Assembly (NCBI RefSeq): GCF_964204865.1
Contig: NC_135253.1
Span: forward strand, 16,306,001-16,370,000
DNA length: 64,000 nucleotides
Direction: 5' to 3'
Origin: Styela clava
Lineage: Eukaryota
Position 1 is the first letter of the stretch; each line of letters opens with the position of its first letter. The notes beneath the pieces were generated by a model, which was given only the letters and a program-made list of their open reading frames with translations, had not been told where the DNA came from and ran no database searches. This document shows, in pieces, positions 1-64,000 of the stretch. Both the position numbers and the translations under genes were made by a program.

Positions 1-18
1 CTCCTTCAATTTAAATAG

Positions 19-1670
19 GAAATTGTGAAAGTCTTAAGTTTCAACTTTGAGTTATGAATTTGACTCTTTACTCGGATAGCATCTACAGCCTTTCTGACGG
101 CAACTCTCGAATGTTGTCATGCTACATCTGTTATATGATATGTTCTTTGAATGGGCTTAGCATACATCGGTTGAGACAAACTGTCCCGCCCACTTGACTC
201 AGATGTATGTCTGAGTCATGCAGTCATAAATTTTTATATAATATGAATACAATTTTTTTTAACTGCAGCCCCCTTATCACTTGGTTTGCGACTCACTTCA
301 CAATAACGTTTACATTGTTATTATATTTTTAATAGTCAAACGTTAGATGTATTACCGAAACTAAAGTACATGTTTTAAAATGACTTGAATATTACTAAGC
401 CTCAGTTGTCCCAGATTTCCATTAGTAGGCCTCATTAGTAAGCTTTCCTTTGAACCTTGAGTTGCTGTAAAATGTTCTGCCCATTCTCCAAATTTAATAA
501 AGTTCTATTTTTTCGAAATTACAGTAATTTACTATGTACTTCATTCAGATTGAGACCTGGAGTGAAAATCTACTCGTAACAAGCAATGTTATTGAAGAGA
601 TTCTCGAGCATTTACGAATAGTAAGGTAAGAAGATCCGTTTTAAAAAAGTGTCTCCTAACCTCTTTGGAAATGACCGAGATTATAGATAGCTACTGTATT
701 CATGTACTGTGAAATATATGGACTACACACGAGACTTTAAAGTTACCTCAAATGATTCATATGTGTTAGCCCATTATTGATTCTTTCAATTGGTTTTGTT
801 TACTCTTACTCAAAAATTAATTTTTTTTATCAAACATGTAAAACAAAGATGATAGAACTTACTGTAAAGTACGGACAGGTTTGGAGGTGTCAAATCAACT
901 GATAAACTACTCCGGCATTGACTAGTAAGCGGACGAAAGGCAGCTGTTTGCCATATGATCAAACTGTCTTCTTGGTTACACTGGGATAAATATGAAAATT
1001 CTATTCTAACAGCGGGAGAGTCAACATGATAAAAATTGCATTTGTATATTTCAGCCCTATCATTCCAATTGTCTTTCACCATGGACATTCAATGTTTCAT
1101 TTTGTATATCTTCATCATCTATTCTTTCTGATATTATCGTACCTAAAGCTTTGCATGCAAAAGAAGGACAATCAAGAACATTTGACTGAAAGATCAGGTA
1201 TTAAACGGCAAATCCATACCTATATGTAATTGATTAATGTACGTAAGCATGTTCAGGACTTCATCCATATAATGGTTTTTTCAAAGGCAGCAGCAATAAA
1301 TTGGAGCTGAGCCTCATAAAGTGGGAAGGCTGGCTGAGTTTGATCTTTATTGTCATAATGATACCACAATTTTTATTTTTTGCAATAGTAAGAAAATATA
1401 AACATTTTGATGAAATGATGATATCACATTGGCTTGAATATTCATCTGCTTTTTTTTAAACCATAGCAAATTTTTGTAAACACTGGAAAAAAAGGACTTG
1501 TTTTCTGGGCACCCATGCCCTACTAAAACTGTAGTTTCTTGACTATGCTTTCAGATACTGAGAAAAGGCTTTCATTATCAGCAAGATTACAGAGATTGAA
1601 AGAAGACCGTGAGAGAAGAGATGAATCATTGAATGATGTTCTCACAGGAGTACCAAAGATTGATGTGTAA
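19..1670 (+). pseudogene. 3' part of a probably decayed multi-exon gene of unknown product
   Basis: AG/GT-bounded exon-like blocks at 19-204, 550-624 (IETWSENLLVTSNVIEEILEHLRI), about 1149-1197 (LCMQKKDNQEHLTERS) and about 1555-1670 (TEKRLSLSARLQRLKEDRERRDESLNDVLTGVPKIDV-stop). The later exons are phase-compatible, but 19-204 and the coding-like block at about 849-1095 have stops in every frame. Confidence 0.35.
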
Positions 1671-2718
1671 AATTGACTGTTAATCTGTACTACACAAAAT
1701 ACGTAGAATTATACTGTTCATGTAGGGCCTTATGTGAAGCGGATTGCATGTGGCCAAGCCTACATATGGAAAAGAATAATTAGGCTTCCCGCTGCTTGTC
1801 AGCAGGGAACCTATTGTATTCCTGTGTTTTATTATTATTTATTTATTATTATTATTTTTTCAAATTGGTCATACAAACTTGAAATTCACCTCAAATGTGC
1901 AGAAGTTCTCAGCTAGCAATGAAATGCAAATTTTTTTTACGCGGGAAGCCTGTTAAAGCTGCACGCAGCTCTAGTTATTACCTGAAAATTAAGATTTTGT
2001 AATAAAAATAATTTTATGGACCATGAGGTGGACTTTAAATCCTTATTTCTCTCAAAAATTCATTGTGATTCATATAAGTTGGTACGCCTAATGTATGGAT
2101 CAGGTAGTGCTTTATTGTCCACACTCAAAACTAGTAATTGACTATTGTTTTATCGAAAACCACAGTTTTAAGTTTATAAAATATTCATTTTTTTTAATGA
2201 GCGTTGTACGGTAACATATAAGTACAAAATCCTGATTGAAAAACTTTTCGAGTCTTGTGTGTACAGATTAATTAAACACTCAGACCAAAACAGGATTATA
2301 ATTTATGATACACCCAGATTTTGCGCGGTGCTTTTGTGATGCTTTTGTGAGTGCGGGCCCACTGCGGCCACAGCCCAAGATGAAAATAATTAATGTATAT
2401 TATTATTTATGATAATAGTGTTATCCTAATTTTTGTTCAACATCATATGAGCACTTTTATATATGATTCCATGTGTTATTTATATATAATATAAAACAAA
2501 TATATTTTATAGCATAAATATATATATATATATACAGAATTTTTATGATTAAAAAGAAGCCATTATGCCAATCAACACTTTACAAAGTTTATATTATTCA
2601 TCCATCACCTCCTAGCCAAAATACTTGCACATTTATAGTTAATTACATTGAATTTGTCATGTTACAAACTGCATTAATTTTGACAAAATATAACACAAGC
2701 TGCGTGAATACTCTAAAC

Positions 2719-3011
2719 TAATGGTCGGCAAACTTTATGTTCTACTGGGCCAAATATATACATTTCCAGTAGCGCCCAGGCCACACAAATTTCCGCCAAT
2801 ACACAATCACCTGCGACTTCTATTTCTGTATTAATTTCAACTAAACAGTAGGGCTATTGGATAATTACTACAAAACAAACTCCGTGTTACGACATATATC
2901 CATGAGCAAATAATAAATTTGTGAGCAACTTTTTTATGAATTACAAGTGAATTTGTTAGAGAGCTACAAAAAAAAAATTTGTTTGCAGGTGTAGCAGTTT
3001 GCAGGCCACTG
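2719..3011. mobile_element. hAT (Buster-type) MITE
   Basis: 8-bp TSD CTCTAAAC at 2711-2718 and 3012-3019; degenerate TIRs taatggtcggcaaac / gtttgcaggccactg. Confidence 0.7.
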
Positions 3012-3841
3012 CTCTAAACTTTTAAAAAAATATTATCCTAACCCAGAACATATCATAAACCCCACTTCATATTTTAACCATTTGCTATTTGTAATAAATA
3101 TCTTCCCAATTCAAAACATTCTTGGCATCCCTGGGAACAGACAGGCCTTCACAATGTTTTTTTTTTATTTGCTCTTTACTGTTATTGCATGACATTTTTC
3201 TATACTACCACAACAAGCATATTGTACTCATGACATTTTAGATTCCACTGTAGAACCTAGTAATTGTAATTTTCACTTTACTAACTATTGATTTTTCATT
3301 AATACAATCAAGTGTATTCCATGTCTTTATTAAAAGCAATATATTCTAAATTGATATAGTAAACTTGTTGGCAGAATATTATTTGGTAGGTGATGAAGCC
3401 CAGTGCGTAGTGACCATCAATATTCAACGAAAGATTGTTATTGCTAGGCATCCACTTATGTAGGTAGACAGGATTTAACAAGCAACTCATAAACTGCAGT
3501 GTAAAATATGGTAACACCAGTATACACAAACCCATACGTGCTCAGTCGAGATGAGTAAATTGTTGGATGTTTCCCGACCTTTGACCCCTGAGAAATTTTC
3601 CCCACTCTTTGCTATAGCAAAATTTTTAATGCCTATTTTGAGAGTGTTTTGGATAGTTGGCACTTAAAACATACAGTCATGTCAATCTTTAATTTGGATG
3701 GGTAAAAATTCCAGACTAGCTCTAATCCAATATCACAGTCAGGTGCAGCAGTACCTGCTGTCAGCAGAAAATGCAAAATAACTTGCATATAAGGGTACTT
3801 AACGAAGCCGTTGCAAGAGGTTGTACATTGCTACAATCAAC

Positions 3842-4195
3842 TTATTCAATACCCTCTTGTTTTTCTCTCACTGCAACCTTGAATCGTTCCTCAAGTAATG
3901 AAATTTCACTAATAAGATCTGTAATAGCATTAGTGAATGCTTCTTGTGGTGTGTAGTCTGCTGTTGTTTGCACTCGCAAAATGAATTTCGATTCGAGAGG
4001 ATGAGGTATTTTATATCCAGCGAAGAGTACTTTCGGATCTTTTAACAATTGCATCCTGAGCAGATTTCCAAGTGTGTGGTCTTCTTTATTAATTGTAAAA
4101 TGTGCAGCATTTGGCACTTTCGTGTCCTTGGTTATTTGGATTTTCTTTTCTCCATCAAAAAGTAAAAAAGCTTCAAATGCTGGTGGAGCATTCAT
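3842..4195 (-). CDS. POLR2J: DNA-directed RNA polymerase II subunit RPB11, intronless CDS
   Basis: 117 aa, [19 protein letters not shown]...[34 protein letters not shown]; very close to RPB11 over the full length. Confidence 0.97.
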
Positions 4196-4230
4196 TTCAT
4201 AAAGACAGATATTATAAGCTATCTACAAAT

Positions 4231-4248
4231 CTGAAAGGAAATGACACC
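4231..4248 (-). promoter_or_regulatory. Splice acceptor upstream of POLR2J (candidate SL trans-splice site)
   Basis: Minus strand reads tcatttcctttcag|atttgtag, 35 nt upstream of the ATG and 500 nt downstream of the ZNF277 stop. Confidence 0.55.
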
Positions 4249-4731
4249 AAATCTTTAAAACAAAGGTGCATTGTAAAGATGAGTGAATGTAACTTTTTTT
4301 TAAAGAAATTTGCTCTACGCAAGGTCAAATGCTCTCACAAAAAAAATAATGATGAAAGTTACAGGTGAGCGTTGTATTCAGTAAATACTGTATCATACCT
4401 TCAGTTCAATTATACCTAGAATGTAATGATAAATGTATTTATTCTACATTTTGGCAATTTTACAAGACAGTGACTTGGCAAATTTACAGAAAATATACAA
4501 ATTACGAATTTACAATAAGCAGTTCAAACATCGGCGAGCCCAAAACGCATGTAAGAGTCCGAAAAAAACCAAAAGTATGTCAGTCAAAAATAGCACCAAT
4601 GGAAATTTTTAAACAATCCCCCCAAAAAATATGCAATAAAGTAGTAAAAACCAAAAAATGCATATACAAAAGAAAAAAATAAAGATTTGAAAACACGAAA
4701 ATTCATGATCAAAAACGTCAGGAAAAAAAAA

Positions 4732-6936
4732 TCAGTCAAAATAACCCCTCACAACCAAATCAGTAAGAACGCTCTCATTAATTATTGCTTTACAGTCAAT
4801 CCCATCTTCTCCAATAATGAAATTATCTTCAGGTTCATACAGGCCTTCTTTATCTTCAAGCTGACATAGTAAAGTATCATTTTCATATGTTGGAAAATAA
4901 TACTGAGGCTGATTCCATTTGGTTGATGACAATATACAGTCCTTTACACTTTTAGTGATTGCATCAATTAATGTAAGAGAACTATCCGAATCATTCTCGA
5001 CGTTGTCAATCTTTTCTTGTTTCTCTCTTTGTCGTAACTGATGGACTGTACGTCTTATGTAATTAACCATCTTAACTTGTTGATAGAAGCTCAGGTTCAT
5101 TGTCATGCGCATTTCAGGAAAATCGAATCCATGAACTCTTTTCATATGCTCGAAAACACGATCTTGTGTATTGAATGAAGATGTGCAGAAAAAACAAACT
5201 GCGGTTTGTCCTTCATCTTCCCAACCAGTCCAATCATCATTCCCTTCCAACTGATCTGGCTCACTTTGCAAAACTTCCCAATTTTTACCAAGTTCAAGAT
5301 AGTTTATAATGTAGTATTTATCGTAAAGTTTATTCTTTGGATTCAGTCGACGGTGAGACTTTTTTCTCATATGTTCTCGTAATGAGGCACGATCCTTGAA
5401 TACTTTGTCACAAAAGAGACACTCAAGACTACTCAACTTTTTCTCAATCTCATCGAGAAAATCTTCAACATATATCAAATTGTGAGGATGTCCAACATTG
5501 AAATTGTGATCTTCATTCATATGGTTGAATAGCTCATTACGATTTCCAATAAATAATTTTGTACAAAATAAGCACATTCTTTCAAATTCTTCATTTTCAC
5601 GTTCTTTTGTTTGTACTTCAATGAGATCTTTTAATCTTTTGAGTTGTAGTGCTTCGCGAACTTTTCTATCTTCAGGTAATGCATCACATAATAAATAATA
5701 TTTTTCACTCTCACCAACATCTTTAGGGCTCATATTTGTATTAATAGAAGCACAAAATTCTTCAATCGGTTTTTCAGTGAAGCGCTTTTTCCAATATATT
5801 GCGTATTCTCTTAAATTTGCAATAAGTTTTACATCTGCAATAACCAATTTATGTTCCACCACAAGATGGCATAAATATTCATCATATTGTGACTTTTGAT
5901 CAATGTCCTTATAAACATTTGCACATAGTACGCAAGGAGTATCCTCGGGACTACAGTCTGTCTCGAAAACAAGATGAAATTTTTCCTCACCTGATGTGAT
6001 TTGATTAAGCAAGGATGCTTTTTCCGGAAATGACAAAGGTTCCAATATACAATCCCTTGCTAAATTATCATTCATATTTTCTCTCAACTTCTGTTCGAGT
6101 ATTGAATTTTCTTCTTCATCTTGAGTCTCTTTTTCATCACTTTTACTAAGCAATTTAAGGCTTTCATTACCATTCTCTGCCTTGTCACAAATACGTTCAC
6201 TAAATAAAGTGGCATTGGTGACATCTACAAGTTCAATATCATCTACATTTGATTGTCTTTGTGGAATACCTTCATGTTCATTTTCAATATTGATATCTTC
6301 TACATGTTTCTTGGCATTGTTATTTGCAACATTATCAAAAATTTCCGAACTATCTCCAAGTTCCTTCACTTTACAATTATTTTTCTTCAATTCTTCTGTA
6401 ACTCCCGACTCAGTTTTTTTCATGTTGTCTTGGTATTTATCACGAACGACATTTGTCAGGTGTGTAGAAGTGTTCAAGTCTAAATGCGATGATATTTTAG
6501 CGCTTTCGTCACGATCTATACATAAATTGTCAGGCGTGATATTTTCAGCGCCAGATGAGCCTGTTCTGAGTTCTTGTGGCTCGTTCCATTTCGTAACTTC
6601 CACCTCAGCACGTTGCGATAAATTACCATCTTCGTTGTCCTGTTTATTTTCGGGAAGGTGACGTTTGTCTTCCCTTTTGTTCGAACTTTCAACAAGCTGG
6701 ATATTGAAATTTATATCAGGCAAATCCTCCTCCACAGAAGCTTCACTTGGCACGATTGACATAACGAGAGGAGTCAATGCAGACACAACTAATACCGGTA
6801 TACGGGCTTTGGACACAGCCGCACTCAATCGAGATAAATTGCGGTCAACCAAGCGGATTCCTGAATTTCTTCTGTCTGCGTCGTACCCAACGAGCGAAGT
6901 CAGCGAACGCTGATTTCTCAATGACTTTTTTTCCAT
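4732..6936 (-). CDS. ZNF277: Zinc finger protein 277 homologue with long acidic N-terminal extension, intronless
   Basis: Contains DCILEPLSFPE, HLVVEHKLVIADVKLIA, CLFC...HMNEDHNFNVG, CLFCDKVFKDRASLREHMRKKSH, YDKYYIINYLELGKNW and WNQPQYYFPTYENDTLLC, all typical of ZNF277. Confidence 0.93.
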   Translation of the reverse strand: MEKKSLRNQRSLTSLVGYDADRRNSGIRLVDRNLSRLSAAVSKARIPVLVVSALTPLVMSIVPSEASVEEDLPDINFNIQLVESSNKREDKRHLPENKQDNEDGNLSQRAEVEVTKWNEPQELRTGSSGAENITPDNLCIDRDESAKISSHLDLNTSTHLTNVVRDKYQDNMKKTESGVTEELKKNNCKVKELGDSSEIFDNVANNNAKKHVEDINIENEHEGIPQRQSNVDDIELVDVTNATLFSERICDKAENGNESLKLLSKSDEKETQDEEENSILEQKLRENMNDNLARDCILEPLSFPEKASLLNQITSGEEKFHLVFETDCSPEDTPCVLCANVYKDIDQKSQYDEYLCHLVVEHKLVIADVKLIANLREYAIYWKKRFTEKPIEEFCASINTNMSPKDVGESEKYYLLCDALPEDRKVREALQLKRLKDLIEVQTKERENEEFERMCLFCTKLFIGNRNELFNHMNEDHNFNVGHPHNLIYVEDFLDEIEKKLSSLECLFCDKVFKDRASLREHMRKKSHRRLNPKNKLYDKYYIINYLELGKNWEVLQSEPDQLEGNDDWTGWEDEGQTAVCFFCTSSFNTQDRVFEHMKRVHGFDFPEMRMTMNLSFYQQVKMVNYIRRTVHQLRQREKQEKIDNVENDSDSSLTLIDAITKSVKDCILSSTKWNQPQYYFPTYENDTLLCQLEDKEGLYEPEDNFIIGEDGIDCKAIINESVLTDLVVRGYFD

Positions 6937-7456
6937 TTGAATAAATAAAGTTAATCATACACAATTTTATATATTCAGTATTGATAATTTGAAACATGAA
7001 CCATTTATAAACCTATGTGTAGTTGTTACATTCGACATATATTCCATTTACAAGGTCATTTACCTTGCTGTTATCAAAATAGGAAAAGTTTTCATGATTG
7101 CGTACATACCCCGGGAAACGAAAATATGACGATTGTCGAATCACATAGATAGAAATTACACGCAAATTTAAAATGGCGAATTTTGGAAAGCGAGCACAAC
7201 CCTCAAAACAATTTAAAAAAAACGAGAAATATCATGTGTCCGCTCACCAGCACACACACGTTAAAATCACAAACCTAGTTGAATTAAACCGTATTAGTAT
7301 ATATTTACGGTTAAACGAGACTTGGAAAAAATACGCAAATATATTAAACTTTCGGGCTGTTTATTCCCTGTATGATTCTAGTCTGCCGTGGGAGCGCAAT
7401 ATTGTAGGGCTGTAGAGTGTAGGCTACGTAAGTTTTATTTCTATGGAATGAAATAC

Positions 7457-7569
7457 GGCGCTCCAGAAGTGTGTGTACCAATATGGAGGTAACTTATTCG
7501 CCGACTTTACATCAAGTTGTGTAAATTATGGCCTAACCCCCAACCTGGTACACACACTACGAGAGTGCC
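7457..7569. mobile_element. Short MITE-like repeat (related copies at about 11334-11545 and 18280-18338)
   Basis: Imperfect inverted ends ggcgctccagaagtgtgtgtacc ... ggtacacacactacgagagtgcc; shares ccaatatggaggta and cctaacc motifs with the copy in an IDH1 intron. Confidence 0.55.
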
Positions 7570-8066
7570 CAAAATACTATATTAGAGGCGGGGTTATTAA
7601 CTTTAAGCCAATGAATTTCAATTGAGCAGTCATGGTGTTCTTTTTCAATTTGTTCAAGTAAATTATTTGTTGGACCGAGTTACGAGTTTATTTCTATATG
7701 TTATAAGAGGTGATTCAGACATATTACAAGATACTGCAGCTTTTCATGAGGTATTAATACTAGTCCGAGTAGTTTTAATTCGTGGATATAATGGAGCAAC
7801 GGTGGGGCAAAGCTGCACATGGATATATCGCCGGATAACAAGCGATTCGTATAGACCAGTGGTTGTCAAACCAGAGCCATTGTATAATGGCTCTGGACAA
7901 ACGGTGAAGCGCGCTCCACAAGAGGGGCGTAGAGGGAGAGTTTATTTGTTTTGTCCACCAGAAAACATATACACAACAAAAACATGATTAATAAAAAGCG
8001 AAACAGTTCTCGGTATAGACTGGGTGGCAACGATACGACCATGCGGTCATCGGAGTCTGTTACCAC

Positions 8067-8411
8067 TGGGGCTGGGCATTTCGAATCGAATAGTAAATTT
8101 TCGAATCGCCGCAATCTTGTTTTACTCTTGCCGCCAATGGTCGAGGTAAATTTCTCAATTCATTGAAGCCATATTTTTTCAACACAATTCTGACATATGA
8201 CTCTTTTCTGTATTGAGGTATTGATGGAAACGTTTTTTTTTTTATTGTCAGGGATGTATTCTATGTTTCCAGTAATTTATGTGTCTGGAGGACCTAAAAT
8301 AATAAGAAAGTTACATACAATTTCATACCTTTCAAGTATTCGAGATTCGATTCGAAAAAATTATACGATTCGATTCTGAAATCATCAGGTATTCGAAAAT
8401 GCCCAGCCCTA
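8067..8411. mobile_element. hAT (Ac-type) MITE
   Basis: TIRs tggggctgggcatttcgaat / attcgaaaatgcccagcccta; 8-bp TSD GTTACCAC at 8059-8066 and 8412-8419; repeated subterminal ttcga motifs. Confidence 0.85.
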
Positions 8412-10234
8412 GTTACCACCCAACATTAATATCAATAAACATGAATAAAAAATGCTTCAGATATGTTTTAACATATTTTAGGTGTGTCCAAAAACAACAT
8501 TAAATTTCCACGGAAAGAAAGAAAAATTACTAAAATATTCGCGTATACACAATAGGGCGAATAGGCAATAACATATAGGCGTTTAAAGTTAAATAGAATT
8601 TCGGACATGTTGCACACTTGATCAAGTGTGGTATTGGTCAAATTTTACATGAATATGTATTTTTGAGTATAATTATGGATGCATCAATTGCGTGGAATCG
8701 CAGACAATTTTTTTTTAGACTTACATTTTAAAACTTTTCATTCATTTTCCATTCACGTATTTTTTGGATAAAGCAACATACTTTCGCCTTACTATCTGTT
8801 ATTTGCAGCTTATCGTTAGCTAGTTGTTCTTGAAGTGGGGCGCGAGACTTGACAAATTCTAGAATGGGAGCGCGGCTTCAAAAACTCCCGAGAACCACTG
8901 ATGTAGACGAATCCGTCAAGATGAATGTTGCACATTCATCCCCGAAGTGATTCGTGTCCAGCTCGGTAGCGCAGGCCGATATTTTATCAGTTAGTTGCAC
9001 AAACTAACAAATTATCTATCTAATATTTTCGCGCGTCTGATGTATGAGCCGTGCACGTGGTACAAGCAGTTTGAAGCCCGACTGAAATAACTTCAAGACA
9101 AATTAGGGGTTTCTCAGCGCATTGTTGCCTTACAAACTTACATGCCAAATCCATCTGCAACACTCCACAATCTCAAACACAAGTCACATTTTGAACTGTC
9201 AGAAAAAGCTCTACTGCTTATATGATATATAATATATATTTGATGACAATATATAAGCAATGAGAATCTAATCATTATCTGTGCAAAAAAGTATATATTA
9301 ATCACACATATACCAGTTTTAATATTGAAGTACTGGTAATGATTTAGTCAAAATGAACAACGACATTTATATTGATTTCTTCTAAGAATCATCTATATAA
9401 AATTAGGATTACAAGCAGCATGTAGTAGGGAATCACAATGGTATAACACCTTAAATGACATTTTAACATCTATATATCTTCATAGAGTCAGTGCTTAAAA
9501 TCTCCAACAAATTGTCATCAGAATTACACATAAAAGAGAGTTAGTATTAAAACATTGCAATTAGTGCAATGCTGATCTGGCTTTCATTGTAGAAAAGGAA
9601 CAAACTCAAGTCTAACCTTAAAATGTTGAATTACAAAATCAAGACACCGTATATGTAGATAATTAGTCTATACATGCATAGAAACATCATAAATATATCA
9701 TATACATTGTGTATTATGCATTCAACTAAATTATGGCTATGAAACTGCAAGCAGGATAACAAAAAATGAAAATATATCTATAGGAACAGCAGCGGGATTG
9801 GGTTAATTAGATAAATCACAAAAAATCTCATTTATTTTGAAGGCCTATATCACATACTTCAATGCAATACTACTGCAAATGGGAATTAAATGAAATTCGA
9901 TTGAGCAAGAAAGGGTTAGACTTAGAGTTATATACGCATGGTTCATTACCACCAGGAGTGGGGAAGTTTTGTTGGAGCTACCAGAAATTTAATTATTTTT
10001 TCACTTTTAGAATTTACTAATACTCCATACCTACACAAAAAAAACATTATTGGCTATGGAGCTTAGCCCCAAGCTGGGTTCGGAACTGAAGTCACTGCTC
10101 ACTTTGCAGATTGTCATACCACAAAACATATTTGAAATGAACAAATAAAAATTCATTCTAAAAACTTGAATCTTTAGCACACATTACATAAAAAGCAGAT
10201 ATTTAATTCATAGCGGCATTTAACAGCATCTACT

Positions 10235-10261
10235 TCACAGCTTAGGTTGATGCCCTAGTCA
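10235..10261 (-). other. Stop-codon readthrough motif TGA-CTAG and C-terminal extension X-LGHQPKL-stop (cryptic PTS1)
   Basis: Minus strand: TCA GCA TTG TGA CTA GGG CAT CAA CCT AAG CTG TGA. Confidence 0.8.
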
Positions 10262-13200
10262 CAATGCTGATACTTTTTTATCCAAATTTTCAGCAAGCTT
10301 GTCCATAAATTCAAAGGTGTTCAAGTAGTCGGATCTTGTAACGCTATATAAAAGAAATTTCAATAAATTATTCCGTAAAAGTAGCTCCAGTGGTTGAGTG
10401 GTAAATAGGCAATGTAGGCATAAAATAAAAATCATATTGAGAGTGAGCACAAAACAGTTTGATACAGAATAACACCATTTAATCAAATTTACCAATTAGC
10501 GATTCAAATTTACTTAAGTAACATGTTTGGCCGAAAAAGAAGAAAAATAATAAATATGATCGAAGCCCCCAAAAACTTATTCATTTATATGAGATGTCAA
10601 CTAAAGACTTATCAAGGTTTTCAAATTTGAACCATCAAAATGCCATGTTATAATTCAGCCTTCATCTTTAAACTCACATGAAAATGAATTTTGTAAATAA
10701 AATTTTGCAGTGTTTAAGCCTACTCTGATAGATAGACTGTTAGAAAAGTTTAAAAATTTTGTCTGAAATGCTGACTCTATGTTCCGTGGAAAAACAAGAT
10801 GCCAGCTTCAACCATTGGGAAAATAAGACTGGGTTTAGACGCCTTCTTCAGTGAATACATGTCTATCTCCATGATCCTTCTCCGACAGAAGAATCAAAAT
10901 CATATCCTACCTCCCACCTACCCAGTCAGGTTCACGCTGTGTGATTCACAATTATTTCCAAAACCTTCAATTTCGTAATTAACTCACTTTGAAATTCCTT
11001 TGATGCAACCAGCTAAATCCTTGGTCATAAATCCAGCCTCAATAGTCTCTATACATGTTGTTTCCAATGATTTTGCAAATTTTTCCAAAGCTTCATTCTT
11101 ATCTAGTTTTGCTCTATGTGACAGACCACGGGTCCATGCGAATATGGATGCTAAACAAAAGTGTTCAGTATGTTATTCTGAAAATCTATAACTATAATGA
11201 TGAACAACAATTTGCTGTTATTTAGGGCTGGTAATACAGAAATATATTGCTGCCTATCAAAGCAAAAACACATATGAAAAGTTATATAATTCACTCACAG
11301 ACTACTAATTTGTATTTATTCATTATGAAAATAGGTACTCCCGTAGTATGTGTACCGGATTAGGGTTAGGCCATAATTTTATTCTGTTTCCATTATTTTA
11401 GTTCTATTACGAGTTTGGGGACTGCCTGTGTTAACCAAGTGAATATACCCCCGCCCATAGGATTCAGTCCCTTCACACAACTTGATGTTAAGTAAGCGAA
11501 CAAAATTTGCTACCTCCATATTGGTACACACACTTCCGAAGTGCCTGAAAATAACTTTCTTAAGATTGCATTTGCAAAAGCTGATGCCACACACTAGAAT
11601 ATAGGTTTCTCCAATACAGTAGGAGCTTTTACCTATTGGGTTTGTTGAAGTTTCTTTTCCTTGTTGGTGTTGTCTGTAATGCCTTGTCACAGTGCCATGA
11701 GCTGCCTCCGCTTCGACAGTTTTACCATCAGGGCAAATTAATACAGAAGTCATCATTCCAAGAGAACCATACCCTATGAAAATAATACAATTTAGACTTC
11801 AAAACCATAATATAGCATTGAATTTGAAGACACATTATCAAATCACAGTAAGACTAGAAAACTGACGAGGCATCTTGATCAGGAAATCGTGAACCCACTG
11901 AGAGGGTTAGAGACCTGCTCCCAGAGGGTATGAGAACTCGGAATTTGGGTGAGTCTGGTTAAGCAATCATAAATAAGAAAAAGCATTCACTATGCTTCAA
12001 TTTTAACAAAGACACTGCATATATTTATGTACTACTGTAATTTACTTTTGCATCATTTGCAAATACTCATCCGATTTTTAGTGTTGTTTTATTTTAGTGT
12101 CAGATACACAAAAAAATTGAAAATACTGTAATAAATTTGCTATCAAGTATACAAAGAATATTATTTTTTGCGATTTTAGAAAAAGATGAAAAAGAGAAAG
12201 TCAGGATTCACTTGAATAGACCAGGCAACAGAAGTGTAATAATTTAATTAAAAAAAACATACTGGTATTCCTTTAATAAAGAGTTATTCTTTTTCAAGGC
12301 ATCTTTAATAGGTGGTAAATTGTCTGTAATGAGATCGCTTTCTCGATAAAAAATAAATAAAACAAGATCCAACAACAACAACTTACCTTGTGCCACAGAA
12401 TCTGATTGTACATCACCATCATAATTTTTACAAGCCCAAACAAATCCTCCTTCAGACTTCATGGCTTGTGCAACCATGTCATCAATCAGACGATGTTCGT
12501 ACCAGACATTCAAAGCTTCAAATTTGGATTTGTAATCTCTGTAAATATAAAAATCATGAAGTGCTTTTGTTCCATAGAACACAATAAATGAGTCCTTCAG
12601 TGTGTATTCATAGTTTAGTGGAATTATATATAAAATTGACTAATGAATATTCTTTCCCGCGAACTAGACCAAAGTGACCAGCACAGCATTATTAAATCAA
12701 CTTCGATGCGTCCAACATACGATAATAGAAAAATATGAATTGTAAGTCTGACATTAGGATTCTAAAGTATTTTTTGGCATGCATCAAGTGTTTAAGCGAA
12801 CAAATTAGTGAATTAAAGAGCATGAGATAAAAATGTGTTCAATGGTTTAAAATAATTTTCGGGAGAATTTACATTGAAAAATGGATTGGAGTACTGGGAC
12901 GACATAATCAGTCTGAGACAGTAAGAGGCAAATATCTTTAAAGTTACATAAAGCAGCAAATTTAGGAAAACCTGATACTTTCATATTTATATGCTTGAAT
13001 TAAAGAAAATTTTCATACTAGATGAACAGAGGAAATTATAGAAATGATAAACACACCTTTCATATATTTCCTGAAAAATATCTTTGAATCTCCCGTCATA
13101 TTTTTTCAAAATAGTATTCTTGGTACTGAGATATAGAGGCCATTTCTTATCCAGTGCATAGTTGAAGCAGCAGTGAGCAAAATCTCCAATGGATTTATCA

Positions 13201-16200
13201 GTATTGTACATTGCCATAGCAACTCCACCAGTACCTGTGTATAAAGTAAACAAAAAGAATTAATTAACTGAAAATTATGCACCGTTAATTAACTAACACC
13301 ATTAATCATGAAAGATAAAAGACCCTAATTAAGCTCAATAATACACTATTGAACAACATTCTTTTGTGCTATTAGTACATTAATTAAACTTTAAATAATG
13401 ATAATTCAATATAGTTTGTGAAATTAATAGTTAACTATCTGAATATCAAAGAGCCAATTCCCCAAATACCTCTATTCGAGGATATAACAAAAAATAAATT
13501 GAATGAACTGTATTTCACTATCAAGCACGTAAATTCATATATAACGAGTTATATATCACACAATATCATAATGCCATTCAAGTGTTGAAATGATAATGAA
13601 CCTGGAAGGTTAGCAAGTGTCCCAGCAGGGCTGTGGGTTAGGTTGCCAGGGCCACCGACACCCCAGGTATATGGTGAGATGAAGCTTCTTTCATGATTAT
13701 TCCATGATCGGTGCTTTTTACCGGTATGTCTTTTTTCAGACCCTTCAACTGATCACCCACCTCGTTTTAAACATGATGATTACCAACATCGCACGCTTAC
13801 GTCACACCACCCGGACTGGCCCAGTTTGACACAGTATTTTTCTGATGGCAAAGTTATTGAAACTTACTAACAATCATTCTGGTCCAAATTCAACCAAACC
13901 TTGCCATTATCCATAAAATTAACTGTACAAACAACTATCAATTGTCCCATTACCTTCAAATTGGAAGACTTCATATTCTTGAACTTTGTCACCATTCTCC
14001 GGTGTGAATTTGATAGTCAATTTCCCAGGTCCAGGAACAACAAAATCTGTAGCTTTATACTGAAATAATAAAAAAAATTATTTTCCATCACTTCAATTTT
14101 AATAAATTATAAATTGCTCATTCAAATCCTAACAAACCTGGTCACCATATGCATGTCTGCCAATAATAATTGGTTTCTTCCATGTTGTCACTAGACGCGG
14201 AATATTGCTGCAAATAATTGCTTCACGAAAGACAGTTCCACCAAGGATATTTCTGCAGAAAGATGAAAAATTCAAATATATTGATATAACATACAATGTA
14301 TTTGATCCATCCAACAGAAAAATTACACGATCCACTTGTATAATAAACAAGAGAGCGATGGTCAAATACTTGGACACGAAGGCCAAAACGAGGTAGTAGC
14401 CTATGGGTAGCCTATGCAATCTGTCAGAGTAGACAACCAGAACTACAGCCTTCAGCCGATCACCAGATAGCGCGAACGCGGAACCACCAGAAGGTGAACC
14501 ATTTTTGACGACTTCGCACATACAAAACAAATCTCATAAAGCCCACAGAAAGTTTTCAAAGAAATAAAATAATAGCCTTGTAGCGAAAAATACAATGTTT
14601 AACCACTGAAAATTTCGAAGCAATTGGTCCAGTAGGCCTAGTTGAAGAGAAAAGAGATATTTTCACAAGAAGAAGAAAACTAAAAAGAAATACCAACAAG
14701 ATGAAGAACAACATAATAAAAAATCAATCCATAGGTCCACTACGTGTCCAATAATAGATAAAACAGGGTGCAACTATAGCTCGAGGTCTACCGCAAAAAG
14801 TCGCCTACCGAAATGCAGTTTGAGATCAATCACATTAGGGTTAGGGTCAGATCCATGCCATACATCACTAAATTAAATGTAAAGGAAGAAGCGATATCCA
14901 TTAGGGATGAAAAAAAATGCAGTGCAAGACCTTGTGATAGTTGGAGGTAGATCTGACACTATGGTAGAACCTAAAACATTTCTTGTAAAATTCTTGTTAA
15001 CCAGTGTCATTTACTTGTAATACAACACTGCACTGTTACAAATTACATTTGGTATATATATAATTTCACAGAGCATATGAAACTACCAAAATTAGCAATC
15101 AATGATATTGATCTATAATAAATTATGTGTTTTAAAGCAAGTGATGTATATGAAGTGAGTGTTCCAATACCTGATTGTTCCATTTGGTGATCTCCACATT
15201 TTCTTCAACTTGAATTCTTCAACCCTATTCTCATCAGGAGTAATAGTTGCACATTTGATTCCAACATTATATTTCTTGATGGCTTCAGCAGCATCCACTG
15301 TTACTTTGTCATCTGTTTTGTCTCTGTATTCGATTCCCAAATCATAACTGAAGAGCAAAATAATGAATGAATATGTGTTAAAATGTGGGTCTGGTATAGT
15401 AGAGTACCACAGATACGACCAGCGGGCGTGGCTTATTAATTTTTGCTTATGTCATTCCTAACCCCCATCTGACTTACCCCAAAGTGTTTTCTAAAGAGTA
15501 TAAATAGAATAAGGTATAAATAGTATTTTATAATAATAATGTTCCAATCTACAACTGAGAATACTGGATTAAATTTAAAAAAAAAAAGAAACAAAACATG
15601 ATTAAGTAAACTTTTTCTGTGGTGTTAACTAGGCAAGTGCAGTTTTAAGTATTCTGTGGCATCTGCAGCTGCCGCAAAACCATGGCGGTATTTCCATACC
15701 ATGGCCGCTACGGCCAAACTCATGGCAACTGACTTTTTAGCTGCCACAAACCAATGTCGAGCTGCCGTTACCGCGGCAGCAAATTGAAAACCAATGGCAG
15801 GTAAAATTTTGCTGCCGTAACCGCGGCAGGTGGGCCGTAAAGACAGGGCTGTCTATTATTGTGACAAATATTGGGTAAGTTGGAACGTTTTTTTTATGGA
15901 TACAGTTTTGATTGATTTGGGGTTAGGGTTAGGGTTTAAGTAGATATAATTCCACATGATCAAATAAAATCTGGTACATTAATTTGTGAATATACCGTTA
16001 ATACTGATTACTGAATAGCGCTATAAAACCATGGCAAGAGCTGCCGCGGTTCGTTCGTGGCAGGAGCTGCCATGAAGTGGTAAGAACTGCGCCTCTAACT
16101 AGGAGTAAGTTAAAATTTATTGTGTTCATTACAATATAAAGCAGTTGATATATGAAATAGCTACTATAAAAACATTATCTTCATAGAATCAGAAGTATAT

Positions 16201-16509
16201 ATTATTAAAAGATAAGAAAGCCAAAGAATGATAAATGAGCTAGTAAAAAGTGTAAGCACAATTTTGCAAATGAAAAGGAATGGCATTAAAAAAGAATCAT
16301 TGTTATCTGAGGAACATGGAAACATAGAAATTTGTACAATTTAAAAATTGAGTCAAGCGCAACAAACAGAAGAATAAAAGATTGATTTACCATTTAATAT
16401 CAAGATCAACATATTTTAAAATGAGTTTTTCTTTGATTAATTCCCAGATAATTCTAGTCATTTCATCTCCAAGCACTTCCACAACAGTTCCACCTTGAAT
16501 TTTTCCCAT
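10259..16509 (-). CDS. IDH1: Cytosolic NADP-dependent isocitrate dehydrogenase, 9 coding exons, 411 aa
   Basis: Exons 16509-16391, 15347-15171, 14252-14138, 14059-13954, 13234-13057, 12538-12387, 11773-11633, 11150-10988, 10343-10259; all GT-AG, phases consistent, 1236 nt. Motifs [56 protein letters not shown]. No N-terminal presequence. Confidence 0.97.
14369..14754. mobile_element. Dispersed non-autonomous repeat family, Helentron/DINE-1-like or MITE (copy in an IDH1 intron)
   Basis: Ends ttggacacg ... cgtgtccaataa; core aaatttc(g/a)aagcaattggtccagta and an (aac/aag)n tract. Other copies at about 37044-37230 (partial), 39366-39610, 40708-41198, 46620-46950, 47970-48340 and 63724-63941. Confidence 0.75.
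15634..16095. mobile_element. MITE-like element in an IDH1 intron
   Basis: 8-bp direct repeat TAACTAGG at 15626-15633 and 16096-16103; degenerate TIR (gcagttt/aactgc); many subterminal ctgccg/catggc motifs. Confidence 0.5.
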
Positions 16510-16974
16510 GGTTGAGGATTAAAATATAATGATAGAATACAATATACAGCAAAAGAGATACAGTACCTAATAACCTATTCCCTACGAACAAATGAGGAAT
16601 AATTATTGGTTGAAATTGAAGTTTAATTGAATTAGATTTGGGTATGATACCGGTACTGTAATACTACAACTTTCACACTACACTATTCATAAATCTAAAA
16701 ATACCAATTAAAATAAGAATACCAATTAGAAGATTAGTGTGACCTGAACATTCGCCGGTTGCACCGTAATATTTCACACTATTGCTGAATTCCCATATGG
16801 TTGATTTTCCACACTTGATGCCAATCAATTCCCCTCCACGCCTTTCCGTCCTCGCAATCAATTCAAATTTCCGGACAACACTAAAAGGCTGAAGGAAGAA
16901 ACGGATGAAGTGGAGGGAAAACGGAAGTTGAAGTGTTCCCAAAGGTGAAAAATTAAAAAACACTAAAAGGCTGA

Positions 16975-17700
16975 ACACTAAAAGGAAGAAGTGGATGAAA
17001 TTTCTTCCGACGGGTAGTTAGGTGGCTGAAGTCACTAAAAAGCTGAACACTAAAAGGAGGAGGTGGATGAAATATTTTCCGACGAATAATGAGGTGGTTG
17101 AAGTCACTAAAAAGCTGAACACTAAAAGGAAGAAGTGGATGAAATTTCTTCCGACGAATAATATGGTGGTTGAAGTCACTAAAAAGCTGAACACTAAAAA
17201 GAAGAAGTGGATGAAATTTCTTCCGACGAATAATGAGGTGGTTGAAGTCACTAAAAAGCTGAACACTAAAAGGAAGAAGTGGATGAAATTTCTTCCGACG
17301 GGTAGTTAGGTGGCTGAAGTCACTAAAAAGCTGAACACTAAAAGGAAGAGGTGGATGAAATATTTTCCGACGAATAATGAGGTGGTTGAAGTCACTAAAA
17401 AGCTGAACGGTAAAAGGAAGAAGTGGATGAAATTTCTTCCGACGAATAATGAGGTGGTTGAAGTCACTAATAAGCTGAACACTAAAAGGAAGAAATGGAT
17501 GAAATTTCTTCCGACGGATAATGAGGTGGCGGAGGTCACTGAAAAGCTGAACACTAACAGAAAGAAGTGGATGGAATTTCTTCCGACGGGTGGTGAGGTG
17601 GCTGAGGTCACTAAAAATCTAATCACTATAAGGAAGAAGTACGTTAGGGTTAGATGATATTTTGTCCTATCAATTTTGAGGTGGTTGAAGTCACTAAAAT
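16975..17700 (+). repeat. Left-arm 72-bp tandem array (about 9 units, degenerating inward)
   Basis: Unit ccgacgaataatgaggtggttgaagtcactaaaaagctgaacactaaaaggaagaagtggatgaaatttctt. Confidence 0.95.
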
Positions 17701-18338
17701 ACCGAACATTGGGAGAGTTAAATAGCCAAAACATATCCCGACGGAAGTGAGATTGGATGAAGACCCTGAAAGCGGACTGATGAGTAGGCATGCCCCTTTT
17801 AGATTTATGAATTGAATCGATTCAAATCGCAATTTTTTTCGAATCTGATTTACGCGATTCGAAAGAAAGAGAGCCGTTTAGCGAAGAAAAACAAACACTC
17901 CAAATAACACCAATTGCCAGACGGGAATGTAAATGAATTTTTCGTTATTTACTTTTATTGATCTGCCTTCATTCATTTTCATGTTCAGCGCAACACACCC
18001 TGATCATCACTCGAGATGCTGACGTGCTGTGTGGGTAATTAATTTCCTTCAATCTGTCAGTTGAGTGACTGACCTAAGTTTCTATCACACGCAAATTTAA
18101 ATGGATCGTATACCCGAAAGTTCATTGCAATTTTGTTAAAAATATGCAACAGCACACCTTCTCTGCGACTAAGTTATGGTACGCCTTGACATGATTTGAT
18201 AAACGATCAGATACCGACTTCTAGAAAACATTTAATTTTGATTGAAATTTAATTTAAACTTCGTTGAAATTGAAATATTGGTACTACTGAAGTATGCGCA
18301 CCAAGATGTCGCACAACCTGATCCCTAACCTCGTACAC

Positions 18339-20132
18339 CAGTGATTTTCAACCTTTTTTGTATCGCGGAACACTTTTTTTATTCTAAAATTGTGACGGAA
18401 CACCAAATGAGATTTTTGGAAATAAACTATATTATGCAATTAACTGACATCGATCATTTCGGAAAAAAATAAATTAACGAGATTTAATATTAGCATGTCA
18501 ACTTCAGCTGGAAAAGACGTTACACATATTCCGATTCAGAGCTACCGATGAGCTAGGAACAGAAATGGTATTTTAATGTAATATCTGGGCCTGTTTCGAT
18601 GAGTTTCAATTTTTTATTCTGGCTGGAATTTAATTGAGAGAGACAAACACGCAGCTCTTTCTCGACGACTCTCAATTTTTCGTGTTTTTATACTCTTATG
18701 GCGGCCAAGAAAAGGGTGGGCAAAATCGAATATTTTTTTCGAATCAAATAATTCGAATATTCTTAACAAATACCGAATAGTCCAATACCGAATATTTTTT
18801 ATACGCAACAGGGTCCAGAACGTCGGAGGTAGATTTGGAAATTAATAGAAACATTGAAAATCGGCAACAAAGCGATTTTTACTGGTTAATTTCGTCATAT
18901 GCGCTGATATTTTGTCCCCCTGAACGTTTTTAAATTCCCGCCATTTGTTCTTTTGCGCAACTATTAATTCCCGTGGGTCGGCGGAGATCGAAGTTTCATA
19001 TTATTGATATAACTATGAGTTCACATCAGCGACAGATTTTAATGACATTAAGGAGTGATTTCAGAGCCAAATTAATTGTATTCTGATATTTATCTTTTGC
19101 GCCGACTCTGATCTAACTTATCGCCGTTTGCAAATTAAATGTCCCAGTTTTAAGCAAATTATATTATCATTATCGTCAACGGGATGCACACATTTATTAT
19201 TAAGACGACAATTGACTTTCTTAGGCTCAGTGTTATTTTCGAAATAAATCAATTTGATACTGTGATTAGATAAATCTGTGAAGCTGTGATTGCGTGAATA
19301 AAGAATGTTGATTTAAAATCTGAAATAAAGGCATTTCTACGTTGTCGTTTGGCAGCACTCTTGAACGATATTTTACATACGCGACCTGATACCAAAAAAA
19401 TTGTAAACAATTTTGTGCCCAAGTGCTTTTCGTACCTAGTACCTAATTAATCACCTCAAGTCACCATTTATTTTACAACAAATCAATACCCCGACCAATA
19501 TCATAGCTAATATCGTTACCGGGAAATTCATAATTTTATTTACGGAATTTGCAAATTCAACACTCCAAAAAAAACGTCTTTGTAACTCTTAATTTCCGAA
19601 AATGATTTTCTATTCGGGTCATGCATGCGGAGGCTAATAACATCTTTAAAATCTGGTAACTTTATTTTAGATATCTCATTTGGGTTGACGTTTCTACATT
19701 TACGGACTAGTGCCGGCACGCTTTTTGCATAATAACAGTGGAAGCCGAGGGTGAATTCTCGCGTAATCCAAGCGATCGATTTACCGGCGTGAATTCCGTG
19801 CCCAAGCAAAGCGGTACAGATTATGTGGTATTGTACATACGAATAGTAAAATGGCATTCGAATATTTTAATATTGTATTCGCTATTCGAATATTTTGCAC
19901 AGCCCTAGACCGGCCATGCTTAAAAACTCATTTCGCAAAGATAGGTAGTGGAAAATGATAGCAAGATTGGAAGCGGTTGTGAACCGCGCTTTGTGAAATT
20001 TATATAAATCCATCGGACGGTTAAATATCAGTTATGACGTCATAATACTGCAAAAAAGCAATTTTCTGCGGAACACCCGGAGGTCTCTCGCGGAACACCG
20101 GTGTTCCGCGGAACACCGGTTGAAAATCAATG
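18339..20132. mobile_element. hAT-like non-autonomous element nested in the Foldback loop, itself containing a TAGGG-ended hAT element (about 18712-19907)
   Basis: TIRs cagtgattttcaacc / ggttgaaaatcaatg; repeated gcggaacac motifs at both ends. The flanks do not form a clean TSD. Confidence 0.65.
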
Positions 20133-20140
20133 ATCTATAG

Positions 20141-20480
20141 CAGTGGCCGGCAACCTTTTTTCAGTAACGGACCGGTAAAGCCTGACCAAAATTTTGGCGG
20201 ACCACCTTTATACAAACGAACTAATCTAATGTAATAAATAATATGCGTTAGAAAATGTATGTTGACAATACATTCAAAAACGAAGGTGATACTATTCACG
20301 TAACGTATTTCTTACGTTAAACCCACTTCGATCTTTCGTTTTTGTAATTGCCATTTTAAAACCCAACCTCACATGAAGATAACAATGGCATTGTACGTTT
20401 TCATGTCACCTTTCTGCGGACCGGTAGTGACCTTTCCGCAGACCGGCGATGGGCCGCGGCCCGGTGGTTGCCGACTACTG
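20141..20480. mobile_element. hAT (Buster-type) MITE nested in the Foldback loop
   Basis: TIRs cagtggccggcaacc / ggttgccgactactg; TSD ATCTATAG at 20133-20140 and 20481-20488. Confidence 0.88.
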
Positions 20481-21504
20481 ATCTATAGTATATGAAGGAA
20501 TTTGCATACAATAAACAATGGAATAACTGTTATCTACAACATGACTATATTACCATGCATTTCATGTTTGCAGATTACTGCGATATATTTTTATATACCA
20601 TGAGTTACGTTATCAGAATTAAATTAATACGGCAAGCATTTAAAATAGTGCTATCGGTCATAGATTTGAACATTTTGCGCAACACAAAATCATCCTAGTA
20701 AAAGTCCATACTTTTAAATACCAACCATTATCCAAATTATTTGCCAAAAAGCGGGATAAAGTATAAATTATATATCTGACTTGCGACAATTTTTTCGTGA
20801 GTACGTAAATACGAATGGATTTTTTTTATATTCGGGCACTTCAATGTCCGCATATATATCTTTTATTATTTTATAAATACGAAAATATGTATCAAGAATT
20901 AATTATAATCGGGCAGTTTACCACACATTTTAAGTCCATGGATCGCCGTTGTATTTTGTAAATACGAAAATAGGAATCAAAAATTAATAATAATTGCCGT
21001 GATATTTGCCGTGATTAATAATAGATTGCCGTGATATTGTGCCCGAATATAATTTATTTTTGATTCCGTATTTCATTCCTTGAACTTAATATCTGTTTTT
21101 ATAAATTTTGCAAGCAGTTCACGCACGAAGACTTTGAATAATGATGTATTAGTCAAATCGAAGTCCTGTTAGACCACTGGTTCTCAACCAATGGGCCATG
21201 GGCCACTGGTAAGCCTCAGAGGCATTTTGAGGTGGGCCACAAACATATTATAAATTACAAGGTTTGTTGATCTAGAACAGCTAGATATGAAAATATATAT
21301 ATATTAATTTGTTTGCACATTACATCAGAATTAAAAAGAATATAACGAGAATGGCATGGCCTTCAATTCGCCAGGCTCGAACTGAGCATAACATATAAAA
21401 AATTAACAAAAAACGAATCCACGAGGACATTGTCTCATAAATACGAACAGAACAAACATTAAATTACCCAATTCCTAATATATTAAATTTTCAAGTATTC
21501 CTCA

Positions 21505-23995
21505 CTAACCATCGGAAGAAATTTCATCCACTTCTTCCTTTTAGTGTTCATCTTTTTAGTGACTTCAACCACCTCATTATTCGCCGGAAGAAATTTCATT
21601 CACTTCTTCCTTTTACTGTTCATCTTTTTAGTGACTTCAACCACCTCATTATTCGTCGGAAGAAACTTTATTCACTTCTTCCTTTTAGTGTACAGTTTTT
21701 AGTGACTTCAACCACCTCATTATTCGTCGGAATTTTTTTTATCCACTTCTCCCTTTTAGTGTTCAGCTTTTTAGTGACTTCAACCACCTCATTATTCGTC
21801 GGAAGAAATTTCATCCACTTCTTCCTTTTAGTGTTCAGCTTTTTAGTGACTTCAACCACCTCATTATTCGTCGGAAGAAATTTCATCCACTTCTTCCTTT
21901 TAGTGTTCAGCTTTTTAGTGACTTTAACCACCTCATTATTCGTCGGAAGAAATTTCATCCACTTCTTCCTTTTAGTGTTCAGCTTTTTAGTGACTTCAAC
22001 CACCTCATTATTCGTCGGAAGAAATTTCATCCACTTCTTCCTTTTAGTGTTCAGCTTTTTAGTGACTTCAACCACATCATTATTCGTCGGAAGAAATTTC
22101 ATCCACTTCTTCCTTTTAGTGTTCAGCTTTTTAGTGACTTCAACCACCTCATTATTCGTCGGAAAAAATTTCATCCACTTCTTCCTTTTAGTGTTCAGCT
22201 TTTTAGTGACTTCAACCACCTCATTATTCGTCGGAAGAAATTTCATCCACTTCTTCCTTTTAGTGTTCAGCTTTTTAGTGACTTCAACCACCTCATTATT
22301 CGTCGGAAAAAATTTCATCCACCTATTCTTTTTAGTGTTCAGCTTTTTAGTGACTTCAACCACCTCATTATTCGTCGGAAGAAATTTCATCCACTTCTTC
22401 CTTTTAGTGTTCAGCTTTTTAGTGACTTCAACCACCTCATTATTCGTCGGAAGAAATTTCATCCACTTCTTCCTTTTAGTGTTCAGTTTTTAGTGACTTT
22501 AACCACCTCATTATTCGTCGGAAGAAATTTCATCCACTTCTTCCTTTTAGTGTTCAGCTTTTTAGTGACTTCAACCACCTCATTATTCGTCGGAAGAAAT
22601 TTCATCCACTTCTTCCTTTTAGTGTTCAGCTTTTTAGTGACTTCAACCACATCATTATTCGTCGGAAGAAATTTCATCCACTTCTTCCTTTTAGTGTTCA
22701 GCTTTTTAGTGACTTCAACCACCTCATTATTCGTCGGAAAAAATTTCATCCACTTCTTCCTTTTAGTGTTCAGCTTTTTAGTGACTTCAACCACCTCATT
22801 ATTCGTCGGAAGAAATTTCATCCACTTCTTCCTTTTAGTGTTCAGCTTTTTAGTGACTTTAACCACCTCATTATTCGTCGGAAGAAATTTCATCCACTTC
22901 TTCCTTTTAGTGTTCAGCTTTTTAGTGACTTCAACCACCTCATTATTCGTCGGAAGAAATTTCATCCACTTCTTCCTTTTAGTGTTCAGCTTTTTAGTGA
23001 CTTCAACCACCTCATTATTCGTCGGAAAAAATTTCATCCACCTATTCTTTTTAGTGTTCAGCTTTTTAGTGACTTCAACCACCTCATTATTCGTCGGAAG
23101 AAATTTCATCCACTTCTTCCTTTTAGTGTTCAGCTTTTTAGTGACTTCAACCACATCATTATTCGTCGGAAGAAATTTCATCCACTTCTCCCTTTTAGTG
23201 TTCAGCTTTTTAGTGACTTCAACCACCTCATTATTCGTCGGAAAAAATTTCATCCTCTTCTTCCTTTTAGTGTTCAGCTTTTTAGTGACTTCAACCACCT
23301 CATTATTCGTCGGAAGAAATTTCATCCACTTCTTCCTTTTAGTGTTCAGCTTTTTAGTGACTTTAACCACCTCATTATTCGTCGGAAGAAATTTCATCCA
23401 CTTCTTCCTTTTAGTGTTCAGCTTTTTAGTGACTTCAACCACCTCATTATTCGTCGGAAGAAATTTCATCCACTTCTTCCTTTTAGTGTTCAGCTTTTTA
23501 GTGACTTCAACCACCTCATTATTCGTCGGAAGAAATTTCATCCACTTCTTCCTTTTAGTGTTCAGCTTTTTAGTGACTTCAACCACCTCATTATTCGTCG
23601 GAAAAAATTTCATCCACTTCTTCCTTTTAGTGTTCAGCTTTTTAGTGACTTCAACCACCTCATTATTCGTCGGAAGAAATTTCATCCACTTCTTCCTTTT
23701 AGTGTTCAGCTTTTTAGTGACTTCAACCACCTCATTATTCGTCGGAAGAAATTTCATCCACTTCTTCCTTTTAGTGTTCAGCTTTTTAGTGACTTCAACC
23801 ACCTCATTATTCGTCGGAAGAAATTTCATCCACTTCTTCTTTTTAGTGTTCAGCTTTTTAGTGACTTCAACCACCTCATTATTCGTCGGAAGAAATTTCA
23901 TCCACTTCTTCCTTTTAGTGTTCAGCTTTTTAGTGACTTCAACCACCTCATTATTCGTCGGAAGAAATTTCATCCACTTCTTCCTTTTAGTGTTC
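21505..23995 (-). repeat. Right-arm 72-bp tandem array (about 34-35 highly homogeneous units), inverted relative to the left arm
   Basis: Reverse complement of the left-arm unit; a 1-bp deletion near 22487 shifts the reading frames. Confidence 0.97.
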
Positions 23996-24195
23996 AGCCT
24001 TTTAGTGTTTTTTAATTTTTAACCTTTGGGAACACTTCAACTTCCGTTTTCCCTCCACTTCATCCGTTTCCTCCTTCAGCCTTTTAGTGTTGTCCCAAAT
24101 TTCCTGCGTCGAGAGAAGCTTGATTACGCAACGTCACGACCTTTGGACTTAGGTTTCGTACTTCTGCAAGTCACGCTTACAACACGTTTTACTCA

Positions 24196-24651
24196 CGCCG
24201 ATAGAATACACAAGGTCAGTCGTCGAAGTTAACTTCAGACTGTTGTCCTTTCCATCACCCGTTTTATGTGCCGCGGTCTCCATATAATTGAGCAGTATTA
24301 TCGGCTTTCTTATCCCGTGGGATATATTATAGGGCTATAGGCTACCGTAAGTCCAACGACTAACATACCAAAACCGCAACCAACGCTCGGCGTCTGCTCC
24401 ACCTTCATACGGAAAATATTCTAATTGTTCACTTTGATTTTTGAGTATGTTTTTCATGGATGATACGTATGTCCGATTTTGATGCCGCAGTTCCAAAATT
24501 TCTTATCGTAACTTGGATAGGGTATGCTCTGGACATTTATATAGAGGTAGCAAAGCCATGAGAACGGCTTACAAATGTATCGAAGCGTGCTTTCTCCAGT
24601 TAAAGAGTAAATATAACCTAAACGAGGCAACATTCGGACAACGGACGCCAT
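24196..24651 (-). pseudogene. Possible decayed coding exons of an unknown gene interrupted by the Foldback element
   Basis: Coding-like minus-strand segments MASVVRMLPRLG... / MALLPLYKCPEHTLSKLR*EILELRHQ...YEGGADAERWLRFW|gtatgt and IRKPIILLNYMETAAHK...YSIG|gtgagt. Contains a frameshift, a stop and an apparent CAG>CGG acceptor change. Confidence 0.3.
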
Positions 24652-25078
24652 TCTGAGATAATTGTGTTAATTGACAATGTCTATCATCTGATTCAAGAGC
24701 AGCGACTTGTTGGGATTTGACACTCCTATTAAAACACCCCCAATATTTTACTAATATATTAGGTAGAAAATATTTGAAAGTAGCATTTTCAAGAAAAATG
24801 TTAGCCGAACACGTTAATGTCCCAATGATGTTTGCCAAATCATTCACGGGGCTTCAAATTGCTTCTTAAGACAAGTATATTCATGCTAAGTTGCGTACAA
24901 AATAAGTTTTGAAATTCGACAATGGGGTTGCTCATGATGTCACAGATGGGAAGGAACTCGACTCGATAGCCGACTCACCTTCATTTATTAAAATTTAAAT
25001 GGCCGTTTCTTTTTTCACCTACCAACAGAAACAGATTTGTGTTAGTGTGTAGCAGGACTCTTGAATCACTTAGGATAG

Positions 25079-25386
25079 TTATTACATATCGATTTTAATG
25101 GGTAAGTATGTTGATAGGTATTTGGCTGTCTGTCTATATGTCTGTTAGATGCACAAGATATCTCACGAAAGCGAGATTGAGTCTGCTCCAGATTTTGCAT
25201 GTGCTTTCATCATATCTCGTACCAGAAACCTATTGATTTTGGGCAATTTATGTCGTATAATTAGCGAGTTATTAATTAATTAGTGATGGGACACAAAGTG
25301 TCAATATGGAGTAGGAGCGCTGTTTTGGGGGATCCCCTAACTTTCAATCGATAAGTCTTCGGTCTCTGACCGAGATTCTCGTTTTC
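25079..25386 (+). mobile_element. Helentron-associated (DINE-1/HINE-like) element
   Basis: Subterminal inverted repeats acatatcgat (25084) / atcgataagt (25347); internal gtct microsatellite; 3' stem-loop tcggtc-tct-gaccga (25359-25373); T-run ends. Confidence 0.65.
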
Positions 25387-26321
25387 ACTCCTGCTACAGC
25401 ATTCTTGCATTATATGCATGCGGATCTAACCGCACAAAAGCATATATGAAGCAGCTCATTGGAAGCAGTTAGTCCCGTATAAGAGAAACAATCGATAACA
25501 CAATTCTGTTTCACACAAGTTGACAGTTCGACTGTAAAACTGTGGCCTATTGGACCTGGTCGGTCATGAGAATATTACCAGTTGTATTTGATTTTATTGC
25601 TTCTTCGCACAGGTTGCAATAAACGCACTTCGAGTCCGCAAAGGTTTTCGCGGGTGAGAAAATATACTCCAGATAAAAATCAAATACAACAGAATTGTAA
25701 CGAATTTCAAAATCGGAAATTCGCTGCAATTACGCGTTCGTTAAAAAGAGCCGACTTTTTCAGTGTATAATTGGCTTTCTGTCGCTCAATAATCAATCCA
25801 ATGTCTTTCTATATTAATTTATTTGTGTTCGTGGTAACTAGCGGTTGCGTCGACTTACGACAAGGTGAAAGCATTTCTTCTTTAAAATGCCAATCGGCAA
25901 TCTGTGAACGTAATAATGTGAGACTATATTGCCCGATTATATTTAATTTTGTTACATATTTTTGCGATCTTGCAAATTTGTTATCGTCGTTAGAAAAATC
26001 TCAATATCTGTTATAAATTTCCAGAAAGTACAACTTGATTCAGTACCTAATAATAATATATTTAAAATATATTAGTAAATGAAAAAATGAATATTCATCG
26101 CCTTGCTTTATTATTATTAATTTAATTGTGATCATGTTGGCGAAATAAAAGCAATAGGCTACTACTCAGAAAATATCATGACAATCCGTGGACACAAAAA
26201 TGCGTGGTAAAGGCCCGATTATATTTTGTTTTGATTCATATTTTTGTGAATTCAACAAATCTGAGCTGTTCGCACAACGCTTACTAGTACTGTACGGCGT
26301 ATCAATGTTGAGGCAGTATAG

Positions 26322-26804
26322 CAGGGGTCGGGAACCCATGGCTCGCGAGCCATATATGGCTCTTTTGGTGACGGCATATGGCTCTCAGAAAAATCTAATA
26401 TCCCAAGACTAAGCTTACTATTGTTACGAGATTTCAAATTCTTTTATAGCCAAATTTGGCAGGAAATTCCCAATACGTTTGAGAACGCGCGTCCAGCACA
26501 TGTCTATGTTATGTAAGATAATTACCAGACAGGCATTGTGACAAACAAGGGGATTCTGGAACATATATTGTGACATCACAGAGCGATAGAGTTTTCAAAA
26601 CACTACGGAGATGCCTAAACGAAAAAGGGTGATGAGTATCGTAGATTTCCACATTGGGCTGCAAGTGAGCAGTGAGTGTGTTGATTTTTGAGTGAACATT
26701 TCAGGCCTGATTAAGTGAAGAAATGTTATATGGCTCGCACGGAAATGCAATTGAAGATATGTATATTCTATGGCTCTCTTGACCAAAAAGGTTCCCGACC
26801 CCTG
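26322..26804. mobile_element. hAT (Buster-type) MITE
   Basis: TIRs caggggtcgggaacc / ggttcccgacccctg; TSD CAGTATAG at 26314-26321 and 26805-26812. Confidence 0.9.
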
Positions 26805-26845
26805 CAGTATAGCAAACAATCCTAAGGGAAGATGCCCTGGTAATT

Positions 26846-27946
26846 CAGTATGTTCCCCAGCTTTTCCCTTTAGGGGGGGTGTTTCAAAATTTAGGGGGGG
26901 GGGGGGTAAATAATTTTCGATTAGAGATAAAACTAGGCTATTTGTATTCTTAAAAAAATGGTATGTATTTAAGAAACGATGTACATGGGGGGGGGGGGCC
27001 AAGTTGATTGACGGCGAGCCAAAATCCAGAGCAGAATGAAATTGTAGGGCCAGAAAAGGGGAGCGAGGAAAAGTGCGGGACGACACGGCTGGGGTTCAGG
27101 GCGCGCTTAAGCGCCCTGAGAAAATTCTGAGAAATAGGCACCAAAATAGGCTCTAAGCTTGATTTTTGATACACCTAGCATTGCAGTTTGTTATGTAATA
27201 AAATCAATAATTATAATATTTAACTGATAGAATTCTCGGGGAATAGATAACAAGCACGGCTTGCAACCGTAAATATATACTACCACGTTTCAACAAGTAA
27301 TTTGCAACTGATAGTGACTAATGAAGTTACTTGCTCATGACATTGTATGAATGGCTACTTATGGCTTGTTTTGTTACACATTTCTAATTTTTTTGAACAT
27401 GTTACTTTTGTATGAATTAAATTTTGAAATACGCTCGTCAACTGATCATAATGTTGTATTCCTTCAGAACTGAAATATTTTGTAAGGAGACAAATCGCTG
27501 AAGTTTGATTCTTTTCAATAAAGAAATAAAAACGCTGTCATTCATCTAAAAAACGTCTGTTTTCAGTTCCTAGTTTTCGTTTTGTGACATCTTTAAGCCT
27601 TCTTAATATATGGCTGACATCTAAAATACTGCAGTGTGTAATCATAATACCCATACCTATACATAAGATACCGGAATAATTCAATTGTTACGAAATAAAC
27701 GTGCTTAAACTGTGATAATGATGTAACAATAGACGGTATCTAAAACTCAAAAGGTACCACATGAAGGGTTGAACTATTTCACTCAAGTTCGGCGGGCCAT
27801 TTTAAATCGTCACACGGGCCGTAATTGGCCCGCAGACTGCGGTTTAGAACCCCTCAGTGTGGAATAGCACCTCAAAATTAGGGGGGGTGTTCGAAATTTT
27901 AGGGGGGGTGTTCACCCCCTATAGGGGGGGTGTAGGGAAATCACTG
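26846..27946. mobile_element. Degenerate hAT-like element with poly-G subterminal motifs
   Basis: Degenerate TIRs cagtatgttcccc / gggaaatcactg; aaattt(t)aggggggg motifs near both ends; imperfect flanking repeat cctggta. Confidence 0.45.
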
Positions 27947-30047
27947 CCTGGTATACGTATACTACGGTAGCACCCGAAATTTCGCGTGTTGCAATGTCTA
28001 AAAAGCGTTTTTAATCGGTCGCGGACCATCATAAAACGAAACTTATGGTGTTCTCCGTTTTGTATTGCCGCTTTTCAATTTGGAAAATTCGGGTTGCCAC
28101 CATCTATCGACGCGTGTGCCGACTAGTGTGTTTTCGTCGAAAATTCTTGAGTGAGTTGTGAAATCCAATCGTTTGATTATGGGACGCGCACAAGTGCAAG
28201 TGACCTGTCGCGTCTCCTGTTACCAAATTTTCGAATATTAAATTGCTATTCTAATAGTTGAATATTCGAATATATGCCCAGCCCTACTCAGTAACCAGTA
28301 ATTATTGACTCGTTTAATGTTATGTGAATAAACTTGCTTTTTATGTTCTATGTAAATTCCAACGTAAATTGTAAATTGGCTGATAGTTAAGTTCCGCAAA
28401 ATCGTTTGCGGCTCGCACGAATTTCTGGCTCGTTGCGGACTCATTCAAACGCTCCGCGGACTCATTTGAGATTGCAATGCGTCTACCAAAAATGCTTGAA
28501 AGCTAGAAACCAATGCAAAAAATACTTGATACGTTTGAAATTAAATATGCAAAGTCAACAAAAATCCGTATTACTGCACAAAAATTAGGATTATGTGAAT
28601 TTTGGAAAATATTAAGTAATGCTGTATATTTTAGATATTGATATTATAATAGACTGTGCTGTTCGGAACTTTCGAAACTTGTTCTCTACAACCCCCCCTG
28701 TTTTCAGCCGTCAAACTCAGTTGGCTGTTAGTGAGTCCTCGCCCATTTTACTCCCGGTGTACCTACCTGACAAAAATGCTTTGTAATCCGGGATTAGGCT
28801 TGGGAATAAATGACTTTTTCAGCGAAAATTAATTTTCTCGTCTTTAATAATAAACTTCGGCAGCGAATGCTCCATGTAGTACCGGTAACATTCGAAATTT
28901 AGCTGGCGTTCAATCACTTCTTCAATCTTAGATTTTTAAAAACTTGAGAATAAATTACGTAAAATTAGCTTTCAGTTTGCATTTCAAGAATGGAAAGTAT
29001 AGCAATGAGAATTACATCAATGGGTACAGGAAGAACTGTTTAAGGGCAAACTAGCCATAGTTCAATGATTTCAAACTTTTGAATGATAAACTGCGTCAAA
29101 ATGGTTAGATTGAGAATGATCAAGCCGTTGTTAGCGATAGTGTATAGTCTGCTCGAACAAATAATTTCCAGAGAGGAGAGAGAGAGATTTATATTGGAGT
29201 GAGAAGTGTGAAACGCACACGAGTGCAGTTTCTAAAATATTTGTGAGTGTTTGTCTAGGTTAGCCCTGTAAAAAGTTTAATTGGCTTTCCTAGAACAAAA
29301 GGACCGATTTCCGAAAGGGCGATTTAAAAATTAATCATAACGATCCAAGTACATGTTCGGGCGTTTGGACTGGTTTTAGTAGGACTCGTTCAAGCGGGAA
29401 ATAGGATAATAGTATCCTTTCTGCAAAGCATATAAATATATAATATATATTCTGTTGTGTGCTGGCGATGGCTTGCAACTAAGGACGAATTGCATAAGTT
29501 GTAAATATATTTCGTTTTATATATTCCTTGGATCCTTTATTCTGATTACGGTATGTGATTGTAACGTTAAGCTCCTATTCCTGCATGCAAATCTATATGC
29601 AGATATCAGGATACTGGGATATGGCGAAATGCTATTGGAAAATTTTCCCACCCTCCTGCCCTTGGTGCATCAGGCATTAAATACATCCTTACGACTGTAC
29701 AATATATAACTTTATCTATTTTTAAGATCATTATTATTTAATGACAAAGCAACCTGTAGTTCTTGATTTTAGTAAAGTTAACAAAAATATAACTTAGTGC
29801 AGTAGTGTTATTATATTATTACTAATCAGATTCAGAAATATTTGATTTGAAACATTCTGATTCGATTGTAAAGGAATAGGCTATTTAAAAGATACATTAT
29901 TCGAAAATACACTACTCATTATTTTAATTCTTATAATTTTTTTGTCATTTAGCCTACTTTTTAATTATTCAATCGGAATAAAAATATATTTCTGCTTTCA
30001 GTCTGGTTCTTATTCATTATTATTGTAATAAAACCATTCTTGTATTG

Positions 30048-33000
30048 ATGGAGGCCTCTTTAAAAAATAGCATTGTTTCCGCTTTTAAGATGCATGGATT
30101 GTCACTACGAAGGTGAGTGATAATTTTTGAAAAGGTACACAGCACTACAGCACTATGGGATTGTAACATGTGGTATAGCCCAGGAAAGAGGAGTCAAGGG
30201 AAATTTGATTCGCTCTCTGTTAAAATTTTTTTATATCTTTTGTACAAAGTCCTCGTCACAAATATGTTATGTTTTAATAAAATAGTAAATATTCAGTTGC
30301 AGTTAGAAATTATTTGAAAATATGAATTTCCAGCGCAATCACAATCCTTATTTTGATAGTTGAGGAGGGGGGATTGCTTTGTATAAAAAAAATAAAAAAT
30401 TTTGATTCATACTCAGACTTCTGAGTTCTGACTCCACATCTGTGGTGCGTTCTGGCTGTAATACTATTTAATTTCATAATATTTGAGATTTACTTGGCTA
30501 ACTCTATTGCATGTTAGCTTATGACAAGATGGACGATGCTGTCCGCTAAACCTACCAGGCTTTCAGAATCATTCTTACATAACTTTTTTTTGCAGTGATG
30601 CCAGCAACTACTTAACTGAAATACTTACAGTTGTGAATGCAGTTGAAAGAGAAGATTGGATCGATAAAATTTTAGACGAAGTTCAAAAACAAACTTGTTA
30701 GTAGTCAATTTTTACACCATGTATAAAAACTTACTGCAGGGGCGGGCAAATTACTGACCGTGGGCCGGATCTGAAGGCCCACTTGTCTGCTAAAATTACG
30801 ACTATAGTTTTTAGGAATAGAAATAAAAATATCGGCAAGAATAACGTACTGTGCCTCTTACTATTATATAAATGTTAGCCTAGATGTTGGACAACTGTTA
30901 ATAAACTGTTTTTCATATTTAGTTTTGAGCCCCTGGCCCAGTAAACGAAGTCTATTACCTGTAACTGGCCCACTCAGAAAAGTAAATGTCCGACCCTGAC
31001 TTACTGGCATGTTGAATTACGAAAAAATTTGAAAGTACCAAAAAAGGTACAAATATTCATTTCATTATTCGCTGAGGTAGGAGGAAAACATTGTTTGGCG
31101 TGTTTTACTAAAATTAATATTTATTCTGCTTTTTATCCAGATATGTTATTGCTTAATTTCTTTATTTCAATCGAGTGCATTTATATTATACATTCATATG
31201 TTTATGATTTCTATTCTTTCTGTATTCTGATAATATTCTGATATTATAATTCCTATTTAGTGTCAAGCAATATCATCGACGCAGATGTTATAGAAATTGC
31301 AATCAAAGAATGTAATGCAGAAGAAGATGGGGGGTATAGTATAGAAAGTTCTTTGTGTCTACAATGTTTTTTTTTATATTAGTGACATTTACTTCCATTG
31401 AATGGATGCACTTTCCTCTCACCCAGGATAAACATTAAAATTCTGTCCTACTGCGTCTATCTCTCCAATTACCTACAATGTACATTGCGTATCATTAGTT
31501 TCGTATTGCAATGTTTTTGGTGAATAATTCATTCCATCTTTTTTCGATTGTGTGTGAATAAAATTGTACGAAATCCAGAATAACCATTAATAAACTGTAT
31601 TGTTAGTCAAAAGCAATATCCAATTTTGGTTCCAAGAATTTAATTTGTCTCGCGTTTTACCTTTCGTTTTTACAGTGATCAAGTATTCTCAGTGATCAAT
31701 GCATTTGATATTCCAAAATATACATATTTGACAGAAAAGAAAAAATTTATCAAGTAAGGTATTTTTAAAAGTTGGTTTACATAGTTCATAACATTTGTAA
31801 GATATACCGGTAGCTTTCTGCAAGAGAATGTATTTCATTAAGCTATTTAAATGTACATCTTTTTAACCTTAGAAAAAGTGTATAGTTTATAAGGAATGGA
31901 AATTGGAACACGCATATTTTCAACAGTTCAGAGCACTGACGATATTGAAATTTGAATAAAGAGTGGGTGTGATGGCCTAGTTGTTAAAGCATTAGCCTTA
32001 ACTGTGTCGGCATCACAGATGACAGAACTTGAGTTCAAATCCCATGCCCACCACTACACCTAGGTTGTGGGTAGGCAATGTCAAACAGGGAAGATTCCAG
32101 TTTTTTTTTAAATAGTAGCTTTTTAAACATTTGCTTTGGTAATAGGGTTATATCTTTGGACATTCAGCTTCAAAATATGTTTTTTTTAAATTATCGTATA
32201 TATGTTAGTAGTATTCAATTTGATTCAGATATTCTGAGGCAAATGGTTGTGATGCAAAATTACTTTCCAAAGCCGAACACAAAGTAGAATTATTTCGTGA
32301 AAGATATCAATTATTACATCAAAGAACTATGAGGCATAAATTGTTCACTCCACCAATACCAGGTCAGTACTAAACATTTAAACAAGGATATCTATAACTT
32401 AGTAGCTGTAGCTTTGGTCTGTTTTATCTCAATCTACATGCACTGGTAATGGGTACTTACTGTCCTATGCTCTAATACTCTACTTGATCAACGACAGGTA
32501 TGGAAGATGAGGCATCGAAAAAATTCAAATTAAGAACTGTTGAATATTTACTTGGTTGCTCTTCAAAATTAAAAGATGTCATTGCCCTCGGAATGTTATC
32601 ACAACTGAAAGAGGTTTGTAATTTACACAACATTCCATGTTGAGTGACCTTCTTTGTATTACAAATACATATAGCAATTTTTTGCAGCAAATTTTTGATC
32701 TTGTTTATATATTTAAGCTCTTGTTCTCAATATATTGTGAATAAAAGTTAAAGGACATATAATATATATGCACAATTACCATCCTTTTAAATTTAAAAAT
32801 TTACAGAGGAAATATTTCTTAGAAGATTTGACAGGAGCTGTTGAGTTGGACTTGTCACAAGCTGTAAGTTATTAGCATCTTTGAAGTTAGTTTTTGGACC
32901 TCTTCTTATGTGCAGAAATAGCAATCAATTTCATGATTGAATTGGTGTGAAATTCTTTGTAGATTGCATTATCTGCTATTCTATTCTTGATTCTATATAA

Positions 33001-36000
33001 ATACAAATCCATATTTAAAGTTATTGTGGCATGGTGGTTGGATCGTGTTAAGCGATAGTAAACCCTTGCCAATGCACCTTCGATTATCTTGTGCAGGTTG
33101 GAATCTCCTTGCCGTAGGAGTGATTCAGTTCACCGCTGGTCGGTTATGACTTCTCTACCATCAAGTCCATGCGTCTGAGATAGTTAACTAATTAACTATT
33201 TCTTTAGTCGACATAGATTGGTGGCTGGACAAAAGGTTGTGGATGGTTCGGCATACGTTTAAGCTACCAGGTCGGTTTCCTTCTCCTCGCAAATATAAAA
33301 ATTGAATCCTATTATTACAGAAATTTCACTCTGGACTGTTTACTGAAAATTGTTTTGTATTGGCTGAAGGATGGTACGAAGATAATATATTTCATGTAAC
33401 TGCGTTTGGATTTCCACCTCCTGAATTGGCAAAAACAACCAGGTTTGGGAACTACAAGTTATTTCAGTGTATTTTAAACTCTCAAAAAAAAATTTATTGC
33501 CTGCAATTAATATTAATTTATATTATATATGAACCTTATTCGATCTGTCTTAATTACTATTCAATTTTTCCAGGAGAATTGTTTATTTTTTTCCCAATAC
33601 AAGTTTTTGTTTCAATAATTTTATCGTCATTTCAATATATAGCTACAAAATACATTTTCACATTTGCTTAATCAGAGCGTATTATGGCAACATCAACTTT
33701 TTCGGAGGAAATTCAGATGCGAGCTTGAAGTCGTCAACAAAATTACAACAAATAGAGAAAGAAAATGAAGACGCAATGATTGTGATTTTATCAGATGTCT
33801 GGTTTGATCAGGTTTATCTCTCTAAATTCATTTATTTTGATTGGCGATTGGTTCAGTGGTTCTCAAACTTTCATGGTCTGTGGCCTTCTACTACAAAGCC
33901 CCCCCCCCCCCCCCCCCCTAAGTCTTGTGGACTCCTGGTTTGCGATAATTTTCAACAGGTTTCCATCAGTCGTTTCAATTGCCATGTTTAATGAGGAAAA
34001 AACGACAGATTGAGTGCTACAGTGTAACGAATAATTCAAAAGTGGGTCTGAAAAATATGCCACAAGGCAGGAAGGGCAACGACATGTTATTGAAAACTGG
34101 CGAGCATTGCCCACAAACCAACCCAGATTGTAATAAATTGGGTAAATTGCCGAACTGTTATACAGAGATTGGGTAAGAGTGAAAGTCCTGTGGGACGTCC
34201 TATACAAAAAATTATGCGACGTTATTTCAAACTCACTATGTGTAAAAATATAGAAGATCTGGATTTGGTACTAAGTATTTATTATGAGTTAGAATTGAAC
34301 ATTTTTTAAATTAAAAACTTCAATTGAATAAAATCCTAGCGCTACATCTCAAACATAACATAAATATTTATATATATATTCATTTATTATCACAGGAAAA
34401 GGTTTTACAGAAACTTGAAACCATGTTTATAGGTTTTCAAGACGCTGTTCCAACTTGTTTTGTATTTTGTGGAAATTTTATTTCAGAACCTTATGGTGCA
34501 AATCATATTGCATTGTTGAAAGAATCTTTTAATAATTTTATGAAAATATTGTTGAACTTCCCTTCTATATGCCAATCGTAAGTGTTGTAGTAAGATTCTA
34601 TATCCTTAACTATTGCTAAAATTAGCCAGTCCTGTATTAGATTAGGTAAAAGATATTTGATATGCTTCTCGCAACTAACAAATGGTGGATATATAAAGGT
34701 TCATTAAACGGAGTAAAAAAAATTACGGTAATATACACTTATCAAAATAAAACCGACTTCATAACAATATTTTGATTGTAAGGTGACTTTATGAACACAC
34801 TGTATATTGAGGTATAATTTTTTCCAATTGGATTTTGAAGACAATATATATATAAAGTGCTTGCGGGCGTATATAAGAATTTTTCATATATCCTCTTAGT
34901 TATTTATAATATTGTTATTTAGTTCAATGGTTTAAATATAATTGTTCAAACTGATTTTTGTTTTGTATAATTATTATTTACCGGTATATGCAACTAAGAC
35001 CACTGAAACCATGATTTGTCAGAATTGTCTTTTTGCACCTAGCCAATCATCAATAGACGAAGAGATATTCTTGTCATTTATAACTATAAGCCTTTTCCAG
35101 GAGTAAGTTTGTTTTCGTTCCAAGTTTGGAAGATGTCGGACCATCGAAAATATTTCCGAGACCTGCACTTCCTAACTGTATCGCAGAACCTTTCACGAAG
35201 AAAATTGCAAATGCAATTTTTACCTCAAACCCATGCAGGTAAAAGATTCATTTTCTTGGTCAAATAAAATTTCTTCATTTTTGAAATATGATTAAATACA
35301 ATTTATTGACAACATTGTTTGTTTTGTAATAATTAAATTAGTGTATTAAATGAAATTTCTTCTATTTTCCACCAAGAGTAATTTAATTCAATACAGTCGA
35401 ACAGTAAAAAATTTCATTTGGGGTCCAGTCCACCTTGTTGACTTCTCAGTCTTGTCCAGCCCTCTTTCAATTATTTACCGCTGTTCACACTATTTTACAC
35501 TGCTTTGTCTGTACTTTTACTATTGTTTTGGAAATAAATCTACCAAACTATAGCATAAGATTACCTTCTAGCTAGTACTAGTGTGTGAGCTGTGAGGTGT
35601 CTGTCAAGGCATTGGTAAAACTGGTCTTACAACGTTTTGTTTTACCCCTAATCAATGTTATCTAGTTCAGACTGACAATGAATCTGTGACTGCACCTGGG
35701 TGGACAACATTAGTTCACTCTATGGATGTTTCACTTGATCCCAGAAAAATTCTCCCTATACTTTACTATTGCAAAATTTGGGAGTAATTTGGAGATTTGG
35801 CGCTTACAATCTGATTTACCTGGTTTTCATATTAATGACCAAGATTCACTTTATAGTCAATTTCTCCTTTTATTCCTCCTGGAACAAATTTGAAAATACT
35901 GAATACTACTCTACTTGCTTTTCATTCACATCCTGCCCTCATCAAGTCTTTTCTTAATCATTTCCCAATTTTTATAGGATTCAGTACTGTACTCAAGAAA

Positions 36001-37420
36001 TAGTAATATTTCGTGAAGATATCATTGGCAAAATGATTAAAAGTTGTATTCGATGTCCGACTGAACACATTCCGAGTCATGTAAGTTATATGGAATATAT
36101 CACTCTGCACCGCTTCCTTCATCTCATGTTGTTTTAAAATAGTAAACATAACACTTCTGCAGCGTATGCTCATTCAAAATGGCCAAATGTATTGCCATAT
36201 AATTATGTTCTTATCATAATCAGAATGTCCTAGCATTACTACTGCAGTTATATTACATCATCATATTTATATAAATATGAAAGTGATTCAAAGATGCATT
36301 CTATTTAATGAAATAATATCACATGAAATAAAATCCTGTAGGAGAATAGGCACAGCATTCGCAGACCATTAAATACATTAACTGACCCTTTCCCGCTCCT
36401 CAGGGTTTTTTAATTTTGTTATGCCAAATTTATAATTCACAACAGGTCAGTTTAATCCCAACTACGGATTTAAAAAAAATTGACTTCCAATTCAGCTCCG
36501 AACTCTGGGGAATTCAAATTTTGATAACGAAAACTTTGTCAATATGCAAGCCTTCCTAAATAGATTGTCAAAAACGCTTAGCTTGGTAACTTGATGCTTT
36601 TAGTTTGAGATTTTGACTCCATATCACCATTGAAAGTCTGTAATTCCGACACCACAAGCCCTAGGTATATAGATGAAACGTTGTCAATTTTCATGTACTC
36701 TTTGCAAAATAGTTTGCTTCCTTTACAGTTTGTGAAAACCATTGTTGCGCAAGCCCATCTATCACCACTACCTTTGTATATTAATCCAATATACTGGCAA
36801 CATGATCAAGCATTACGATTATATCCTCTTCCCGACTTAGTTATTGTTGCTGACAAAACATCGGAAATTTTTCATGAAACTGTGGAACTAGACTGCACTA
36901 TTGCAAATCCGGTTTGTATAAAACTTTCAGTATTACTTCAATCAGTGTTATCAGGAGATTAGAATAACCAACTCTTACATGAACGTTACATTGCCCAAGT
37001 AAGTTCTAGCACTGTGAACAAGAGAGCAATGCTCGAATAGATATGGACATGATAGTGGCACGCATCAACTCCCTTTTTTTTAAAAGCCCTGAGAGCACAA
37101 CGAATACGATCGAGAAATAAAGCATAAAGAGTGTTCTCCTTTAATTAAATCAAAACAGCAATCAAATATCAGATCCTATAGGATGCTGACGAAATTTTAA
37201 AAAAATAAAAGCAATAGCCTTCTTCTTAAAGATTCAATAATTCATGTGTTAAATCAAACACAAATCAAAACTTATGCTAATATTAGAATTCTAAGTGAAT
37301 GAGTGGTAATATTGCCTTTTTTAATATTATTCACAGGGATCATTCTCATGTTGTGACTACACGTTTAAAGTTTACTATCCATCATCAAAAACGATCGAAG
37401 ACAGCAAAATAGAAGATTAA
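30048..37420 (+). CDS. POLE2: DNA polymerase epsilon subunit 2, 14 exons, 523 aa
   Basis: Exons 30048-30112, 30596-30696, 31261-31333, 31676-31753, 32229-32362, 32498-32613, 32807-32863, 33321-33442, 33676-33811, 34396-34577, 35101-35238, 35978-36080, 36729-36911, 37337-37420; 1572 nt, phases consistent. Motifs [67 protein letters not shown]. Confidence 0.96.
30737..30998. mobile_element. hAT (Buster-type) MITE in POLE2 intron 2
   Basis: TIRs caggggcgggcaa / tgtccgaccctg; TSD ACTTACTG at 30729-30736 and 30999-31006. Confidence 0.82.
31963..32080 (+). mobile_element. tRNA-derived SINE head (related copies near 33025, 43330-43465 minus, 45860-45960 minus, 47720)
   Basis: Pol III A-box-like tggcctagttg and B-box-like gagttcaaatcc; no intact cloverleaf. 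Confidence 0.5.
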
Positions 37421-37578
37421 ATTTATTTTATTTTATCATGGCCAATTCATTTTTTACTATTTACAATAAATATTGTCACATTATACACATGTTTATTTTG
37501 AAGGCTGCTTTCTCCAATATAGACCAATATGAAATAGGTATTTCCGGAAGTTGGAGTTTTTTACTTGTTACTGATGTA

Positions 37579-37828
37579 CAGGGTGTCTCAAAATTCTATG
37601 TTAAAGAGGTGCTGAGTTTGTCTTACTGATTTATATGCTTCTTGCGAAACAGCAATTTTGCACCTCAATGCTTGGATTAATCTCCTTGTTATTCTGTGGG
37701 TTGATGAAAAATGCAAACAATACCTAAATTTTACTACTTATCCATACTGTTTTCTGAAGAAGTGAACGCTCTATAATGAGTACCTGAAAAGCAAATTAAA
37801 AGTGTATACTTACTTTTGAGACACCATG
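37579..37828. mobile_element. Tc1/mariner-type MITE between the convergent POLE2 and SNX19-like 3' ends
   Basis: TA|cagggtgtctcaaa ... tttgagacaccatg|TA. Confidence 0.75.
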
Positions 37829-38584
37829 TATTTTGTTATTAGCGCAAGGCCGTTGATCATTTGGGACTGTGGAGTTTTTTATAAACTTCAGGTTGAGAAA
37901 GAAATCTAGACTTCCAAATTCTTCTGTAATCAGACTTTGTTAATGAAGATTCTGGTGATTCAGCTTTATTTAATAGACTGTTAAAAATACTTCTTGATAT
38001 TTTCGAGTTCCTGCATATATCACACATGCAAAGCAGTCCTGTGGTAACCTGTTTGAGGATTTGGTGGGTTTAGGATTTTGTGTTATTTGGATAAAATTTA
38101 CCAGTTCAGATTGGGTGCCAGTATGGTAATTCGTTTAACACCACCTTCGTAGGATAAGACATGGATCCACAAATTCATCATGGCAATTCCTCACCTTAAC
38201 ACAATAAATAGGCTACCACTTTCACTGAATGAATCCTGTGATTACAGCAAGACATGTCATTCGCCTACGCCAGTGGTACGTCGTCGTAAGAAAATCATAT
38301 ACCAAGTCAATATCTACGTTAGTTGGCCAACGCGTTTAATTACAATGCTAGTAAGTGGACAAACCTTGATCATCTCTCAGCTATGCCGGGCTCTGCTACA
38401 TGTCAAGAACTGTTAAACATGCAAAGATTATACTATACTCATGTTTATTCAAAGCTGCGGCAGATAACATATTTTAAACACATGAAAGATACAATTAAAA
38501 CAAAAGCAATCACAGTAAAGAGCAATTCAGTCACAGAAAATATACAAAATGAAAAAACCAATAACAAAAGAGGAATGGTATGAA

Positions 38585-41500
38585 TCAAGAGGCAGGTGAT
38601 GTTACAACATTCAAAGATATATTGTTACGATGAACAACATCATCAAAGTCAGAAAATAACTGTTGAATTATCAAATCTAACATTTTATAGAGTAGATGTC
38701 TGTTAATAAGAGGATTTTGTAAAGACAATAATAAATGTTCGACTCCATTACTATAAGTCTCTTCATCAACAATGAAACGTATTACATATGGCAAGGCCTT
38801 TTCTAAAGTTTTTTTTGCGCTGCGAATTGCTTCATCTTTCACTTCAGAAGAGGCAGTCATCCAAGTTATTCGTTCGTCATCATTTGAATCCCATTCACCT
38901 TCTGGCCAAAGAGCATTATGAAGTGTCGTTATGTATTTAGTCCAACTATCTTTCGTTGTTAATTCATTAATCTCCTTTACCAAGAATGCAGAAACATATT
39001 TTGTCAGAGTCACGGCTATTATTCCACGAGTTCCTGGTTTAACATTCCATGTATGTAAAAGAAATTGAAGAACTAAACGAGCAGATAAAATATCTGAATC
39101 AGTTTCTGATATAGGAATAGAGCCAGCATCACAACCATCTCCAGTTCCTCTACTTTCAACAGTTTGCTCAGAACCTTCGATCCTTATTAGAGGGGTCGAA
39201 TTGATATCATTTTCATGTTTCCATTTTGAAGGAAAGACATTTCTTCTATTCTGTATAATATTGAAGTAAAGTTGGTAGAGGAAAAATTCCAATATTACTA
39301 GTATCCAGAAACACAAAACAAAAAATAGCTTGATCATTGATAACAAGAGAGCAATACTCAAGTACATGGACGCGAGTAAGCCATCTGTCACCGTAGTCTA
39401 CCCTATTTCGCATGATCACCAGATAGCAAAGATAACTAAGCGCCGCATTATGCACTATTTTTGATTTTGATGATGTCATCGCACACAAAATCACTAAAAA
39501 TTTCGAAAGCAATTGGTCCAGTAATTGAAGAGAAAAGCGCTTTTTTCATAACGAAAACAAGAATTCTAACAACAACATGATACCAAAACTTTGATTCCAA
39601 AAAGTGGTCATTACAAAAATATATTAACATAAAGGTAGCAGTACACACCTAGAGCATAAAAGTATTTCATTACAGAGTCCATAATCCATACAACACTTAC
39701 CTCAAAGTTTGCAAACTGTCTCTTCGCGGAATCGGCAACAACGTCTTGATTATTGAAATGCTTAGATGAACCAAATACTTTGTTTCGTAGTTTGGTTACT
39801 GCTCCCACATTCTCGACCTCATTATTTGGAAATATAGAACCGTTCGACTCTGACTCCCTTTTCTCTCTGATACTTGGACCCTAAGATGGTATGAACTCTT
39901 TTTTTTTTAGGTTTCAAGACAGCAAATTAAAAGTAACAAAAAAAATCATCATAAATTGAAGATATAACATAGAAAGAATATCCAAGAAATCCAAATTTTA
40001 ACTATTTAGAACATGGGTTTTCAAATTTCTCCTTGGGGAATAAATTGGACCCGTATTAGGGTCAATTTTGCAAGCAATAATGTACAAGGCCAAATGTGGC
40101 TGTTGACCACATGAAAAAGAATGCAAATTTCTCAACAAATCTGCAATGACTGTATGTTGCAAAAAAATGGTTGTAAACGGCCAAATAAATAAAGTAACTA
40201 AACAATAAAATTGAACTAAACTAACTGTAACTAAACACTATTTATGAGAAGCTTTTCGCCGACAAAAAAGCAACATATTTCAATATAGGCTGGTTGTGTC
40301 AAATTGTGTTACAATGTTTATATGCTATATTGATGAAAAAGGTAGAGGGGATAAATTTTACTTTCGATTTTGCCCAGGGGTAAAAGAGAGAATGAAAGTG
40401 GAAAACTCCTTAAAAACTAAGAAATGTTAGTTGAACGTTACTAGATATACCTCAATCTTAAAAGCAGTTTTATTATCTGTGGATGGCAATGTGTCAGAAA
40501 ATTTCATAGAAGTACTTCCGAGAAAATCTTTCAGTGCTGTTTTAAACATTTTATCAAACCTGAAAATTAAAAATCAAAATGAAGGAATAATGACATGAAA
40601 CACTCAGTGTTGAGTGAAAGATAAATTTAACAGCAGTTAGTGCATTGACAATATATAGGCGGGCTGGAGAGCTGGTTTGAAATTACAAGAGAGTTGGGGT
40701 CAAATATATGGACACAAAGGCAAGAGCATAACTTTCCCGAAACCATATCCCGAACCAAACTGGAACTATAAAACGGCTGTCGAACCTGTGGGTCTAGTAT
40801 AGTTTAGTACCAGAAGTACTTCTAGTGAGCATGGTAGACCCATCCTCGGTTGCCTATCGTACCCTTACCAAAATATTTCTGTTGAACGAGCAGCGAATTC
40901 GCAAAAATAAAACGGAGGCAGTCGTCATGCTTGGCGAAATAAAAATAAAACAACAAAATTTTGGGTGAAATATAACATCTCATAAAATTCGTGGGAAATT
41001 TAGGAATAAATAAGAGTAATAGCGTTCTAGCGACAACAACAACAATCTTCAACCACTAGAAATTTCGAAGCAATTGATACAGCAGTTGAAGAGAAAAGAG
41101 ATTATTTCACAACAAAAATAACAACATGAAAAAGAAAAAGAATACAGCGAACAACATAATAACAAAACGATCCATAGGTCAACTTTGTGTCCAATAATGG
41201 CTTTATATGATAATATATGATATGGTAAGATGGCCTCCAGCTCCAGCAAAACTATGGACTTTTCCACTTTTGACACAAATTTATATAAAGCATATACCTT
41301 GGGATTGGTTCAGGTTTTTGAACATAGGCAATACGAGGGTCCATTTCAAAAGCTAGGAACTCACGCATCTCCTCGCAATGGCTGATGAATGGAATGGAGC
41401 AAATCTGTCAAAACAAATCATTAAATGATTCAATGATATATCAAAAATGTTCAAAATTTGGTCAGTTCTTTGTACAATTCTGAAACATAGACGAACTTGA

Positions 41501-44500
41501 CACAAAAATAAGGCTGTAAATGCAAGTCTTGAAATAAAAAATTGCTTCTGCTTCTTCTTATTAAATGCATAAATAAATATTGTTTTTCTGTTGTTTGTCT
41601 ATGTTCAATACACAATAACTCTGTAGTCAATCACAAATCTGAAGTATAAAGTAAACAAGGAGAAAGGACCTGTAATTCAATACATAATATCCTAGTATCC
41701 TTTAAGTTTAAACCATGGGTGTGCAACATTTTTCGTTGGTGACATCTAACATCAGACATCTGGCCGGGCCACACAAAAAGTTTGGTTTTTCCATGTACAC
41801 AGCAAATTGAATTTTTTTATTTATTCAACATTTTAGTAGGACGAAAGGTGACGTAAAGCTGTTTGATGTCTCATGTATCTCGCTTGCGTTTACCACACCG
41901 CTTTTTTCAAAATTGTTTAAAATTTCTCTCTTATTTTTGCGATAGCGTCGAGAGCATTGCTGCCGCGTGCCTCAGGTGACGATTAGTGGAAAGAGACGTA
42001 ACAAGCTTTCCGACGATACCTGAGTAAAGTTTCTCGCACGTTTGAACAAAAAGCTATGACATTTTTTAGGAGTGGTATAAAGAGCCGCTTAGGACCCTCG
42101 GAGAAAAAATGAATGAATGATACCTCTCTAAGATAAGCTTGTAAAAATTTTCTTCGTTTCTCAATATATTCTTTATCCATATTTCCAAATGGCACAGGAA
42201 ACATTCTTGATGGTCCATTAATATTTGCTATCAAGTTTCTGGCAACCATGTTTTGGGAAAGTCTTTCTTGAAGAACATGAAACTCTCGAAAACGTCTTTG
42301 CACCTGGAAATGTATTTGTATTAGTTTTTTCAATATATTCCTATTTTGGGACCTACGGTAGTATAGTTCAGTACCACAAGTACTTCTTGTGGACGTGGCA
42401 TACCCATTTTTGCATAGGTCATTCCCTACCTTCATCTGACAACGTCACAGTGACACAATATGGCCCGCCAAAATATATGGACAGTCGACCAAAACGCCCA
42501 GAGGATCACCCGAATTCGGGCAAGGTTCGTCATATACAGAGTCTGCTGCTTTGACGTCTGTGGTATCCACCCTATATACATACACACCCTATTTCTAAAG
42601 CTACATGGTACAATTCAATATTCAACTTATAATATATAATGAACACAAACCTGGTGCTTCTTCATATGACTTATTTTCTTTGGTCTTGTATTACTTTCTA
42701 TATTATTGTTGTTTGCAGATTCCTCATTGTTCAATGGAATATCAATAGCAACAGTTTGTGCTTGTAGGAATTCTCTTGTTTTGTATGTTATTTTATACAA
42801 AGTATATTTTCTTCCTCCATCAAAGTTTTCTTTCATTTCAACAGCTTCGGGAATGCGAATCCGGAAAAAAAGTTTTTCTTGAGGTGTTCTGAAGAAGAAT
42901 ATGATTGAAAAGTAAGAATTGAGTCATTGCAACTAAAGAAGAACAGCATATATAAGTATTGGGAGAAAAATCACCACTTTTTAATATAAGAAACCTTAAT
43001 AAAGAGTTCATATTTAAAAAAAAAATTTAGGCTTGCTAAATATTGAAATAAATTCGAAGTGAAATTTAAAATTTGATCAGAATCAAATCAGATATAATGT
43101 TTTATTTATCTAGAAATGAAAGATTTAGGAACGAGGCAAGACAATTTTTCTTTCACATATGCAGACATGCAATGTGTTTTATATGGTGAACAAGACTTTT
43201 CCAATATATATAAATTTCCTATGTATATTTATATTTCAATCTGTACTTATTTTCTATGACATTTATTCATGACTTTTGCTCCGAACATAACCCTGTTAAG
43301 TCAATGATTTATACTGATATGTTTGGAGTTACTACTTTTGGGAGGACTAGCAAGTTTCCGGTTCGCCATTACCTAACTAACCCATTACACCCAATGGTGA
43401 GGTCGTGGAATTTAAACTCGAGATGCATAACCAGCTAATGCAGCGATGCAAGGCCATCACACCCTCAAAATGTATCATATTCAAATTTATGATATATATA
43501 TACATTTGTGTGAGTTACCTGCCATTGGCTACAGATAAAATATGCTTATTTAGGGAAGCAGCATCTCGATCGATATTATTCCATTCTGGTGCAAAGTGCA
43601 TTTCTGAAGACATCAGTGGTAATGGAACATCTTCTTGTTGTGGTGATACTGGTTGCAAGTCATCAGAATCAGCAGATAATTGAGAAGCCATTGAAGTGGT
43701 TGATGCTCGTGATGTGCTGAGACAATTTTCACTGTTAAAGACTGTGACTGTGGGTGACAATGATCCATCATTGAATAAACTTTCGGAATTCGCGATAAGA
43801 ACAGCGGAACTTTTCATAGTATTCCCGATAGATAAATTATTTTCAACGCCATTTATAGAGTTGCCGTATTCCATCTCAGGTTCTGAATTATCATTTGCTG
43901 AGTTGACTTCATTTTCTGAATGTCTATTTGCAGTGTCGCTATTTTCTGTTGACGAGTCGATTTCAGTCTCGTCCAAGATTTTCACTAAAGTGTTATAAAT
44001 CCATAATGGGTCTGAAAGAAGATTCACCAATGAGTTGAGGACATTTTGAGCAATAAGCTCTCTCACAAGATACAAAGGAGTTCCTGTCAGTTCATAATCT
44101 TCTGGTAAAAGCCCTTTCAATATAAGTATAATAATTCCTCTTAAATGTTCCATTTCAGAATCTGGTAAATTTTCCAGTGCAAAATGACCGTTTTTGCCAA
44201 TATATGATACAGCTATAAGTAGTTCTTTCTGTTTTTCTTCATCTTCATCATTTCTGTTGAAAACAATGTTGGAAACGTATTGAAAAAAATTGGCCTCCAA
44301 CTCAAACAATTTGGAAGACAGACAAAAACAAAGTGATTTTTAATTCAATTTCCTCCAAATATGCAACAAAAATAACATAAAGTATTTAAAGAAATTGAGA
44401 TTACGTTATTGAAATCAAAAAGTCAAGTCAAATTAAAAATTCAACACCATCTAAGTTACCAGTAACTTAATGTTCTTTTTGATATGACATATTAGACATT

Positions 44501-46303
44501 ACCATACAAGTATCATATAAATCAAGTAATAAAATACAATTATTTGAAGAGCAAACATCACATTATTTCCAATTCAATACTACGGCTCAGTAAACAGACT
44601 TATACAATAATAGGACTACACCCATTCAAAGTTTGTTCACTATGACAAGACATCGTTGTGACACCGACTATTAAACACAAAACAGTTATATTTAAAAAAA
44701 AAGTGAAATAATTTAGATTAGGAACATCAATATAAGATAGATCGGGGCTCTGCAAACTGGGGGTCCCGATCTTCTGGTGAGTCGTGGAGGGGCTCAATTG
44801 GTTTCGCAGTAAAATCTCTTTTACTTATGATAAAACAAAATATCGATAAAATTTGAAAGATTTGAAATCAGTACTGAGACCTACCATCACCAAAATAAAG
44901 CCAAGATTCAATCCTTTATGCCAAAATAACCAAGCCTCATTGAGGGTATCGTAAATTTTAGGACTTAGGCTACCGTGTCCCCTTATGAATGTTCGGGGGC
45001 CCAATTTGAAAAACACTGGTTTAGAATGTTCATTTCGTAAGGAAATGCAGAAAATCAATATTTCCAAAATAGATGTCACATTCTGCGTGATTCTTGAAGA
45101 TAATCTATTAGAATTGAAACCTACAATATCAATTACTTACCTAGAATATGCTCGAGATCCAATTTCTTTCGCTGCTTTTTTATATATAATATAATGTTTT
45201 AGAAACTCCTCAAGAATATTCGCTAACAATAAATTCTTATCAGTGGAAGCAACTCGAGATCTAGCTCCTTTGAGTAAATGTTCGAAGAGTTCAAAAGCTT
45301 CTTGAACAAAAGTAACTTCATCTGTTACCTTGTTATACCAAGATAATATGAAATCTCTGACGATGTGTCCTGAATATAAATATAAAATAAGGATGTGGTA
45401 GGTCTAGAACAGTGGTTCTAAACCTGTGGTACGCGGGAGCTTTTCAAGTGGTACGCGAGCAGATTTGAATTATTGCAACAATTAACTTTTGAGGTGGCTA
45501 AAATATGGCGGCAACATTTCATCTTCTATAGTGTGTGTATTCGCTGAACGGCGTTTATTGCGCTACGACTTAAGAGTTCCTTTTTAGAGATCGCCCTCAT
45601 CTGTTTTGCATGTTACATCACAAAGGATGTTGTGCCACATTATAAAATACTACCATAGCCTGTTTCTTGTGCCATTGTCCTCCACCCAAAAAAAGGGACT
45701 TCATTAATGGTACGCGACCAGAGTGTAAACAGTAAAGTGGAGTGTGGTCAGCAAAAGGTTGAGAACCACTGGTCTAGAATTTGTGAAGTGTTGCATGTTA
45801 ATATGGCTTACACAGTGACATCCATTAGTGAATAAGATGTCTTTGCGAGTTGAAGTTGCGAGGTGGTGGGCATGGAAATTCAACCCGAGATTTTGAATAG
45901 CGATGCCATCATAGTTTAATAATGCTTAGTTTAATAATGCTTTAACCGCCAGGGCACTGTATTACAGATAATCAGATATTTGTATTAATAAATAACGAGT
46001 TAGTGATACCATATGCTCGACCAAAATCTCACCAGTCAGCTCTCTCAATTTCTTTGTTATTTGGTCATCATGTTCAAATAATTCAATTTCTTCTTCATCA
46101 GACGATTCGTTCTTATTACACGAGTACATCCAATAAAATAATCCATCACTCGGAATAAGATATCCACTCATGAACATGGCGTAGAATGACAGTAATAAGC
46201 AGAAACAGAAAATGATTATATTCAGAATAAAAGGTGTTCCGGACATCTGATACATTGCCGTCAGCAATCCAGATATTAATAAAGCGATTGAAAACGGCTC
46301 CAT
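38585..46303 (-). CDS. Sorting nexin of the PXA-PX-PXC type (SNX19-like), 9 exons, 904 aa
   Basis: Exons 46303-46033, 45369-45141, 44253-43519, 42888-42651, 42303-42124, 41404-41298, 40559-40451, 39880-39701, 39250-38585; 2715 nt, phases consistent. Two N-terminal hydrophobic helices, PXA (HIVRDFILSWY...LSDPLWI), PX (VQRRFREFHVLQERL...IEKRRKFLQAYL), PXC (ALWPEG...LQNPLINRHLLY). No RGS domain visible, as in SNX19. Confidence 0.88.
45410..45771. mobile_element. hAT (Buster-type) MITE in SNX19-like intron 1
   Basis: TIRs cagtggttctaaacc / ggttgagaaccactg; TSD GTCTAGAA at 45402-45409 and 45772-45779. Confidence 0.9.
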
Positions 46304-47046
46304 TTATGATTTTTATTTTCTAAAAAATAAAGAATGAAACGTGTTAAAAACAAACTATGCCAAAAACACAATAAAACTAGAAATAGGTTTAATATTTCGT
46401 GTTACTATACAGTGAGATCTACATGTGACAACTACCCAGATTTTATGTACCTTAAGTTAGATTAGGTATTGGCTCTGATGATATGTATAGAATGAAGTAA
46501 TACCCATTAATTAATTAAGGATGTAAAGTGCAGTCAGTCAACACATTATAGCACTAGCATACCACCCAAAGTATATCTCAATATATGCGTTTTTGTACCA
46601 TGGAATTTTTTAAACTAGTACGGGTATGCAATTAGTCACAGTAGACTACTGGTAATTCAGTCATCACGACTTCGCCCAACCACCAGATCGCTAACGCAAA
46701 CACGGAATCGCCACAAGGTGCATAACTTTAAATTTGATGACTCCATTGCACACAAAAAACGAATTCCATATAACACACAGAAATTTTTAAAATAAATGGA
46801 AATAAAAGCCTTATAGCAAAAAAATACAATCTCCAACCACGGAAATTTCAAAGCAATTGGTCCAGTAGTTAATGAGAAAAGCTATTTTAAAAAATTCCTA
46901 CTACAACAAAAACATAACAGAATGATCCATATGTACACTTTGTTCCAATAATTCTGCTAACTAAGTTTCATATGCCACTCTATTAATTAACCTAGTACAC
47001 GATAAGATATCAAATAGTTTTAACCAAATACTAACCTAAATTCAAT

Positions 47047-49377
47047 CTATTGTTCATACAAGAAAGCGTCAAAGTTTTTTTCTGCAATTTTCTCTTCTAA
47101 ACAGCATTGTAAAGCTATACTCAAATGCACAGCAAGAATGTGTTTACACTGAAAAACAAATGCATGAAATCATGTGATATTTTGTCATCAGATTTAAATT
47201 TGCCTAGTAATCATAACAGGTTTGAAAAGCAATAAAAAGGTTGTGTACCATTATCAGATCTCCTCTTTTTATTACTCCAAATGCAAATGATGGGCAGGGA
47301 CAAAATTGTAAGGATGATGGGCAGTAATAGGTCTTCCTTGAACTTCCAGAAATCTACATAGAAAAAATGGAGATACTCAACAAAAAATCATTTTCTGACA
47401 TATTTTTGAAAATCATTATATGATAATATTTTAATTACCTTTAGTAAGATAGCAAACAGATATTATTTAAAAACCTACCGTATGTATCAGTACAGTATAC
47501 ATGTCTGTGAAAAAAAATCAAGCCTCCTAAAAAATTCAACTCAATGTTACTTCTCAAATAAATCATCTCAAAATTACACTAATTGACCTTGCTGATTATT
47601 CAACACATGAGTAATATAAATAAACTGATTCACAATACGTAAAACACTAATCATTTTATTTCAGTTCAGTACATCAGCAATGGATGGAACAAAATCATCG
47701 AACATTCAGCCCAGCTCGCTCAGATGTGGGCTCAAGTGCCTAGCATTTAAAGCGTTAGGCTTAATAAGTGTTGGCATCACAATTCGCAGTTTACACATCT
47801 CTAATTTAAACCCCGGTGTAATAAAAAGGGTAAGCAATACCGATTCACGGTCCTTCCAAAAAAAGGAAACCCCTTACATATCGTTAGAACTCAGTTCCTG
47901 TTTGAACAGAGCCTTGTTCAGAGTGGAAGGGGGGATCGAATAAAAAAACACAAGATCAGTGCTGAAATATTTGGATACGAAGGCTGAGACGAACTACTAG
48001 TACGAGTATGCAATTTGTCACAGTGGACTTCCAGTACCGCAGTCTACGCGACTTTGCTTGACCACCAATGTAAACTGCCACAAGGTGCGCACTTTTAAAT
48101 TTTGATGGCGTCATCGCACACAAAAAATAAATCCCAGGGAGCCCACAGGAATTTTGAATCAAATAAAAGTAATAGTCTTCTAGCAAAAAATACAATTTTT
48201 TAGCCACTGAAAATTTCAAAGCAATTGGTCTAGTAGTTAATGAGAAATGCGATTTTTCACAAGAAGAAAAAAATACTAACAAGACGATGGTCAACAACAT
48301 AATAACAAAACGATTCAAATGTACACTTTGTGTCCAATAAATAAAAACAATCAACTTAAAAGTACAAATCAATACTTTTCCCTAACTCAAAGACATGAAT
48401 CAATTTCTGTTTATCTATGTATCTGTTACACAAAATGAACAACATATCAAGCTTGGCAATTTACATTTCATAATTTGATATATGGTATTCAAAAAAATAT
48501 TCGTTCATGAATAAAAACCAAAGAATTTAACCTTGAATAATTCTCTTCTGTTAGGTGTTGTAAGCTTAGTAACGGAGTTTCTATCTACAAGATCAAATGC
48601 TGATAGAAGTGGTTGTCCAAAAACACAGTTCAATCTGAAATAAAGCTTGCATTACAATGTTATAATACAATTCTCACAATATAATGAATATATATATATA
48701 TTATTATCATAATTCTGTGAGGAGAAAGAGATTAGGAAGAGGAATAATGTACAAAGTGTGAAAAAATAAAATACTAATTATTGAATTATTATTGTGATCA
48801 CAAATCGAAATATAGCTATCAATACTGAAGATGCTGATAGCAGATATTCTGAAATTTCATTCCTTTTCATCATATTTAAACTTACTCTAAAAAACTCACA
48901 AAAATTAACAAAATTTACAACTGTATTAGTGAATAATAACAATTTCATTTCAAAAATGACAAACTTTACTGTAAAAACACAAGGGTTTGGAATGTCTGAA
49001 TTCCTAGGAATCACATTTTTTTCAATGGCGGCATTATTACTACAATCAAATCAATTATTCTGTAAATATTGCTTAGCACATCAATCAACTTTTCACATAA
49101 TATAATATGTTAAAATAATACTATTTCTCAATATTTTCATATAACAGTATCAATAATAATAGAATATGTACAAATATAAGAAAATAGTGAACTCACGCTG
49201 ACATCAAGTCATCAGATACTGAAAAAGAAATGAATAAGATTGATATTATCTAGTTGGCACAACCGCAATTGAAAAATAAACGTGATATATTGATACTATA
49301 CCTGAGTCATTCTCTCTTTTCGACTTCTTAACTTCTTCAAAAAGTTTTTTCGTTGTTTCTTCTATGATATAGTTCAT
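47047..49377 (-). CDS. ZSWIM7: Zinc finger SWIM domain protein 7 (SWS1, Shu complex), 5 exons, 135 aa
   Basis: Exons 49377-49302 (76 nt), 49218-49197 (22), 48634-48532 (103), 47353-47249 (105), 47148-47047 (102). Protein includes LMSALNCVFGQPLLSAFDLVDRNSV...ISGSSRKTYYCPSSLQFCPCPSFAFGVIKRGDLIMCKHILAV, with the SWIM CxC...CxH motif. Confidence 0.93.
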
Positions 49378-51417
49378 TCAGACAGTCTCGAGTGTCATTA
49401 ATCAATTGAAGATAATGCAATTGTTGACAACAATAATATGAGCTTGTTATTGATTATGATTAAATATATAAAAGCTTATGAATACTATAACCAAAGCTTG
49501 AAACTACAAAAATACAGAATATATTTGAAAAATTTTAGCACCAAAAAATAATAAAACTAATATTTAGGTATCATTATACTGAAATCTTTGACAAAATAGA
49601 ATAACTTTAACAAACGTGCAATCTAAATCCCGAAAACGTAATGTTGAATTTTTATTAGGGAATGTTTCAAAAATATATTAGGTACTAACAATGTTTAGTA
49701 TTTGATTTAGTTTACCGTAGTATTCGTTTATTTTTAAAGTTGAAAGTCTCAAACTACAATATTTGAATATAAAAAATTCCGATTTGAGTTGTATTTTGTA
49801 TTTTTATTCACATTCAAACGTGATATATTTAATTCGGTTCTACTTTGGTATGCGATCTCAACCGGTTTTGTTATCTCAGTGATTTTAGTTAGGGTTTGGA
49901 ACTGAATTGTATGAGAATGTGTTTACGCGATTGAAATCAAGTTAAACACGCTCCTCTCCATTACCCCAGTAAAACCCTGAGCTGTGGAGTTTTAATTGCA
50001 TGTTTTGATTGAATTCGGAGTTGTATTTTCGAACTCCTGTGGACGGAATTTCCAAAATTTAATGGTGATAATCAAAGTCAAAACTTTCAAGCGTTCTAAA
50101 CAGTCTATTAATGACAAAATTTGATTTTCACAAGAGTTCGGATCTAAAGGCCGGGTAAAACTTTTTATCAATTTGGACTCAAAGTCAACAGCCCAACCTC
50201 GACAGCTATGGTGAAATCAATAAATTTGGCCGAAATATCAACAACATATATATTTCAATTGCACCCTACTAGATTGAAGCAATAAAATAGATAGTGTGTG
50301 CAAATATAAAGTAAAAAAGGTACTGCAGTATAAAATATGAATTGCAAAAAAAAAGGTAGAAGAATGAATAAATACAAATTACAGATTATAAGTAAAAAGC
50401 ACTTTGTTAATAAAATTTTTCAAACAATATCATATTGGAAATATTATGTCTGTGAAATTGAATTATCTTTTGTTGGTGGAACGAAGGCTCAGCTCTCCTA
50501 ACATAGGAACTGGCAATAACAAAAAACCACGGTAATTGTTATGTAATAGATGTAGGTAGCTACACCTGTGTGTGATCAATTCAACACTACTTTATTTAAA
50601 TGCATTTTTGCATGTTGTGAATTTGAACAGTTATTGATGATAGCAGAATATAGCACTAACAAACAAACATAAAATATAAATATTTCCATCGACTTCATTT
50701 AGCGTTTGGAAGATATATACATATACATCATCAGCAGTGTTTTACAATTTGACTCTCCAAAACAAAAAATATTCTGATTTCTAAACACCTTTTTTCTTCT
50801 AAAACAGTGTTTGAGCCATAACATTTGATTAAGTGTGCAAGCTTAACAACTTGACGCTTGAATTACAACTAAGACTATTGGTGAGAATAATATTTGAATT
50901 GTTATTTAGGTAACATAAGACTGCGATTGGATTAGGGAAAAATTGATTAAGGTAAAATAGAACAGACTTACAAATTACCTTTTTCACCAAGTTTTTTGTA
51001 ATAACTAAATTTATTAATATTAAACTGAGGTAGTTGAGTTTTTGGTCAAGAAACAAGATAAAGCACCTTGTTATTCTTATTGCAGAACTATTAATAAAAA
51101 CCGAATATCATGCATCGGTACCGCTACGGTAACTGAGAATATGGAGGGACAAGTAAAACAGGAAAAAAAAAAGAGTTCAATCAAAATGAAACAGCAAAAT
51201 GTATGGTGAAATATCAGGCCAATAGCAAATTTGACAAAAATAAAAAATTTCTAACTTCTTCTCATACTGAAAATTGAACTGAAATCAATTTGACCATAAA
51301 TTGCGTAGAAAAGCGATATTTTTCCAAAAACAGCAATCATCCGAACAAGTACAATAATGAAATTAAATTTGGCAGCAAAGAAAAAAATTTTAATAACTCA
51401 TTGTTGGGTAACGGTAA

Positions 51418-54384
51418 TTACTTTTGTTCCATGCAAGGAATAAAAGAAGTCCATGATTTACTTCTACGCATGTTATGTTTCCTTAACGAAAGCCAAAATT
51501 TATCATCTAATTCTGAATTGTCTATATTATTGTCATCATTATCACTGATGCTTGCTGTTGAGGAACGAAGTTTACTCTGCGGACGGAATCTGTCATCCAC
51601 ATAAGCAGCATTATCATAAGCTGTGCTTTGAAGCAATTCCGTAACATGCAAAGCTCGTTTTACAGAATGTAGTGACGATAAGGACGATCTTACATCAGCG
51701 GAAAGCCCATTTATATCAGCGGTAATAAAGTTCAGTATTTCTGAGAAGTCATAAGAAAGTTGTAATGCACCCTGCACTGTGAATCTTACTTTCGTTTTTG
51801 CTATATGTGAAAGGCAAGCTTCATAGACTGCGTTTACCACAGGTGTCATGCCAGCCAATTGCAATTGTGAACTCATCTCGGAAATCGCTTCTGCTGCAAC
51901 TTTTATCAACGAATTAACGAGCTCTTGTACATACTTATTCTCCATTTCACTATTAATCGTATTTTTCTGTATCCAAAATTTTTGCGAAGGAAAATTATTC
52001 GTTATAATTTTAGAAGCGATTCGTTTACTTTCATTACCGAGTCGCAGCATACAAGAGCCACTAGTAACTTGCATATTTGTAATAATAGAATCAATATTGT
52101 GTAGATGTCGTGTTGCGATTGTCAAGGCAGCTGAATTTTGATTCCGTTTCGTTTCCAAATAATTATGACAAGACTCAACTAATCTTAAACAATCCAACCC
52201 GATGTTGGTAAGTTCTTGTAGGTCGCACAGACACATTCGTAACGCAGATGGGAGATTACCAGTAGAGAAAAACTCCTGAATTTTTCTTTTTATCCACCAG
52301 AAACCACCACATAAGATAGCTTCAGTTCTTGGCAAAGCATTCTGAGTCACAATATCATTGTGAGAGTAAAACTCAAGAATATACATGAGCGGCTGAAGCG
52401 AAGATACACAACAATGAGAAACAAGGCTCACATCAGTACTAGCGATCATTTGAATTGAAGGTTTATCATAAGATGGAGTACTTTTCCCTAGCATCTCACA
52501 AAGCATGCCATCTGAACAAGATAGAGCAGAATTAATAACAATTTCAGCAGAGGTAGCCATTAAAGAATTATGCAAGTCATCAGGCATTACGTTTAAATGA
52601 CCTATGTTTGATACAACCGCCTGTAGTAGTAAGATCCCAATATCATTTATTGCAAAAAAAGTTGTTCGATTCGATTCTTTCATTGTGATAGAATTACTTG
52701 GCAATGGTTGATTTATCAAAGAAGGCATATGAAGTTTTGGAAGGGAATTAGTTAGGAATTCTAAATACTGCGTAGTGATGACTTTCATCGCGTCATTATT
52801 CCATGCATCTCTCCATACCACACTTTTTGTTTCATTGTGTTTTACAAATGATGACGTACTTCTGTTATCTGAACTTGCTACAGACATGGTATCATCTGAC
52901 AAATAAGAATCAAAATTGTGACTTCGACGTAGAATTTTCGTTTTTCCTCCAATGCTTGACAAGAATAATGAAACCACATCATGGTGCTTTGAATACCATT
53001 TTGCTAAAATAGCACAATATTCTACTGTTTTTTCCATGTTTATATCAGGGACGTTGATACCCGCAACTCTTTTAATGACTCTGAAAAACGAAGACTTGTG
53101 ACTTTTTTGAGGTTGCACAGGTCTTACTTCAATCTTAGAAGCATCCTCCCATAAAAAGCCTTCGCTAGATGTATTATAACCTACGGTAGATTGTGTGATC
53201 AAAGTATCAAATGGCTGAAAAATTCTACAGCTTTGAAGAATGTAAGCTACAGCTGGTCCAACTTTAATCATAAAGTCTTCTGACAAAATATCCAACATCG
53301 TCTTAACAGAAATTGGATAAATCCCACTCGAACGTTGAATACTGCTCGATTCACCCAAACTGTGAGTGTATGACTCACTCAAATTGCCAGTAGACTGCAT
53401 ATTAGCTTGCGTAAATTCACCATATTTGCTATTAAATTCGACATCACTATGGCCGCATTCTTTAAGGTAGGAAAAAACACTTTGATTATAAACCTCGAAT
53501 AATTTGCAGAACTTTTTATTCTCGTTGGAACAAAATAAATCACTAATGTAAAAAGATTCGTCATCATAATGTGATGATACAAATTTCCCCATGTTACGTA
53601 ATCGAGCTTCAATTAACCAACGTACGTGAAGTAACATTTCACTTTGTAGTTCCAAGCATTTTTCTTTCATTCTAAGACCTGTTAGAGCAGCAATCCCAGT
53701 TTTGGATAACCATAGTTTTCCAGTATCATCACATGACTTCATGCATGAGCGCAGTTCAGCATAAACTTTTCCCAATTTAGGTAGTTTTTTTGGCACTGAA
53801 GCTGAAGGGTATTCACCAGAATGATTATCAGAGTCAGTTACATTTGAATCGCTGTAAGAACTAGTGCCAGCTTCGTGGGTAGAATTTACCCTCATATTGA
53901 ATTTCTTATCATAGGTTTCCAAAAACTGCCTTTCGCGTTTTAATGCAGACTGCAATTTTGATATGAAATCTTTCATAAAATTAGAGCAATTATTCTGCGC
54001 TTCCATTAATTCCAGCTCTTTTGCATTTTCTTGAAGAAGCAAGATTGAATTGAGAATTATTGGTCTGAAAGAAAATAATTCTTCATTCACATTTAATTCT
54101 GTATTTTCATCTGAAGTATAAGAACTATTCGGTAAATATCCATAATTTGGGGTATCTGTCTTCTTTTTTTGTATTGAAGTCCAACTTCTGACTGTGCAAT
54201 GTGAGTACCCCGGTAAAAAAATTTTTTCATGGATCCCAGTTGTTAGAGTTGAACGAAAACTTTTACTCATCGCTGGCTTTACCTCCTCATCTTGAGTAAT
54301 TGCATCTATCACCTCACTCCAATTAGAGTATTTGTGAGATATGGCATCACCAAAAGATGGAGTGTCGTTTTCCAACCCACTCAT
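51418..54384 (-). CDS. CCDC142: Coiled-coil domain-containing protein 142 homologue, intronless, 988 aa
   Basis: C-terminal KVRFTVQGALQLSYDF and WLSLR motifs match the CCDC142 family as I recall it; long single-exon ORF. Confidence 0.72.
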   Translation of the reverse strand: MSGLENDTPSFGDAISHKYSNWSEVIDAITQDEEVKPAMSKSFRSTLTTGIHEKIFLPGYSHCTVRSWTSIQKKKTDTPNYGYLPNSSYTSDENTELNVNEELFSFRPIILNSILLLQENAKELELMEAQNNCSNFMKDFISKLQSALKRERQFLETYDKKFNMRVNSTHEAGTSSYSDSNVTDSDNHSGEYPSASVPKKLPKLGKVYAELRSCMKSCDDTGKLWLSKTGIAALTGLRMKEKCLELQSEMLLHVRWLIEARLRNMGKFVSSHYDDESFYISDLFCSNENKKFCKLFEVYNQSVFSYLKECGHSDVEFNSKYGEFTQANMQSTGNLSESYTHSLGESSSIQRSSGIYPISVKTMLDILSEDFMIKVGPAVAYILQSCRIFQPFDTLITQSTVGYNTSSEGFLWEDASKIEVRPVQPQKSHKSSFFRVIKRVAGINVPDINMEKTVEYCAILAKWYSKHHDVVSLFLSSIGGKTKILRRSHNFDSYLSDDTMSVASSDNRSTSSFVKHNETKSVVWRDAWNNDAMKVITTQYLEFLTNSLPKLHMPSLINQPLPSNSITMKESNRTTFFAINDIGILLLQAVVSNIGHLNVMPDDLHNSLMATSAEIVINSALSCSDGMLCEMLGKSTPSYDKPSIQMIASTDVSLVSHCCVSSLQPLMYILEFYSHNDIVTQNALPRTEAILCGGFWWIKRKIQEFFSTGNLPSALRMCLCDLQELTNIGLDCLRLVESCHNYLETKRNQNSAALTIATRHLHNIDSIITNMQVTSGSCMLRLGNESKRIASKIITNNFPSQKFWIQKNTINSEMENKYVQELVNSLIKVAAEAISEMSSQLQLAGMTPVVNAVYEACLSHIAKTKVRFTVQGALQLSYDFSEILNFITADINGLSADVRSSLSSLHSVKRALHVTELLQSTAYDNAAYVDDRFRPQSKLRSSTASISDNDDNNIDNSELDDKFWLSLRKHNMRRSKSWTSFIPCMEQK

Positions 54385-54431
54385 ATTACTCAGCGGTCTC
54401 GTTACTATGATTACATTGTTTTGAGCAAAAT

Positions 54432-54450
54432 CTGCAAAGAATAAAAATTG
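54432..54450 (-). promoter_or_regulatory. Splice acceptor upstream of CCDC142 (candidate trans-splice site)
   Basis: Minus strand caatttttattctttgcag|attttg, 47 nt before the ATG. Confidence 0.55.
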
Positions 54451-55661
54451 AAGAAATTAGCACGCATAATGTAAATTCATCGAAAAAGCTATCAAAAACA
54501 GGGATCAAATAAGTCACAATCTCAGTGTCAAATTATATCGAAAATCAAATTTTTACAGACTATAAACAATATTTACAATTTGGAAAATATGACGTGAAAA
54601 TACAGAGCAAAAAAATCATTAACCAGTGTATAATAATATTAAAAAATTGAATGTTACAGAATATAAACATTATATACAGTTTGTGAATATTCAATAGTTT
54701 GAAACAATCATATTGGTAAACGTAACAATAATCTTGCTTAATTTATTACTTATTATTATTAATTATTATTATAGATATAGTGAGGAAGACAGTAAAGAAG
54801 ACACTTTCGGAATAAGAATCAAGTTAGATTTATCTACTTAATTTTTCAAAGTCCAAAAATGATTCAAAACTATAAATGATAAAATACATTAAATTGAAAT
54901 AATAAAAATGGGCAACATTATTCCACACACAAAAAATAGACAATTATTTTTTGTTGATTTCACAATGAGGCATCCATTTTAATGAGGATGAGTTGAAAAA
55001 GATACGCCATGCTGCACTTCCCAGCAATAATTAGTTTCAAAACAACCAGAATATTACATTTTTAAATAATGTTGATTGTCCTATACAGCATTGATAAGTA
55101 ATTATTTGAAACACAAAATATAATATTAAGAACAAACAAACATCAAAAGTGCATTAATAATAATTTAACTTCAATTTCACAGTTAAATGAAAACCTGGAA
55201 TTGTTATTGTACAATATACAATGAATAACAAATTATAATCATTTGAATTCAAAATATTTGCATAAATTGATGAAATGTTTGACTTATCAACCAACAGCAT
55301 TGTTTTCTTAGTATATGTTTCAGCTAACGGACATTTCGAGCCAGACGTTTCGGCACTTGCTGGCTCCAATGTGGATATACGTTAATCAACAATGTGTGAG
55401 GCCCGAACACTGTGATTCGGTGTATTTCGTTGGGTGTATATAAATATTTTGCTGTTTTATTATTACTATTTTGTTATAATTATTAATGAAAGTAGAGGTG
55501 AATTTAAAAGTTTCATGGCAAATGATCGAACATGATGAATCAAACATGATCGACTGCAGTAACTCGTTTCAAATGAAACATACGTGATTGATGAACATAT
55601 CTCCGGTGATAGTCGGCCAAAACGTCTGTGGGCTGGAATCACTGTGAGTCGTTTGCATAAG

Positions 55662-58010
55662 CTAAGCTGGTCGTACAGCTGAAAACACCATAGAACCTTC
55701 CTTCGTCATGAACGTACATGCAGACATCACAGTTGCGAGTTTATGTTTGGGAGATGGCTTAGACTCGTACACTATATTATGTGGAGTAACGAAGAGACCA
55801 CCCGTGGGATTAGACTGCATTGCTGCTTTAGCACTCTTTGACATCTTTCGACCTTTTGGTTCTTTAGGTGAAGTTGATCCGAATCCTCGTACTGGAAAGA
55901 AATCATATGTTGAAACGAGAAATTCATTACAACTATCTTTATTCTTGGGAATAACCCGTGTGTGTATCAACCACTGGTCTTGTAATTCATCATACATCAG
56001 CAACATTTCCGAAGAAGACACTTTTACCACAGCGTATAGTTTACGATAATACACAAAGGCACATGTCTGGATTATATTGGCTATGGGTAGATCTTTTATA
56101 TATTGACAGGTATCAGTTGATGGATCATATATCATTGCCTTTTGATGATCTAATCCAATAATATAAATGTTGTCTTTCATAGTTGCGACAGATGAACCGG
56201 GATTGATACCATCAATGCATGTTATATCTTCCCAGATAAGTTGAGTCATGCGATATCTCTTGGCACCATCAATTCCGAAAGCAAAAATGGAATTTCCAAG
56301 AACTGCTACAGAGAAATTTTCTAGTTCACATCCAGGCATATCATAGTGCCATTTATCTTTTAAGCAATTATAATATGATAGAGTATTTTTTTCCACAAAA
56401 ATAGCAAAATCTTTTGAAGATGTTATTCTCGTTGCATGTGTTAATACGTTATCAAAATTTATTTCTGTTCTTCTAATCCATCCAGTATCATTTTTAAAAT
56501 AGAATATAGCATTTTCTGTGATAGCGCACAATTTATTATTCAAGCTAAAGATTTCCAATATTTTTTCATCGCTGATTTTCGGAACTAATCCCCATGCTTT
56601 ATCAGAAGGATTAAACAGACAAAGATCCTCATTGGGCAATAAAACAGTAAAATATTTATCATATTTTTTCTTCGGGGTTCGAAAAGACGTAGTAATAATA
56701 TCAAGACATTCTGGAGAATCTCGTACCATGGGACTGATCTTTAACGAATTTGAGTATGATATTTCATTGAAATGGATTGCTTTCAGAAGAACAGGGACTA
56801 TCTTTTTCCGTTCTGAACTGAAATTCACCCATTTCACAATAGCATCCCATTTAAATCTCTCTGAAGAGAGAAATTCAGTGTTGGCAGATGTTTCAAAAAT
56901 TTTTAAAACTTCATTTATGTTCAATAAGATGAAGGTAGTCTGGACGGACACCTGGTCCAAATGAAGTCCCATGTATTCCAGAATAATAGGATCAGCTTGT
57001 GCTTGAATATCAGCACATAATTTGGTCAATTGTCTCAAACTAAAACAATTTGTTGGTCTTAGATTATTCTTCAGTTGCGGGATATCAGAAAATATACGAC
57101 CGACAAGCTTCTTCAAACTTGGCTCGAAAGAATTTATTGCAGGTTCTCGAATAATTAAAGTTAAGACTTGATCGCTTGGAAATTTTTTAAAATGCATCAC
57201 ATCTACTAATTTTTCAAGATAACAGGATCTTTCGTCTTTCTTATACCTGATCCATTCTAATATTCCTTGAAGAGAATTATCATCATCTGCGCTATAATGA
57301 TTCAACAGATCAACGACAGCGTCACAAGACAAGTTGCAAAAATACCTAGTTTTAGAAACATCCTCAAAATTATTCCTGAAATGTTCTTTAACGGTATCTT
57401 CTGTATCTTTATCTGGAAACAATTGCAACAGTTGTGCCATTTCAACACAATCGTTAGGCTTTTCAGCAAGACGAGATATGTGTGAAAAACAAGAGTGAAC
57501 TAGATTTGTTAATTTCATGATTGTCGCGACTTTCAAAACACCCTTGAGACCTTCTTTTTCTAAAGATAATTGCCCAGTATACATAAAATCAATGCACAAT
57601 TTAACAGATTTAGGATCTACATCAGTCATCTCAAAAGTTTTTTCTTTGGTATCCCGCATTCGTTCTATAATGTCTTGAAAATAATCAGAACAAGCTGCAG
57701 CGATAGTACGATGCAATCCAAAAGATTGATCTCCGACTTTTATAAACAAATCAAGCATCACACCATTTTTTCTCATATCTCCAAATCCCTTCATAATGCT
57801 CATAGCTCGATCAACACTTCGTTGTCGAATTCTTAATCTATCCTTGGACAATCTGACAATATGGAATCCATCTTCGTCAACATCAGGTAATTCGCCCAAA
57901 TGTGTATAACCAGTAACTATTTTTACGGGTCTTCCACGAGTTTTAGATTTCTTTTCTTTTTTGCTCTCGTTCAATTTAATTGACTTATTTTTTAAACGAC
58001 TCTTAATCAT
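55662..58010 (-). CDS. Divergent Kelch-like protein: basic N-terminus, BTB, two BACK-like units, degenerate Kelch repeats; intronless, 782 aa
   Basis: BTB (LDLFIKVGDQSFGLHRTIAAACSDYF...CIDFMYTG); BACK-like segments ending ILEWIRY and AIVKWVNF; Kelch-like NSIFAFG, DNIYIIG, YDPSTD, YDELQDQW. Confidence 0.85.
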   Translation of the reverse strand: MIKSRLKNKSIKLNESKKEKKSKTRGRPVKIVTGYTHLGELPDVDEDGFHIVRLSKDRLRIRQRSVDRAMSIMKGFGDMRKNGVMLDLFIKVGDQSFGLHRTIAAACSDYFQDIIERMRDTKEKTFEMTDVDPKSVKLCIDFMYTGQLSLEKEGLKGVLKVATIMKLTNLVHSCFSHISRLAEKPNDCVEMAQLLQLFPDKDTEDTVKEHFRNNFEDVSKTRYFCNLSCDAVVDLLNHYSADDDNSLQGILEWIRYKKDERSCYLEKLVDVMHFKKFPSDQVLTLIIREPAINSFEPSLKKLVGRIFSDIPQLKNNLRPTNCFSLRQLTKLCADIQAQADPIILEYMGLHLDQVSVQTTFILLNINEVLKIFETSANTEFLSSERFKWDAIVKWVNFSSERKKIVPVLLKAIHFNEISYSNSLKISPMVRDSPECLDIITTSFRTPKKKYDKYFTVLLPNEDLCLFNPSDKAWGLVPKISDEKILEIFSLNNKLCAITENAIFYFKNDTGWIRRTEINFDNVLTHATRITSSKDFAIFVEKNTLSYYNCLKDKWHYDMPGCELENFSVAVLGNSIFAFGIDGAKRYRMTQLIWEDITCIDGINPGSSVATMKDNIYIIGLDHQKAMIYDPSTDTCQYIKDLPIANIIQTCAFVYYRKLYAVVKVSSSEMLLMYDELQDQWLIHTRVIPKNKDSCNEFLVSTYDFFPVRGFGSTSPKEPKGRKMSKSAKAAMQSNPTGGLFVTPHNIVYESKPSPKHKLATVMSACTFMTKEGSMVFSAVRPA

Positions 58011-58024
58011 GTTGTAAATTCACT

Positions 58025-58045
58025 CTGGCCAAAATAAAGTTCAAA
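58025..58045 (-). promoter_or_regulatory. Splice acceptor upstream of the Kelch-like gene (candidate trans-splice site)
   Basis: Minus strand tttgaactttattttggccag|agtgaatttacaacATG, 14 nt before the ATG and about 300 nt after the PPOX stop. Confidence 0.55.
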
Positions 58046-58326
58046 ATTAGATGAAATAACATATGTATCAACAAGTAGGCCTATTAAGAGGATAGTCTGT
58101 CAGAGATTCAACACCTAATATGTTTTTTGTCATTATACTAAAACAGATAAAAACAAAAAATAGGAAAGAAATAAAAAAATTACCAATAATTGTATGACCA
58201 ATCGAGAAGTAAAAGAATTTCAGATCTAAATCCATCAAACAAAGCGTTACATTGATCTATCGCATATTCATTGTAAGTAAAACAAATGGCACACTATATA
58301 CTTTCCTCCCCCTTCATAAAAAGTAA

Positions 58327-59853
58327 TTAACACTCATCGACAATTTTGTCGGCAATATATCGACTATTATAAATGCAGTCATTAACGCTAACCCCCCAAT
58401 ACGAAGCACCTCCTAAATGAAGAGGAATTTCGTTTTCTTTCAAAGTGTCTTCCATTGATTCAACTAAATCCGTGTGTGAAACACGATATGTTGGAATACA
58501 ATTCCTACATAACTTTGAAACTATGTTCCTAGGGTCCGCAGTAATTCCAAGTTGTTCGGCTACACTTTCTAATGCAGCTTGTTCTAAGTCATGAACTTTG
58601 ACATGTTCCGCATCACCGAATAACTCATTAAACCATGAGCCCCCCATCATGCATGTTAAACGTGTAGTCCTTGCTCCTTTTCGATCATGTCGAGGAAACA
58701 CACAGGAATCGTAAACAATTCCTAAAATTTTTGATTCCTCACAAGAAGGTACAAGATGTCCGAATCCCAAATCTGGTAATAGATCTTCTGGATCATCATT
58801 AAATTCTAAATTAACAACGCCGACGTCAACGGATTTAATTTCTTCCAATTGTGTTCCAATGTTTTGCAAAATTTCTTGATCTTCGGATATACTATTACCA
58901 TTGCTTTTCCTCAGCACTTTGCTAAGTTCGTGTGCAGGCAATGCTGATATAACTTGATCAATATCAGTCAATGTTTCTTCTACTTTTTCCTGCGATTCCG
59001 TCTCCTTTGATTCAATTTTCACTGTAAATTTTCCATTTTCTTGCATAATTAATTCCTTAGCTTCAGTATTTTTCATTATATTTACATCTTTTTCTTGGCA
59101 ATTCTTTTCAAGTGCATTTATCAAATTAGCGAGACCGCCATCCAAACTCCACTGCGTCCATTGTTCTTTTCGTATTTTACCAGTTATAGGATATTGCAAA
59201 ATTTCTTGATTGTTTATAACTAATTCAGGCAGTTTTGGTTTCCGAGGCATTTTGCTATTTTTCGGTTTTAGTTTCTCCCATAATATAGGAAAAGCAGCTT
59301 TCATGCTAAGTTCTTTAATATCAGATGCAAATATTCCACGTACAAATGCATCTGCATGATATTTTGTAACTTCTTCACCAAAACGTGATAACAAGACGTC
59401 ATAAATTGTCTCTGCATCTTCAGGAGTCGAACGAAAAGCCATTCCTTTGATAAATGTCATTAATAATGACTTAGTCAGCGGAGGTGAAGCATTAAACATT
59501 GATTTCAGACTATTTAGTAGTTTGTGTAAAGATTTGTCAACGTAAAGAAATCGATTTATATTTGCTGACTCATTAGCTCCAACGGCAATCATGTCATCTT
59601 CCAATCCAAGTTCAGAAGCCAATATTAATGAATGCATGCCAACAAAACCCGCTGTCCGTAAACTTCGTGGCCCCAACTCGAATACAGGGCCATCCTCGCC
59701 AAAATTTTCAGTTTGCATCCACCCTCCGAGTTTGTCTTTTTCAACCAACGTTATATCATATTTAACATTTCTTCTGAGCAAACCTCGTGCCAGATAATAG
59801 GCAGATGACAAACCACTGACACCTCCTCCTAAGACAACTATACGACTGGCCAT
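58327..59853 (-). CDS. PPOX: Protoporphyrinogen oxidase (HemY type), intronless, 508 aa
   Basis: FAD-binding VLGGGVSGLSSAYYL; LGGWMQT, FELGPRSLR, GFGHLVP, LGIVYDS, RLTCMMGG, CIPTY, GASYWGVSVNDCI. Confidence 0.96.
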   Translation of the reverse strand: MASRIVVLGGGVSGLSSAYYLARGLLRRNVKYDITLVEKDKLGGWMQTENFGEDGPVFELGPRSLRTAGFVGMHSLILASELGLEDDMIAVGANESANINRFLYVDKSLHKLLNSLKSMFNASPPLTKSLLMTFIKGMAFRSTPEDAETIYDVLLSRFGEEVTKYHADAFVRGIFASDIKELSMKAAFPILWEKLKPKNSKMPRKPKLPELVINNQEILQYPITGKIRKEQWTQWSLDGGLANLINALEKNCQEKDVNIMKNTEAKELIMQENGKFTVKIESKETESQEKVEETLTDIDQVISALPAHELSKVLRKSNGNSISEDQEILQNIGTQLEEIKSVDVGVVNLEFNDDPEDLLPDLGFGHLVPSCEESKILGIVYDSCVFPRHDRKGARTTRLTCMMGGSWFNELFGDAEHVKVHDLEQAALESVAEQLGITADPRNIVSKLCRNCIPTYRVSHTDLVESMEDTLKENEIPLHLGGASYWGVSVNDCIYNSRYIADKIVDEC

Positions 59854-60654
59854 ATGTTAACGGTATAATTACAGAATAATGTATTATATTTGAATTTTAT
59901 AGATATCTATAAAACTAACAAATACAAATTTTTCTCTTTTTATAAAACGCTTTTCACTTTGGGCAAGAGTACAAGCAGCTTCTGCAATGTTTTGATTAAC
60001 TTTATTATTTTGGAAAGAATTATTATTTCCTAGTTGGACATTTCCTAGACGTTCCAGGTTTCTCAATTTATTTAAGTCTTACCCAGGGCAGATGGGTGAG
60101 GACATGCTGTCATAGCATTTAAACTTGATATTTTTACCCTGCCGCACCAACATCACTAGGGTCTGGTATACTTTAGTACCACATGCACTTCTAGTTGGCC
60201 TCGCTCAACAACTTTACACATGACATTCCTAACTCCCACCGGACTACGCCAAAACTTACGTCACTACGACGTCACAGTGGCATAATAAGGCCCTCCGAAG
60301 TATACAGATGGTCGACCAAATAGCACAGATGATTACCCGAAGTTGAGCTATTTCTCTCATTTCCTCGTCGCAGCGATCTCATGCAAATGCAAAAAAAAAT
60401 CATACACAAAACACAATCAATAAACACAGATTGGGAAAATCGGGGGGGAACTGGCAAAACCTTTATAAAGGTTTAATACATGTAAATATACATACGCCAG
60501 TTTACCCACATTCAACACACAAACATTATTCAAATTAAAAAGACAAAAGACACAAACTGGTATCGTTCGGGCGTCAAACTAGTGTAACATAAACACCCGG
60601 GGCATCGGTGGGTCCCAATTAATAAATACACTTCAATAAATACCCTTTGATAAG

Positions 60655-63525
60655 ATGGAATGCATGGCTTTGGTATGCTGGTATGTGTATCACAACAGTC
60701 TGACAGTGCTTTTCCTACAAAAATATGGAATAAAAACGCTCGTTGACGTAAAGTGGTGATGTTGTAGTAGCCTACTTGTGGTACTAAACCATACTAGACC
60801 CCATGTGGCCTAAACATATTGTTAGCTAGGTTTTTCAATTTGCATTTCAAATTATCATACATGCCATAAGAAACGCCATTTGCCTACTTTCTCCATAACC
60901 TTAGGGTTCACTCAATGAGTGAATACAAGATAAAATTAAAAAATAATGCACAAGATAACTAAATATTAAACAAACTCCATTTCACACAAGCTTCCATTTT
61001 CCCAAGTTCTGATATGTTTCAGTGCTAAGAGTAAGGTACAGTTACTGTTTGCATAATTCGTTTGATTATTACTTTAACTATGAGAAAAACAAAAAATACC
61101 AAATGCGACAAACAAATAGACTAAATTTTACCAATTATCTGGCATACCCGCATACCGTACCGCATTCTGCATAAAGTTATTTCAGTTCAATTCTTTTTCA
61201 GAGGGCTTATTTCATCTAGATCTTTCAACATTTCTTCTACAAAATACTAGTTTTGTCCGCTTTTAAGGAAGAGCAACATCGGGTGTTTTATTTCCGAGTA
61301 TCTCCATAATTTCATGGAAGGTTATTATTAATTAATAACGTGCAGCACCGCCAAAGCAAATAGATATCGGAAGTTTTTAAAAATTAAAGTGGAGAATGTA
61401 TTGCTTGTACCCATACCCGGTAGGTGGTGTTGTGCACTATTACTGCCATGCAATGAGCATATATACATGCTCATTGTGCGATGGGAAACCTTTTCGAATG
61501 AGTGAGCCGAAAATAATATTTTTATCACGAAAAAAATACTGTAGATCAGGGCTTCCCAAACTTTTGAGCTCGCGGCCCCTTTTAATATATTAAAATTTTC
61601 CGCGGCCCTTGTTCACGTTAATAATGCTAAACAGTACTGTAATATGCATTTTTAATATTTTATTGACACAGCTAATTTTCAACTTTTATTAGGCCTACTC
61701 AATAACAAAAACAAGCACATATTTACTCAGATTAACATTACTCAAATATTCAGTGTAATGGGTGCGAATGCTTTTTGCTGCATAGCAAGTCCAGCCGTGG
61801 CTCAATGTTAGTTTACGCAGACCTAAATGATGAATTACGATGTCTGGCCACAGGCCACCGACGGCATGGTTCTTATCCGGAATTGTTACGCACTCTTATT
61901 GATCAAATTTAGCATAAGGCAGCGGTTTGTGCGACGCCAAATTATCAGGGGCAAAACTCGCGGCGCAGCTACACGAAAAATACGCTGCCTCGAAATAAAA
62001 CACAATTTTGTCATCGTTAATGTGTACTTTATGCCTTTTGGGGTTTATAAACATGTAGGCCTAATGAATAAAGGCAAAAGGTTAACTTTTGTTTCCTATC
62101 CCTGCCTGGTTTTCTTTAAAATGCTAAAAAATCACTCATGTTCGATAATCTCGGTTCAGCAAATGAATAAACTGCAGCCTACGAAATTTCAGCTCTTCTG
62201 TTACGCAACAATAGACCGTACGTAACAGAAAGTGAACAACATAGAATGGTATAATGAATTTGAATCATAAACACATCATTTGCAATGATGAGGAAAAATA
62301 ATACATTCAGAATAAATAAAATATGTGAAATATGCAATAATATATTAGTTAATATTTAACACAAATATCCTAATTTTCGAGGCGCACTTAGCAAATCTTA
62401 CGAATAGAATATTCATTGTTATGCAAGCGCGATGATTCAACCGCGTTTCCCCGAAAATTAGACCAAGCCTGAATTCTAAAAAAAGGCCTAAAAAGAGACT
62501 TAGGCGAATTTTTTTTTACCTAGTCCCGTGGTTCACATAGCGCGTCGTTTTAATTTCGCTAGGACGTCGCAAAATTTTGTGATTCGTGAACCTTTCAAAC
62601 AACCCATATCTTCTACTTTTACTGAAAAAAGTAAGATTAAATAATAAAGTTTAAAGTTAATAAAGTTTTGATAAAGATTATAAAGCTTAATTCTGAAAAT
62701 TCGGGTTTCTGTAGATAAAGGTTATTTTTCCTTGGTTCAAAAAGCGTTGCGCACTCCCATCCCCTTCGCGATTTCGTATTTATATAAAGCAGGCTTTTCT
62801 ACCAGGGCCCATTAAATGTGATTTCACTGACTGTCGGTGAGTTTTGTTTGTTCGTTTATATTAAACTTATTGCAAAAAAGGTCTTTTATTGAAAGGTATG
62901 AATACGTATTTTCACGGGGAGCCGCAACTTGAGCATATTTTTGGAGGGCGTCAAAATGCAATGTTCGAGAACCACCAATAAGTCTTAGTCCATAGCAATA
63001 AATTTTTGCTACTTTTTAAATGGTTGATAATCTTTATGTAGCAGTTTTTTTTAATGAAAGCGTGCTATTTATAAGTAAATGGAAATCGGTATTCATATTT
63101 GGCATAAAAAATCTCGTTATTCTCAAAAGCACCCACAAATAAGCCGTAGTGTTATTTTTAAAGAAAATCGAAGACACCGTCTTATTTTCGGGGAAACACG
63201 GTATGATGATGTATGTATTCGCTCGTAATCGTGAAATTTTTGTTGTTACACTATTTTCAATAATTGTATTTCGAATCAAGAGTCTGAATTGTGTAAATTT
63301 GGTGTTCTCTTTGCGGCCCCCAAAATTCGTTTCGCGGCCCCTTCGAGGGCCGCGGCCCCTAGTTTACGAAGCCCTGCTGTAGATCATAGATATTTAATTA
63401 ATGTCTGCATAAATGAGAAGCTTGCTGTTTCGTCTTTTCTGCAAGAACATTACACATGCAGCACTAATATCATGGCGGAGGTGATTTCCGGACATCGATT
63501 TTACGAAATGGATGCTCGAGATCAG
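60655..63525 (+). CDS. Possible 5' exons of an unknown gene divergent from PPOX (runs off the window)
   Basis: Phase-compatible exons 60655-60680, 61268-61320 and 63446-63525 give MECMALVCWKSNIGCFISEYLHNFMEEHYTCSTNIMAEVISGHRFYEMDARDQ. Both acceptors are AAG; no homology recognised. Confidence 0.25.
61547..63376. mobile_element. hAT (Buster-type) non-autonomous element, 1.83 kb
   Basis: TIRs cagggcttcccaaact / agtttacgaagccctg; TSD CTGTAGAT at 61539-61546 and 63377-63384; subterminal gcggcccc repeats. Confidence 0.88.
62441..63201. mobile_element. Tc1/pogo-like MITE nested in the hAT element
   Basis: TIRs ccgcgtttccccgaaaattagac / gtcttattttcggggaaacacgg followed by TA. Confidence 0.7.
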
Positions 63526-64000
63526 GTATTCGCATACATATAAATTACCGAAAAACGTTTATAATGCTTTTGCCAATTTTTTCCAATACCTTTAAAAGAG
63601 TTCAGAAAGAATTTCATTTTGATGGAGAGAGAGATTTAGTATTACAAACAAATTCAACCCCTCAACAAATTCAACACTGATACATACGAATCAACAAAAA
63701 ACAAGAGAGCTATGCTCATATATATGGACACGTAGAGTCACATAATTTTGATGACGTCATAGCGAAAAATAAAGTAATAGACTTCTGGAAAAAATTGTTA
63801 TCTTTAACCACTGAAAATTTTAAAGCAATTGGTCCAGTATTTGAAGAGAGAAGCGATTTCTTCAAAACGTTGACGGAGATAAATAATAACAATAACAACA
63901 AAATTTTGAAACGATCGTTATGTCCACTACGTGTCCAATAATTCAATCTATTGATCATTATGTGTGAGGGTAGTATGCAAGTATGTATTAAAGTTAGTAC

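Follow-up and report, generated by a model that had tools for sequence, protein, structure and literature searches.

The window, by which we mean the whole 64-kb stretch of Styela clava DNA that was analysed, carries on its minus strand a nine-exon IDH1 gene, encoding the cytosolic NADP-isocitrate dehydrogenase. All nine exon translations are contained exactly, and in order, in the S. clava RefSeq protein XP_039248943.2 (411 residues, ending in KKVSAL), which is titled isocitrate dehydrogenase [NADP] cytoplasmic-like [Styela clava] and contains the Pfam domain PF00180. Exon 1 (16391..16509, minus strand, as are all the features that follow) begins with the ATG at 16509 and equals residues 1-39 of this protein. 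Exons 2 (15171..15347), 3 (14138..14252), 5 (13057..13234), 6 (12387..12538), 7 (11633..11773) and 8 (10988..11150) were each delimited by RNA contig joints, GT-AG borders and the exact match to the RefSeq protein, and the same holds for exon 4 (13954..14059), where the RNA joints were moved by 3 positions to fit GT-AG. The coding part of exon 9 (10262..10343), again an exact RefSeq match, ends in NLDKKVSAL; an AG acceptor precedes the exon start at 10343, which is joined to 10988 in spliced RNA contigs from three studies. The protein starts with MGKIQGG and lacks a mitochondrial presequence, and this, together with the full-length RefSeq identity, identifies the gene as the cytosolic NADP-IDH IDH1. 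No second genomic copy or haplotig of the IDH1 locus was found and the locus is single copy. Only two NADP-IDH loci exist in the S. clava genome, the sole paralogue being IDH2 (L002), which has a 40-residue presequence, ends in LKK and matches the RefSeq mitochondrial IDH with full identity. Neither the SAL end of IDH1 nor the LKK end of IDH2 is a type-1 peroxisomal targeting signal (PTS1), so neither locus encodes one at its normal end.

Minus-strand translation of 10342-10235 confirmed the arrangement that the first-pass annotation had reported at the 3' end of the gene. After KKVSAL the last exon reads TGA CTA GGG CAT CAA CCT AAG CTG TGA, that is, stop-LGHQPKL-stop. The first TGA (10259..10261), read directly from the sequence and corresponding to the RefSeq end, is the annotated stop and the one proposed to be leaky. 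It is followed immediately by CTAG (10255..10258), which completes the full UGA CUA G read-through consensus. The in-frame extension LGHQPKL comprises seven sense codons (10238..10258), the last three of which, CCT AAG CTG (10238..10246), encode PKL, the proposed PTS1 tripeptide, judged by the sequence and by the ends of vertebrate IDH1 proteins. A second in-frame TGA (10235..10237) would terminate the extended isoform. The remaining 3' UTR occupies at least 9426..10234, a lower limit, with RNA contigs reaching 347-474 nt past 9900. Two S. clava protein records, the RefSeq model among them, terminate at the first TGA with the SAL end, so that standard annotation, as had been anticipated, overlooks the predicted extended isoform.

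The extension is part of the mature mRNA, since spliced contigs from three studies continue from exon 8 across the stop and the extension into the UTR, of which they cover 800 nt or more. Beyond the extension the 3' UTR is polymorphic, with many SNPs and indels, including an 11-nt indel at 10195. Among the RNA-contig variants listed, two fall in the extension, at positions 10253 and 10238 (GGG>GGA and CTG>CTA), and both are synonymous, which for two variants is weak evidence, with a chance probability of roughly 0.07-0.18; one further mismatch per contig is not explained by the listed variants. One RNA run labelled as another organism (X10) was considered as a possible independent species, but it contributed a single low-depth contig whose haplotype equals that of run X5, and it was therefore taken as carry-over.

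We calculated how often such an arrangement arises by chance by taking each TGA, TAA and TAG in the window, on either strand, as a mock stop (n = 7,706). CTA directly follows 0.68% of the TGA mock stops, and the longer CTAG follows 3 of the 2,800 TGA trinucleotides in the window. An in-frame extension ending in [SACP][KRH][LM] was found for 0.34% of all mock stops. The two features occur together at 1 of the 7,706 mock stops, which is the IDH1 stop itself, with a joint expectation of about 1e-5 per gene. These figures make it unlikely that TGA-CTA and a PTS1-like end were brought together at this stop by coincidence.

Both elements have functional precedents in the literature. The high read-through capacity that the first-pass annotation had attributed to UGA-CUA(G) is well founded, as the full UGA CUA G consensus present here is sufficient by itself for a read-through of about 4% in mammalian cells (PMC4973966), and the UGA CUA consensus was also derived by Stiebler et al. 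2014 (PMC4207609). Likewise, PKL can be regarded as a PTS1, because zebrafish Idh1 is considered to have it as its PTS1 (PMC8919083) and because chicken IDH1, with its PKL end, was scored as targeted by Stiebler et al. 2014 (Fig. S3), with a score of only +1.3 (PMC4207609). PKL is, in any case, a weaker PTS1 than SKL or AKL. On the receiving side, the PEX14 N-domain and PEX3 are present in the S. clava genome, with matches above the Pfam cut-offs. No stimulating RNA structure was found 3' of the stop (z = +1.0), so the read-through rate would depend on the short context alone.

Sequence, gene model, transcription over the site, chance statistics and the comparative pattern described below were all obtained directly, and from them we infer that a small read-through fraction of S. 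clava IDH1 is probably directed to peroxisomes by the hidden QPKL end, a reading to which we assign a probability of about 80%. The majority of ribosomes would halt at the UGA and release the 411-residue cytosolic enzyme ending in SAL. Since no stronger short read-through context than UGA CUA G is known, ribosomes should in a few per cent of cases decode the UGA as Trp, Arg or Cys and translate the seven following codons up to the second UGA, which would yield a 419-residue isoform ending in QPKL. As PKL is a PTS1, PEX5 should import this extended isoform, and because IDH1 is dimeric, ordinary subunits paired with extended ones may also enter the peroxisome by piggy-back import. The dual localisation through read-through that had been proposed for this gene thus found in silico support at every point examined.

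This predicted design closely resembles known systems. Stiebler et al. 2014 predicted a TGACTA context with a hidden PTS1 for the IDH of Drosophila, Apis, Tribolium and Aplysia (PMC4207609, Fig. S3, Table S2), so that the insect NADP-IDH precedent mentioned in the first-pass annotation was right. These proteins share with the S. clava candidate the enzyme, the TGA CTA context, the short in-frame PTS1 extension and the proposed purpose. They differ in that their extensions end in SHL, SKY, ARL and SKL, whereas that of S. clava ends in PKL, its seven sense codons corresponding to eight added residues with the one read at the stop. They are also protostome cases, while S. clava is a chordate, and for IDH all of these cases are predicted from sequence. 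The deuterostomes included in the same figure (Xenopus, Gallus and Homo) are each marked 'no readthrough' (PMC4207609). In mammalian MDH1x and LDHBx, UGA CUA (G) alone produces a few per cent read-through (Schueren 2014; Stiebler 2014; Hofhuis 2016, PMC5133446). These are redox-shuttle dehydrogenases with a dual cytosolic and peroxisomal location and a short extension ending in a PTS1, as predicted for S. clava IDH1, but they act in an NADH shuttle rather than in the NADPH shuttle of IDH1, and the mammalian cases are experimental whereas that of S. clava is a prediction. The IDP2 of pre-duplication yeasts, which has a cryptic PTS1 in its 3' UTR reached via +1 frameshifting (Yanagida et al. 2015, PMC4526572), is a further cytosolic NADP-IDH made partly peroxisomal by a translational bypass of the stop, as proposed here, although this fungal system uses a frameshift, without the UGA CUA context, instead of in-frame read-through. 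Because IDH read-through was already proposed in print for protostomes in 2014, the novelty of the present case is much lower than first estimated: the principle and the enzyme were described then, and the IDH1 read-through candidate is new for tunicates only.

Comparison with vertebrate IDH1, which is orthologous, refined one of the earlier claims. It had been stated that vertebrate IDH1 ends constitutively in AKL, and this is true of mammals but not of most other vertebrates: among the vertebrate IDH1 matches no end is as frequent as PKL (22 proteins), and most IDH1 proteins of frogs, reptiles and fish terminate constitutively in QPKL, in the form KLSAQPKL. The terminal tetrapeptide of most non-mammalian vertebrates is therefore the very end of the hidden S. 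clava tail, and this correction strengthens the case for read-through. When both tails are compared (VSA-L-stop-LGH-QPKL in S. clava versus LSA-QPKL in the frog type), the vertebrate signal lies in the main frame, whereas that of S. clava lies behind the stop, five codons further on.

Within the ascidians, which belong to the same subphylum, the pattern is different. SQL is the C-terminal tripeptide of IDH1 in Ciona intestinalis, Phallusia mammillata and Clavelina lepadiformis and in a relative with 84% identity; it is a weak, constitutive PTS1 that would also give partial import. In contrast, S. clava IDH1 and that of a relative at 90% protein identity (P0319, P0325), which has 411 residues and ends in KKVSAM, show SAL and SAM ends with no PTS1. 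This relative stops at the same codon as S. clava, and the stop position is therefore old. In the tree, SQL occurs in both lineages that part at the basal ascidian split and is lost in the Styela pair, and the hidden signal would make up for this loss in the Styela lineage. A second S. clava gene, MDH1, has the same arrangement, with TGA-CTT followed by LAAESRL-stop, a design that mirrors vertebrate MDH1x.

The association between stop context and hidden signal was also apparent in an environmental set of 62 distinct IDH1 3' ends that lack a direct PTS1. A hidden PTS1-like end was present in 17 of the 18 with a TGA-CT context compared with 2 of the 44 with other contexts (Fisher p = 4e-12). 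Three environmental loci (L006, L061 and L068), those closest to P0121, have a TGA without the CT context and no hidden PTS1. They were considered as possible Styela kin and rejected, as their S. clava exon matches are no closer than those of other loci (about 75% to S. clava IDH1 for L006) and their best named matches are non-tunicate, and they are therefore uninformative on Styela.

The strongest competing explanation is that the extension is plain 3' UTR, either a chance frame or the decaying remnant of an ancestral tail cut by a nonsense mutation, in which case S. clava would have no peroxisomal IDH1, or just meaningless traces of the extended form. It is in keeping with this explanation that the 24-nt extension, with 2 variable sites, shows as much nucleotide variation as the UTR beyond or more, and the disappearance of SQL from the Styela lineage could be simple loss. 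However, the chance-frame version has to contend with the joint expectation of about 1e-5, and the remnant version with the shared stop: given that the relative at 90% identity stops at the same position, a neutral remnant should have decayed, and yet the vertebrate tetrapeptide is intact at the end of the tail. The synonymous nature of both listed extension variants, the like construction of MDH1 in the same genome and the coupling of TGA-CT to a hidden PTS1 in 17 of 18 environmental genes all argue in the same direction, and we consider plain UTR an unlikely account of this site.

Alternatively, a peroxisomal isoform could be produced by RNA processing, through an alternative terminal exon or splice site supplying a PTS1. 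Such solutions do have parallels, as two environmental loci (L039 and L030) have their last exon duplicated, with a first copy ending in MAA or KMA and, 170-450 nt downstream, a second one ending in SKL, and annotated IDH isoforms exist in Ciona, Ptychodera and Saccoglossus. In S. clava, however, a loose tblastn search revealed no second exon-9-like segment in the window, 10 kb of downstream sequence included, and the contigs of the three studies show the 10343/10988 joint only, with none within the last exon. Moreover, splicing to the AG of CTAG, or removal of a GT..AG segment around the stop, shifts the frame and misses PKL, all of which makes this route very improbable. Slightly less probable still is that the TGA is recoded in another way, as selenocysteine or by RNA editing, since the only pointer to the former is that UGA is the selenocysteine codon, while no Rfam family, SECIS included, matches 9000-10400 (E up to 1) and IDH1 is not among the known selenoproteins, and against the latter no variant at 10259-10261 occurs among those listed from the three studies, in contigs that would hide rare variants.

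Peroxisomes require their own NADPH, and IDH1 provides it via the isocitrate/2-oxoglutarate shuttle. The amount of IDH1 entering peroxisomes is set differently between lineages. Regarding the origin of the arrangement, one possibility, which we find rather doubtful, is that a leaky stop with a hidden PTS1 was the ancestral state of animal IDH1, preserved within the chordates by S. clava. A Styela-like SA-L-stop-LGH-QPKL would then have lost the five codons that include the stop to give vertebrate SA-QPKL, and the other ascidians would have reached the weak constitutive SQL independently. If this were true, the peroxisomal share of IDH1 would have been tuned in three interchangeable ways, namely a leaky stop, a weak constitutive signal and an alternative last exon.

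Although the advance over the 2014 work is incremental, the S. clava gene is a candidate for the read-through solution within the chordates, and more precisely within the vertebrates' sister group, with a hidden tail that matches the open vertebrate one, and it would offer a concrete example of a targeting signal crossing a stop codon in evolution. Given that MDH1 and IDH1 of S. clava share the same device, embryos of S. clava or Ciona would be practical for tests of context-driven read-through in a non-mammalian system.

The IDH1 gene spans 16509-10259 (minus strand) and comprises nine exons with 411 codons and introns that are all GT-AG, according to an ORF listing and splice-site inspection. 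Its exons were used singly as database queries rather than as a joined spliced model, an environmental cDNA led to the full-length RefSeq protein, and the nine translations, in order, are exact substrings of S. clava XP_039248943.2, "isocitrate dehydrogenase [NADP] cytoplasmic-like", so the gene is S. clava IDH1, as the first-pass annotation had proposed. The joints of exons 2 to 9 are present in RNA contigs from three studies (contigs over 9900-15500), which shows that the runs derive from RNA and that the gene model is transcribed. At the end of the gene the minus strand reads GAT AAA AAA GTA TCA GCA TTG TGA CTA GGG CAT CAA CCT AAG CTG TGA, and re-reading this sequence and the 34-letter translation from 10342 (minus) bore out the coordinates and interpretation first assigned to it: a first stop TGA (10261-10259) is followed directly by CTAG (10258-10255), which opens a seven-codon extension (10258-10238) closed by a second stop (10237-10235), all on the minus strand. 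The public protein model terminates at SAL without any extended form, so any extended isoform is missed by public annotation, as had been anticipated. From these and the following comparisons, we consider read-through to a hidden PTS1 in S. clava IDH1 to be supported in silico, with a probability of about 0.8.

Spliced RNA contigs span the stop and the extension and then run 347-474 nt past position 9900, indicating an IDH1 3' UTR of at least ~800 nt. Among the variants listed, two fall in the extension: every run has 10253 C>T (plus strand; GGG>GGA), and one study has 10238 C>T (plus strand; CTG>CTA). Neither changes an amino acid when the extension is read through, and TGA-CTAG and the PKL residues are untouched; one further mismatch per contig has no assigned position. 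The 335 nt past the second stop hold, among the variants listed, at least 11 SNPs together with an 11-nt indel and a deletion of 2 nt. The chance of two synonymous changes out of two is roughly 0.07-0.18, and the pattern agrees, as weak evidence, with peptide constraint in the extension. The 3' UTR also carries an 11-nt insertion polymorphism at 10195, 40 nt past the second stop, in two versions differing in the last base; RNA contigs of two studies have it, and the reference and one study do not.

We then compared protein ends using the S. clava RefSeq IDH1 protein as query. Two Logan transcripts with 90% identity, also of 411 residues, end in KKVSAM, and one with 84% identity ends in NASQL. 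Since the stop is common to species differing at 10% of residues, it is neither recent nor an assembly slip. Other ascidian proteins end in NKSQL (Clavelina), KSGHSQL (Ciona intestinalis) and QNQSQL (Phallusia), SQL being a weak PTS1 (PMC8919083). A maximum-likelihood tree groups the tunicate IDH1s in a single clade (support 94/96) that splits in two: the 84% relative (SQL) falls with S. clava and the 90% relative, and Clavelina, Ciona and Phallusia (all SQL) make up the other branch; because SQL is found on both sides of this split, it is probably the ancestral ascidian end, lost in the Styela pair. The SQL end is common to the database proteins P0401, P0403, P0404, P0395 and P0394 (Ciona, Phallusia, Clavelina and a further relative); neither S. 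clava nor the 90% relative has it.

Among other deuterostomes, three hemichordates end in KMSKL and amphioxus in LAPQ. The initial statement that vertebrate IDH1 ends in AKL holds for mammals (AQAKL) but not for most frogs, reptiles and fishes, whose proteins end in ...KLSAQPKL or a close variant, PKL being the commonest end in the match list. The hidden S. clava tail and the open tail of non-mammalian vertebrates are thus identical in their last four residues, QPKL, and the GH of the hidden tail is also found in the Ciona tail; such retention would not be expected of a neutral leftover. That PKL is a recognised PTS1 variant found support in the literature, as zebrafish Idh1 "contains a PTS1 (PKL)" (PMC8919083) and chicken IDH1, with a PKL end, scores +1.3, "targeted" (Stiebler et al. 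2014, PMC4207609). The C-terminal 12-mer of the extended form contains no acidic residue.

Metagenome and metatranscriptome contigs, scanned once with a C-terminal IDH1 fragment, yielded 80 loci, mostly full-length cDNAs, which after removal of duplicates left 10 with a direct PTS1 and 62 without. TGA-CT occurs in 18 of these 62, and 17 of the 18 hide an in-frame PTS1-like end 4-18 residues past the stop (SKL, SRL, AKL, ARL, CRL, SHL, ANL, SSL or SRI; in the remaining one the end is SLL), versus 2/44 for other stop contexts (Fisher p = 4e-12). TGA-CT was recorded at L008, L011, L014, L016, L017, L019, L022, L028, L032, L034, L037, L049, L057, L059, L064, L075, L080 and L083, of which L049 combines TGA-CTA and a hidden SKL with a direct AKL end and therefore stands outside the 18. 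Locus L017, with 92% identity to the annelid Dimorphilus, reads TGA CTAG, then LELSKL; taxon labels of the remaining loci are only rough. These contigs suggest that the hidden-PTS1 device in IDH1 is far more widespread than the four published species. In two annelid-like or mollusc-like transcripts the last exon is duplicated downstream (L039:1725-1826 and L030:1435-1542), the first copy ending in MAA or KMA and the second in SKL, and this alternative terminal exon seems to do the job of read-through elsewhere.

The S. clava genome contains only one other NADP-IDH locus, the mitochondrial IDH2 (L002:874-2211; contig C16), a single exon compared with nine in IDH1, with a mitochondrial-type presequence, an LKK end and a product 100% identical to S. 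clava XP_039251899.1; the normal ends of both enzymes lack a PTS1. PEX14 and PEX3 were found above Pfam cut-offs, so the animal has peroxisomes. A genome search with the LDH/MDH C-terminal domain identified an intronless gene (L087:1453-2508; contig C8, about 9372.6-9373.6 kb, minus strand) whose product matches human cytoplasmic MDH1 (E = 1.7e-146) and ends ...KHLGSS-TGA-CTT GCT GCA GAG TCC CGA TTG-TAA, that is, stop-LAAESRL-stop. This would be a second hidden PTS1 (SRL) behind a UGA-CU stop, resembling vertebrate MDH1x, where TGA CTA precedes CRL or SRL. The same arrangement in two redox-shuttle enzymes of one genome argues that the device is in use. IDH2 and MDH1 are both single-exon, and several central metabolic genes of S. 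clava may be retrogene-like.

IDH1 orthologues are known PTS1 carriers. The strongest competing explanation, that the extension is chance or leftover UTR, appears unlikely. Among 7,706 mock stops (all stop trinucleotides of the window, counted on either strand), CTA follows 0.68% of TGAs and CTAG 3/2,800, an in-frame extension with a [SACP][KRH][LM] end follows 0.34% of all mock stops, and both TGA-CTA and a PTS1-like end occur only at the IDH1 stop, giving a joint expectation of ~1e-5 per gene; the vertebrate-like QPKL, the stop common to the 90% relative, the MDH1 parallel and the environmental proportions also speak against it. Production of a peroxisomal form by alternative splicing has no support, given that the RNA contigs of three studies contain no splice joint within the last exon, the window holds no second terminal exon of the L039/L030 kind, and use of the possible AG and GT sites near the stop would disrupt the reading frame. 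Recoding of the TGA as selenocysteine is likewise unsupported, with no Rfam match in 9000-10400. Downstream of the stop there is no stable RNA structure (z = +1.0), and therefore any read-through would be driven solely by the short context. The same holds for MDH1 and LDHB, in which this context gives about 4% read-through (PMC4973966).

The UGA CU(A) element was defined by Stiebler et al. 2014 (PMC4207609), who also reported TGACTA plus a hidden PTS1 in NADP-IDH of Drosophila (SHL), Apis (SKY), Tribolium (ARL) and Aplysia (SKL) (Fig. S3, Table S2), confirming the initial mention of a similar proposal for an insect enzyme, and marked Xenopus, Gallus and Homo IDH "no readthrough". The Drosophila case was repeated in a 2016 review (PMC4973966). 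Yeast IDP2 also has a cryptic PTS1 behind its stop, but reaches it by +1 frameshifting (Yanagida et al. 2015, PMC4526572), whereas in-frame read-through is proposed here. Mechanism and enzyme are thus already described in protostomes. A full-text literature search found no paper joining read-through with Ciona, ascidians, tunicates or Styela, and tunicates are absent from Hofhuis et al. 2016 on MDH1x (PMC5133446); within the scope of that search, S. clava IDH1 is the first such case in a tunicate or any chordate. The present data add four points: the hidden tail is identical to the open vertebrate tail, other ascidians differ in having an SQL end, S. clava MDH1 provides a parallel, and the pattern is broad among environmental IDH1 transcripts.

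Run X10, labelled as a different organism, gave one low-depth contig over 10130-10275 whose haplotype matches that of run X5; the other IDH contigs of X10 are only 80-85% alike, suggesting carry-over between samples or a mixed sample. Within the gene, the intron between exons 7 and 8 contains a 203-bp dispersed repeat (11334-11536) with 3,828 first-look candidates in the genome, scored copies 86-91% alike and no tRNA or Rfam match; RNA-contig depth over it exceeds that of the exons about 10,000-fold, and the repeat probably belongs to a MITE-like or SINE-like family. In the intron that separates exons 2 and 3, RNA-contig depth is also very high (thousands) at 14575-14761; since many variant contigs map there, this stretch presumably represents another repeat family.
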